Source of the DNA: Mobula hypostoma
Taxonomy: Eukaryota
Direction of reading: 5' to 3'
DNA: 64,000 nt
Assembly: GCF_963921235.1 (NCBI RefSeq)
Contig: NC_086097.1
Span: 152,956,001-153,020,000 of the forward strand
Shown: piece by piece, positions 1-64,000 of the stretch
Layout: each line of letters begins with the position of its first letter
How positions within the stretch are numbered: the first letter of the stretch is position 1
Notes under the pieces: generated by a model
Databases searched by the model: none
Seen by the model: only the letters and a program-made list of their open reading frames with translations
Told to the model about the DNA's origin: nothing
Translations under genes and position numbers: made by a program

Positions 1-2175
1 GTGGGTAGAGTTAAGAAACTTCGAGGCTTGAAGGAAGGACCCTGATGGGAGTTATAAACAGGTCTTTGTACAGTAGCCAGAACGAGGGCTACAAATTACA
101 ATGACATATAGAAAATGCATTTCAAAAGGACAATGTTACAATAGTCATGGGAAATTTCAATATGCAGATAGATTTGGAAGATCAGGTTGGTGCTGATTTT
201 GGATCCCAAAAGAGAAATGTTGTAGTATTCCTACGAGATGGCTTAGAACAGCTTGGCTTTGAGCCTACTAGGGCATCAGCTATTCTGGATTAGGTGTTGC
301 ATAATGAACTGGATTTGATTAGGGAGCTTATATTAAAGGAATCTTTAGGAAGCAGTGATCATAATATGATAGAATTCACCCTGCAGTTTGGGAGGGAGAA
401 GATAAAGTCAGATGTATCAGCGTAAGGGAGGGGCTGGCCAAAGTTAATTGAAAGGGAACATGAGCAGGGATGATGGCAATGGCAGGATAGGTTGTAATTG
501 GAGATAGGTAAATGGAGGAAAAAATGAGTAAGTGTTTTGCATCAGTCTTCATTGTAAAAGAAAATAACAATATTCAAGAAGTTCGTGAGTGTCAAGAAGC
601 AGAAGAGAGTGCAATTGCTATTACTACGGAGAAAGTAAATGGGAAGATGAAAGGTCTGGAGGTAGATATGTCAACTCTACCAGATGGACTACATCCTGGC
701 TTTTCAAAGAGGTAGCTGAAGAGTTTGTGGAGGCATTAGTAATGATCTTCAAAGAATCAATAAATTCTGGCATGATTTTGGAGGACTGAAATATTGCAAA
801 TGTCACTCTACTCTTCAAGAAGGGAGGGAAGCAGAGAAAGGAAATAATAGGCCAGTTATCCTGAGTAGAGAGGTTCGGAACATATTAGAGGCAATTGTTA
901 AGGAAGAAGTTTCCGGATACTTGGAGGCACATGATGAAATAGGCCAAAGTCAGCATGATTTTCTGTAGGGAAAATATTGCCTGACAAATCTATTGGAATC
1001 CTTGAGGAAATAACGAACAGGATAGCCAAAGGAGAATTGGTTGATGTTATGTAATTGGATTTTCATAAGGCCTTTGACAAGGTTCTTCACACAAGACTGC
1101 TTCGTTAGATAAGAGCCCATAGAATTACAGCTAAGTTATTACTATGGATAGAGGAATAGTTGGTTGGCAGGAGGCAAAGAGTGGGAATGAAGGGAGCCTT
1201 TTCTGATTGGCTGAAGTTGATTAGTGATGTTTCACAGGTGTAAGTGTTGAGACAACTTCTTTTTACATTATATGCCAATGACTTAGATAATGGAATTGAT
1301 GAGTTTGTGACCAAGTTTGTGGATACGAAGATAGGTGGAAGGGCCGGTAGTAGAGAGGAAACAAGGATGCTGCAGAATGACTCAGACAGATTCGGAGAAT
1401 GGGCAAAGAAATGGCAGATGGAAACAGGGTTGGGAAGTGTATGGTCATGGGTAGACCATTTTCTAAACAGAGAGAACATTCAAAACTCCAAGGTGATTTT
1501 GGAGTCTTTGTGCAGTATTCCCTAAAGGTTAACTCACAGGTTGAGTTGGTAGTGTGGAAGGTAAATGCAATGTTAGCATTCATTCCGAGAGGAATAGAAT
1601 ATAAATAAAAAACAAGGATGTAATAATGAGGCTTTAGAAGGCATTTGTGAGGCATCACTTGTAGTATTGTGAACAGATTTCGGCCTCTTAACTAAAAAAG
1701 GATGTCCTGACATTGGAGAGATTTCAAAGAAGGTTCAAAAAATGCTTCTGGTAGTGAAAAAAATATCATTTGAGGAGTGTTTGATGCCTCTGGACCTGTA
1801 TTCACTGGAATTTAGAAGAATGATAGTGATCTCATTGAAACTCATTGAATGTTGAAAGAGCTATATAGACTGAATGTGGGGAGTATGTTTCCTATGGTGG
1901 AGGAGTGCAGGACACAGGGTTCAGCCATCCACTTAGAACAGAAATGAAGAGGAAATTCTGTAGCCAGAGGGTGGTGAATCCGAGAAACTTGCTGCCAAAG
2001 GCAACTGTGGAGGCTAGATCACTGTGTGTATTTAAGGTGGAGTTTGGTAGGTTCTTAATTAGTCAGGGAGAAGGCAGGAGAATGGGGTCAAGAGGGAAAT
2101 GGCACAGTCATGATGAATGGCAGAGTGGACTCGATGGGCAGGTTGCCTCAATTCTGCTCCTATGTCTTATCATCT
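1..2175 (+). mobile_element. Decayed CR1 LINE (ORF2 endonuclease to RT fragments plus 3' tail)
   Basis: Broken frames with CR1 RT motifs (LYANDLDNGIDEFVTKFVDTKIGG; gattttcataaggcctttgacaaggtt); ends in the CR1 tail attctgctcctatgtcttat at ~2151-2170. Confidence 0.9.
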
Positions 2176-2842
2176 AAGGACAGGGTAAGCTGCCTCGATG
2201 ACATATGCCTGGAGCACTCGCATCTACCATAGTGAAGTACTTTGACATGATAGTTATGGCTAGAATTAACTCTTGCCTATTGTCAGAGAAAATATAACAG
2301 CGGTGCTTTGGCAAGATAGATTAGAGGACTCGTCCAGGGAGGTTATTTGGGTGGAATTGAGGAATGAGAAAGGTGTAGTAACGCTTATAGCGGTGTATTA
2401 TAGACAACCTAATGGGGAGTGAGAATTGGAGGAGCAAATTTGTAAGGAGAAAGCAGATATTTGTAGTAAGCACAAGGTTGTGATTGTGGGAGATTTTACT
2501 TTTCCACACATAGCCTGGGAAGCCCATTCTGTAAAAGGGCTGGATGGTTTGGAGTTGGTAAAATGTGTGCAAGATAGTATTTTGCAGGAATACATAGAGG
2601 TACCAACTAGAGAAGGGGCTGTGTTGGATCTCCTGTTAGCAAATGAGATGGGCAGGTGACCAAGGTATGTGTTGGGGTGCACTTCAGGTCCAGTGATCGC
2701 AATGCCATTAGTTTCAATGTAATTATAGAGAAGGATAGGACTGGACCCAGGGTTGAGATTTTTCATTGGAGAAAGGCTATCTTTGAGGAGATGCGAAAGG
2801 ATTTAGAAGGAGTGGATTGGGACATCTTATTTTATAGGAAGG

Positions 2843-4140
2843 TGTCATGGTCCGGTCCATGAAGTCCACATTCCGGTTCACGGTCCAATCCGTGCCTCAG
2901 GACTCCGGGTCTTCCAGCTGTCCCTCGTTTGATTGAGTTAAGCATAGGCACCTGATTCCCATCTTGGGGCTTTGAATATATGTAGCCTTGAGTATGGGCT
3001 GCTGATTTGTTTTGTCAAGATCCCCTTGGAGCAACCTGCCGGTGGGAGGCTACAGCTACCAATTGCCATCTTTAGGCTGTGTTGGGGAACCATCCCCTCA
3101 TGGAGCCTTTCTGTCAGTAGTCAGATCTGTCTTTGTGGTATGGATTCGGCTGTTTCCTGGGCCAGCTGAGTGGCTGCCAGCTACTCTGAGCTAAGTAGGG
3201 ATCTGGCTGTTTCTGTAGCCAGCCGAGGTTGCTGGCTGAACTGAGACTCGGAGCTACCCTGGAGCAGAAATGGAACTGTCTGTTGTTCTTTGGTGTTTGT
3301 CTCTTCTTGTGCTCGCCTCTGTGGGGTAAGTCAGGCTGTTCTGCCGTTGCTCTGCGGAGGGTCCTGTCTTGTCCTTGCCTCCATGGGGTAAGCCAGACTG
3401 TTTTGCTGTTGCCGTGCGAGGGGATCTGTCTTGTCTTGTCTTCACCTCTGTTGGGTAAGTCTGGCTGTTCTGCTGTTACCTGATGGAGAGACCTGTCCCA
3501 CCTTGGTGTGGAGATGAAGTTAAGTCCCGGCTTGTCTTAGGATAAGTCCCGGCTCTATGTCTATGTTCTGTTCTGTCTCATGTTAGTGTTGTGTTAATGA
3601 TGAGTCCCGGCTTTTTGAAGGACAAGTCCCTGCTCTATGTTAATGTTCAGTTCCCAGTTGGTCTCTCAGCTCCAGCCTCCAAATTATCAGCCTCCGTATT
3701 CCAAGAACCCAAGCCTCGAAGATCCCACAGCCAAGCTCCAAGAACCCAAGCCAGAAGACCAAGACCCCAGCCTCAAGCCTGAAGACCAAGATCCCAAGCC
3801 AAGCTCAAGACCAAGACCCCAGCCTGCAGCCCCAAGCCTCTAGACCCCAGCCACATCCTGTCCCGTAGTCATGTCATATCCTTGCCTGGTTCTGGGGTCC
3901 GTGCCTGAGGCAAGACTCAGGTTCTGGGTCCTTGTCCAGTCTCTGGCTCGGAGCCTAAGCCCAGGCTCCTAGTGCATAGTTCCTTGTCTAGGTTCCCTGT
4001 CTTGTCCGTGCCCTAGCATAAGTCTGTATTCTTGTCCCTGCTCTTTGTCTGTATCCGGTCACCTCTAGTCAAGTCCTGTTCCTTGTACGTCAGTGTCCGT
4101 GTCTCGCATTTGGGTCTGTTCCCAGCACCCCATTGTGACA
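2843..4140. mobile_element. Solo LTR (1298 bp) inserted in CR1
   Basis: Termini TGTCA...TGACA; exact 5-bp TSD GAAGG (2838-2842, 4141-4145); removal restores the CR1 frame FYRK-DVIEKLRSFKDE. Confidence 0.9.
3700..3852 (+). repeat. Imperfect minisatellite inside the solo LTR
   Basis: Repeated ccaagacccc/agcctcaagcc units; a second ~62-bp imperfect repeat lies at ~3310-3500. Confidence 0.8.
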
Positions 4141-6480
4141 GAAGGATGTAATAGAGAAATTGAGGTCATTTAAAGATGAAATTTTGAGGGTACAGGATCT
4201 TTATGTTCCTGTTAGATTGAAAGGAAAGGTTAAAAGTATGAGAGAGCCATTGTTTTCAAGGGATATTGGAAAATTTGTTCAGAGAAAGGGAGGGATCTAC
4301 AATAAATATAGGCAGTTTGGAGTAAATGAGGTGCTTGAGGAATATAAAGAATGTAAAAAGAATCTTAAGAAAGAAATTAGAAAAGCTAAAAGAAGATATG
4401 AGGCTGCTTTGGTAAGTAAAGTGAAAATAAATCCAAAGGGTTTCTACATTTATATTAATAGCAAAAGGATAGTGAGGGATAAAATTTGTCCCTTAGAGAA
4501 TCAGAGTGGACAGCTATGTGCGGAGCCAAAAGAGATGGGGGAGATTTTGATCAATTTCTTTTCTTCGGTATTCACTAAGGAGAAGGATATTGAATTGTGT
4601 AAGGTAAGGGAAACAAGAAGACTAGTAATGGAAAGTATTATGATTAAAGAGGAGGAAGTACTGGTGCTTTTAAGGAATACAAAAGTGGTTAAGTCTCTGG
4701 GTCCGGACAGGATATTCCCTAGGACCTTGAGGTAAGTGTGGAAATAGCAGGGGCTCTGACAGAAATATTTCAAATGTCATTAGAAACGGGGATGGTGCCG
4801 GAGGATTGGCATATTGTTCATGTTGTTCCATTGTTTAAAAGGGTTCTAAGAGTAAACCTAGCAATTATCGGCCTGTGAGTTTGATGTCAGTGGTGGGTAA
4901 ATTGATGGAAAGTATATTTAGAGATGGTATATATAATTATCTGGATAGACAGGGTCTGATTAGGAACAGTCAACATGGATTTGTGCATGGAAGGTCATGT
5001 TTGACAAATCTTATTGAAATTTTTGAAGAGGTTTCTAGGAAAGTTGACAAGGGTAAAGCAGTGGATGTTGTCTATATGGACTTCAGTAAGGCCTTTGACA
5101 AGGTTCCACATGGAAGTTTAGTTAGGAAGGTTCTATCATTAGGTATTAATATCGAAGTAGTAAAATGGATTCAGCAGTGGCTGGATAGGAGATGCCAGAG
5201 AGTAGTGGTGGATAACTGTTTGTCAGATTGGAGGCTGGTGTTTAGTGGTGTGCTTCAGGGATCTGTACAGGGTCCAATGTTTGTCATATATATTAATGAT
5301 CTGGATGATGGGGTGGTAAATTGGATTAATAAGTATGCAGATGATACTAAGATAGGTGGAGTTGTGGATAATGAAGTAGGTTTTCAAAGCTTGCAGAGAG
5401 ATTTAGGCCAGTTAGTAGAGTGGTCTGAAAGATGGCAGATGGAGTTTAATGCTGATAAATGTGAGGTGCTACCTTTTGGGAGGACTAACCAAAATAGAAC
5501 ATACATGGTAAATGGTAGGGCATTGAAGAATGCAGTAGAACAGAGGGATCTAGGAATAATGGTGCATAGTTCCCTGAAGGTGGAATCTCATGTGGATAAG
5601 GTAGTGAAGAAAGCTTTTGGTATGCTGGCCTTTATAAATCAGAGCATTGAGTATAGGAGTTGGGATGTAATGTTGAAATTGTACAAGGCATTGGTAAGGC
5701 CAAATTTGGAGTATTGTGTACATTTCTGGTCACCGAATTACAGGAAGGATGTCAACAAAATTGAGAGAGTACAGAGGAGATTTACTAGAATGTTGCCTGA
5801 GTTTCATCACCTAAGTTACAGAGAAAGGTTGAACAAGTTGGGTCTTTATTCTTTGGAGCATAGAAGGCTGAGGGGGGACTTGATAGAGGTATTTAAAATT
5901 ATGAGAGGGATAGATAGAGTTGATGTGGATAGGCTTTTTCCATTGAGAGTGGGGGAGATTCAAATTAGAGGACATGAGTTGAGAGTTAAAGGGCAAAAGT
6001 TTAGGGGTAACATGAGGGGGAACTACTTTACTCAGAGTGGTAGCTGTGTGGAACGAGCTTCCAGCAGAAATGGTTGAGGCAGGTTCGATGTTGTCATTTA
6101 AAGTTAAGTTGGACAGCTGTATGGACAGGAAAGGAATGGAGGGTTATGGGCTGAGTGCAGGTCGGTGGGGCTAGGTGAGAGTAAGAGTTCGGCATGGACT
6201 AGAAGGGCCGAGATGGCTTGTTTCCATTCTGTAATTGTTATATGGTTATTTGGTTAAATTATGTTCATTTTCTTATTTAAAACTTTATACTTATCTGTAA
6301 GAAATCCTGAAAGGTCCTTTGACTACCACATCAGAGATTTACCTTTCCTGATTAAACAATTCATGATCTTTTGTAGCCTGGTCTGTCACTGATTTCACAA
6401 TACCTTGACCTAGACAGTAATCTTTTGTGAAATGATACACTGCATCATTGTATCCAATGCTGCCGTATGTTCAATTTGTC

Positions 6481-6757
6481 CCGGTAGCATAGTGGTTAGC
6501 ATGACGCTGTTATAGCTTGCAGCGTCAGAGTTCAATCCCGGCATCCTCTGGAGGGAGTTTGTACATCCCTGTGGAACGTATGAGTTTCCACTAGGTGTAC
6601 TACTTCCACAATCCAAAGACAGACCGGCTAGTAGATTAACTGGTCATTGGAAATTGTCCTGTGAATAGCCAAGGATTAAATCGGTGGGTTGCTGGTGGCA
6701 CAGATCAAAGGGATGGATGTGTCAATTCCTCGCTGTTTCTCTCAATAAATAAGTAAA
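6481..6757 (+). mobile_element. tRNA-derived V-SINE (HE1-like)
   Basis: Box A TAGCATAGTGG 6485-6495, box B GAGTTCAATCCC 6528-6539, V-domain-like gagtttgtac...tccaaagac, A-rich end. Confidence 0.85.
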
Positions 6758-6879
6758 ATGTCCAGTCTATATGTAGTTTAGGATTTCCCTTGATTATTTC
6801 ATTAACCTGTTGGATACAACTTTATTTTCCTGAGTTACATTATGCCCTCCAAAATTACTGCTATTTGGGAGCCGATTTG

Positions 6880-7428
6880 GGGTACCGTGGAGAGCATTCT
6901 GACAGGCTGCATCACTGTGTGGTATGGAGGGGCTACTGCATAGGACCGAAAGAAGCTGCAGAAGGTTACTAATCTAGTCAGCTCCATCTTGAGCACTAAC
7001 CTACAAAGTACCCAAGACATCTTTAGGAAGTGGTGTCTCAGAAAAGCAGCATCCATATTAAGGACCTCCAGCACCCAGGGCATGCCCTTTTCTCACTGTT
7101 ACCAACATGTGGGAGATACAGAAGCCTGAAGGTACACACTCAGCAATTCAGGAACAGCTTCTTCCCCTCTGCCGTCCAATTCCTAAATGGACATTGAAGC
7201 TTTGGACACTACCTCACTTTTTAAAATATACAGTATTTCTGTTTTTGCACATTTTAAAAAATCTATTCAAGATACATAATTGATTTACTTGTACATTTCT
7301 TATTATGTTTTATTTTATTTATTATGATTAATTTTTGCTCTCGCTAGATTATGTATAGCACTGAACAGCTGCTGCTAGGTTGACAAATTTCAGGTGACTA
7401 GCTGGTGATAATAAACCTGATTCTGACT
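6880..7428 (+). mobile_element. Rex1/Babar LINE 3' fragment
   Basis: Encodes TVESILTGCITVWYG and HPGHALFSLLP; tail ataataaacctgattctga. Confidence 0.85.
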
Positions 7429-7735
7429 TCCGATTTCCATCGTCCATTAATATTGAATCTTTCCTACAGCCACTCAATTTCATAGATTCTAGTTCTTGAT
7501 TTTCTGAGCTAAGACCCTTCCACTTCTCTCATTTTTATCTCTTTTTAAATATCAGGATCATCATTTTCCATTGTTCTCATTTCTCCTAAAGTTACATGTC
7601 CTGAAATATTTAATTAACTACTTCTTTGTAATTGCTATTTGACTGTCTCCCTTTATTCCCGCTTTCGCCATTAATTGTCTCCGTGTTAAACCTGTTGCCT
7701 GCATTTCAATAAAGGCCGTTCATTTTTCTTTCTTT

Positions 7736-8990
7736 TCAAGATTCAAGATCATTTATTGTCGTTCTTCAGTACACGAGTGTAAAGGAGAATGAAATGATCG
7801 TTGCTTTAGATCTGATGCAGCATAATAAGCACACAATAAGCACAAAGAACATAATTAAAAAACAACACAAAACACAAGGTACTAGTAACTCTTATATACA
7901 TGGACACATTGTACATACATAAAGTGACACTAAGTGACGTGTGTGTAGTGGTGGTGGGGTGGGTTAATGGCTGGAGGTGTTGAGTCTGTTTGTTTGGAGT
8001 GCATGTTGTATAGCTTCTTCCCTGATGGGAATCCATAACCAGGGTGAGTAGGTTTCTTTATGATATTGCTAGACATTTTCCTGCACCTTTTGATCGATGG
8101 TGGCTAGGCTAGTACCAGTGACGTAGTGGGCAGTTTTAATTACCTGTTACAGACAGTTCCTGTCTGTCACTGCCTGTATCTGAGTGATACAGCATGATAG
8201 GATGCTCTCCTCTGCGCATCTGTAGAAGGTCATGTGTATTGGTGTGCACAATCCAGCTTTCTTCTGTCTCCTCAAAGTAGAGGTGTTGGTGAGCTTTCTT
8301 GACTGTGGAGGGTGTGTTCTGGGAACATGAGAGTTTGTATGAGATGTGCACTCCCAGCAGTTTGAAACTGCTTGCAGTTTCTATTGCTGTTCCACTGATG
8401 TAATGAGGGGTGTGAGTGGTGTGGGTTTTCTTGAAGTTGATAACCATCTCCTTTGCCTTGTTGACATTGAAGGAAGAGGTTATTTGCCTGGCACCAGGCT
8501 TCGATCCCTTCTACCCCCTCTCTGTAAGCCATCCCATCATTATTTGTGATGAGTCCCATCTCTATCGTGTCATCGTGTCAATGTGATTGCTCAGGTGTTT
8601 GGCCATGCAGTCTTGTGTGAGCAGAATGTACAACAATGGACTTAGCATAAAACCTTGGAGAGCACCCATGTAGAGGATGATGGGGAGGAAGAAGCCGGAC
8701 CCATGGTGATTGTCCAAGATCTGTTAGTGAAGAAGTGCAACATCCAGTTGCCAAGTGGTGTACTGAGACAGAGGAGTAGGAGTTCGTTCAACAAGGTTTG
8801 TGGGACAGTAGTGTTGAATGCAAAACTGAAATTCTGAAAAAGTATTCCAACAAGTGTCCTTGGTTTCTACGTGTGTCAGGGCCAGGGTTGTGACAGACAT
8901 TAAAGCATCTGTCACAGAGTATCTATCAGTAAGCATATTGGTGAGTGTCCAGTGTGGCAAGAAAAACTTTTTGATGTGTGCCTTACAAGC
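7736..8990 (-). mobile_element. Rex1/Babar LINE RT-to-3' fragment
   Basis: Minus-strand SFKLLGVHISYKLS...VKKAHQHLYF and EFQFCIQHY; (CTTGAAT)n-like tail at ~7736. Confidence 0.8.
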
Positions 8991-9014
8991 AGTTAAAGTC
9001 TCGGTGATCCTGTG

Positions 9015-11884
9015 ATTTTACTCTCTGAGGCTGATGTGTGAGCAGCCTTCAGGAAGGTGAAGCCACGAAAAGGATCTGGCCCAGAAGGGATACCTGGTCA
9101 CATACAAAAAGACCTGTGCTGATCAGCTGGCTGGATTATTCACTGAGATCTTGCTTTGTTTGTTCTTGAAGAAGAATGTGGTAACCTACTCAAAGACTAT
9201 TGTCCAGTAGCACTTACATCCACAGTGATAACATGTTTTAAGAAGATAGTGATGAAGTATCACAACACCTGCCTGTGAAACATCTTGAATCCGCTCCAGT
9301 TTGCCTACCTGAGCAACAGGTCCACAGCAGGTGCCAACTCATTGGCTCTTCACTCAACCCTGGAACATCTGGACAGTAAAGATTCCTATATCAGGATGCT
9401 TTTAATCGGCCACAGCTTGGCATTCAATAACATCCTCCTCTCAAAACTAATCAATAAGCTTTAAGACATTGGCCTCAATACCTCCTTGAGCAAATGGATC
9501 TTCGATTTCCTCATTTGCAGACAGTCCAGTCAGTTCAGATTGACAAAAGCATTTCCTCCACAATCTCCATCAGCACAGGTACACCACAAGGCTGTCTGCT
9601 TAGCCACTTGCTCTACTCACTTTATACTGTGTGGCTAACAGTTCCAATTCCAGTTTGCTGATGACAACGCTGTTGTTGTCAGAATCAATGGTGGTGACGA
9701 AACAGCTGATAGGAAGGAGATTCCAAATCCAGCTGAGTGGTGCCACAACAACATGCTTTTACTTAATGTCAGCAAATCCAAGGAGCAGGTTATTGACTTC
9801 AGGAGTAGGAAACCAAAGGTTCATTATCCATTCTTCATCGGATGATCAGAGGTGGAGAGGGTCAGCCACCTTCAATTCATCAGAGTTACCATTTCAGAGG
9901 ACCTTTTCTTGGTCCATCATGTAACTGCAGTTATGAAGAAAGCACAGCAGCACCTCTACTTCCTTAGAAGTTTGCTAAGCTTCAACATGACACCTGAAGC
10001 ATTGACAACTTGTGTAGATGTGTGGTGGAGAGAATATTGACTGGCTGCATCACTGCCTGGTACGGAAACATCAATACCCTTGAACAGAAAATCCTACAGT
10101 AAGTACTGGACATGGCCCAGTCCATCACAGGTAAAGCCCTCTCCATCATTAAGCATATAAACCTGGAGCAGTGTCTCAGGAAAGCAGCATCCATCATCAA
10201 GGATCCTCACCACCATGCTCTCTTCTTGCTGCTGCCATCAGGAAGAAGGTACAGGAACCTTTGGACCCACACCATCAGGTTCAGGAACAGTTATCACCCC
10301 TCAGCTATCAGGTCCCTGAACAAGAGGGGGTAACTTCACTCACCCTATCACTGAACTGTTCACATAGCCTATGGAACAACACACACAGAATGCTGCAGGA
10401 ATGCAGCAGACCAGGCAGTGTCTATGGAAAAAAGCACAGTCAATGACTCAGGCCAAAACCCTTTGGCAGAATTGGAGAAAAAAAGCTGAGGAGTAGATTT
10501 GAAAGGTGGGGGGAGTGGGGAGAGAAACGCCAGATGAAGCAGAGAGATAGGAAGTTGATTGTTGAGAGAGACAGAAGGGCATGGAAGAAGGAAAGCGGGG
10601 TGGAGGGGGTGGAGCACCAGAGGGAGGTGATAGGCAGGCAAGGAGATAGAATGGGTGGGGTGAAAAAGAATGGGAAATGGTGAAGGGATGGGGGAGGCAT
10701 TTCTGGAAGTTTAAGAAATCAACGTTCTTGCATCATGTTGGAGGTTTCCTAAAAGGAATACAAGGTGCTGTTCCTCCAACCTAAGTGTGGCCTTATCACG
10801 ACAGTAGAGGAGGTCATGGATGGACATATTGGAATGGGAATGGAAAGCAGAATTAAAATCGGTGGCCACTGGGAGATCCCAATTGTTCTGGTGGACAGAG
10901 CGTAGATGCTTAGCGAAGCGGTCTCCCAATCTACCTCAAGTCTCACCGATATACAGGAGACCACACTGGGAGCACCAAACACAGTATATGATCCCAATAG
11001 ATTCACAGGTGAAGTGTCGCCTCACCTGGAAGGACTGTTTGGGGCCCTGAATGGTAGTGAGGGAGGAGGTGTAGGAGCAGGTGTAGCATTTGTTTTGCTT
11101 GCAAGAGGGGAGGAGGGAGATCAGTGGGGAGGGACAAATGGACAAGGGATTCGCATAAGGAGCGATCCCTGTGGAAAGCAGACAGTGGGGGGTGAGGGGG
11201 AAGATCTGTCTGACGGTGGGATCCAGCTAGAGGTGGCGAAAGTTTTGGAGAATTATGTGTTGGACACAAAGGCCGGTGGGGGTGGTAGGTGAAGACAAGA
11301 GGAACCCTATTCTTGGTAGGGTGGTGGGAGGATAGGGTAAGAGCAGACATCTGTGAAATAGAAGAGGTGCTTTTGAAGGCAGCATTGATGGTGGAGGAAG
11401 GGAAGCCCCTTACTTTGAATAAGGAGGACATCTCCTTTGTTCCAGATTGAAAAGCATCATCCTGAGAGCAGATGCAGTGGAGACAGGAATTGAGAGAAGG
11501 GGATGGTGTGTTTACAAGTAGCAGGGTGGGACGAGATACAGTCCAGGTAGCCATGAGAGTCCGTTGGTTTGTAATAGACACTGGTGGATAAGTGGAGGTA
11601 CAGAGAGTAAGATCGAGAAAGGGAAGGGAAGTGTCAAAAATTGACCAGGTGCCTATGGACTCATTTTCAAAGACTGTTTATCTTAAATTCTCAATATTTA
11701 TTGCTTATTTATTTATTATAATTGTTATTTTCTTTTATATTTACAGTTTGTCAACTCTGAGTGCAGCCTTTCATTGATTCTATTGTGTTTCTGGGATTTA
11801 CTGTGTACACCCACAAGCAAATGAATCTCAGGGTTGTATATCGTGATATGTATGTACTTTCGTAAAAACTTTACTTTGAACTTT
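9015..11884 (+). mobile_element. Rex1/Babar LINE (RT to 3' UTR), split by a Penelope insertion
   Basis: ccagtagcacttacatccacagtgat, tttgctgatgacaac (FADD), KKAQQHLYFLRSL, KAASIIKDPHH; the 3' UTR resumes at 11651; tail tttactttgaacttt. Confidence 0.9.
10376..11650 (-). mobile_element. Penelope-like element fragment (GIY-YIG endonuclease plus terminal repeat)
   Basis: PCKQNKCYTC...FTCESIGIIYCVWCSQCGLLYIGET and RFAKHLRSV...LRLEEQHLVFLLG; 9-bp TSD GCCTATGGA (10367-10375, 11651-11659). Confidence 0.92.
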
Positions 11885-12044
11885 GGTCTCTAACATGAGG
11901 TTTAACTCTGTGATTACTGAAACATGCTTGAAAAATTGATCAGATTCCCAGCATTTGTGATTATTTCAATAATATGAATTGCCCAAACTGAAAAAACAGC
12001 TCTTTTGAAAATTTTAATTTGAACACAAGTAAGTAATTGTGTTT

Positions 12045-12410
12045 TTAACAAAACGTTGCTTGGGCCATAATTAGAGTATTGAATGTAGTTCCAGTTGCTG
12101 TACTGGAGGAACGATGTAATTAAGATAGACAAGATGCAAAAAAGATTCAGAGATTTTGTCTGGATGATAGCAATTGAGATATAAGCGGAGATAGGATAGG
12201 CTGGGTCTGTTTAGATGTACCAGTTCAAAGAAAGCTGAGAGGTGACATGATAGAGGTATATAAAATTATAAAAGGTATAGATGGGATAGATAGCCAGAAT
12301 CTGTTTCCCATTGCAGGGATTCTCAAACAAAAGAGCATAGATTTAAGGTGAGGAGAGGCGCGAGCTTCAAAGGGGATCAGAGGAGTACATTTTTTACACA
12401 AGGAGTGCTG
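12045..12410 (+). mobile_element. CR1 3' fragment, highly decayed
   Basis: gctgagaggtgacatgatagaggtatataaaattat matches the CR1 RLRGDLIEVYKI region. Confidence 0.75.
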
Positions 12411-12519
12411 CCTTACTAATGGTCCTTAAATCCCACCTGTGTCTCTGGCGTCAGATAAAATTGATCCCAAGAGATGAGATGAACAGGGCATCTGCTGAAC
12501 CTTTTGAACCTTACAATTC

Positions 12520-13420
12520 ACACGCCAATGCCATATTTAAGTTTGGTGACAATACCACTGTCAAAGGTCAATCCAAAGATGGTGGTGAATCACCGTATAA
12601 GAAAGAGCTTGAAAATCTAGCTGAGTGGTGTCACAACAACAAACTCTTACTTAACGTCAGCAAGACCAAGGAGCTGATTATTGACTTTAGGGGAAGGAAA
12701 CCAGAGGTCCATGAGCCAGTCTTCATTAGTGGATCAGAGGTAGATAAGGGTCAGCAATTTTAAATTCCTCAGTGTTACTATTTTGGAGGGCCTGTCCTGG
12801 TCCCAGCTCTTTGGTGCAATTATGAAGAAAGCATTGCAGCATCTTTACTTCCTTATAAGTTTGCAAAGATTCGGCATGAAATCTAAAACTCTGACAAACT
12901 TCTATAGGTATGTGGTGGAGAGTATATTGACTGGCTGCATCACAGCCTGGAACAGAAACACCAATGCCCTTGAATGGAAAATCCTACAAAAAGTAATAGA
13001 TAGGGCTAAGTTCATCACAGGTAAAGCCCTCCCCACCACTGGGCACATCTACGTGGAATGTTGTCGCAGCAAAGCAGCATCCATCATCAGGGACCTCCAC
13101 CCCCCAGGTCATACTCTCTTCTCACTGCTGCCATCAGGATGAAGGTACAGGAGCATCAAGACTCATGCTGACAAGTTTAGGAACAATCATTATCCTTCAC
13201 AATCAGGCTCTTGAACCAAAGGGGATAACTTCACTTGACCCATCACTGAAATGTTCCCACAACTGATGGACTCACATTCAATGACTCTTCATCTCATGTT
13301 CTCAATATCCATTGCTTGCTTGCTTGCTTAGTTATTTGTTTGTTTATCTATTACTATTTCTTTGTTTGTATTTGCACAGTTTGCTGGCTTTTGCGCACTG
13401 ATTGACAGTGTCTGCACACC
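12520..13420 (+). mobile_element. Rex1/Babar LINE 3' half
   Basis: AIFKFGDNTTV...NVSKTKELIIDFR; FYRYVVESILTGCITAW; KAASIIRDLHPPGH. Confidence 0.88.
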
Positions 13421-14371
13421 TGGAACCTTGAGCTTGAGTGGGAATTAAATTTTCAGTTATAAAATTATGAGCGGACTTGGAAAAGAAAGTTGAAGTATCA
13501 AAATGAGGGAAGCATGGAGATAAAGTAATTGAACAAATAATGGGGAGATGAGTAAAAGTTCTTCGCCCAGTAAGTGGCAATAGTCTGAAGTTCACTGTCA
13601 GAAAGGGTGCTACAGGCATAAACCTTCATCAAAAGAATTATTTGGCTGTGTATTGATGAGTCATGACTTGCAGGGCTATGGACCCAATGCTGAAGGTTTG
13701 GATTAAGCTGGGTAGCTTTTTTTTTGACCAGTATCTAGACAACAGATTGAACTAATTTGTTCTGTATTATTCCAAAGATTTATGGGTTATTAGGTTAATT
13801 AGTCACATGGGTGTAATTGGGTAGTATGGATTTGTTAGGCTGGAGATGCCTGTTGCCTGGCTGTGTCACTGGAAAAAAAACGTTCTATAAATGTTTGATA
13901 AGATTGCAATTAACAGGAGCTGTGAATTAAAAGTGAAGTCAGACACTCCATGGGAGCGTTTAAAAAAAATAAACAGAAGGATTTGCTGATGAGGTTGGAT
14001 GAGTAACACTAGGTGTTAGGTTGTGCGGAGAGTAAGTAATGATTTCAGCAAGTTCTCTCGATTGACCTGTTTCTGTACAATTAATTCTGTAATTCGTATT
14101 TTACAGGCGGAAAAATACAGTTGAAATGTAATCCATAAAAAACAAAGCAGTGAAAAGTGGGCAGCTGGAAAAATTGTAAATACGAGAAGATGCTGGAAAT
14201 GAAACGCAACACATAAAATGTTGGAGGAACGCTGAATTTCAGGAAGCATCTATGGAAATGCATAAACAGGTGATGTTTTGGGTTAAGTTCCTTCTTCATG
14301 GATTTTAGTTAGAGCTTCTTCAATTGGGGCTTTTCTGTTTGGAGCAAAGGAAAATGAGAGGTCACCTGATA

Positions 14372-17172
14372 AAACCATAAAACCATAAGATATAGGAGCA
14401 GAAGTAGGCCATTCGGCCCACTGAGTCTGCTCCGTCATTTAAACGTGGGCTGATCCAGTTCTTCCAGTCATCCCCACTCCCCTGCCTTCTTCCCATAACC
14501 TTTGATGCCCTAACTAACCAAGAACCTATCTATCTCTGCCTTAAATGCACCCAGTGAAGTGACCCCCACAGCTGCTCATGGCAACAAATTCCACAGATTT
14601 ACCACTCGCTGACTAAAGTAATTTCTCTGCATCTTTGTTCTAAATAGATGTACTTCAAACCTGAAGTCGTGCCCTCTTGTCCTAGACTCCCCTACCATGG
14701 GAATTGACTTTGCCATATCTCATCTGTTCAGGCCTTTTAGCATTTGGAATGTTTCTATGAGATCCCCCTCATTCTTTTGAACCCCAGAGAATACAGCCCA
14801 AGAGCTGTCAGACATTCCTCATACAGTAACCCTTTCATTCCTGGAATCATTCTAACAAATCTTCTCTGAACCATTTCCAATGTCAGTATATCCTCTCTAA
14901 AATAAGGAGTCCAAAACTGCACATAATATACCAAATGTGGTCTCACGAGTGCCTTATAGAGCCTCAAAATCACGTCCCTGCTCTTATATTCTATACCTCT
15001 TGAAATGAAGGCCAACATTGCATTTGCCGCCTTCAGCACTGACTCATCTGGAGGTTAACCTTTAGGGTATCCTGCACAAGGACTCCCAAGTCCCTTTGCG
15101 ACTCTACATTTTGAATTCTCTCTGCATCTAAATAATAGACTGCCCGTTTATTTCTTCCACCAAAGTGCATAACCATACACTTTCCAACATTGTATTTCAT
15201 CTGATACTACTTTGCCCATTCACCTAACCTATCTAAGTCTCTCTCTTTGTATCATCGGCAAATTTAGCTACAAATCCCTTAATCCCACAGTCCAAATCAT
15301 TGATATATATCGTAAAAAGCAGCAGTCCCAACACCCACCCCTGTGGACCCCCCCCCCCCCACCCGGTAACCGGCAGCTAGCCAGAATAGGATCCCTTTAT
15401 TCCCACTCTGTTTTCTGCCAATCAGCTAATGCTCCACATATACTAGTAACTCCTCTGTAATTACATGGAATCTGATCTTACCTCATGTGCAGCACCTTGT
15501 CAAAGGCCTTCTGATAATCCAAGTACATCTTCTTTGTCTATCCTGCTTGTAATTTCCTCAAAGAATTGCAGTAGGTTTGTCAAGAAGAATTTTCCTTTCA
15601 GGAAACCATGCTAGCTTTGGCTTAACTTGTCATGTGCCTTCAGGTACTTTATAATCTCATCCCTAACAACCAATTCCAACAACTTCCCAACCACTGATGT
15701 CAGGCTAACAGGTCTATAGTTTCCTTTCTGCTGCCTCCCACCCTTCTTAAATAGTGGAGTAACATTTGCAATTTTCCAGTCATCCAGTACAGTGCCAGAA
15801 TATATTGATTCTTGAAAGATCATTGTTAATGCCTCTACAATCTCTCCAGCTACTTCCTTCAGAACCCGAGGGTGCATACCATCAGGTCCATGAGATTTAT
15901 CCACCCTCAGACCATTAAGCTTCCTGAGCACCTTCTCAGTCATAATTTTCACTGCACATACTCCACTTCCCTGACACTCTTGAATGTTCGGTATACTGCA
16001 GATGTCTTCCACTGTGAAGATTGATGCAAAATACATATTCAGTTCCTCTGCCATCTCTGCGTCTGTCATTACAATATCTCCAGTGTCATTTTCTATTGGT
16101 TCTCTATCTACCCTCAACTCTCTTTTACCCTTTATATAGTTAAACAAGCTTTTAGTATCTTTGATATTAGTCACCAGCTTCCTTTAATAATTCATCTTTT
16201 CTGTCCTAATGACCTTCTTAGTTTCCTTCTGCATATTTTTATAAGCTTCCCAATCCTCTACTTTCCCACTGGCTCGGCTTCCTTGTGTGCCCTCTCTTTT
16301 GCTTTTACTTTGGCTCTGACTTCACTTGTCAGCCATGGTAGTGTCCTTCTTCCATTTGAAAATTTCTTCTTATTTGGAAAACATCTGTCTTGCACATCCG
16401 TCATTGTTCGCAGAAACTCCAGCCATTGCTGCTCTGCTGTCCTTCCTGGTAGTGTCCCTTTCCAGTCAAGCTGTTCTAAAAAGCCATCCCTTAGATATTC
16501 TACAAATTCTCTCTCTTGAGGTCCCATACTGGCCTGGTTTTCCAAATCCACTTTCATGTTAAAATTCCCAACAATTATCATGACATTGCCTTTCTGACAC
16601 ATCTTTGCTATCTCCTGCTGTAATTTGTAATCCATATCCCAGCTGTTGTTTGGAGGCCCGTATACAACTGCCATTAGGCTCCTTTTACCTTTGCCATTTC
16701 GTAACTCAACCCATACAGACTCTACAACTTCCAGTCCTATGTAATCCCTTTCTAATGATTTATGGTAATATTTCTTATACACAAGTTCACACCACCCTCC
16801 CACCTATTAACGTATCTTTCCGATATTTTGTATATCCTTGGATGTTCAGCTTCCAATGGCAGCCATCCTTTAGCTAAGTTTCAGAGATGGTCATACTTGC
16901 CAATCTGTAGCTGAATTTCAAGATCGGCCATTTTACTTCTTATACTGAGTGCATTCAAATATAACATTTTCAGTCCAGTATTTGTTGCTTTCTATTTTAA
17001 CTGCACCACACCTCTATTGCCCTGTAACTCATCCCATTGGCTGTGATTATGCCTCATCTGCCTGCCTGCCTTTTCTATCATCTCTGTTGCACACTATCTT
17101 TGATTTATTTCTGGTATTCCCCCTCCTCAGCCCTATCATTCTGGTTCCCATCCCCCTGCCAAATTAGTTTAG
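14372..17172 (-). mobile_element. CR1 LINE with internal deletions, nested in an older CR1 3' fragment
   Basis: ORFs 16258-16803 (APE: ESVWVELRN, VGNFNM), 15611-16174 (GPDGMHPRVLKE, WKIANVTPLFKKG, NYRPVSLTSV) and 14755-15039; tail aaaccataaaaccataag. Confidence 0.92.
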
Positions 17173-17185
17173 AGATAGAGATGTA

Positions 17186-17998
17186 TAAGATGGCAGTGCG
17201 CTCCAACGCAGAGGCCTCTCCTGATCCAATCACGCCTGCTTTTGGTCATGCTGCATGTCATTTTTTTTATGATTGCAACTCACTGCTAGATACTAAGAAG
17301 ATCAAGTTCTGCAGATCAATCCCATCAGTGAGTTACTCAATAGAGATGGAGCTGGTCTTATTGTATTGCATACTGTTGTTGTGTTGTTGCCAGGACTATT
17401 TGTGTTCCTTTGTGCCAAAAAAGTATGTTGTGTGAGTGATATCTTGGATGTTTTTAGTGATTGCAAGACCTTGTTGGACATTGGTAACATAGAATATTGT
17501 AATTCCGTTACACTGGCTCATTACTGGGACGAATTGCAGGGGAATTGTGTTGCCTCACTTGAAGCAAGGACTAGGCCTAGGATGAGGCTGCAGAGTCACC
17601 TGTGGTAGTTGCCTGGGGGAGGAGACTCTGAAGCAGTGCTGCCCTCCAGTGGTTGCTCAGTGCCGCTTTCTGGTATTGACATGGTGCTGCTCTCCATGTT
17701 TGCTCGTTGCTGCTCTAAAGTGCTCGCTTGGTGAAAGAACAGGCTGGACCAGAACAACTGGCCATTAATGTAGTCATGCCCCAGAGTGTCTTGGGCCATA
17801 CTATTATTGTTTTTCTCTCTTTGTGACTGTATGATTTTTTTTCTAAGTTATAAATATATATGCTATTTGTGCTATGTCCTATGTGCAGTATGATGTGTGC
17901 AATTGGCAATGTGTTTTGCACCTTGGCCCCATAGAAACACTTTTTTTTGTTATGGCTATATTCATGTATGGTTGAACGATAATTAAACTTGAACTTGA
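17186..17998 (+). mobile_element. Non-autonomous LINE-derived element (Rex1-type ends, no ORF)
   Basis: Starts aagatggcagtgcg and ends aattaaacttgaacttga; interrupts the host CR1 sequence gagatgtataagat|gataagagggatag. Confidence 0.65.
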
Positions 17999-18345
17999 TA
18001 AGAGGGATAGATAGAGTGGATAGACAGCACCTTTTCTTTCCAGGGCAGAAATTACTAATATGATAGGACATACTTGCAAGATAATTGAAGGAAAGTTTAG
18101 TGGGGATGTCAGAGGTAGTAATTTTGCAGAGTGTGGTGGGTGGGTGAAACATACTGCCAGGGTTAGTGGTAAAAGCAAATGCATCAGGGATATTTAAGGG
18201 GCTCTTAGATAATTATGTGGATGAAAGAAAAATAGAGGGGTATGTGGGAGGGAAGGGTTAATTCATCTTGAAGTAGGTTAAATGGTCAGTCCAATATCGT
18301 GGGCCAAAGGGCCTGTATTGTGCTGTATGGTTTCTGTTCTTGAAA
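17996..18345 (+). mobile_element. CR1 3' end (host of the 14372-17998 nest)
   Basis: Continues the fragment at 14325-14371; ends gggccaaagggcctgtattgtgctgtatggtttctgttct. Confidence 0.8.
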
Positions 18346-19944
18346 TGAAACCACGTGATTCTCCTGAATGCAGTTCACATATGTGCAACAGTCCCCTTTG
18401 AGGCCCCTGACACAGGTGAGATTTTAGTCACCGACCTAAAATTGAATGGTAATGGAAAAAGCAGAAAATTCATGGCTGGTGGTACTTAAGATGTCAAAAG
18501 ATAAGCTAAAATTGCAGAACTTGACCTTTCTAATGAAAGGTCCTCATATTATTCCAGGTGCTGGTAAATTTGTTGCATTTTCTGTTTTTATATTAAAATA
18601 AAGTGCCTAATGTCTCTACTGGAATAACAAATGAAGCAATATAAAACAAAGGAATTCACACATTTATTAACAAATACTGCACAACGTGATTCCAAACAGT
18701 AATGAAATGGGACTGTCTGATCACTGGGGGAGTGAAATTCCCTTTTATGGAAAAAAAAACTTTTTCTTCATAATTAACAAACTCACAAGAACTCCCAACT
18801 TAATTTCTACAACTAATGTGGTAGCAGCTTGTCAGTAGGGCAATAGCAGCAAAAATAAATATACTGTATTTCTCTGTAATCAATCATAGGAGGAATTGCA
18901 ACTCTCAGTACGTCTATGCAATTCACACTTCGAAACATACCTTTCGAGTTAAAATCCTTTATCTGACTTTTTTTTGCACCAAACTGCTGGATGGACTCAG
19001 GGGAAACATTGTTACCTGCTGGCTGGAGCTACAGCTAATTGCTTATTTTTGTGTAGGCATTACAAAATAAATAAATTAAAAAAATCAGAGTTCCAAGCTA
19101 ATGCAAGCCATTGCAAATTAGTTTTAAGAACAAAATGATTACTTTGTATAAATTAATGAGTTTTCCCCACAGTTCAGCCGTATGGACAAGAAGATATTCG
19201 CTTGGTGTGTGAAGAGTAAAAGGATTATAAGAGGAAAGGTGGACCGAAGGGCAATTTGTAAACCTTCTCATGGAGGCAGGGGGAATACATAGTAAGTGAC
19301 TACATCAGTGTTCACTAAGGTACGAGATGCTGCTAGCGTTGAGGTTCTGTCTTAGATCTGAATTTATAGAGATAGTAGCTTGAAGATACGAACACTTACA
19401 GCAAGCAAGTGTACATGAATCACTGAAAGTCAGCATTCTGCTCCTGCAAGTAATTAGGAAGGTAAACAGTATACTAACCTTTAGTGCAAGTGGAATACAA
19501 GAGTAAAGACATCTTACTGGAATTATGTGCAGTGCTGATGACATGAAACCTCAGATGGTACAGTATATTTGTGGGAGAAGGAGTCCAACAAAGGTTTACT
19601 AGATTTGTTCCTGGCCTGGAAGATATGTCCTGTGATGAGAGATTAAGCAGACTGGGTTATTTGCTGTCCTGTGTTTAGAAATATGAGGGATGACCTCAGT
19701 GAAGTTTGCAACACTCTCATTCTCCACTTGGAGCATTCTGGGACCTGGGTCCGGGCAAATCGCTTAACTATGACTATGGATAGGGGTTTAAACTAAATAA
19801 TAGAGGGGATGGGTTCAACAGCTTGGAAAAGAATGGATGAAGTAAAAGCGAAAGAGTGTAGGAGTGATTAATGAAGACTCCAAAATAAAGAGTTAGACAA
19901 AAAGTTTAGAAAGGGATAAGAACTTAAATTGAAGGCAACATACG

Positions 19945-20730
19945 GATTCAAGTACATTTATTATCAAAGAATGTATCAATTATACAACCTTGAGATTTGC
20001 TTGCTCACAGGTAGCCAGAAAGCAAGACACCCTAAAGAACCCAGTTAAAGAAAATAAAGAATACAAATAAAAATAAAAGGCCAATACTGGAGGCGTAAGA
20101 GAAGGAAAAAAACACAAATCATGAAAACAATTGAAGCGAACAATGACATTCCGAACCAAAATTAAGTCCTCAGATCTGAACCCTGGAGCAGCCTGGAGTA
20201 GGTCCAAAGCCTTGCTTATTAGTTCATCATATCAGTAGGCATGGAGCACAGCAGCTAAGGCAGTCTTCAAAGCTTCAGCGCCATGGAAACAACTATCATA
20301 GATAACATGTGAAATCAGCTCTCAGCCTGACCAATACCTTGTCTTCTCAGTCTATCTGGGCTGGCTTTTAAATTGACCAAACAATGGAACAGCGAAAGTC
20401 TCCATTTTCCTGGAGAGAGGAGCAACAATCGCAGAGGGTGATCAATGTTGGCTCTTGCCTCTGATCTGGGCTGTCATTTAAATTGTCTAAGCAGTGTGTC
20501 ATACCTCACACTAGGACCAGACACTGCTGCTGCGAAAGGCTCTGGGTTTAGGCCCTGCTGCCCAATGTCTTGCTTAGGGCCCAGATTTCATTGCCCAGCC
20601 CAAAGCTACTCTCAAACTCTTCAAATCAGCTCAGCACCCAGAGCGATCCAACCTCACTTTTGTGATGGCAGTACGGGCATCAGAACTCTATCTACAATGA
20701 TCCTTTAACACACCATGTTGGCTCAACACC
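19945..20730 (-). mobile_element. Non-autonomous Rex1-type element
   Basis: Reverse-strand 3' end (ttcaagtacatttattatcaaag...ccttgagatttg) shared with Rex1 copies at 23095 and 35445; no coding remnant recognised. Confidence 0.55.
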
Positions 20731-20879
20731 CGAACACATCTGGCTACTGCTCACCCCTTCACTGCTTGCAGTGATAATTTAATTCAATTTGCCTAACAAG
20801 AAGTATTTTTAGTTGGATTTCTTAGATTTTTGCCTACCAGAAAGCTGTTGCACATGTTTGGTAGGACTATCTTAACTGG

Positions 20880-21150
20880 ATTCAAAATTGTTCACCGTCA
20901 TTTCCAGTACACAAGTATAAAGAAGAACAAAATAATTGTTACTCCAGACCTGATGCAGCACCAAAAAAAAAAACAAAGTAAGGTCCAAGCTTTTAGCTGG
21001 GGCTTCTGGTTGGTCCATGAGATGACCGTCCTGGAGGTACCAATGTTGTGTACACAATTACTGATGTAACTGGTAAGAGATGAGGCATATTCCTCGGTCT
21101 GTGTCTTTTTCCTTTGTGGCAGCCTGCTTGACCATCTGCCAGATTCAAAA
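20880..21150 (-). mobile_element. Internally deleted Rex1-type fragment
   Basis: EEYASSLTSYISNCVHNI...WTNQKP linker joined directly to a 3' tail like that at 7736-7825. Confidence 0.6.
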
Positions 21151-21439
21151 CATTCAAAACAGTGCTGGAGCATAGAGGTTGCCTCATTACATCCTCTTGA
21201 TGGATTTCTCCATTTTCAGCAGCGGTCGGTATGCTGGGATTAATATTATGGAAATGTCGTCCAAGAGGCCAAGATGAGGGCATGTGATGTAAGTACCTCA
21301 TCTTTGTGTATAAACATGATCAAGTTTGCTTGTTCGCCTTGTGACCATGATGACATGTTGGTAGAATTTGAGTAACAGGTTAACCTGAATGAAGTCTCCT
21401 GCAGTTATGGAGACACCATGGAGATAAAATGGCAGAAGG

Positions 21440-23092
21440 GTGGTGAACAGGAGTGATGGTGTTAGAGCTGAATGCATGCAAAATCCAAAATAAGGTAGTT
21501 AATCTTGTGGCACAGTAAGCAATTTGCAGCTGTGATGTTGTCGGCATCACAGAGTTGTGTTTGAAAGAAGATCATAGCTGGAAGCTGAACATCCAAGGAT
21601 ACACATTGCATCAGAAGGACAGGCAAGTAGGCAGCGAGGGTGGAGTGGCTTTGTTGGTAAAAAATGAAATGAAATACAAAGGAAAAAGTGACATAGGATG
21701 AAATGACGTGGTTTCCTTGTAGGTAGAGTTAAAAAACTGCAAGGGTAAAAAGTCCCCGATGGGAGATATATAAATATAGGCCCCCAGACAATAGCCCGGA
21801 TGTAGGGTGCAAATTATAATGGAAATAGAAAAGGCATGTAAAAAGGGCAATGTTACAACAGTCATGAAGGATTTCAATATCCGGGTAGATTAAGAAAAAT
21901 AGGTTGGTGCTGGATTGCAAGAGAAGGAATTTTTATAGAAAGCCTATGAGGTGGCTCTTTAGAGCTTGTGGTCAAGTCCACAAGGAAAGAAGCAATTCCA
22001 GATTGGGTGTTATGTAATGAACCAAATATGAACCTAAGTTAAAGGAACCCTTAGGAGATAGTGCTCTTATGACAGAATTCACCCGACAGTTTGAGAGGAA
22101 GAAGCTAAAATCAGACAGATCAGTGTTTCAGTGATTTAAAGGGAGCTACAGAGGCATGAAAAAGAAGCTGGCTGAAGATAATTATGTAACCCTCTCACCA
22201 GGGCTCGGATACAAACTTGGCTTAATAGCTGACTCTGCTAACTGCCCATGTGCCTCAGCAGTGTGACGACCAACTTTCATAAACAATATACATCTATGGT
22301 CGGTATGATTTGATGTTCAACCAAACAGGAACTTTGTCATGTTCCAATTAAAGGAACCTCAATCTGAGCAAATGCTGTGTAAAAACTGCCCATACACAGT
22401 TATCAGTAGCCCAGAAATGACAGGTTGTACACCAACATACAATTATAAAAAAGGGTATATTTACCAAATGTTCAACTTTAACCAACAGTTACAGAAAAAG
22501 AAAAGAAAAAAAAATAAGAAAGGCCTATTACAGTTAAACTAGTCCAATATGCACTGAATATTGGAGCTCATACTGGAATAGTCAGGGGTGTATCTCTTTA
22601 CTCGTGCGCTGGATGCACAGTCTGTGTGAAAGCACGCACCACATCCCAAACTCGCCTTGAAGACCACCTAGAGTGAGCTGGCTCTCTCCAGAGTATTGGC
22701 CATTCCTCCTTTGAGCCATTAATCTGCACAAAGCACTTTGCAATGGGAACCCTCCTAATGGCTTTCTGCAGCATCTTCCCTTGTGCAATGGGAACTCTCC
22801 TCCTAATGGCATTCTGCAGCATCTTCCCCTGTGTACCGCTTTCAGCTTGCACTAAGAAGACCCCAACCAGACTACTGCCCTTCAGAAGACTTCTCCCCAC
22901 AGTTCTCTAGTACCTTCTCTCCCATCCCACAATCATGATTGCTGACACACATTCCTAAGTTGGACAGCGGTGGCTAAAACACACTTCCCAGTTTGGCACA
23001 CTTTTTACAGAAAATTGCTAAAATAAACTATCTCATAGCATAGCAATAGAAATCTGAACCAGGGCATTACAATTAGAAGGGACACTAGAAAG
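21440..23092 (+). mobile_element. CR1 endonuclease-region fragment interrupted by a solo LTR
   Basis: ggcatcacagagttgtgtttg and aggacaggcaagtaggcagcgagggtggagtggc are APE motifs; the host resumes at 23076 (gaagggacactag). Confidence 0.85.
22185..23071. mobile_element. Solo LTR (887 bp), Gypsy-like
   Basis: Termini TGTAA...TTACA; 4-bp TSD ATTA (22181-22184, 23072-23075); internal ~45-bp duplication at 22739-22830. Confidence 0.85.
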
Positions 23093-23094
23093 TG

Positions 23095-24200
23095 TTCAAA
23101 GTTCAAAGTCAATTTATTATCAAAATCTGAATCAGAATCTGGTTTATTATCACAGGCATGTGTTGTGAAATTTGTTAACTTAGCAGTAGCAGTTCAATGC
23201 AATACATAATGTAGAAAAAAAACAATAGTAATAAGTAAATCAATTACAGTATACATATATTGAATAGATTAAAAATCGTGCAAAGAAACAGGTAATATAT
23301 ATTAAAAAGTGAGGTAGTGTTCAAGGGTTCATTTAGGAATTGGATGCAGAGGGGAAGAAGCTGTTCCTGAATCACTGAGTGTGTGCCTTCAGGCTTCTGT
23401 ACCTACTATCTGATGGTAACAGTGAGAAAAGTGCATGCCCTGGGTGCTGGATGTCCTTAATAATGGAGGCTGCCTTTCTGAGACACCGCTCCTTGAAGAT
23501 GTCCTGGGTACTTTGTAGGCTCGTACCCAAGATGAAGCTGACTAAATCTGCAGCTTCTTTCGGTCCTGTGCAGCAGAATGCCCCCAATACCAGACAGTGA
23601 TGCATGATACATCTATAGACATTTTTGAGTGTATTTGTTGACATACAAAATCAAAATACATATATGTCACTATATACAAACTTGAGATTCATTTTTAATG
23701 GGCATACTCAATAAATCTATTGAATAATAACCATAGCAGACCCAGTGAAATATCACACAACTTGGGTATTCAATCAAAGTGCAGAAGGCAATGCACTGTT
23801 CAAATACAAAAAGAATGAAAAAAAAACTAAAAAAAAAAAGCAATACAGTACATACAGAGAACATGAGACGTAGTGTCGTTGAAAGTGAGCCCATTGGTTG
23901 TGGGAACATTTCAATGATGGGGGCGAGTGAAGTTGAGTGAAGTTATAACCTTTTGATCAAGAGCCTGATGGCTGATGGGTAATAACTGTTGCTCAACATG
24001 GTGATGTGCATCCTGAGGCTCCAGTGTCTTCCACCTGATGGCAGCAGCCAGAAGAGAGGATGTCCTGGCTGATAGGAGACCGTGATGATGGATGATGTTT
24101 TCCTGCAACAGCATTTCATGTAGATGTGCTCAATGGTGATGATGTCTTTGCCGTGATGGACTAGGCTGTATCCACTACTTTTTGTAGGATTTTCCATTCA
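23095..24200 (-). mobile_element. Rex1 3' fragment containing a second Rex1 3' fragment (23127-23649)
   Basis: Both encode KAASIIKD/HPGHALFSLLPS-like peptides; the inner copy has the 8-bp TSD ATCAAAAT (23119-23126, 23650-23657). Confidence 0.85.
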
Positions 24201-24284
24201 TGAGTGATGGTAGAATAGCAATAGCTGGAGCTTCCAGGAGCAAATCAGAAGGTGCCTGATAGGTTTATTCTATAGAAGAAGGAA

Positions 24285-25066
24285 TAAGATAAGTGTGAGG
24301 TGGTTCAAATATGATGACAGAATATAGTATTAATGGTAAGACTCTTGGCAGTGTGGAATATCAGAGGGATCTTGCAGTCTGAGTCCATAGGACACTCAAA
24401 GCTGCTGCGCAGGTTGACTCTGTGGTTAGGAAGGCATACAGTGCATTGGCCTTCATCAACCGTGGGGTTGAGTTTAGTAGCCGAGAGGTAATGTTGCAGC
24501 TATATAGGACCCTGGTAAAACCCCACATGGAGTACTGTGCTCAGTTCTGGTCGCCTTACTATGGGAAGGATGTGGAAACCATAGAAAGGGTGCAGAGGAA
24601 ATTTACAAGGATATTGCCTGGATTGTGGGGAGCATGCCTTATGAGAATAGGTTGAGTGAACTTGGCCTATTTTCCTTGGAGCAACAGAGGATGAGAGGTG
24701 ACCTGATGAAGGTGTATAAGATGGTGATAGGCATTGATCATGTGGATAGTCAGAGGCTTTTTTCCAGGGCTGAAATAGATAGCACGAGCGGGCACAGTTT
24801 TAAGGTGCTTGGAAGCAGGTACAGAGGAGATGCCAGGGGTAAATTTTTTACGCAGAGAGTGGTGAGTGCATCGAATGGGCTGCTGGCGACGGTGGTGAAG
24901 GCAGATGCAATAGGGTCTTCGAAGAGACTCCTGGACAGGTATATAGAGCTCAGAAAATGAAGAGGGCTATGGATAACCCTAGGTAAATTCTCAGGTAAGG
25001 ACATGTTCGGCACAGCTTTGTGGGCCGAAGGGCCTGTACTGTGCTGTAGCTTTTCTACGTTCCTAT
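24285..25066 (+). mobile_element. CR1 3' fragment
   Basis: LQLYRTLVKPHMEYCAQFWSPY; RMRGDLMKVYK; FFTQRVVS; tail ttttctacgttcctat. Confidence 0.9.
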
Positions 25067-25455
25067 GAATAGGCTAGGACTTCTTTCTCTGGAGCGTGAA
25101 GGGAGATTTGGCAGAGGTACATACAATTATGAGTGGTAGAGACAGGGGGAATGCCAGCAGGTTTTTTCCACTGAGTTTGTTGACACTAGAACTAGAGATT
25201 ATGGGTAAGGGTGAAAGATGAAATGTTTAAGCAGAACCTGAGGGGAATGTTCTTCATTCAGAGGATGTTGAGAGTGTGGAATGAGTTGCCAACAGCAGTG
25301 GTAGATGTGAGTTTGTTTTCAATATTTAGTAGAATTTTGGATGGGAGGGGTATGGAGGCTATAGTCTGGGTGCCGTTCCATGGCACTAGTGAGAATAATA
25401 GCTTAGCAGAGTCTAGAAAGGCCTGTTTCCGTGCTGTAGTGTTCTATGACTCTAG
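25067..25455 (+). mobile_element. CR1 3' fragment
   Basis: NLRGMFFIQRMLRVWNELP; tail gtgctgtagtgttctatgactcta. Confidence 0.8.
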
Positions 25456-25745
25456 GATCCATTGCCGAATAAATTGTGGAAACAGACTATTAAAGGAGAT
25501 TGAGCAATTATCTGAAAGCAATGAATTTACAGGACTATGGGAAGAAGGTGAAGGAGTGAGATTGCACCAGCTGCAATTTTCTTATATGGTCCTCTTGCAC
25601 TCACTAACCATCCTGTGATTCACAGAATCACACTAAATCCCTGGCTTGTATTCACTTTGTTTATCTCAGCATGGACCATGTTGAGGCTTCTCTGGGTTGG
25701 AACATACTAACTGCCGGTGGTCAGCTTCTTTCTTGGCAGTAATGG

Positions 25746-25872
25746 CTAGAGCGTGAGCTGCTTGATGCCACTCCGCAAAGCCATGTCAAACTTGGCAATC
25801 ACCTGATCGTGTTTAGCGATCTCAATTTCCCTTCGACACTGATATGCTCTCAGATGATCACATATCCAGACT
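25746..25872 (-). CDS. Candidate terminal coding exon of an unidentified host gene
   Basis: Unique, CpG-retaining island; acceptor tttctgtgcag|; the only open frame is (x)VWICDHLRAYQCRREIEIAKHDQVIAKFDMALRSGIKQLTL-stop. Confidence 0.5.
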
Positions 25873-25890
25873 CTGCACAGAAACACTTTC

Positions 25891-27158
25891 TTTCTTTTTA
25901 AATCTTTTTATTGAGTAAGTATACAAAAAAGGTAAGCCATATAAACATTAATACAATGTTAAAGTATAATAAAATTCCAAAAGGTAACAATACCAAAAAG
26001 AAAATACTACAAACAATGTAATTTAAGCATAAGAAACCAAGATAACATAATAGTATACTAGATTTTATATATATCAATGGAAAAAAAGAAAAAAAAACCC
26101 CCAAAAAAAACCCACCGTGCAACTAACTAAAAGCAAAGCAAAGCAATGGGCTAACTTGAAACCAAACAGAGTTAAACTTAAAATCACGTCCTCAATCCCG
26201 ACCTCCATTAAAACAGTGAAAAAAAACAAGAAGGGTAAATATTACATTAAATGAAAATATCGAATAAAAGGTCCCCAAATCTGTTCAAATTTAAATGAAG
26301 AATCATAAAGGTTACTTCTAATTTTCTCCAGATTCAAACATAAAATCGTCTGAGAAAACCAAAAAAAGGTAGTTGGAGCATTAAGCTCTTTCCAATGTTG
26401 TAAAATACATCTTTTCGCCATTAAAGTAAGAAATGCAATCATTCTACGGGCTGAAGGGGAAAGATTACTAGAAATTTTAGGTAGTCCAAAGATAGCAGTA
26501 ATAGGGTGAGGAGAGATATCTATATTTAATACCTTAGAAATAATATTGAAAATATCTCTCCAAAAAGTTTCCAAAGTAGGGCAAGACCAAAACATATGAG
26601 TTAAAGAGGCTATCTGCCCCGAACATCTATCACAGAAAGGATTAATATGCGAGTAAAAACGCGCTAACTTATCTTTGGACATATGTGCTCTATGCACCAC
26701 TTTAAATTGAATTAGGGAATGTTTAGCACAAATAGAGGAAGTATTAACTAATTGTAAAATCTGCCCCCAATCATCCACAGAAATGGTAAGCCCCAATTCC
26801 TGTTCCCAATCTACCCTAATCTTATCAAATGGAGCTTTCCTGAGTTTCATAATAATATTATAAATCATAGCCGATGCACCTTTCTGACATGGATTAAGGT
26901 TAATTATCGAATCTAAAATATATATAGGAGGAAGCATTGGAAAGGAAGGAAGTATAGTACTTAGAAAATTTCTAACTTGTAAATATCTAAAAAAATGTAT
27001 TCTTGATAGGTTATATTTATTAGATAATTGTTCAAAAGACATAAGGGAACCATCTAAAAATAAATCCAAAAACCGTAAAATACCCTTAGTCTTCCAAGTT
27101 TGAAAAGCGCGATCCGTAAAAGAGGGAGGAAAAAATATGTTACCTAAAATAGGAATCG
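25891..27158 (-). mobile_element. Young 5'-truncated L1-clade LINE (ORF2 C-terminus with zf-RVT, 3' UTR, polyA signal)
   Basis: Frame open from the truncation point (IPILGNIFFPPSF...) to the stop at 26242; CDRC...HMFWSC CCHC motif; AATAAA plus A-rich tail; 13-bp TSD CAGAAACACTTTC (25878-25890, 27159-27171). Confidence 0.95.
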
Positions 27159-28479
27159 CAGAAACACTTTCACAAAATCTTTTTTTTTAATTGACAAGTG
27201 ACATTGATGCACAAATTACTCTTCTTGTTTATTAATGTTCAAGAAAGAGGATATGAATTTCCTCGTTTTAAGTTCTATCATTAAATAATTTATGAACACA
27301 ACAAAACCCACATTATGAATGTTAATGCATAGAATACTGCTGAACAGAATTAGGACAATAACTTATTTTGATAAGATTTTGATGCTTCAAGTATAATCAA
27401 ATTCTCTCCAGCAGGATTTGAATATAGTTTTGTTTTAGCCAACCTTTCAGTTGCACCCTGTTTGGTTGCTAATGTTAATCTGTCATTCATGGGAGCTGAT
27501 GGTCCTGGTTTTCATGTAGAATTTGTCGAATATATATTTCTATGCACATTGCTGCAAAATCTGCAGCTTTAAGATCCTTAAAATGTAATACTGTGCAAAC
27601 AAAGGAAAGGCGAACACTGTGCCAAAACCAGGCTGAGAGCAAACTCATCCTTTAGAGCATCAAATTCACTTTGACATCTTCATCAGTGGTGTTCAACGGC
27701 AAGTAGACTTTACTGCATTAGTTCTCTATCTGCGAGAGAGGTCTGTTGTTTAGGAGTATTGTGGAGGTGGAGAGGATTAGAGCAGAGCTTGGCTGCTCAG
27801 CTAGCATTTCATTCACACCCATCGCATATCAGCTGCAGATAATACAGATCAGTGATCAGACTGAAAATTAGTCTTGTCTTTTCTTGGTTGATGAAATAGA
27901 CAGATGTTGTTGGTTTCAAGAAACTCTTTGTCATCTATCACCAATGGAAATAAATAACAGGTTCCTCAAGCTGTGGCTGCATCAATAAACCCCTTCCCCT
28001 CCACACACTTCATCAAGTCCCTAAACGGAGTTTGATGTCCTGTTCCATACTGTGATGCACTCAGTATGATGCTTTCAACTTCAACGCTTTACTATCTGCT
28101 TGACTATAACCCCCTAATGTCTGGTAATCCTCTGACAAGAAGGGGAGGGGCATTCCATTGGATCATCTAGCACAATGTATACAAGACTAAATGGCAGTCA
28201 GCTGCAAATACCACAGCTTTGGGTAGGGACAGCAAGAAATGAAATATAGAAACACTGGGGAATTGTAAAGTAGGAGCAGAAGTGGCCATTTATCTCTTCG
28301 AGCCTGCTCCACCATTCAATGGCTGACCCACAGCATCATAATTTGGTTATTTGAAAATCTCATCAATAAAATCACTGTAAATTGTAGATTAGGGAAGGAA
28401 ATGAAAATTAGGATAAAGCAGAGAAGGACTATTGCAAGCCAATGGGAATGCTTCACTGTACTCATGGAAGTATGTTTCT

Positions 28480-31400
28480 CTGAGGCTCTGTAAAGGAGTT
28501 AGTGTAGGAGGAAGGGCATAAGATTTTTGGATCTTTAGGCTGTCTTCCGGGAAAGGTGGATCCTATACAGAAGAGATGGTTTGCACCTGAACCGGAAGAG
28601 GACTAGTTTCCTATCAGGAAGGTTTGATCATGCTGCACAGTGGGGTTTAAACTAGAATTGCAGGGTGATGGAAATCATAGTGCCAGAACAGTGAGTGGAG
28701 AGTTTGTCAAGACAGATGTTCTTAAGACCTCAGACAAAGTCAGGAACCAAAAGTCCGAGCATGAGCATAGTGCAACTAGTGTTCCAAGTTACATATATTT
28801 CACGCAAGAGATATCGTGGGAAAGACAGATAAGCTGAGGCCATGGATCAACACCTAGAATTATGATATTGTAGCCATTAGTGAAACTTAGTTGAAGGACG
28901 GGCAGGACTGGCAGCTCTGTATTCTAGGGTTCATTTGTTTTATATGCGACAGACTGGGAGGGAGTAATTGAATTGACTTTATTACTTACATCCTTCGCAT
29001 ACATGAGAAGTAAAAATCCTTGCATTATGTCTCTGTCAAAATGTGCAATGTACAATTTATAGTAATTTGTGATAAATAATATGTACAACAGGACAGTCAA
29101 TATAATATAGACATACAATTGTATCAGCGTGAATTAATCAGTCTGATGGCCTGGTGGAAGAATCTGTCTCAAAGCCTGTTGGTCCTGGCTTTTATGTTGT
29201 GGTATCTTTTCCCCGATAGACTAAAGGGTGATTGGTGGTGTTACTAGTTAGGGATAATGTCACAGCAGTGCACAATGAGGACAGACTGAAGAATGCGTCT
29301 AGTGAACTGAGAAATAAGGTATGACCACATTAATGGGGCTGTATTACAGACCAGACAACAGTCAGAGAAATTTCAAAGAACAATTTTACAGAGAGATCAC
29401 AGACTGTTGCAAGAAACATAAGGTTGTTATAGCAGGTGATTTTAACTTTCCACATATTGATTGGGACACCCATACTGTAAAATGAGTAGTTGGGATAGAT
29501 TTTGTCAAATCTGTGCAGGAAAGTTTCCTTCGTCAATATATGGAAGTTCTAACAAGAGAGTGTGTGATACTTCATCTGCTCCTAGGGAATGATTCAGAGC
29601 AGGTGATAGAAGTTTGTGTAGGGAAACACTTTGCATCTAGTGATCACAATGCCATTAGTTTCAAAGTAAATATATAAAACAGATAGGTCTGGTCTGCGGG
29701 TTGACATTCTAAATTGGCCAATTTTCATGGTATCAGAAAATATCTTACCAGTGTGGATTGGGACATGCTGTTTTTTTGGCAAAAATTACTTAGTGAATGA
29801 GAGGCCTTCAAAAGTAAAATTTTGTGAGTACAAAGATTGTATGTGCTTGTCAGAATAAAGGTAAAGATAACAGGTTTAGGGAACCTTTGTTTTCAAGAAA
29901 AAAAGAGGCGCACAGTAGATATAAGCAGGTAGGAACAAAGGGGAGCTTATGGAGTATAAGAAATGCAAGAGAACACTTTAGAGAGAAATCAGGAGGGCTA
30001 AAAGGTGGCATGTGTTTGTCCTAGCAGACAGGGTGAAGGAGAATCCTAAGGGATTCTACAGGTATGTTAAGAGCAAAAGTATTGCAGGGGATAAAATTGG
30101 TCCTCTGGAAGATAAGAATGGCAATTTATGTGTGGAGCCAAAAGAGATGGAGGAGATCTTAAATAAGTTTTTGTATCTGTATTTACTCAGGAGACGAACA
30201 CAGAGAAGTGAGGCAAAGCAGCATCAACTTCATGGAGTCTATACACATTACAGAGGAGGAGATGTTTGTTGTCCTAAGGCAAATTTTAGAGAATAAATCC
30301 CCAGGGACAGGCAAAATGTTCTCTCAGACCATGCAGGAGGCAAGTGCAGAAGTTGACAAGGCCCCAGCAGAGACATTTAAATCATCCTTACTGACAGGTG
30401 AAGTACCAGAGGATTAGTGGAGAGTCAATGTTGTTCTGCTGTTCAAGGAAGGCTTTAAAAAGAAACCAGGAAATTATAAGCTGGTGAGCCTGACATCAGT
30501 AGTGGGAAAGTTATTAGAAGGTATTCTGAGGGACCAGGTATATAAATATTCAGATAGTCATGGACTGAGTAAGATAGACAGCATGGCTTCATACATGGTA
30601 GATCATGTCTAAGCAGCCTTGTAGAGTTTTTTGAGGAAGTCACCAGGGAAGTTAATGAAGGTAAGGCAGTGGATGTTGTCTGCATGAATTTGAGTAAGGC
30701 ATATGACAAAGTCCCGCATGGGAGGTTGGTCAAGCAGGTTCGGTCACTCATCATTCAAGATGAGGTAGTAATTTGGATTAAGCATTGCCTTTGTGAGAGA
30801 AGCCAGAGGGTGTTAGTAGATAGTTGCCTCTCTGATTGGAAGTTTGTGACCAGTGGAGGGATCAGTGCCGGGTCCATTTTGGTTTGTCATCTATATCAGC
30901 GATCTGGATGATGGTATGGTTAACTGGATCAGCAAATTTGTGGATGACACCAAGATTAGGGGTGTAGTGGACAGAAAGGAAGGCTATCATGTCTTGCAGC
31001 AGGACCTGAAACAACTAGAAAAATGGGCTGAAAAATGGCAGGTGGAATATAATGCAGACAAGTGCGAGGTGTTGCACTTCGATAGGACCAAGCAGGGTAT
31101 GTCTTTCGCAGTGAACGGTGGAGCACTGAGGAGTGCAGTAGAACAAAGAGATTTGGGAATACAGGTCCATAATTCATTGAAAGTGGTGTCACAGGTGGAT
31201 GGGTTCGTAAGGAAAGCTTTTTGGGCTACTGGCCTTCATAAATCAAAGTAATGAGTGCAGGAGATGGGATGTAATGTTGAAGTTGTATACGACACTGGTG
31301 AGGCCTAATTCTGAGTATCGTGTACCGTTTTGGTCTCCTCCTCCAGGAAGGATGTAAATAACATTGAAAGAATACAAAGAAAGGACAAGGATTTTGCCAG

Positions 31401-31510
31401 GCCTGGAGGACCTGAGTTACAAGGGAAGATTGAATAGGTTAAGATTTTATTCCTTGGAAATTAGAAGATTGATAGGAGCTTTGATAGACGTGCACAAAAT
31501 TATGAGGGGC
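28480..31510 (+). mobile_element. CR1 LINE with the end of the ORF1 esterase and a decayed ORF2
   Basis: agagatggtttgcacctgaac encodes RDGLHLN (SGNH motif of CR1 ORF1); VKENPKGFYRYVKSK; MNLSKAYDKVPH; ISKFVDDTKI. Confidence 0.9.
28966..29215 (-). mobile_element. Rex1 3' end inserted in CR1
   Basis: Near-identical to the tail and 3' UTR at 45430-45660. Confidence 0.8.
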
Positions 31511-32615
31511 AAATTGTGCTTCGTTAATGCTTAGTCAATTGCAAAGCAACTATCCTCATAATAGAATGTAAGTGTTACATCTGCCTATTTCTTAGGTATA
31601 TTGATAAATTGTTTTATTCATTGAAAAAAAACAATGTCTTCCAGTGTTTAGTGCCTTTCATATGTTAGGTTATCCGAACTGTCTTGTAATCAATATATTT
31701 GAGGTTAAGTGTCTCTTCTAGTTTAATTCATGAAAGACTGGAGTTGGGGCACAAAGTGTCCTTATTATTCAAACTTTAGAGAATCCCTAATCTAATTCCA
31801 TCTGGGGGAAGAGTCCTTAATAAAGGTTACTATCAACATTTCTACGGTTTTCGAATGGGCTAATGAAATTGTGTGAATATGGATGAAAGAGAATAGTTTA
31901 ACAGATATTCAGTGCTCTGGGGAAAGGAACTACTCATTTGGAAAGGATGCTTGATAATGGTAGGATAGCCTAACTGAACAGACGGATAAAGTGATTGCAA
32001 CAGTATGTGGCTTTTCAGCAAAACACCTTAATTATAATTAAAGCAGAGTGGCCATTAATAAATCACAGAATACTTTATACCCCACCCCTGCAAGTAAAAG
32101 AAAATACCTCGATGAATATTCAGTCAATGATTGACTACATTCACAAATTGATTTATATTTGAATGTTCTTTTGGGAACTATGTACCATCATTAACCATGA
32201 AGTACTTAAGGTAAAAGTGTTCTGAGTTATCTATTACCCTGTCAGTCATCTATTGTGTATGATTAATCTCTGCAAGATCATTCAAATTCACCAGAAAGGT
32301 CAGAAAATTAATGTTAATGCCTTTTTCCTAAGCCCGACAACCCTAACATTGGGGGTCCTAGTTCTGATCATAGGTTGGGTAGGTCACAAATTTAACATGA
32401 CCAACAACAGATTCATAAAACTGATCTATACAGTAGGAAGAGATTGGTATTGGTTTATGATTGCATGTCTACAGAGTGAAAATCTTGTCTTGAACACTGT
32501 TCATAACAATCAAATCATCACACAGTCCATTAAGGTAGAACGAGGTGGACAGAGGAAAAGTTTCAAGTGCATGATCCAAACCTTCAAGCCTGTGAAAAAA
32601 TATAGACTATCTCAC

Positions 32616-32803
32616 TGTCTCTTGGGAATCCTTGGCCCCTCATTGCTCAAAATGGAGAAAGAATATTTGGGATGCAAGCCTTGTCTGTTTAGGGGGTATC
32701 CAGAAGCACTATGTAAATGGAGAAAGGGTAATGCCACCTCACAAACTACCCATCTACTTGTCCCACTATGCATCTCAATGTCATCGGTAGATAAGCTCAT
32801 TGA
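32616..32803 (-). CDS. Weak candidate internal exon
   Basis: Open SMSLSTDDIEMHSG...GPRIPKR; donor ACA|gtgaga in phase 2, matching the terminal exon; the acceptor is weak. Confidence 0.25.
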
Positions 32804-32999
32804 CTAACTATTAACCTGTATATTAGAGTGTAAGGCAGCCATCTGTGCTTAATTTTGACCACTTAAAAAAAGAGAAGAAGAAAAAGTCTTTATGTTGAAT
32901 GGGATTAACTGAAAATTTATTAGTGAAATTTAATTATACAATAATATAGAAACATCAGGTTATCTGCAGGTGGTTGGTTGTGATGATTGGTGTGTCCCA

Positions 33000-33430
33000 G
33001 AAAGTGAGTGAGTTAATTGACAAAGGCACTGCGTATAGAATTGGCATGTCATTTTGTACATTGTAAGAATCATTGATTCGGATGCACTTGGAATATTGTG
33101 TGCTGTTCTGGTTGCCACACCAGAGAAAGGATGTGATTAAGCTTGAGAAAGGCGGAAAATACAGACAAGAATGTTGCCTGGTCCAGATGGCCTGAGTTAT
33201 AATAACTAAATAGATAGGCTCGGACTGTTTTTCTGGAGTGAAGGATGCTGAGGATGAGTCTAATTTATAGAGGTTTATGAAAATATGAGGGGCATAGTTA
33301 GGGTAGATTGTCACAACGTCTTTTCCTAGGATAGTGGAGTCTAAAAATAGAAGGTAAAGGTTTAAGGTGGAGAAAGATATACAGGGCATCAGAAGGGTAA
33401 TTTTTTTTCACACAGAGGGGGATTGGAACA
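33000..33430 (+). mobile_element. CR1 3' fragment
   Basis: cacttggaatattgtgtgctgttctggttgccac...gatgtgattaagcttgaga. Confidence 0.75.
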
Positions 33431-33459
33431 AACTACTAGAATATGTATATTATTCTGTG

Positions 33460-35113
33460 TCAATGCAGGGCCTGAAACTGTTCACTATATAAATTAACGA
33501 TCTGGAAGAGGGGATCATGTGTAGTGTATCTAAGTTGCTGACAACACTAAATTGAGTGGAAAAGCAAATTGTGCAGAGGATAAGGAGAGCCTGCAGAGAG
33601 ATATAGATAGGTTAAGTGAGAGGGCAAGTCTGGCAGATGGAGCACAATGTTGGTAAATGCCAGGTCATCCACTTTGGAAGGAAAAATGGAAGATCAGATT
33701 ATTATTTAAATGGTAAAAGAATGCAGCATGCTACTGTGCAGAAGGGCTTGGTAGATCTTGTGCATGAATCTCAAATGTTGGTTTGCAGGTGCACCAGGCT
33801 CTCAAGAAGGCGACTGGAATGTTGGTCTTTATTGCTAGAGGATTGAATTTAAAAGCAGGGAAGTTATGTTGCAACTGTACAGGATACTGGTGAGGCCGCA
33901 CCTGGGGTATTGTGTGCAGTTCTGGTCTGCTTACTTGAAAAAGGATATACTAGCTTTGGAGGCTGTGCAGAGGAGGTTCACTAGGTTGATTCCTGAGATG
34001 AAGGGGTTAGACTATGAGGAGAGATTGAGTTCCCTGAGACTGGACTCACTGGAATTCAGAAATATGAGAGGAGATCTTATAGAAGCATATAAAATTATAA
34101 AAGGCATAGATAAGATAGAGGCAGGAACGTTGTTTCCACTGGTAGGTGAGACTAGAATTAGCCTCAAGATTTGGGGGAGTAAGTTTAGGACAGAGGTTAG
34201 ATTAGATTATGAGGACACGCAGTCCTCTTTTATTGTAATTTAGTAATGCATGCATTAAGAAATGATACAATGTTTTTCCAGAATGATATCACAGAAACAC
34301 ATGACAAACCAACTTAAAAACTGACAAAAACCACATAATTATAACCTATAGTTACAACAGTGCAAAGCAATACCATAATTTGATAAAGAACAGACCATGG
34401 GCATGGTAAAAAGTCTCAAAGTCTCTCGAAAGTCCCATCATCTCACACAGACGGTGAACCTCCAGCGCCGCAAACTTGCTGATGCAGCATCCTGGAAGCA
34501 TCCGACCGCAGTCCGACTCCGAGTCCATCCGAAAACTCTAAGCCTCCGACCAGCTCTTCAACACCAAGCATCGAGCACCATCTCTGTCGAGCGCTTCGAC
34601 CCCGGCTCGGCAACAGGCAATAGGAAAAGCTGAGGATTTGGGCCTTCCCCTCCGGAGATTCTCGATCGCACAGTAGCAGCAGCTACGAAGCAGGAATTTC
34701 AGAAGTTTCTCCAGGTGTTCCTCTGTGCTTCTCACAGCTGTCTCCATCAAATCAGGATTGTGCACGGCCCCCTAGTTAACATATATCGATATCATTTGGA
34801 ATGGCCGCGCATGCTGCGTCGCACTGCCACCTTCTCCTCCCGATCAGAGGTGAGGAGGAACTGCTTTTCCCAAAGAGTGGTGAATCTGTGGAATTCTCTG
34901 CCCAGTGTAACAGCGGAGGCTACCTCAGTAAGTATATTTAAGACAAGGTTGTATAGATTTTTGCATTGTAGGGGGATTAAAGGTTATCAGAAAAAGGCAG
35001 GTACGTAGAGATGAGTATGGTCAGATCAGCCATGATCTTATGGAATGGCGGAATAGGCTCGACAGGCCAGATGGCCTGCTCCTGCTCCTATTTCTTATGG
35101 TCCTATGTTCTAA
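33460..35113 (+). mobile_element. CR1 RT-to-3' fragment interrupted at 34198-34844
   Basis: WQMEHNVGKCQVIHFG; LYRILVRPHLGYCVQFWS; RRNCFSQRVVNLWNSLP; tail tttcttatggtcctatgttct. Confidence 0.9.
34198..34844 (-). mobile_element. CpG-rich non-autonomous retroposon (647 bp) with a (TAATC)n tail
   Basis: 7-bp TSD CAGAGGT (34191-34197, 34845-34851); 5' end gggaggagaaggtggcagtgcgacg; no ORF and no evident Pol III boxes. Confidence 0.8.
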
Positions 35114-35444
35114 TAGCTGAAAGAGGTGGGTAAGTTACAATGTTTAAAAGTCATTTGTACAAATATATGCATAGAAAGATTTAGAGGGATATGGGTTCAA
35201 AAGAAGAAAATGTGATTCGCTTAAATAGGTGTTTTGGTTAGCATGAATGAGTTGGGCTGAAGAGTCTGTTTTATTGGCAATATATCTATATGAATTGAAA
35301 AACTTATTGATCAGCCTTTCTGCTAACCTGCCTATTGACATCCAATGGGAATCATATAGCCTAGTTCTTGTACTCATTTAAATTGGAGGCACCAGACTGA
35401 AGGGATAAATTCTGGTATGTAAAATCCCAGAATTGAAAAGAGTA

Positions 35445-37830
35445 AGTTCAAATTTCAAAAGTTCAAAGTAAATATATTATCAAAGTATATAAATATCATA
35501 ATACACAATCCTAAGATTCATATTAAGACTACAAGATATAGAAGCAGAATTAGGCCATTTGGCCCATCGAGTATGCTCTGTCATATCATCATGGCTGATT
35601 CAATTTTCTTCTCAGCCCCAATCTCCTGACTACTCCCCGTATCTCTTCATGCCCTGACTAAGAATCTATCAACCTCTGCCTTAAATATACATAAAGATTA
35701 GGCTTCCACAGCTGCCTATGGTAAAGAATTCCACAGATTCACCACTCTCTGGCTAAAGAAATTCCTCCTCATCTTCATTCTGAAATGGCGGCCCTCTATT
35801 CTGAGGCTATGTCCTCTGGTCTTAGACTCTCCCACCATAGGAAACATCTTCTCTACATTCACTCTATAAAGGCCTTTCATCGTTCAATAGGTTTCAAAGA
35901 GGTCACCCCTCATGCTTCTGAATTCTAGTGAATACAGGCCCAGAGCCATCAAGCACTCTTCATATGATAAGCCATTTAATCCTGGAATCATTTTCATGAA
36001 CCTCCTTTGAACCCTCTCCGGTTTCAGCACATCCTTTCTAAGATAAGGGGCCCACAACTGCTCACAATACTCCAAGTGAGACCTCACAAATGTTTTATAA
36101 ATTCTCAAATGCACATCCTTGCTTTTATATTCTGGTTCTCTTGAAATGAATGGTGCCATCGCATTTGCCTTCCTCACCACAGATTCAACTTGCAAATTAA
36201 CCTTTAAAAAAATCCTTCACAAAGAGTCCAGACTTCCTTTGCACCTCTTTTTTTGTATTTTCTCTACATTTAGAAAATAGTCTACTCTTTTATTTCTTCT
36301 ACCAAAATGCATGATCATACACTTCCTGACACAGTATTCCATCTGCCATTTCTTTGCCCATTGTCCTAATTTGGATCTCCTCTGCTTCCTCAAATCTCCC
36401 TGCCCCTCCAGCTATCTTCAAATCATCTGCAAACTTTGCAACAAAGAGTTTTCCTTGAGGAATCCATGCTGACTACGGCCTATTGTCTTGCAGGCATTCA
36501 CAGTAAATACAACAAACACAATGAAATCAGTGAAAGACTTCCCAACAGGACAGACAAACTATCTAAGTGCAAAAGGCAACAAACTGTGTGAACATGAGAA
36601 GAAAAAAAAAATAATTATTATAAATAAGCAATAAGTATCGAGGACATGAGATGAAAAGTCCTTTAAAGTCAGTTAATGTTGACTGAAGTTATCTCCTCAG
36701 TTTCAAGAGCCTGATGGTTGAGGGGTACTAACTGTTCCTGAACCCCTAGTTGTGAGTCCTGAGGCTCCTGTACCACCTTCCTGATGACAGCAGCACAAAC
36801 AGGGGATGGCCTGGGTGGTGGAGATCCTTGATAATGGATGGTGTTTTCTTGCACTCCGCATAGATGTGCTAAATGGTGAGAAGGGCTTTACCTGCGATGG
36901 ACTGGGCCATATCAACTACATTCTGTCAGCTTTTCTGTTCAAGGACATGGGTGTTTCCATATCAGGCGATGTTGAAACCAGTCAATGTACTTACCAGCAG
37001 ACATCTATAGAAGTTTATTAAAGTTTTATATGGAATGCCCAATCTTTTCAAATTTCTAAGAGGTGCTACTATGTTTTCTTTGTATTGGCACTTACGTGCT
37101 GAACCAACAACCAATCTTCTGAAATACTAACACTGAGGAATTTAAAGTTGCTGACCCCCTCCACCTCTAATCCTCCAATAAGAACTAACTCATGGACCTT
37201 TGGTTACCTCCTCCTGAAGTCAATAATGAACTCCTAGGTCTTTCCAAGTAGTGAGATTCTGTTGTTTTGACACCACATAGCCAGGTTTTCAATCTCCCTC
37301 CTACATGCTGATTTATCATCATCTTTGATTCAGCAGCAAATTTGAATAGGGCATTGGAGTTGTGCTTAGCATCACAGTCATAAGTACAAAGGGAGTAGAG
37401 TAGGGGGCTAAGCATACAGCCTTGTGGTGTACCTATACTGATGGGGATTATGGAGGAGATGTTGCCAATCTGGCTGAGTCTGCAAGTGAAGAAATTGAAG
37501 ATCCAGTTGCACAAGGAGTTATTGAGGCCAAAATCTTGAAGCTTATTGATTAGCTTTGAGGGACTGATAGTATTGAATGCCAAACACTTGTCAATGATGA
37601 GCATTCTGGTGTCCATATTGATATCCATTCTGATGTATGCATCTTCACTGTCCATATGTTCCCGGGTTGAATGAAGAGCCAATGAAATGGCTTCTGCTGT
37701 TGACCCGTTGCTCCGGTGGCAAACTGGAGCAGATCTAATTTGCTTCTCAGGCAAGAGTTAATAAGTTTTATTTTCAACTCCTCAAAACACTTCATCATAG
37801 TGCATGTAAGTGCTGTGCTACTAGATGATA
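35445..37830 (-). mobile_element. Rex1/Babar LINE (RT to 3') interrupted by CR1 at 35525-36480
   Basis: STAEAISLALHST...LAFNTISPSKL...GTPQGCMLSPLLYSLCT...LFKFAAES. Confidence 0.88.
35525..36480 (-). mobile_element. CR1 3' fragment nested in Rex1
   Basis: YKTFVRSHLEYCEQLWAPYLRKD...RSMRGDLFETY; tail aagactacaagatatagaagcagaattaggcc. Confidence 0.88.
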
Positions 37831-38331
37831 GCACTTAGATAGAGTGGAAAGAAGGACAAAAAGTGATCAGTGATGCAATGACATATATGATAGTACCTTG
37901 AAAGATGCAACACTTCTTCTGCTTTCACTGATAGAAAAGGAGAGCTTCAGCTCACCAAATTGTCTGTACTTCACCACATTATTGCATCTGACTCTTCAAT
38001 TGTAACAACTAGACTTCCATCAAATTATACAGACTTAGTAAATACCTGGGCCAGACAAGTATTGGTTAATTGTAAGCAGGAAACCTCTAATTGCCTCACC
38101 TAGAGTTTTAATCATGATTGACTCCTGCCGTCTGCACTGCACAGTCTTGTTCGTTTCCTAAATCATTTTGGTTGCAGCCAGGTTAAGAGCGTTATTGACT
38201 GAGTATTGCTTTTTTTTTCATTATCTTACTGGCTCTACACATCAGATGTTTTCCAATTGCACTCACAGATCTGCTTTCTGTTTTAAACATTAAGAAAAGA
38301 ACATTTGTCCTTCCTATAGTGTTTATCCAGA

Positions 38332-39295
38332 TTCTGATTCAGATTTCATCTTTATTTATTTATTTATTTATCATATGTACATGGAAACTCAGAGGAACGT
38401 GCTGGGGGCAGCCTGCACGTGTCACTACATATTCAGGCAGCAACACAGCATGCACACAATGTTCAGCAGAACAACACAAGCAGCAACAACATTAGCAATG
38501 AAACAAAACAAGGCAACCACAGCAAAACAAGCCCTTTTCCCACCCTCCCACCCATTCACCGACTCAGAAACACAGATAGGCCTGCAACCCCAGGTGAGGT
38601 CATATTTGGGTCTTCAGTCCTTGGCCCTGGTCTCTCAGACTCATAAACATCGGGCTTTGAACCTCCAGTCCCGGACGCAAATACATTGAGCCTTTGATCT
38701 CTAGACCATCCAATCCAGGGGCTTTGTCTGTGGGTTCCTCCTTTGATCTCGCTGACTTTGGTTTTTGACCTTTTGTCTTACTACCATTGGATCTGATGAA
38801 CCCTGGACTTCAGCTTTTGGCTTTGCCCTCCAGACTTCGCTCATTTCTGGCTAACGATTCCAGGACTTGCCGATCACAGGTCTGAGTTTCGAGCCCCAAC
38901 CCCAGGACTTGCTGATCATGGGTTTGACCTCCAGGCCTCGACTTTCTGACTCACACAGACCTTTGACCCCTGTGACCTGGAGGGAGGGTTAGCTCCCACC
39001 CTTACGGACCTCCAGACAGAGAATTACTTATCTCATCAGCATCTGCTAACCTGACCTCCGGGATCACTGACCTGTGACTGCAAAGCACTCCGATCTGCAT
39101 TCTGAACACCAGCTCTGGCCCTTTACACTTTATTTATTACCTCTGATCTCTAACCCTCCCTCATCGCAGCCCCTAAACCCAAACCTTATCCCTAATACCC
39201 CATGTGGTCACCTAAACCATCACTACACACCTAAAAAGCAACTAAGACAGACATGACATTGACGGATATTACAAATCAGTGCCAAATTGACCAGA
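38332..39295 (-). mobile_element. Non-autonomous Rex1-type element
   Basis: Reverse tail ttctgattcagat...tttatcatatgtacat; 5' end resembles ctggtcaagatggcgctg; internal short imperfect repeats. Confidence 0.5.
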
Positions 39296-39404
39296 ATATA
39301 AAGAATCTATAAAGAATTATCAGTTTCTGTGTGCCTAAGCTATTACTAGAATTCAGATTTTTAAGTTTAAATCATAATATTTCAGTTTATTTATTAATTT
39401 GGTT

Positions 39405-39685
39405 GTTTATTTGGTGCTACGGGGTGGAGTAGCCCACCCAGCCTTCGAGCTACACCACCCCAGCAAACCCCAACAAACCTGATTCACACTAACTTAATTA
39501 TGAGACAATATACAATGACTAACTAACTTATCCTGCTTGTCTTTGGACTGTTGGAGGATATCGGATAATCCAAAAAATCCCACAAGTTCCACGGGGAGGA
39601 TGAACAGGGGCTCCTCACAGAACATCACCAGAATCAAACTCTGAAATCCGGAAAGCACTGAGCTGTAATAGTGTTGCATTAAATT
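39405..39685 (-). mobile_element. V-SINE
   Basis: Reverse V-domain gtctttggactgttggagg...ccacggggagg; reverse box B agaatcaaactc. Confidence 0.75.
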
Positions 39686-39859
39686 CCCAAAAGGTTATTT
39701 CAAACCTTAATATTTCTCATTTTTCTTTGACTTATTACACCACAGAAAGCCAGTTGGCCTCTTCTGTTTATGTCAGCTCAAAAGAGAGATCCAATTAATC
39801 CCACTTTCCCTCCTATTTCTCTGTAACCTTTCTATAACATGCCTATTAGTTCTGCCATG

Positions 39860-40050
39860 ACACTCCCACCAGTTTTCTGCTCTAGAGGAAATTTGCAGTT
39901 GCCAATTAAACTACCAACCAGCATATCTTTAAGATATAGGGAGATGGATGCTAGAGCACTCCGGGGAAATCCACACAGCTATTATTGGAGGTCAGGGTCA
40001 AACGAGGGCTCTGGAGTTGTGTGACAGCTGAGCTACCTGCTGTGAAATTT
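39860..40050 (-). mobile_element. V-SINE, decayed
   Basis: ccaattaaactaccaaccagcatatcttt...agagcactccggggaaatccacac. Confidence 0.6.
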
Positions 40051-40110
40051 TGCAACTTTAAGCCAAGTAAACATCGTCATCTTGAAAGTATATCTCGAAT
40101 ATGACATAAG

Positions 40111-40400
40111 GAGGCGCAATAGTGTAGTGGTTAGTACAACGATTTAAAGTGCCAGTGATCCGAGTTCAATTCCCACTGCTCCCAGTTAGGAGTTTGGACA
40201 TTCTCCCTGTGACCACGTGAGTTTCCTCCTGGTTGTCCGGTTTCCTCTAACAGTCCAAAGACGTACTGTCTGGTAGGTTAATTGATCATTGTAACTTGTC
40301 CCATGATTAGGCTAAGATTAAATCGGGGGTTGATAAGTGGAAGGACTCCAAGTGCCAGAAGAGCCTTCTCTCTGCTGTATGTCAATGAATAAGTAAATAT
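40111..40400 (+). mobile_element. tRNA-derived V-SINE, best-preserved copy
   Basis: Box A TAGTGTAGTGG 40120-40130; box B GAGTTCAATTCC 40162-40173; V-domain gtttcctcctggttgtccggtttcctctaacagtccaaagacg. Confidence 0.9.
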
Positions 40401-41494
40401 TTTTTCCTTGTTAGAAGAGAATGCATCAATACTCCTTTAGGGATTTATGAACATCTTGTCCTATTTTGATACTTTTATTAAAATATCCATGAGAAATAAG
40501 GAGGAGGCACTGAAAATACAGCTAAAGTTGTACCAACTTGATACTTTACAGAGGGAAAGATCTTCTGCCCTCATCCCGATGGTTACTGGCAGGATTTGCC
40601 TAGATATCCTTCCAGAGCTGCTATTAGCCGAACTTGGCACCGAGGCACAGGAAACAGTGCTGCTGCATCAGTTTCAGTGACCCGGCTTTGATCTTGCCCT
40701 CTGTTGCTGCATGTGGGGAAGATTCCGTGTTCTGTCTATTACTGCATAGATGTCGCCCAGGTGACCCGACTTCCTCTCACATCCAAAAGAAATTCAGGCC
40801 AGCAAGTTGGTTGGTCACGGCAAATAACCCTCAGTGTCGCTGGCCGACAGGAGCATTTGGCTGGCATTAATAAACATGAGAGATAGAATAAGTTGGGGAG
40901 AAGTAAGGGAGCAGGGTGGGGACTGGCATTGATGAGATTGTTCTTTGATGACATTTCTCTGAATTTTCACCATGATGGAATTAAAAACGTGCAAAACATC
41001 TGACTGGAATGGGTCAAGGCCCATGGAAGTAGACAAACCAAATGGCTATTGTTGTGTTGGAAGGAATGGAGGCCATTATTTTGTGAGACCATTTTTATAG
41101 TGACCACTTTGTTAATTGTTTTTATGAACGATGGTCCTTGCTCAGAGATGACTGGATCAGAGCAATTGGAAATGAAAATAGGAAGAGCTGTCTGGCTCTG
41201 AGCTGAAGTAACTCAATCCCAGTGTCTGAGCTGAACTGGGTTAAATGAGCTGTCTCATGAAAAAGCAAAGGAATGACATCAGAGGCAAGTCTATAAATCG
41301 TCCCTCATGTTCCCTGAGAAGTGCTGGGAGCTGGGCTCCCAGTGAAAGACTAGACAGGGAGTTAGGCTGAAACAAACAAGCACTATCCAGGGGTTGAGGG
41401 ACAACAGCTATGCAGAAGCATAAGATACACTCTATTATTGTTTATAAAGGTAGATATTGTTGATTAATTAATTATTTTTTTAACTATTAATACT

Positions 41495-41667
41495 GGCGTC
41501 AAAATGGATGTTGTGACACATCTAGTGTGGTGGTCCCGTGGGTAGTGGATGCCGCTCTCACTTTCAGCCAGTACATAGCCTCTCGAACAGCAGGCCTCGT
41601 GTAGTGCCTCCTCGCTGGTGACACACAGAAAATGAACTTCTTTTGGACTCAGGCTGAACTACAGAGG
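41495..41667 (+). ncRNA. HDV-like self-cleaving ribozyme motif (probably decayed)
   Basis: P2 CCTC(G)TGTAGT 41595-41605 pairs with ACTACAGAGG 41658-41667; P3 GCC/GGT encloses L3 TCCTCGCT; P4 hairpin 41633-41651; J4/2 GG-C-TGA (C41654); P1 and P1.1 are imperfect. Confidence 0.65.
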
Positions 41668-42053
41668 ACGGGGGAGGAGGTCTGACCCCCGCTGCGTATG
41701 TAGCATGCAGGCCCACTGGTGTATGGGCATGCCCTGGTGCTCGTGTGGGTAAATAGTGTCACCACCTCGTCGGCAGTCTCATGAGAGACGAAGGTTACGA
41801 GAGTAAACCCAAACAGCAAATCCGGAGTGGAGCCCCTAACGTGGCTGGAAGCCATTGAACCTCCTTCCAAGAGCTCCTGCAGCCAAGTTGGTGTCAAACA
41901 TATTGCTTCATAAGCTCTTCGTTGGACTACACTGGTGAGGCTGAGAGGGGGATCTTGACGAATGGGCATCTCAGGATCTTCATACCTTCCGCCCAGGGCT
42001 TGTGATGATAAACATCATCACCTATTGTCCTTTGAGACAGATGGATGCCAACC
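41495..42053 (+). mobile_element. RTE-derived non-autonomous element (~560 bp) inside a Rex1 3' UTR
   Basis: gagtaaaccc...aaatccggagtggagcccctaa resembles RTE 5' UTRs; 3' end gtcctttgagacagatggatgccaacc; flanks 41445-41490 and 42054-42265 are Rex1 3' UTR. Confidence 0.65.
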
Positions 42054-42454
42054 ATTTGTTATTATTTTTTTCTTTTTGTTTTTGCACATTTTGTTGTTTT
42101 CTGCACACTGGTTGAATGCTTGAGTTGGTGTGGTCTTGCATCGATTCTATTGATTTTATTATTCTACTCTGGACTTATTGAGCATGCCCACAAGAAAATG
42201 AATCTCAGGGTTGTATGTAATGACATATACGGTATGTAGTTTAATAATGAATATACTTTGAACTTCACTAAGATGTCAGTGAGGAAATTTTTTCAGGGTT
42301 TAATGTGTAGGTATGCCTCTATCCTATCCAAGTTTGCCATCTGGGTTGACCATACAGGTATATTTCTGTAATGTATTAGAACAGAAGTTTAACACAACTA
42401 ATTGCCTTTCTGGCCTATTTCAGATCACCATTAAGAGTCAGTCCTATAGTTCAA

Positions 42455-42855
42455 TCACAAACAAGAAAACATCTACAGATACTAGAAATCCAAGCAACAC
42501 ACACAAAATGCAGGAGGAACTCAACAGGCCAGGCAGCTTCTTTGGAAAAACTTCATCAAGAACCTTCATCAGGACTGGAGGAAAAAAAGATGAGGAGTCA
42601 GAGTTAGAAGGGGGGGGGCCTCCTCATCTTTTTTTCTCCAGTCCTGATAAAAGGTCTTAGCCTGAAATATTAAACGCAAACAACGAAGGGTCTCGGCCTG
42701 AAACGTCGACTGTACCTCTTCCTATAGATGCTGCCTGGCCTGCTGCGTTCACCAGCAACTTTGATGTGTGTAGCCTGAAATATTGACTGTTTACTCTTTT
42801 TCATAGATGCTGCCTGGCCTGCTGAGTTCCTCCAGCATTTTGTGTGTGTTGTTCA
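42455..42855. mobile_element. Inverted pair of Penelope terminal repeats with a nested 99-bp Penelope end
   Basis: 42566-42598 is inverted with 42620-42650 and 42495-42538 with 42809-42851; inner insert 42672-42770 has the 14-bp TSD TAGCCTGAAATATT. Confidence 0.85.
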
Positions 42856-42939
42856 GTCTTATAGTTGATCATTTGCAGTCAAGTATTCAACAATAGAGTA
42901 AGTTCATGGCCACTTACTTACATTACCTTTTCATTCCAG

Positions 42940-43215
42940 ATCCTTTCCTCTTAATATTGTCTATCTTTCCTCTCCACTTTCAGGCTTAATGAAGGGGCTT
43001 GACCCGAAGAATTGATGCTTATTCACCTGCATAGATGCTGCCTGACCTGCTGAGTTCCTCAAGCATTTTGTGCGTCACTCTCAGGCCTGATGCTGGGTCA
43101 TGACCAGAAATATCGACAATTCCTTTCACCTGACAGACGTTGTTCAAACCATTGAGTTCCTCCAGCAGCTCGTTTCTTTTTATCTGGATTCCAGCATCTG
43201 AGGTCTCTTCCATCT
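42940..43215 (+). mobile_element. Two tandem Penelope terminal-repeat units
   Basis: Each has a decayed ctgatga...gaaa motif followed by agatgctgcc...gagttcctccagca. Confidence 0.7.
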
Positions 43216-43576
43216 ATTTTTTATTCCCAATTATTTGACTGATCAATTTTAATTCCCCCATTGCTACCATGGTATTTAAGCTCATGTCTCCAAGTCTTAG
43301 TGCACGTCTTGTAATTATTTGTACAATAATAGAACAGCTGTGCTCCAGTACTGTCAGGATAACATACATTTATTCAGACTTATCTCTTTATCTCTCGCGA
43401 ATGATCTTTCAAGGATTTTCCTTTTGTAAGAATCATCAGTCCTCTGTTCTATTTTTATAAAAGTACAGAGAGAAATAAATGTAGTGTCTTAAAAATGTCA
43501 TTAGATTTGCTGCCCAAAATTTCAAGGTAACTGTTCTTTGGTCACTGATATCAGCTAATGAAGAAAGCGAGCATAC

Positions 43577-43603
43577 TCCAGAATATCGTACTATTTTATC
43601 GCA
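43577..43603 (-). CDS. Weak candidate 27-nt microexon (CDKIVRYSG)
   Basis: cattttctag| ... GGA|gtatgc; phase 0-0; retains CpGs in unique sequence. Confidence 0.2.
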
Positions 43604-43718
43604 CTAGAAAATGAGCTATTGCTTTGCACAATCATTCTACAAGGAATGGTAGTTTTGAGAAGTGTGGATTTGCGGAGGTCATTGTGTAAGCTAAAGCAAT
43701 GCAACCTGATATAATTTA

Positions 43719-44335
43719 CACAGTGGCCACTTTATTAGGTACTTTATTAAGCCACTGAGTGTATGTACGTGTATGTTCATGGTCTTCGACTGCTGTAGCC
43801 CATCTTCTTTAAGATTTAACGTGATGTGTGTTTTGAGATGCTCTTCTGAACACTATGGTGGTAACGTGTGGTTATAGAGTTAATGACACCTTCCTCTCAG
43901 CTTGAACTATCTGACTAGTCTCCTCTGATCTCCTTCATGAACAGGGCATTTTTATCCACAGAACTGCTATTCACTGGATTTTTTTTTCTTGCACCATTCT
44001 CCGTAACTTCTAGATGTAACACATAGTTGTGTGTGAAAATCCCAGGAGATCAGCAGTCTCAAACCACCCCTTCTGGCACAAACAATCTTTCCACAGTCAA
44101 AGTCACTTAGAACACATCTCTTCCCTGTTCCGCTATTTGGTGTGACCAACAAATGAAACTCCTGTGTGTGTGTCTTGTTTTACGATGGTTGGCATCCAGC
44201 TTAATGGTGCGTTACCACCACAATGAAACTCCTGACCATGCCTGCTTGCTTTTATGCTGCTACATAATTGGCCAATTAGATATTTGTATTAATGAACAGA
44301 TGTACAGGTGTAGCTAATAAAGTGGCCACTGAATG
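43719..44335 (-). mobile_element. Tc1-family deletion derivative
   Basis: TIR cagtggccactttattaggtac / gtagctaataaagtggccactg with TA flanks; minus frame GKRCVLSDFDCGKIVCARRGGL resembles a Tc1 transposase N-terminus. Confidence 0.88.
44165..44221 (-). mobile_element. 57-bp retroposon 3'-end micro-insertion
   Basis: 13-bp TSD AATGAAACTCCTG (44152-44164, 44222-44234); (CA)n-like tail on the minus strand. Confidence 0.8.
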
Positions 44336-44859
44336 TACATGTGACACATCACAATGAGGTTTAACCAAGTATACAAATTTACAAACTGGAGTCCCAAATT
44401 TAAAGGTGGCATTTGAAGAATGAGCCGGTTAAGACTTGTCCTAACTTATCTTAATATGAAAAGAACAGAAAATTCAGGACATATTTAATTCAGCCAAGAA
44501 GGTATTTAACACTCAGAAACAAAACATAGTTAACAGGATTCCAGGATTAGAAGCGGAATCAGAATCATGTTTTATGTGACATAAAATATTTGTTTTGCAG
44601 CAGCAGTGCAGTGCAAAGACATAAAATTGCACATCTGTAATCTTTAGGAAATTACATGGAGAAATCATGAAGGATGAAAGAGAAGGAAACTAAAATTGTT
44701 ATACTAGCAAAAATAATTCAATAAAATTAGATCCGTCTTTTTAATCCACTTTTAAGTAGTAACCTGGGTTAAGATGGAGTGTTATCCTTGATTTAGATTT
44801 GAATTTTAAATTCCTATAAAGAAAGTGACCAGAGCAGCATTTCTATACTCAGACATATT

Positions 44860-46505
44860 GCAACGGTATGTCTGTATCTGTCACATAATGATGCTGAAAA
44901 ACAAATTCACGACTTCATATCAAATAGACTAGATTACCACAATGCCCTCTTTACTGGCCTTTCAAAGCCAATTATTGACAAACTTAAACTCATTCAGAAT
45001 GCCACCGCAAAACTTTTAACTAAAACCAGCGTGAGGGAGCATGGCACTCTTGTTCTAGCTACTGTGCATTGGCTTCCACTATCTTTTAGAATTGATTTTT
45101 AATTCTTGCTTGTTTTTAAAGCTCTCAATAGTCTGGGGCTGGAGCGCATCACAGAATTGCTTTCATTGCATAATCCTGCACGAGCTTTCAGGTCTTCTTC
45201 TGCCAGTCTCTTAAATTAAAACAATCTGCATCAAAATATAATTGGCAAGTCATCTTTTTTCAACTACACTCCTAAACCGTGGAACTTAATACCGAAAACT
45301 AAAAGGGATACAGACTTAGTTGACATTTTTAAATGCCAGCTCAAAACTTATTTAATTAATTATGCTCTTAACTAACATCTTTTTGACTTTTATTTTCATA
45401 CTTGCATTTTATCCCGTTGTAAAGCATTTTGAATTGAATTGAATTGACTTTATCTCCTACATCCTTCACATACATGAGGAGTAAAAATCTTTATGTTACA
45501 TCTCTGTCTAAATGTACAATGTGCAATCATAGTAATTAATAATAAATAGAACAGTCAATGTAACATAGAAATATACTCGAATCAGTATGAGTTAATCAGT
45601 CTGATGGCCTGGTGGAAGAAGCTATCCCGGAGCCTGTTGGTCCTGGCTTTTATGCTGTGGTACTGCTTCCTGGATGGTAGCAGCTGGAATAGATTGTGAT
45701 TGGGATGACTCGGGTCTCTAATGATCCTTTGGGCCCTTTTTACACACCTGTCTTTGTAAATGTCTTGAATCATGGAAGTTCACAACTACAGATGTGCTGG
45801 GCTGTGCACACCACTCTCTGCAGAATCCTGCGATTAAGGGAGGTACAGTTCCCATACAAGGCAGTAATGCAGCCAGTCAGGATGTTCTCAATTGTGCCCC
45901 TGTGGAAAGTTCTTAGGACTTGGGGGCCCATACCAAACTTTCTCAACCATCTGAGGTGAAATAGGCACTGTTGTTCCTTTTTCACCACATATCTGTTGTG
46001 TACAGACCACATGAGGTCCTGAGTGATGTGGATGCTGAGGAACTTAAAGCTGTTTATCCTCTCAGCCCCAGATCCATTGATGTCAATAGGGGTTAGCCCA
46101 TCTCCATTCATCCAGTAATCCACAACCAGCTCCTTTGTTTTTGCAACATTGAGGGAGAGGTGGCTTTCTTGACACCACTGTGTCAGAGAGATGACTTCTT
46201 CCCTGTAGGCCACCTTATTATTGTTTGAGATTAGGCCATTCAATGTAGTGTCATCAGCAAACTTAATTAGCAGATTAGAGCTGTGGGTAATGCTACAGTC
46301 ATAGGTATAAAGGGGGTAAAGGAGGGGACATAGTACACAGCCATGAGTGGCTCCTGTATTGAGAGTCAGAGGGGTGGAAGTGAGGAAGCCCACTATTACC
46401 ACCTGCCGGCAATCTGACAGAAAGTTCAGGATCTAGCTGCACAATATATAAACTATATTGTTGGTATGAAAAGTGCTCTATAAATAAGTTTATTATTATT
46501 ATTTT
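44860..46505 (+). mobile_element. L2 LINE 3' fragment split by Rex1
   Basis: DAEKQIHDFISNRLDYHNALFTGL...IQNATAKLLT...LATVHWLP; the tail resumes at ~46445 with tatgaaaagtgctctataaataag(tat)n. Confidence 0.85.
45430..46445 (-). mobile_element. Rex1/Babar LINE 3' half
   Basis: ORF 45770-46402: GATHGCVLCPLLY, IKFADDTT, LNVAKTKELVVD, TIENILTGCIT; (AATTC)n tail. Confidence 0.92.
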
Positions 46506-46816
46506 TAATCTTTCAATCAACTTCAATCAAAGTCCATTTCATTCCATTCTTTGGATTTCAAAGTCAGAGCAACTCATCAACATGGCTCATAAATTATTAA
46601 GTAAAAAAAAAATCAGAAATCATTTTGATTTCATGATTTTTATTTTTACCCTTTCTCACAATATTGTGAAAGAAGACAGAAATTTCCATTCTTTTCTCCC
46701 TTGCTATGTCCTTCTCCATTGGGCAATCTTACTTGACAAAGACATAGAAACTCACCATATCATCCTTGATGCTAACATTTCTGTGCTGACGTTGAGTTTC
46801 TCCTTTGGAAACTCAC

Positions 46817-46919
46817 TGACTCTATTTCTGCCTGTGCAACAGCTTTCAAGGCTCTAACTGGCTTTATACTTTCTGAAGGTTCAATGCTGTCAACAATTAT
46901 TTCATTTCTAATGTCACAC
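46817..46919 (-). CDS. Candidate internal exon (CDIRNEIIVDSIEPSESIKPVRALKAVAQAEIES)
   Basis: ctccag| ... TCA|gtgagt (consensus donor); phase 2 in, phase 0 out. Confidence 0.35.
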
Positions 46920-48107
46920 CTGGAGTTTCATGCATAAACCTGATCTGCCAAGTTTTCACTCTTGGAGCTATCGTCCTTTCCAAAATTAAGTTACAGACCT
47001 CTATAATGTTGCAAATTATCCAATCTAGGTATTTATCTTCTATGACCTTTTTTTGTTTTGAAGTAATCTATTCCTTCCTTATTTTGCATATTATCCAGTT
47101 TGAAAATAAAATCCGACATGTTGTTTTAACAGAAAATACTAGTGACTATGTTACTGCATAATTCCCACTATACTGGTTTTGATTTATACCTTTGAAGATC
47201 ATCTCTCAAAAAGACAAAATGCTCTCACAACAAACTTTACTGCGGAGAAATGGTAAATAACAGCTGCAAAATACAGATCCATGAAGAGATTTTAAAGATG
47301 GAATCATAATAACTACAATACAAAGGAGTTTGAACACCTAGTCCATACAAGGAATTTGTAGAGCAATCCAATTAGTTCCATACCTCTGCTCTTTTTCCAT
47401 AACCTTGATAATATTTTACTTTGAAATATTTATCTATTTCTATTCTGAAAAAAAAACATAACTGGATGTGTATCTACTCGACTTGCAGGCTGTTCATTAT
47501 ATTTAACTGCAAAATATTTTCTCATCACATCCTTCTGCACCTTTAGCTAATCACTTGAGTTCTGCGATTGCAACTTTGTTTTCTTCTTATTTGGGAATAT
47601 TACATCCACTTATGTGCATGGTACATTTCCTCTGGCTGTATGTTAATTGTTAAGATTTATCATTAGTCATACTGTAAATGCAAGGCAAAATAAAATAGTC
47701 TTCAATATCATTGTGTTAAAGTAGTTTATCAACATCCAACTTTTCAAAAATTAACCTATATTATGCAAATCAATACCATTTCTTCCTCAACAAAACACCA
47801 CTGTCTGTTTCAGTTTCCTAAATCAAAGGTATGTTTCTGAATTTGTTAAGAAAAGATGAGAGCTTGAAGCAGGTCATGGTTCTAATGGTGGCAGCAAGTG
47901 TGGACTGAAAAAAAAATTGTCCAAAGCTGATTCTTAATCCATCCTCTGGAATCTTGATCATAAGTCAGTTAGCTACATAATCCAGACAGTACTGGGATGT
48001 CTTCTAAATAAAGACCATGTACTTAAAGGCATTATTGCAAGTTCAAGGCACAAAATGGGACTGATATAGTTCAGAATAGATCTATATCAAGATCGTCTGA
48101 TTTTAGT

Positions 48108-50300
48108 GACCATAACAGATAGGAGCACAATTGGGCTATTTGGCCCTATTGCATCTGCTCCAATGTGTCATCATGGCTGATCCAGTTTCCTGCCTTCTCC
48201 CCGTTACCTTAAGTGCCATGACTAATCAAGAACCTATCAACCTCTGCCTGAAATATACCCAATAACCTGGCCTCCACAGCCATCTGCGGTAATGAATTCC
48301 ACAGAGTCACTGTCCTCTGGCTAAAGAAATTCCTCCTCAACTCCAATCTAAATGGACATTCCTCTATTCTAAGGTTGCATCTTCTGGTGCTAGACATCCC
48401 CACAATAGGAAACGTGCTGTCCACATCCACTCCATCTAGGCTTTCAACATTCGGTTGATTTCAATGTGATTCCTAACTCATTCATCTAAATTCCAGTGAA
48501 TACAGGCCTGGGGCCATCAAAATCTTCTCATACAGTAACCCTTTCATTCTCAAAATCGTTCCTCTTCCAAAACCTTTCCAATATCAGAACATTCTTTCTT
48601 AGATAAGGAGCCCAAAACTACTCACAAATCTGCAAGTGAGGCCTCAACCAGTGCCTTATAAAGCCTCAACATTATATCCTTGTTTTTATATTATAGTCCT
48701 CTCAAAATGAATGCTAATATTGTATTTGCTCTCTTCACCACCAGCTCAATCTGCAAGTTAACCTTTAGAGAATTCTGAACGTGGACTCCCAAATCCCTTT
48801 GCGCCTCAGATTGTTGAATTTCCTGTTAGAAAATAGTCCACACTTTTGTACCTTCTACCAAAGTGCATGACCATACACTTCCCAACAGTGTATTCCATTT
48901 TCCACTTCTTTGTCTATTCTCCTAATATGTCCAAATCCTTCTACAGCCTCCCTGTTTCCTTAATACCACTTACCCCTCCATCTACCTTTGTATCATTTAC
49001 AAATGTAGCCACAAATCCCTCAATTCCATTAGTCAAATCATTGACATATTACTTAAAAGGAAGTGGTCCCAAACCCAACTCCCACGAAAAATCATAGTCA
49101 CTGCCAGCCAACCAGAAGATGCTCCCTTTATTCCCCCTCTTTGGCCTCCTGCCAATCAGAGAATCCTCTCCATGCTAGATTATCTCCTGTAATATTATGG
49201 GCTCTTATCTGGTTAAGCAGCCTCATGTGTGGCACCTTGTCAAAGGCCTTCTGAAAATCCACTGCTTCTCCTTTGTCTATCCTGCTTGTTATTTCCTCAA
49301 AGAATTCCAACAGATTTGTCAGGCAAGATTTTCCCATAAGGAAACCATGTGGACTTTGACCTATTTTATCATGTGCCTCTAAGAACCCTGCGATCTCATC
49401 CTTAGCGTTTAACTCCAACGTTTTCCCAACCACAGAGGTCAGGCTAACTGGTGAGTAATTTCCTTTCTTCTGCCTCCCTCCTTTCTTGAAGGGTGGAGTG
49501 ACATTTGTACGAGGGGTGATTGATAAGTTTGTGGCTTAAAGTAGAAGGAGTCAATTGGCGTCTTGGCCTAAGTAGATGGAGATGAGTTATATAGCTCTCG
49601 TTACATGCACATGCAGTTCAACTCCTTGAGTGATTATACAGAAAGTTTGAAGTTAACAAATCATTTCCTTCTACCTTAGGCCACAAACTTATCAATCACC
49701 CCTGCTGTGGACCACTTTCTGGAGGTCCATGATGCCGACTTCTACAAAGAAGGGATCCGTATGCTCCACGACCGTTGGACTAAGTGTGTAAATGTAGGAG
49801 GGGACTATGTTGAAATAAATGTGCTAGGTTTTCTAAAATTGACTCCTTCTACCTTCCGCCACGAACTTATCAATCGCCCCTCATAACTTTCCAGTCCTCC
49901 AGAAGTCTTGAAAGATCATTACTAATGCCTCCACAATTTCATCAGCTGTCTTTCAGAATCCTGAGATGTAGCCCATCTGGTCCACCTTATCTACCTTCAG
50001 ACCTTTCAGATTCCCAAGCATCTTCTCCCAAGTAATAGCAATTGCACTCACTTCTGCCCCCTGACACTCTTAAAAGCCTGGCATACAGCTAGTGTCTTCC
50101 ACAGGAAAGATGGACACGAAATACTTATATAGTTCATCTGCCATTTCCTTGTATCCCATTACTACCTCTCCAGAATCATTTTCTAGTGCTCCGATATCTA
50201 CTCTTGTCTTTTTTTTAACTCTTTAAATAGCTGAAAAAAACTGTTGGGATCCTCTTTGATATTGTTGGCTAGTGTGCCTTCATATTTAATCTTTTTCCTG
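48108..50300 (-). mobile_element. CR1 LINE RT region, decayed, hosting a mariner MITE
   Basis: HGFLMGKSCLTNLLEFFEE...DFQKAFDKVPH; RRNFFSQRTVTLWNSLP; tail gaccataacagataggagc. Confidence 0.9.
49510..49883 (+). mobile_element. Mariner-derived MITE (374 bp)
   Basis: ~47-bp TIRs cgaggggtgattgataagttt...; TA TSD (49508-9, 49884-5); 49704-49814 encodes AVDHFLEVHDADFYKEGIRMLHDRWTKCVNVGGDYVE, a mariner transposase C-terminus. Confidence 0.92.
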
Positions 50301-50774
50301 ACTAATCAAGAACCCATCAACTTCCTCCTTAAATACACCCAATGAGCTGATCTCCATAGATAACCATGGCAACAAATTCCATGGATTCACCACCCTCTGG
50401 CTAAAGATACTGCAGTGAATGACAATCAGCCATTTTCCAACATTTCCTTATGACTGAGACTGTGATGCTATGCCCCATTATTTTTCCCTGTAGTCTATTC
50501 CCTTCACATTACACAGAACATAGAACAGGACAGTGCTGGGACAGGCCCTTTGGTCCGCTGTGTTTCTGCCAACTATGATGCCAAATTAAACTAAATCTAT
50601 CTGCTTCTACATTCCCTGTCTGCTTATGTGCCTCTCTGATGCCTGTTAAGTGCCACTATCACCTCGCTTCTGCCACCACCCATGGAACATATCCCAGACA
50701 TCTAGCGAAACTCTTTCTTTCTCACCTTAGCACTATACCTCTAGTACCGGACATTTCTCCCAGGAAATAGACTC

Positions 50775-50995
50775 AGTTTGTCTACACGTGGGGTCAATTT
50801 ACAGTGGCCAATTAGCCTGCCTACTTGCAAATCTTTGCAATATGAAAGAAAACCAGAATACCTTGGGGAAAACCCATGTGGACGTGGGAAGAATGTGCAA
50901 ATTCCAGGCAGACAGCGCCCAGAGTCAGAATCGAACTCATGTCGCTGGAGCTGTGAGCCATCTGCTCTACTAACTGTGAAACAGCACTGGCTTAT
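50775..50995 (-). mobile_element. V-SINE
   Basis: ccaattagcc...aaaccagaataccttggggaaaacccatgtg...agaatcgaactc (reverse box B). Confidence 0.75.
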
Positions 50996-51164
50996 CTGAG
51001 GTAATAAGGATAAAATATCCTACTGCTAAAATAAGAAAGTATGATTCACAAGTTAGATAAAAACATGATCCAACTCATTTTCTTTAATGACCTGGTAGCC
51101 AGATGATACATTGATTATGCAGTTGTTGATAATTTATGACATACAGTCACTATCAATTTGACTA

Positions 51165-51445
51165 CAATTTTTTCCAAAATATACTTTATTCATAAAATAT
51201 ACAGCAAGTACAATTGGAACATGTCTTTCTCTACATTAATTTTAATGTCAGTTCAATGCATCCTTTTACAATGTATCAATGCAGCTTAAGCTTCCTCCTT
51301 AAACAAAGCAGCTGTGAAACCTTTGGAAGATCACAGAGGCTGAGCTCTCTGGTGGCATGGGACCTTAGACTGTGGTCCTTCCACACAGAGGCTTGGCAGT
51401 GACTGCATCAAGCTTCAGTGCATTCCTCAGCACATACTTCAGTGC
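51165..51445 (-). mobile_element. Tx1-like LINE 3' end
   Basis: Minus frame LKYVLRNALKLDAVTAKPLCGRTTV-stop, followed by AATAAA and an A-rich tail. Confidence 0.6.
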
Positions 51446-51721
51446 CTTCGCATTCATTGTTGGACATTACTTCCACCAGTTGGATTACTAGATATTCACA
51501 CATGCCACAAGGGGACCACAATGGTAGAATATTTTGGAAACCTTTCTTCCCAAGTCACCATTGCCACGTGTAAGGAAATAGAAATGTTAACAGTTACTGT
51601 GTGGGCAATCGCTGTTGTTAATTGGCTTCAAATATTTTCAGAAATAGTATTTTGCACAAAAACACTATGCTGAATATTTCTAAATTGTGATATACTATTT
51701 CCTCCAAACTAATTATTTTTG

Positions 51722-51912
51722 TTTATTTTACTTAGAGATACAGCATAGTAACAGACTCTTCTAGCTCAAAGAACCTGCGCAGCTCAGTTATACCCATGTG
51801 ACCAATTAACCTACTAACAAGTATGTCTTTGGGATCTGGGAGGAAACCGAAGCATGCAGAGGTTACCCACATGGCCACAGACAGAACATACAAATTCATT
51901 ACGGACAGCAAT
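51722..51912 (-). mobile_element. V-SINE 3' part
   Basis: accaattaacctactaacaagtatgtctttgg...gggaggaaaccgaagcatgcagagg. Confidence 0.75.
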
Positions 51913-52827
51913 AAAATTGTATGTTTCCTACATTTATAAAAACGAACTGCACACAATCCATGTAAATCAAAATGTACTAATGGCTAAGCAAGATAATAAC
52001 CTGGGAATATTTGCAAGCAGTAGAAGGGTCACAGTGCTGAATCCAATTGAGCTTGGAGTAACTAATTGACACATGTGTAAGCAAGCTCCTTTCATGACTG
52101 GAGATCATTTCCTGGGTGATAATTGGTTACAGTCCCAAGTACTGAATATTTTTCACACTGTCATCATGTCATAGTTAGTAGAAAGATATTTGTTCACAAT
52201 GATGTCAGACTAAGAGTAATATTTTTCAGTGCTGGTTTTCTGTAGTTTGCCTTTGTGGAAGACCCCAACAAAATTCATCTGTAAATACTGTACACTTCAT
52301 TCTGCTCTCTTATTGTTTTTACTTTGTGCTACCTCAGTGCTCTCTTGTAATAAATTGATTTGTATAAATGATTTGCAAGTCATGTTTTCCACTGTACCTT
52401 AATATATGTGACAATAATACCACAATTTACCAAAGTTCCATGAATACTTAAATTAAACATACTTAAATACAGGAGAGTATTATGGATTCTAGAGTACATT
52501 GGAAACACCAGTAGCATTGAGACCTCGATGTTGTGAGTCTCATCAGGACTAGCTGCTTATGCTTTAAAGTGTAGATGGTGATCCTGTCTGGCTCATGTTA
52601 GGTGTGTACAATATTATTCAATGGTTCTTCCAATACCAACTAACATTAAGGTTAGGGAGAACAAGCTACTGAAATCTGACATCACACTGGAGGAGCAGCA
52701 GATATAATGTAGTGTAAGTCTTCATCTGTCAGAACATAGCTCAGAATATTTATTCCTGCTGGTAGCTACACAATAATTGTATAATTCTCCGACTAAGTAA
52801 ATTGGAAATTAGTCTGATATTTCTTAC

Positions 52828-52887
52828 CTAAAGCCAGTCATTTCTCTCTTTGTTTGTGATAGACTCTTGCTGTACCACAGATTTTTC
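52828..52887 (-). CDS. Candidate internal exon (KNLWYSKSLSQTKREMTGF)
   Basis: Donor TAG|gtaaga; phase 2-2; the acceptor position is uncertain because several AGs are in frame. Confidence 0.4.
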   Translation of the reverse strand, partial: EKSVVQQESITNKERNDWL

Positions 52888-53499
52888 CTTAATACCACAT
52901 ACACTCTAATATAGTTAATAGACTGTGAATTATTTCGGAATGATCTGAGGTTGCGGAAGGTACCATATAATGTGAGGGATCTATGGATGTTGGCAAGGCT
53001 CCCTCTACCCATCAACATCTGTATCTCATTGAATGGTTATATTGCTACCAGTGCAAATTTAAAGTGGTTAGGGGCTCTTTACTTGAGATATTTTTACATT
53101 GCTAGCCAAAAAGTAATTCAGGTAATTTACACCTTAATTATGTTAATCAGGTGCATTGATGCACAGCTGAAAGTAACTAAAATTGACACAAACCACTGGT
53201 CTGTTGCACAATGACTCCTGAAAATGTCTTACTGAAACTGCAATCAAACAGATGACTGTGATTTTGCCCAAATCCTTTCAATTACTGCAAATTTAAAGAA
53301 CAACAATTGATTGATGTTCAATTCTGTTCATTTCAAAGCTCTATATGAAGAACAAACTATTTGAACTTATGAAAATTGCCCAGATTACAGACAACTTAAG
53401 AGTATGCTGCAATTATGTATGGAGATACCTATCTAATTCACTTAGGGACCTAGGCTTCACAGTTTGTGAAAGAACTGTCAGTTAGTAGGTATGACTTAC

Positions 53500-53528
53500 T
53501 GCTGCAAAGAATGCTGATATAAATCGAT
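53500..53528 (-). CDS. Candidate 29-nt microexon (IDLYQHSLQ)
   Basis: ttttttactttatag| ... GCA|gtaagt; phase 0 in, phase 2 out. Confidence 0.45.
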
Positions 53529-54544
53529 CTATAAAGTAAAAAATCTGTGTGCCTATGTTGTTGTGACATGGAATTTCAAGACACCTGAGCTGAAAATGTA
53601 CATTTTTTTCTCTCTTAAGTTCTAAAACTTGAAAATATGGAAGTTTATGCTTGAAATGTTCTGGTAATTTGCACATGCATTTATCCTACACCTGTGAGCA
53701 AGTTGCTTAATTATGGAAGAGGAAAGAACTTAAAAGCTGGGAATTATCTTAAGACCTGCTTATACTGGTACAGTTACATTATGTTACTTTATGCCATTAT
53801 TCATTGCTAAGTGGCTCTTGGCATGGCATATTTGTCAGGTCACACAATTGACATTTACCACATTCAACAAGATTAGAAATGGACATTCTGCTGATATTAT
53901 TTACTTCCTGGGCTTCGTGCCGAATCAGAATCAGTATTAGGTTTATTGTTACTGACATATGTCATGAAATTTGTTGTTTTGTGACAGCAGTATAAAAATT
54001 ACTACAAGTTAGACAATAAAAAAATAGTCCAGAAGATGAATAGTAAGATAGTACTCATAGGTTTGTGGATTATTCAGAAGTCTGATGGCAGGATACATGA
54101 ATCTGTCTCTAAAATATTGACTGTGGGTCTTCAGGCTCCAGTAACTCCTAACCGATGGTAGCAGTGCAAAGAGGGTATGTCCTGGGTAGTAGGAGTCTTG
54201 TCACCTCTTGAAGATTTCTTCATTGCAGTAATCTGATTCCCTATGCTTTAGCTAGATGAAGCTAAATCTCTGGGAACAAACTGTAATCCAAGAGGCAGCA
54301 GAGCAGTGTTTCTCAGCCTGAGTCCATGGACTCCTCAGTTAATAGTAGGAATCCCATTGCATTAAAAAAGAGATTGGGAATCCCTGCACTAGAGGAATGT
54401 GACCTGCTGCAATTGTGGAAAGGGCAGTTTTCTTCATCGCTTCGATAGTCTAAGCTTCACGGAATTAATATTTCAGGTTGAAGGTTCTTCATCAAAAGAT
54501 TCTAATGAAAAGTCCTTTATATGAAACATTAACTGTTTCTATGT

Positions 54545-55012
54545 TTGCAGAGAAAATTTACAAGAAGACTTGAGGACCTGAGTTATAAGAAAATGTTGAA
54601 TAGGTCTGGACTTTATTTGCTGCAGCATAGGAGAATCATAGGAGATATAAGTATATAATATTATGAAGAGTATAGATTAGGTAAATACATGCAGCATTTT
54701 TCCTGCAGCCACTGAAGCTGGGTGAGATTGGAACATTAGGACGTATGCTTAGGGTGAAAAGTGAAATGTTTTAGGGGAATCTGAGAGGGAAGGTCTTCAC
54801 TCAGAGGGTAGTGCAAGTGTGGAAAAGCTGCCAGTGAAGGTGGTGGATGCAGGTTCAATTGCAACGTTAAAAAGTTGTTTGGATAGTACCTAGATGAGAA
54901 CGGTATGGAAAGCTATGATATGGGTATAAGAAGATGGAGGTAGGCAGGAAAAAAACAGATTGACACAGACAGCATAGGCTAAAAGGCCTGTTTCTATGCT
55001 GTAGTGCTATTT
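54545..55012 (+). mobile_element. CR1 3' fragment
   Basis: ttcactcagagggtagtgcaagtgtgg; ggcctgtttctatgctgtagtgct. Confidence 0.75.
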
Positions 55013-55442
55013 GTCTTCATGACTCCATTTGTCTCTATGGATGCTGCCTAATCTGCTGAGTGCTTTCTATATTTCCTACCTTTTTTTTAAATTTCAGATT
55101 TCCTGCATCTGCAGTTTTTGTTTCTCACGAAACTATGCTTCCGTTTATTGGCCAATTAGAAACCCTCATCTAGGAGAGATTCCAAAGCCCAAGATCATAA
55201 ATATCAAATAGTTATGAAATAACTGACAAAGGAATCAAAGGAAAGGTTTTAAACCAACAAATGATTAGAAAATATATTGTTTTGCATCTCATTACAGAGA
55301 GAAATGGCAAGATTCATTTAAAAGGAAGATGGATAATCCTATGTAGACACAAGAGAGACTTCAAATACTGGAGATCTGGAGCAACACACACAATACACTG
55401 GAGGAACTCAACAGGTTATGCAGGATCTACAGAAGGAAATGA

Positions 55443-55476
55443 ACAGTCAATATTTCAGGCCAAGATCCTTCATCAG
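55443..55476 (-). ncRNA. Minimal hammerhead-like motif in a Penelope terminal-repeat fragment (55345-55478)
   Basis: CTGATGA-AGG atcttgg CCT-GAAA-TATT-gactg; the core boxes are intact but the 5' strand of helix I is lost. Confidence 0.55.
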
Positions 55477-55554
55477 GGTTGATAAGCATCAGGTCTGTCT
55501 AAACTCAACTAGGTTGAAGGAATATAGTTAGAAAAGGAGGGAACGACACCTTAC

Positions 55555-55567
55555 TTGAAACATAAAT
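55555..55567 (-). CDS. Candidate 13-nt microexon ((Q)FMFQ)
   Basis: gttttttgtttcag|ATTTATGTTTCAA|gtaagg; supplies exactly the phase 2-to-0 bridge needed between the flanking candidates. Confidence 0.45.
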
Positions 55568-56084
55568 CTGAAACAAAAAACATTTGGTCCAAATAGTATG
55601 TATCTGTTATGGATTCTAAATGGAAAGAATGATAAAATTTCTTGTACAATTGCAAATATCCCACAATGCTTCTGTAAATGATGTTACTTCAGAGAGAAAG
55701 CATGTAAGTGGACAACTATTGGGCCATGTTGGCTGCCCAGCAATCTCATTCTGTATCTTTTTATTTCTCTCACATTGCTTGTTATGTGCTGGCACCTGTT
55801 ACTCTACTGAACACTGCGGGCATGCTGTATTGGTGCTGGAATGTGTGGTGATGCTTGAGCGTGGCCCCAAGCTCATCCTCAGATTGTGTTGGTTGCTAAC
55901 ACAAAAAACCAACACATTTCAGTGTATGTTTTGCTGTACATGTGATAAAATGTTGGGTTTGTTTCTTCTTTTATTTTTCTCTGTCTCATTTTTTTAAGTA
56001 ACTGGCACCTTGACAACTTTGATCTTTACCTTATAGATGTTTCCTCTGTTCTTTCCAACTTCCACTGGATAGACTCTTGTGCTG

Positions 56085-56390
56085 AATCACAGAGTTGTTC
56101 AGCACTGAAACAGGCCCTTCATCCCATCATGTCCATGCTGACTTTTCTGCTCAGTATTCTAATCTCATTTGCCTGCATTAGCACTGTACCTTTCTACGCT
56201 TTGTCTACTTAAGTGTCTGTCTAAATGCCTCTTGAACGTAGCAATTGTAATTGATTCCACCACCTCCTCTGACAGCTCGTTCCAGATGTCAACCATACCC
56301 TGTGTATATAAAAAAAATCCTACCGTTCGGATCCCCCTAAAACTATTTCTTCTCACCTTTGACCTATGACCCCAAATTTTTGATACCCTG
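56085..56390 (-). mobile_element. CR1 3' fragment
   Basis: YTQGMVDIWNELSEEVVESITIATFKRHLDRHL. Confidence 0.8.
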
Positions 56391-56554
56391 TTGAACTGTT
56401 AATTCTTTTTCTTACCCAACAAATGTTATATGATGTCCTAACACAAGTGATGACAAACTCCTCACTTTCCATCAGTTACCCACACACCAGAAATTTTAGA
56501 GGTTGCTTATTCTTAAATAAGGCTTCTTTATCTAGCTTTCACAGTTTAACAGGT

Positions 56555-56840
56555 CATTTATTTTAGAGAAAAGCGTGTAACGGGCCTTCCAGCCCAATGA
56601 ACCACATTGCCAGGCAACCCACCTATTTAAAGCTAGCCTAAGCACTGGACCATTTTGAACGACCAATTCTTCTACAAACCAGTACATCTTTGAGCAATGG
56701 AAGGACACCAGAGCGCCCAGAAGAAACCCACGTGGTTCACGGGGAAAATGGACAAACTCCTTACAGAAGGCTCCAGAACCGAACTCCAAACTTTGGAATG
56801 GCCCGAGCTGTAAGAGCATTGCACTGACTGCTACGCTGCC
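56555..56840 (-). mobile_element. V-SINE
   Basis: cagagcgcccagaagaaacccacgtggttcacgggg...aaactccttacag...agaaccgaactc. Confidence 0.75.
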
Positions 56841-57262
56841 CGAGAGTTACAAGTTATAGAGGTCTTAAGCTTCGCACTGTGTCAGTTCTATTTTATCCAC
56901 ATTTGAATCACGTGGATTTGGTGCATTCCAGAACCAGGGTCATGAAGGGCAAATTATGGGGTATGAAAGATGGAGCAAAATAAGTGCGTGAGCACTTACT
57001 CTAAGGAGCAAGAGGAATTTCAGTAAGTGAAATAAATGTAGTGAAATGAAAAAAAAGCTAGAGCCGTGTTAGATTTTTTAAAAACTGACCAATGTACTAA
57101 AGAGTTCAATGCTTTTACCCTGAAAAACTGACTTAAATTCAACCTCAAGTCAGTCATATTCAACCTACACTGATGATATGTTCTAGTTCCTACTCTGAAA
57201 GAGCGCTTAATGTACATCATATTAATGATTTATTTTTGCATTGGCACTCAAGCATCATTTAC

Positions 57263-57423
57263 TGGATTATTTTATTTTTTCTCTGATATTTTGAAATTCG
57301 GCCATGGATAAAATCAAATCTGTTCCAGCCTGGTTTTTGGGAATCGAGATCTTCCATAGGAACAACCGCATGAAATTGTGTGATACCAGGTGGATTTCTG
57401 CAGCTTACTGAAAGCTTATTTAT
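57263..57423 (-). CDS. Candidate internal exon (161 nt)
   Basis: caacttttcag| INKLSVSCRNPPGITQFHAVVPMEDLDSQKPGWNRFDFIHGRISKYQRKNKII + CA|gtaaat; unique sequence that retains CpGs. Confidence 0.5.
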
Positions 57424-57780
57424 CTGAAAAGTTGACACTATATATTTCATCATACATGCAATGCGACCCAGTGATTGTTTCTGCATTTTCTGTGTTTTTA
57501 TTTAAGATTTGCAGCTTCCAAGATACAATGTTTTAATGTTTTTCACTTACTGTCATAGCATGTTAACTCTAAATCTGGCTGTTCAGTCATTACTGGCTAA
57601 CCCAATGACTGAATATGGATCTTCTTGCACATATGGCTTGGTTCCTCACTGAATATTACAAGTATATACAAAACTGATGATATCTGTGAATGATTTTTGA
57701 AATGCAATAATGTCACGGGGTGTAATCATACTTACTACCACTTGCAATAAGTGGATTATTACTAGAAAAATCAAATCTAC

Positions 57781-57840
57781 CTCATAGTTATTTTGCTGTA
57801 TTTCCTGTATGCTGTCAGAGCTGCCAAGTAAGTTATTACC
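57781..57840 (-). CDS. Candidate internal exon (GNNLLGSSDSIQEIQQNNYE)
   Basis: ttgtgaattcag| ... GAG|gtagat; 60 nt, phase 0-0, in frame with 57263-57423. Confidence 0.4.
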
Positions 57841-57849
57841 CTGAATTCA

Positions 57850-58590
57850 CAAACAAGAGAAAATCTGCAGGAGCAGGAAATCCAAGCAACACACACACAC
57901 ACACACACACGCACACACACACAATGCTGGAGGCCAGGCAGGATACATAGAAAAGAGTAAACAGTCAATATTTCAGGCTGAAACCCTCCATCAGGACTGG
58001 AGAAAAAAAGATGAGGAGACAGAATGAGAAGGCAGGGGAAGGGAGGAAGAAATACAACTTAGTAGGCGATAACAAGAGAGCAGGAGGGGTGAAGTAAAGA
58101 GGTGGGAAGTCAATTGGTGAAAATGATAAAGGGCTGGAGAAGGAGGAATTTGATAAGAGAGGATAGAAGTCCATGGAAGAAAGAGGAGGGGAGAAGCACC
58201 AGAAGGAAGTGATGGACTAGCAAGGAGATAAGTTGAGAGAGGGAAATAGGAATGGGGAATGGTGTAGGAGAGGAGGATGGGGCGATATCAGAAGTTCAAG
58301 AAATCTATGTTTATGTCATCAGGTTGGAAGCTACCCAGACGGAATATGAGGTATTGCTCCACCAACCTGAGTGTGGCTTCATTGTGGAGGCCATGGACTG
58401 ACATGTGCAAAGTAGAATTAAAATGGGTGGCCAGTGGGAGATCCCACCTTTTCTGGTGGATGGAGTGTAGGAGCTCAACGAAGCAGTTTCCCAATCTACA
58501 TCAGGTCTCATCAATATACAGCAGGCCATACCGGGAGCACCGGATATAGTAGCTGACACCAACAGACTCACAGCGGAAGTGCTGCCTTAA
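57850..58590 (-). mobile_element. Penelope-like element 3' fragment, with an inverted piece at 58585-58722
   Basis: WDLPLATHFNS...LRLVEQYLIFRLGSFQPDDINIDF; terminal repeat with a hammerhead-like motif at 57961-58000. Confidence 0.88.
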
Positions 58591-58972
58591 TTCTACTTCC
58601 TGTTCCCATTCTGAAATATCAGCCCATGGCCTCCTCTACAGCTGTGATGAGGCCATGTTCAGGATCGAAGGAGCATCACCTTGTATTCTGTTTGGGTAGT
58701 CTCCAACCTGATGGTATGAACTAGTTGATGTCTGAATGTTTAGTAATAAAAATTGTCTTATCTATGAGGGTAAGGAAGGTAAGGTGCTGTAGCTGTTGCT
58801 GTTCAACAGTCCTACACACCCCCACCCCTTTTTCTATCTCCACAGCTCCTTGGCATTTTAGTTCTGGCATTGACTATCACAAGTACCTCTTCCCATTGTA
58901 GGACATTCCACCAAAGCAGGTCTTAATTGGAAAATTAATAGAGGATCAACGTGTCTGCTGCTGGGTATCCTG

Positions 58973-59000
58973 TATCTTGTTTTACGGCGGTTGGCATCCA
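58973..59000 (-). mobile_element. 28-bp retroposon micro-insertion (same family as 44165-44221)
   Basis: 13-bp TSD GCTGGGTA(T/C)CCTG (58960-58972, 59001-59013; one mismatch). Confidence 0.75.
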
Positions 59001-59129
59001 GCTGGGTACCCTGAGGCATTGTTCTGTTGGTAGGTGGGTACTTCTAATGTTCATGTCTTTCTTCATCTCGCTACTCATGTTTCTCAAGCATATTGTCTTC
59101 CTCCAGTGTAACTGTAATTAGAATAGACC

Positions 59130-59688
59130 ATTCAGAATTCTGATATGTCTATCCACAGTCCCCTCTACTGTCAAGATGAAGCCTCTCTCAGGTTGGAGGA
59201 ACAACACCTTATATTCCATCTGGGTAGCCTCCATCCTGATGGCATGAACACTGACTTCTCTAACTTCCGTTAATGCCCCAACTCCTCTTCGAGCGCCATC
59301 CCTTATTTATTTATTTATTTATTTGTTTGTTTGTTTATTTTCTCTCTCTTTTTTCTCCCTCTGTCCCTCTCACAATAACTCCTTGCCCATCCTCTGGGCT
59401 CCCCTCCCCCTTTCTTTCTCCCTAGGCCTCCCGTCCCACGATCCTCTCCCTTCTCCAGCCTCGTATCCCTTTTGCCAATCAACATTCCAGCTCATAGCTC
59501 CATCCCTCCCCGTCCTGTCTTCTCCTATCATTTTGGATCTCCCCCTCCCCCTCCCACTGTCAAATCTCTTACTATCTCTTCTTTCAGTTAGTCTTGACAA
59601 AGGCTCTCGGCCCGAAACATCGACTGTACCTCTTCCTATAGATGCTGCCTGGCCTGCTGTGTTCACCAGCATTTTTTATGTGTGTTGA
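59130..59688 (+). mobile_element. Penelope-like element 3' fragment
   Basis: caggttggaggaacaacaccttatattccatctgggtagcctccatcctgatggcatgaac (RLEEQHLIFHLGSLHPDGMN); decayed hammerhead at 59590-59625. Confidence 0.88.
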
Positions 59689-60159
59689 TAGCACGATAGT
59701 CTCTGCTTTATTGTTTTGTACATTATTATTGCACATTGGTACATTATTATATATATTATTATTCTGTACATTAATTAAGTCTTCACACTGTAGTAATAAA
59801 TGAATTTCCCACTCGAGATCAATGAAGTACTTATTACTAGTAGTAGAATGGGAAGTATTTGGAACATCTTTAAAAGTAAGACTAACTTGATCATCATTAT
59901 GTATATTTGGATATTTCTGCCACATCAGCTTTTTACAAGACTGGCACAGGTCCCTCATGTAGCATAAATTTAACATTCCTTTCTCAGTCTTGAAGAATTT
60001 CTTGGCTTAGCAATTGTAATCAGATAAAAATCTATCCCTGCCAGTGAAGGCTAGGTATCTACTTCTGAAATTCAAGTTTATTGGAGAAAATTGTACTATA
60101 TTTTTTATTATGGCTGTAGACTCTGCACAGGTACAAGCTTTCTGCACCAACCCCCCTTC

Positions 60160-60505
60160 AAGGACATCTTCCAAAGGTGGTGACTCAAGAGTATGACATC
60201 CATTGCTAAGGGCCCTCACCACCCAGAACATGCCTTCTCTCATTACTACCATTAGGGAAGCGATAAGGAGCCTTAAGACACAAATTCAACACTTCAGAAA
60301 CAGCTGCTTTCCCTCTGCCATCAGATTTCTGAATGGTCCATGAACCACTAAAACTACCTCACTATATCCCTTCTGCACTGTTTAAATATTTATGTTTTAT
60401 TGTAACTTACAATAATTCATTATGCCTGCACTGTACCACTGCCACAAAACAACAATTTCATAACCTTTGTCAATGATAACTAACCTGATTCTGATTCTGA
60501 TTCTG
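60160..60505 (+). mobile_element. Rex1 3' fragment
   Basis: cacccagaacatgccttctctcattactacc; tail cctgattctgattctgattctga. Confidence 0.8.
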
Positions 60506-61699
60506 AAAACACCTGAGCAAGCTCCATTTACAATGAATTCTGCACAGATGTATTTTAAAACTATGTTGCTCATGTCTGCATTATACAGGCAACAGACAGA
60601 TAATTTGACTTTTTATTGGTAATGATTGAAGGGGAGAATGACTAGCAAGCCATAGATGGAATTCAATCCCGAGAAGAGTAAAGTGATGCACTTTGGAAGA
60701 TTGAACTTGATTTCAGAGTGCAGGGTTAACGGCAGGATTCTTAGCAGGGTGGAGGAACAGAGGGTTCTTTGGGTCCATATCCATAGATTCAGCAATTAAG
60801 AAAAGAAATAGCAGTTGGTCACTCAGTTTGTAGGGCATGTACTACCAGTCACTTAAATTAAAGTATTTTTTATTTTAGCTCCACCTACGTATTCTGGGTT
60901 CAGAACCATTAATATCCTTTATTAAATACTTACCAGTCTTTATTTTTAGCTGTTTTATTGACAATATCTCAACACCTGCTACAAAGACAATTGCCCTGCC
61001 ACAGAGGATGAGCATCTTTTTCCATGATCTTATCTATCCTCTGATCTGGTGCCTCCTATCTTCTTCCCTTAATTTCTGTTCTCGAAATGGACAAAGGGTG
61101 GATGAGAGGAAATGCATGAAAAATGGGGAATATCTCCCTAACCCTATTGCTTTCTAACTGTGATTTGCAGGAATGCACAGCAGACAAAAGTCCCAACAGT
61201 GGCAGGGAAACCAAGCAGGAAAACTGAGGTAGGATCAATCAAATGATGTATCCTATTTGGCACTAGGATCACTATTAGTTTTTGATGGAATCTGATAGAA
61301 AGTTAGTCCAATGTATCTGATCTATTCACATTGCTGAAAACTTGGGTATTTTAGCCTCATAGAGTCACTGAGCACAACTTCAAAGTAACTAGGATGGTGG
61401 CAGTGAACCACAGTAACGTTCTGTGGGTTACATAAAATACTTCTAAATATATCTCTTTTGAATTACTCTCATTGCAATCTGTAGCATGTAATCTTTCTGT
61501 AAGCAATATACTTTTAAAATGACTTAATGAAATACAGATTTCATGATTTTCTGTAGGACTTGACTGACTTAACTCTCATGCAAGCAGGTATTGCAACTTT
61601 AAGAGGTCGAAGGTTCATCACTATGATTGGAGGGGGGACTACAAACCTGGCTGAAACACAGAAAAATGAGACCCCCCTCTCCCCAACATCTCGTTAGCA

Positions 61700-64000
61700 A
61701 ATGTGCATTCACTGAAGAGCAAAACTGAGGACCTGAAGGCAAGATTGCTGAATCAAAGGGAAATGAGAGATTGTTGTGTTCAATGTTTAACCAAGAATGA
61801 CTTACTCCTAGCATGCCAAATACGGTGATCAGACCCGAAGGCTTCTTGATTCACAGGACTTGTGATACTGCATGATGCTGTCACCAAGCAATAAACAGTC
61901 CATCTCGACACATTTCGAATCATAGTCAGGGACTTCAACCAGGCTTGTTTGCAGAAATCCCTGCCCAATTACCATCAATACCAGAGGTCACAACGCACTA
62001 CATAAGGAATGCTTACCGATCCATGCCCAAATCACATTTTGCAAAAATCTGATCACTTGGCCTTTGTTCTCCTACCTGCATACAGACAGAGCCTAAAAAA
62101 ACAATGTTCCAGAGATTTGGTGGCTGTGTGAGGCAGAGGAATGGCTGCAGGATTGATTTGAGTCCTTGGACTGAGCCATGTTTGAGAACTCATCAGTACG
62201 TCTGAATTAATATATCACACTTGTCATGGACTTCATAAAAACAGTTGTAAATGAGTATGTCCCACAAAATTATTCAGAGTCTTTCCCCAAACAGAAGCCC
62301 TGGATGAAAAACTGAGATCCACAAACTGCTGAGAGCCAGATCAGAGGCATTCAAATCTGGTGACCATGAGAGTTACAAGAGGTCTGGGTATGATCTCCAG
62401 AAAGCCATTCCAAAGCCAAAGTGGCAATTCTGGACTAAACTTGAACCAATGAAGGATACTCATCAGTTTTGGCAGGGCTTCAAAATTATCAGCTCTTCTA
62501 AAGTAAAATCAAGCGATGGTGGTGACAACAGTGTTATGCTTCCAGATGAGCTCACTATCTTCTATGCTCATTTTGATCAACATAATATTGAGGAATCATC
62601 ACAAACTCCCAATAATCCTATGATTTCAGTCTCTGAGCATCCTGCAGGAGGGTGAACCCACAAAAGTCCAGCCCAGACATGGTACCTGGCCAAATACTAA
62701 AAACCTGTGCTGATCAACTGGATCAATTTGAGTGTTTACTGAGATCTTTAACCTCTCAATTCAGCAGAATGAGGTACCTACCTGCTTCAAGCAGGCTTCA
62801 ATTATGCTGGTGCTTAGGAAGAGGATGATAACCTGTCTCAAACACTGTCGTCCGGTAGCACTGACATCTACACTGATGAAGTGGTTTGAGAGGCTGGTAA
62901 TGAAACATATCAGCTCCTGTCTGAGAAGTGACTTGGATCTGCTCCAATTCGCCTACCAGCACAACAGTTCCACAGCAGATACCATTTCATTGGCTCTTCA
63001 CTCAACCCTGGGTCATCTGGTCAGGAAAGATGCATACATTATGATGCTCTCTATCACTTCAGCATTTAATACTCTCGTCCCCTCAGAACTAATCAGTAAA
63101 CTTCAAGACCTTGACTTCAATATCTCCTTGTGCAAATGGATCCTCGATTTCCTCTCTTGCAGACCCCAGTCAGTTCAGATTGGCAATACCTCCTCCACAA
63201 TCTCCATCAGCACAGGTGCACCACAAGGCTACTCACATTACAGTTAGAACAGTGTGGCTAAACACAGCTCCAATGCCAGATTTAAGTTTGCTGATGACAC
63301 CACTGTCCTTAGCAGAATCAAAGGTGGTGATGTATCAGCATATAGGAGGGAAATTGAAAATCTGGCTGAGTGGTGTCACAACAACAACGTCTTACTCGAT
63401 GTCAGCAAGAGCAAGGAGCTCATTATTGACTTCAGGAGGAGGAAACTGGAGGTCCAAGAGCCAATCCTCATTGGGGGACCAAAGGCATAGAGGGTCAACA
63501 ACATTAAATTCTTCAGTGTTATTTCAGATGACCGGCCCTGGACCTTACACATGAAGAGAGCATGATAGTGCCTCTACTTGCTAAGGAGTTTGCAAAGATT
63601 CAGTATGACAGCTAAAAGTTTGACAAAATTCTATACATGTGGTGGAGAGTATATTGACTGTTTGTGTCATGATTTGCTACAGAAACACCAATGTCCTTGA
63701 ACAAAAGCTATAAAAAGTAGTGGATACTGCCCGGTCCATCACAGGTAAAGCTCTCTCCATCATTAAGCGTATCCACATTGTGTGCTGTTCCAGGAAAGCA
63801 GTATCCATCATCCAGGCCATGCTCTCTTCTTGCTGCTGCCATCAGGAAGGAGGTGCAGAAACCTTAGATATCACAACACCAGGTTCAGGAACAGTTATTA
63901 CTCTCCAACCATCAAGCTCCTGAACCAGAGTGAAAAACTTCATTCATCAAAACTGAACTGAATTCACAACCTAAAGTCTCATGTTCAAAGACTCTTTGGT
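61700..64000 (+). mobile_element. Rex1/Babar LINE (endonuclease + RT remnants), running off the window end
   Basis: gggacttcaaccagg (GDFN); FTEIFNLSI...CRPVALTSTLMKWFERLV...SAFNTLVP...GAPQG; RFKFADDTTV. Confidence 0.92.

Follow-up and report, generated by a model that had tools for sequence, protein, structure and literature searches.

A decayed end-to-end miniature of an RTE retrotransposon in Mobula hypostoma, headed by a predicted HDV-like ribozyme

The window analyzed here, a stretch of 64,000 nucleotides from Mobula hypostoma, carries on its forward strand a two-part, apparently RTE-derived retroposon (41495-42054) in which the 5' leader of a LINE is joined to its 3' tail through a short hairpin. 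The head of the element folds into a candidate ribozyme and is followed by the remaining RTE leader (41668-42001, common to the parent LINE), a palindrome that can form an 8-bp hairpin at the junction (42002-42021) and an RTE tail of about 30 nucleotides (42022-42054), which consists of a short stem-loop and an (ACC/AAC)-type end. The palindrome is specific to the form of the family found in the window, subfamily A; full-length LINEs can pair leader and tail at this place. A very high-copy repeat of another kind starts directly after the element (42059-42250); this repeat, or a site next to it, may have been the insertion target. No clean target site duplication (TSD) is left at the window copy.

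A genome search with 41490-42070 returned 2,996 first-look candidates, of which 40 were scored, at 79-83% identity, and 30 copies align to a 633-nucleotide majority sequence at 82-94%. A sequence-only reading of this DNA had described an ORF-less element of about 560 bp. The absence of an ORF holds, as ATG-started sense-strand frames reach 17 codons at most, but the intact element is about 630 bp long, and the window copy has lost 60 nucleotides at 41567/41568 and about 17 at 41745/41746. Its non-CpG divergence from the subfamily majority is 10%, versus a mean of 6.5% for 55 subfamily A copies. The A junction was found in 55 of 104 typed copies; the sharing of one junction by many copies, TSDs of 9-15 bp and a microsatellite-like tail are the marks of amplification as a unit. 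The TSD range given for RTE elements in the available text of PMC6007223 is 7-15 bp. Family-like contigs were also present in four contig runs, a kind of data that cannot reveal RNA ends or expression.

The fold at the head places P2, a 3-bp P3 and an L3 of 7-8 nucleotides in the order of a nested double pseudoknot, spanning about 170 bases in the window copy and about 230 in intact copies. The predicted cleavage site lies 5' of G41495, and the P1 5' strand (41495-41500) has the six-nucleotide form of subfamily A. It is followed by the J1/2 (P1.2) domain (41501-41594), which is 94 nucleotides long here and 154 in the family, and whose closing stem (41507-41513 with 41585-41591) retains five of seven pairs. 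The P2 5' strand (41595-41605) pairs with 41658-41667 over 10 bp with one bulge. P3 and L3 occupy 41606-41619: P3 pairs 41606-41608 with 41617-41619, starting with a G.U pair, and L3 (41609-41616) is identical to what we take to be the L3 of the genomic HDV ribozyme. The next segment (41620-41628) holds the P1 3' strand (41620-41626) and the P1.1 dinucleotide, AG at 41627-41628 where the family has GG. Within the last segment (41629-41667), which also contains J1.1/4 and the P2 3' strand, P4 extends over approximately 41633-41651 (the family equivalent is 41632-41652) and J4/2 presents the catalytic C at 41654. The positions first proposed for P2, P3, L3, P4 and the J4/2 C all agree with the sequence.

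We scanned both strands of the window with a core descriptor (P2 of at least 10 bp, P3, L3, P1.1 G and catalytic C), which matched twice on the forward strand (41606 and 63303) and not at all on the reverse strand. Twelve dinucleotide shuffles gave no match at a P2 of at least 10 bp and a mean of 0.25 at a P2 of at least 9 bp. The match at 63303 sits in degenerate RT-like coding sequence that belongs to another LINE (62900-64000) and is most likely due to chance. Taken alone for one copy, the descriptor is therefore suggestive and not decisive, and the question of the fold was settled on the family. The minimum free energy fold of 41495-41700 is unremarkable (z 0.54), a method that cannot model pseudoknots. 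Rfam searches of the window and five loci matched no ribozyme family at gathering or E-value thresholds, so that the proposed check against its HDV-like models came out negative, probably because J1/2 is so long.

At the family level, 93 distinct ribozyme cores were surveyed from 146 loci, which were chosen by similarity or pattern, so that the shares given here are not genome-wide rates. The last P1 base and the two bases after it read CGG in 31 cores, CAG in 22 and TGG in 20; 55 of 93 have GG as the P1.1 dinucleotide, and most of the others show CpG decay. By their sequence, CAG and TGG are the two CpG decay products of a presumed ancestral CGG, which bears out the suggestion that the AG of the window copy arose from GG in this way. 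The family can thus form P1.1 with its one or two C-G pairs; in the window copy, A41627 disrupts the pair equivalent to C22-G38. In J4/2, 83 of the 93 cores retain the catalytic C and 85 the conserved A, and both are also present in four related LINE leaders (L131, L135, L136 and L147). All 3' features are intact in just 14 of the 93, and the window copy is not among them. It also carries C41497, a P1 mismatch (C-A) that is private to it among the aligned copies, and has lost the first P4 pair. Given this mismatch, the broken P1.1, the G.U pair in P3, the lost P4 pair and the gutted J1/2, the window copy is probably inactive, and the ribozyme claim applies to source elements.

The strand that completes P1 was identified from the family. 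Copies of a sister form, subfamily B, and of the LINE, which were recovered with 3' patterns that take no account of the head, open with a strand of seven nucleotides that pairs perfectly with the P1 3' strand. In subfamily A this opening strand is missing its second base and is followed by one extra A, which leaves five contiguous pairs plus a G1-C pair across a bulged A, with a duplex energy of -6.2 versus -9.1 kcal/mol for the perfect seven-bp form. P1 thus starts at the cleavage-site G with seven of seven pairs in subfamily B and the LINE and with five plus one in subfamily A, and is disrupted further in the window copy. Exact 22-nucleotide heads, counted by eye among 100 listed of 132, comprise 80 of A type, 14 of seven-bp type and 6 others. 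When 104 copies were typed by junction and start, with 12 left unclassed, all 29 typable starts among the 55 A-junction copies were of A type (20 were ambiguous, 6 truncated), and the 37 B-junction or LINE copies included 14 of seven-bp type, 2 of A type, 7 ambiguous and 14 truncated. Across the family head, the element start is the best partner for the P1 3' strand (-7.9 to -9.1 kcal/mol); an internal candidate at family position 115 reached only -5.2 kcal/mol and was rejected.

From 116 loci we obtained 58 full-length copies, 31 with an exact start and 13 with a scorable TSD. The TSD ends no more than 2 nucleotides from G1 in 11 of these 13, as anticipated for copies whose 5' ends map to the first G of P1, and the base preceding G1 is T in 22 of the 31. 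Subfamily A copies begin at the same G as the other forms. Because P1 begins at the first base of the element and the TSDs end there, the predicted cleavage site coincides with the insertion boundary.

To these we added 80 related loci from metagenome contigs, of which 35 include upstream sequence. The full HDV descriptor is satisfied by three of these 35 leaders (L131, L135 and L147), which differ in sequence and have a 7-bp P1 and a J1/2 of 275, 175 and 157 nucleotides, respectively. The other 32 fail it, many being incomplete or having other heads; they include L136, which aligns at 78% and has an L3 one base shorter and a weak P1 (-1.1 kcal/mol). Relative to the seven-bp form, four pairs of the L135 P1 differ in both bases. 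In an alignment of six sequences chosen by us, in which both-side changes come solely from L135 and L136, 8 of the 21 pairs of P2, P3, P1.1 and P4 are changed on both sides, as are 4 of the 7 pairs of the J1/2 closing stem. In the core alignment 93.7% of cells are paired, as good a result as this was reached by none of 500 shuffles, and slid controls gave 26-47%. RNAalifold recovered the J1/2 stem and folded J1/2 into a multibranch domain; position 41525 and an A-box-like stretch both lie in its first hairpin. The proposed check of pairing and covariation thus yields compensatory changes in P1, P2, P3, P4 and the J1/2 stem, from few independent lineages. Together with the family P1, P1.1 and catalytic C, they support the double pseudoknot first read from the window, and the family evidence confirms the predicted HDV-like fold at the head of the element as genuine.

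The parent LINE was reached through tail and B-junction patterns, one B-pattern locus continuing into coding remnants; a pattern for a LINE running on directly after the leader anchor returned only four short-element variants. Family positions 2-582 (leader) and 600-628 (tail) are common to L087, L093 and L122-L125, parent copies of about 4 kb with APE (endonuclease) and RT remnants between leader and tail. Leader identity to the parent copies is approximately 80-88% (84-86% for L122-L124, 88% for L087). RVT_1 matches a parent remnant at E 1.5e-4 and a younger sister family at E 4e-33; Pfam searches of five L087 remnants gave nothing credible, and the ATR1 matches, in these remnants and in the search that included the sister family, fell below the cut-off. 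The sister LINE has an APE+RT frame of 834 amino acids, its relatives are single proteins of about 1,045 amino acids, and its best named protein match is from the sawfish Pristis pectinata, which points to a cartilaginous fish as the likely host; the cluster names of these relatives supplied no clade label. The leader at approximately 41776-41844 resembles Repbase RTE-12_AMi: in an ungapped comparison by eye, the family majority agrees at 62 of 69 positions with the sequence given in the supplement of PMC5786205. The single APE+RT ORF and this leader match, rather than an RT tree, support a decayed single-ORF LINE of the RTE clade as the probable parent. The description of the element as RTE-derived and non-autonomous is thus upheld: it retains the leader and tail of a LINE in the same genome, and the coding region is gone.

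Several other elements were observed during this survey. The younger RTE family (L088, L114-L121, L126 and L127) is about 90-92% identical between copies, and its lower leader is about 70% like that of the window family, with a different head. The first six nucleotides of that head can pair with a stretch about 150 nucleotides downstream. After this stretch come a short loop, then a J4/2-like motif that contains a C, and a P2-like helix, and an additional 6-bp hairpin separates P2 from P1; Rfam found nothing here. L127 is an internal-deletion derivative of this family. The LINE copy L087 is interrupted, within its RT remnant and on the reverse strand, by an insertion of about 500 bp whose ends are inverted and contain internal repeats, and which looks like a non-autonomous DNA transposon. 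A repeat with a tRNA-like head (Rfam tRNA weak, E 1.6) occurs in L044 (2808-2870), upstream in L056 and in the 3' flank of L087; in L056 this repeat is apparently followed by the lower RTE leader lacking the ribozyme head. Among 30 B-junction-pattern copies, 12 (L063, L065, L066, L068, L070, L071 and L075-L080) start at family positions 284-341 with unrelated DNA upstream. These starts fall just 3' of the ribozyme and the hairpin following it, and possibly mark a stop of reverse transcription at a strong structure. The short forms L057-L086 show several distinct deletion junctions within about 40 nucleotides of the leader helix strand described below, which suggests that they arose repeatedly and independently, although the patterns used select for this region.

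We consider it probable that the window element is a decayed end-to-end RTE miniature whose head folds as an HDV-type ribozyme, likely cutting the RNA of source elements at its first G. The element is built of two parts, its parent LINE lies in the same genome, P1 stands at the insertion boundary and the stems carry compensatory changes. The mechanism follows precedent from R2 SIDEs, NARTc/SIDER and RTE elements, as far as the available texts of PMC3414825, PMC4035085, PMC5786205 and PMC6765202 describe it. Pol II would transcribe a source copy together with the host DNA upstream of it, or transcription would begin at a promoter within the head. The structured J1/2 and long P2 would pinch P1 and P2 together and so aid the ribozyme, as drz-Agam-2-1 is accelerated by its long P2 and its short-linked, paired P1.2 in the portion of PMC4908430 consulted. 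Cleavage at G1, likely in source elements, would remove the upstream RNA and free the unit RNA, and by analogy we infer release from host read-through transcripts. The LINE endonuclease/RT would recognize the tail in trans, probably together with the junction helix, and target-primed reverse transcription would insert the RNA, yielding the 9-15 bp TSDs; inserted copies would then decay neutrally. According to the text available for PMC3414825 and PMC4035085, SIDE and NARTc/SIDER ribozymes self-cleave in vitro, and several elements with adequate folds are inactive in vitro (PMC4035085).

The principal competing account, which we regard as unlikely, accepts the fold as inherited from the LINE and holds that subfamily A cleaves inefficiently: a promoter inside the head would define its 5' end, or the fold would serve as 5' protection or as a stop for RT. 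The bulged 6-bp P1, present in 80 of the 100 listed exact 5' ends and in 29 of 29 typable A-junction copies, speaks for it, as does L1Tc/NARTc, where the same 77 nucleotides are promoter and ribozyme (PMC3383444, in the part consulted). P1 mismatches point both ways, with tolerated and disabling cases and some tied to loss of cleavage in the available text of PMC3774820. However, the same text reports a 6-bp P1 and one or two P1 mismatches in approximately a quarter of R2 ribozymes, the remainder of the core is identical in the A and B majorities, and A copies keep starting at the same G. The ribozyme-bearing head may contain an internal promoter all the same.

Transcription as a Pol III SINE of tRNA type, with an A box in the head and a dead ribozyme remnant in the body, is largely refuted and very improbable. 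The initial statement that Pol III boxes are lacking needs correction in one respect, as the family majority has an 11-nucleotide A-box match at positions 37-47, but it stands for the B box, which is absent from the majority. A Pol III head with A and B boxes (tRNA, 7SL or 5S) was not found, ARAGORN detected no tRNA in six loci, the full-length LINE starts with the same head, and the A-box-like stretch forms one side of a J1/2 hairpin and is not at that position in L136 and L135. Just as improbable is a shorter ribozyme with its P1 at 41525, inside the element, or a fold that is a chance match like the one at 63303. The sequence-only reading had offered both 41495 and 41525 for the P1 5' strand, and in the window copy alone 41524-41531 is indeed the best remaining partner (-6.3 versus -2.3 to -4.3 kcal/mol). 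Family pairing and TSD ends favor 41495, whereas 41525 lies within the covarying J1/2 hairpin, and cleavage there would remove the first 30 nucleotides, which full-length copies retain. Chance is excluded by the compensatory changes.

Sharing both termini with an autonomous LINE, with the coding region deleted and no ORF, the element is a SIDE, or bipartite non-autonomous LINE, a published category; it is non-autonomous as first described, but an internal-deletion LINE derivative rather than a new kind of SINE. Ribozyme-headed internal-deletion elements are already known from R2 SIDEs, NARTc/SIDER and bipartite RTE elements. RTESINE1/2, WALLSI3, MAR4_MD and Bov-A (Kojima 2018, PMC5786205) are bipartite, ORF-less, non-autonomous RTE LINEs that, like the window family, consist of RTE 5' and 3' ends and keep the true 5' end, and the available text of that paper already links bipartite RTE elements to 5' ribozymes. 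The window family differs from them in family and host, as far as the elements described there allow comparison outside Repbase, where it may already be named; described here are the fold of its predicted ribozyme, the J1/2 domain and the hairpin at its junction. The Drosophila R2 SIDEs (Eickbush and Eickbush 2012, PMC3414825) share the short form made by internal deletion, the HDV-like head, the large J1/2 and the compensatory changes. In the sections consulted, however, they belong to the R2 clade, are site-specific for 28S rDNA, low in copy and shown to self-cleave, whereas the window family is RTE, dispersed, TSD-flanked and represented by thousands of candidates, with a ribozyme predicted from sequence. 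Trypanosomatid NARTc, RIME and SIDER (Sanchez-Luque 2014, PMC4035085) are likewise dispersed and non-autonomous with a 5' HDV-like ribozyme, some of these active and some not, but they are of the Ingi/L1Tc clade with a compact 77-nucleotide ribozyme, in contrast to about 230 nucleotides and a multibranch J1/2 here, as far as that text extends. The drz-Agam-2 type (Webb 2016, PMC4908430, in part) has the same extended P2, paired P1.2, short linkers and a cleavage site at the first P1 base, and RTE 5' ribozymes were reported by Ruminski 2011, as cited in the passages used of PMC5786205 and PMC6765202. Compared with these sources, the predicted ribozyme of the window family is unrelated in sequence at the Rfam level and has a dominant subfamily with a bulged 6-bp P1.

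A tentative idea, which we hold to be somewhat doubtful, is that RTE RNA loops through a 6-10 bp helix between the leader end and the bases before the 3' tail, so that the protein reads leader, helix and tail as a unit. The pairing itself was confirmed in a test: both anchors, picked after the pairing had been seen, were present in 12 of 91 loci (11 distinct, L120 and L121 belonging to one family), where mean pairing was -14.4 kcal/mol for own, -11.0 for crossed and -5.6 for shuffled pairs, and 28 of 100,000 permutations equaled the own-pair score. L132 ranked last of 11 and L124, the decayed LINE of the window family itself, seventh. The leader strand is missing altogether in a few copies (L035, L041). 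Subfamily A has neither strand of the helix and carries at this spot the 8-bp palindromic hairpin, which may just as well have arisen when the (ATC)n tail of the sister forms folded back on itself; this subfamily is the most abundant form, despite its bulged 6-bp P1. A literature search covering few subscription papers, with Repbase outside its scope, found nothing on this family or on an RTE leader-tail helix.

The window family adds a vertebrate RTE example to the ribozyme-headed non-autonomous elements, and its thousands of copies, dated and decaying, offer material for assays of a large predicted HDV-like ribozyme and of a natural bulged-P1 variant. Gene-insertion platforms use RTE UTRs as templates, according to the available part of PMC13708176. 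Why RTE generates bipartite elements is posed as an open question by Kojima (PMC5786205, text consulted in part), and the leader-tail helix is a testable answer that, if true, would account for the two-ended miniatures that RTE gives rise to. Subfamily A would be the natural test, having lost both helix strands, gained a new hairpin at the same spot and undergone the greatest expansion.
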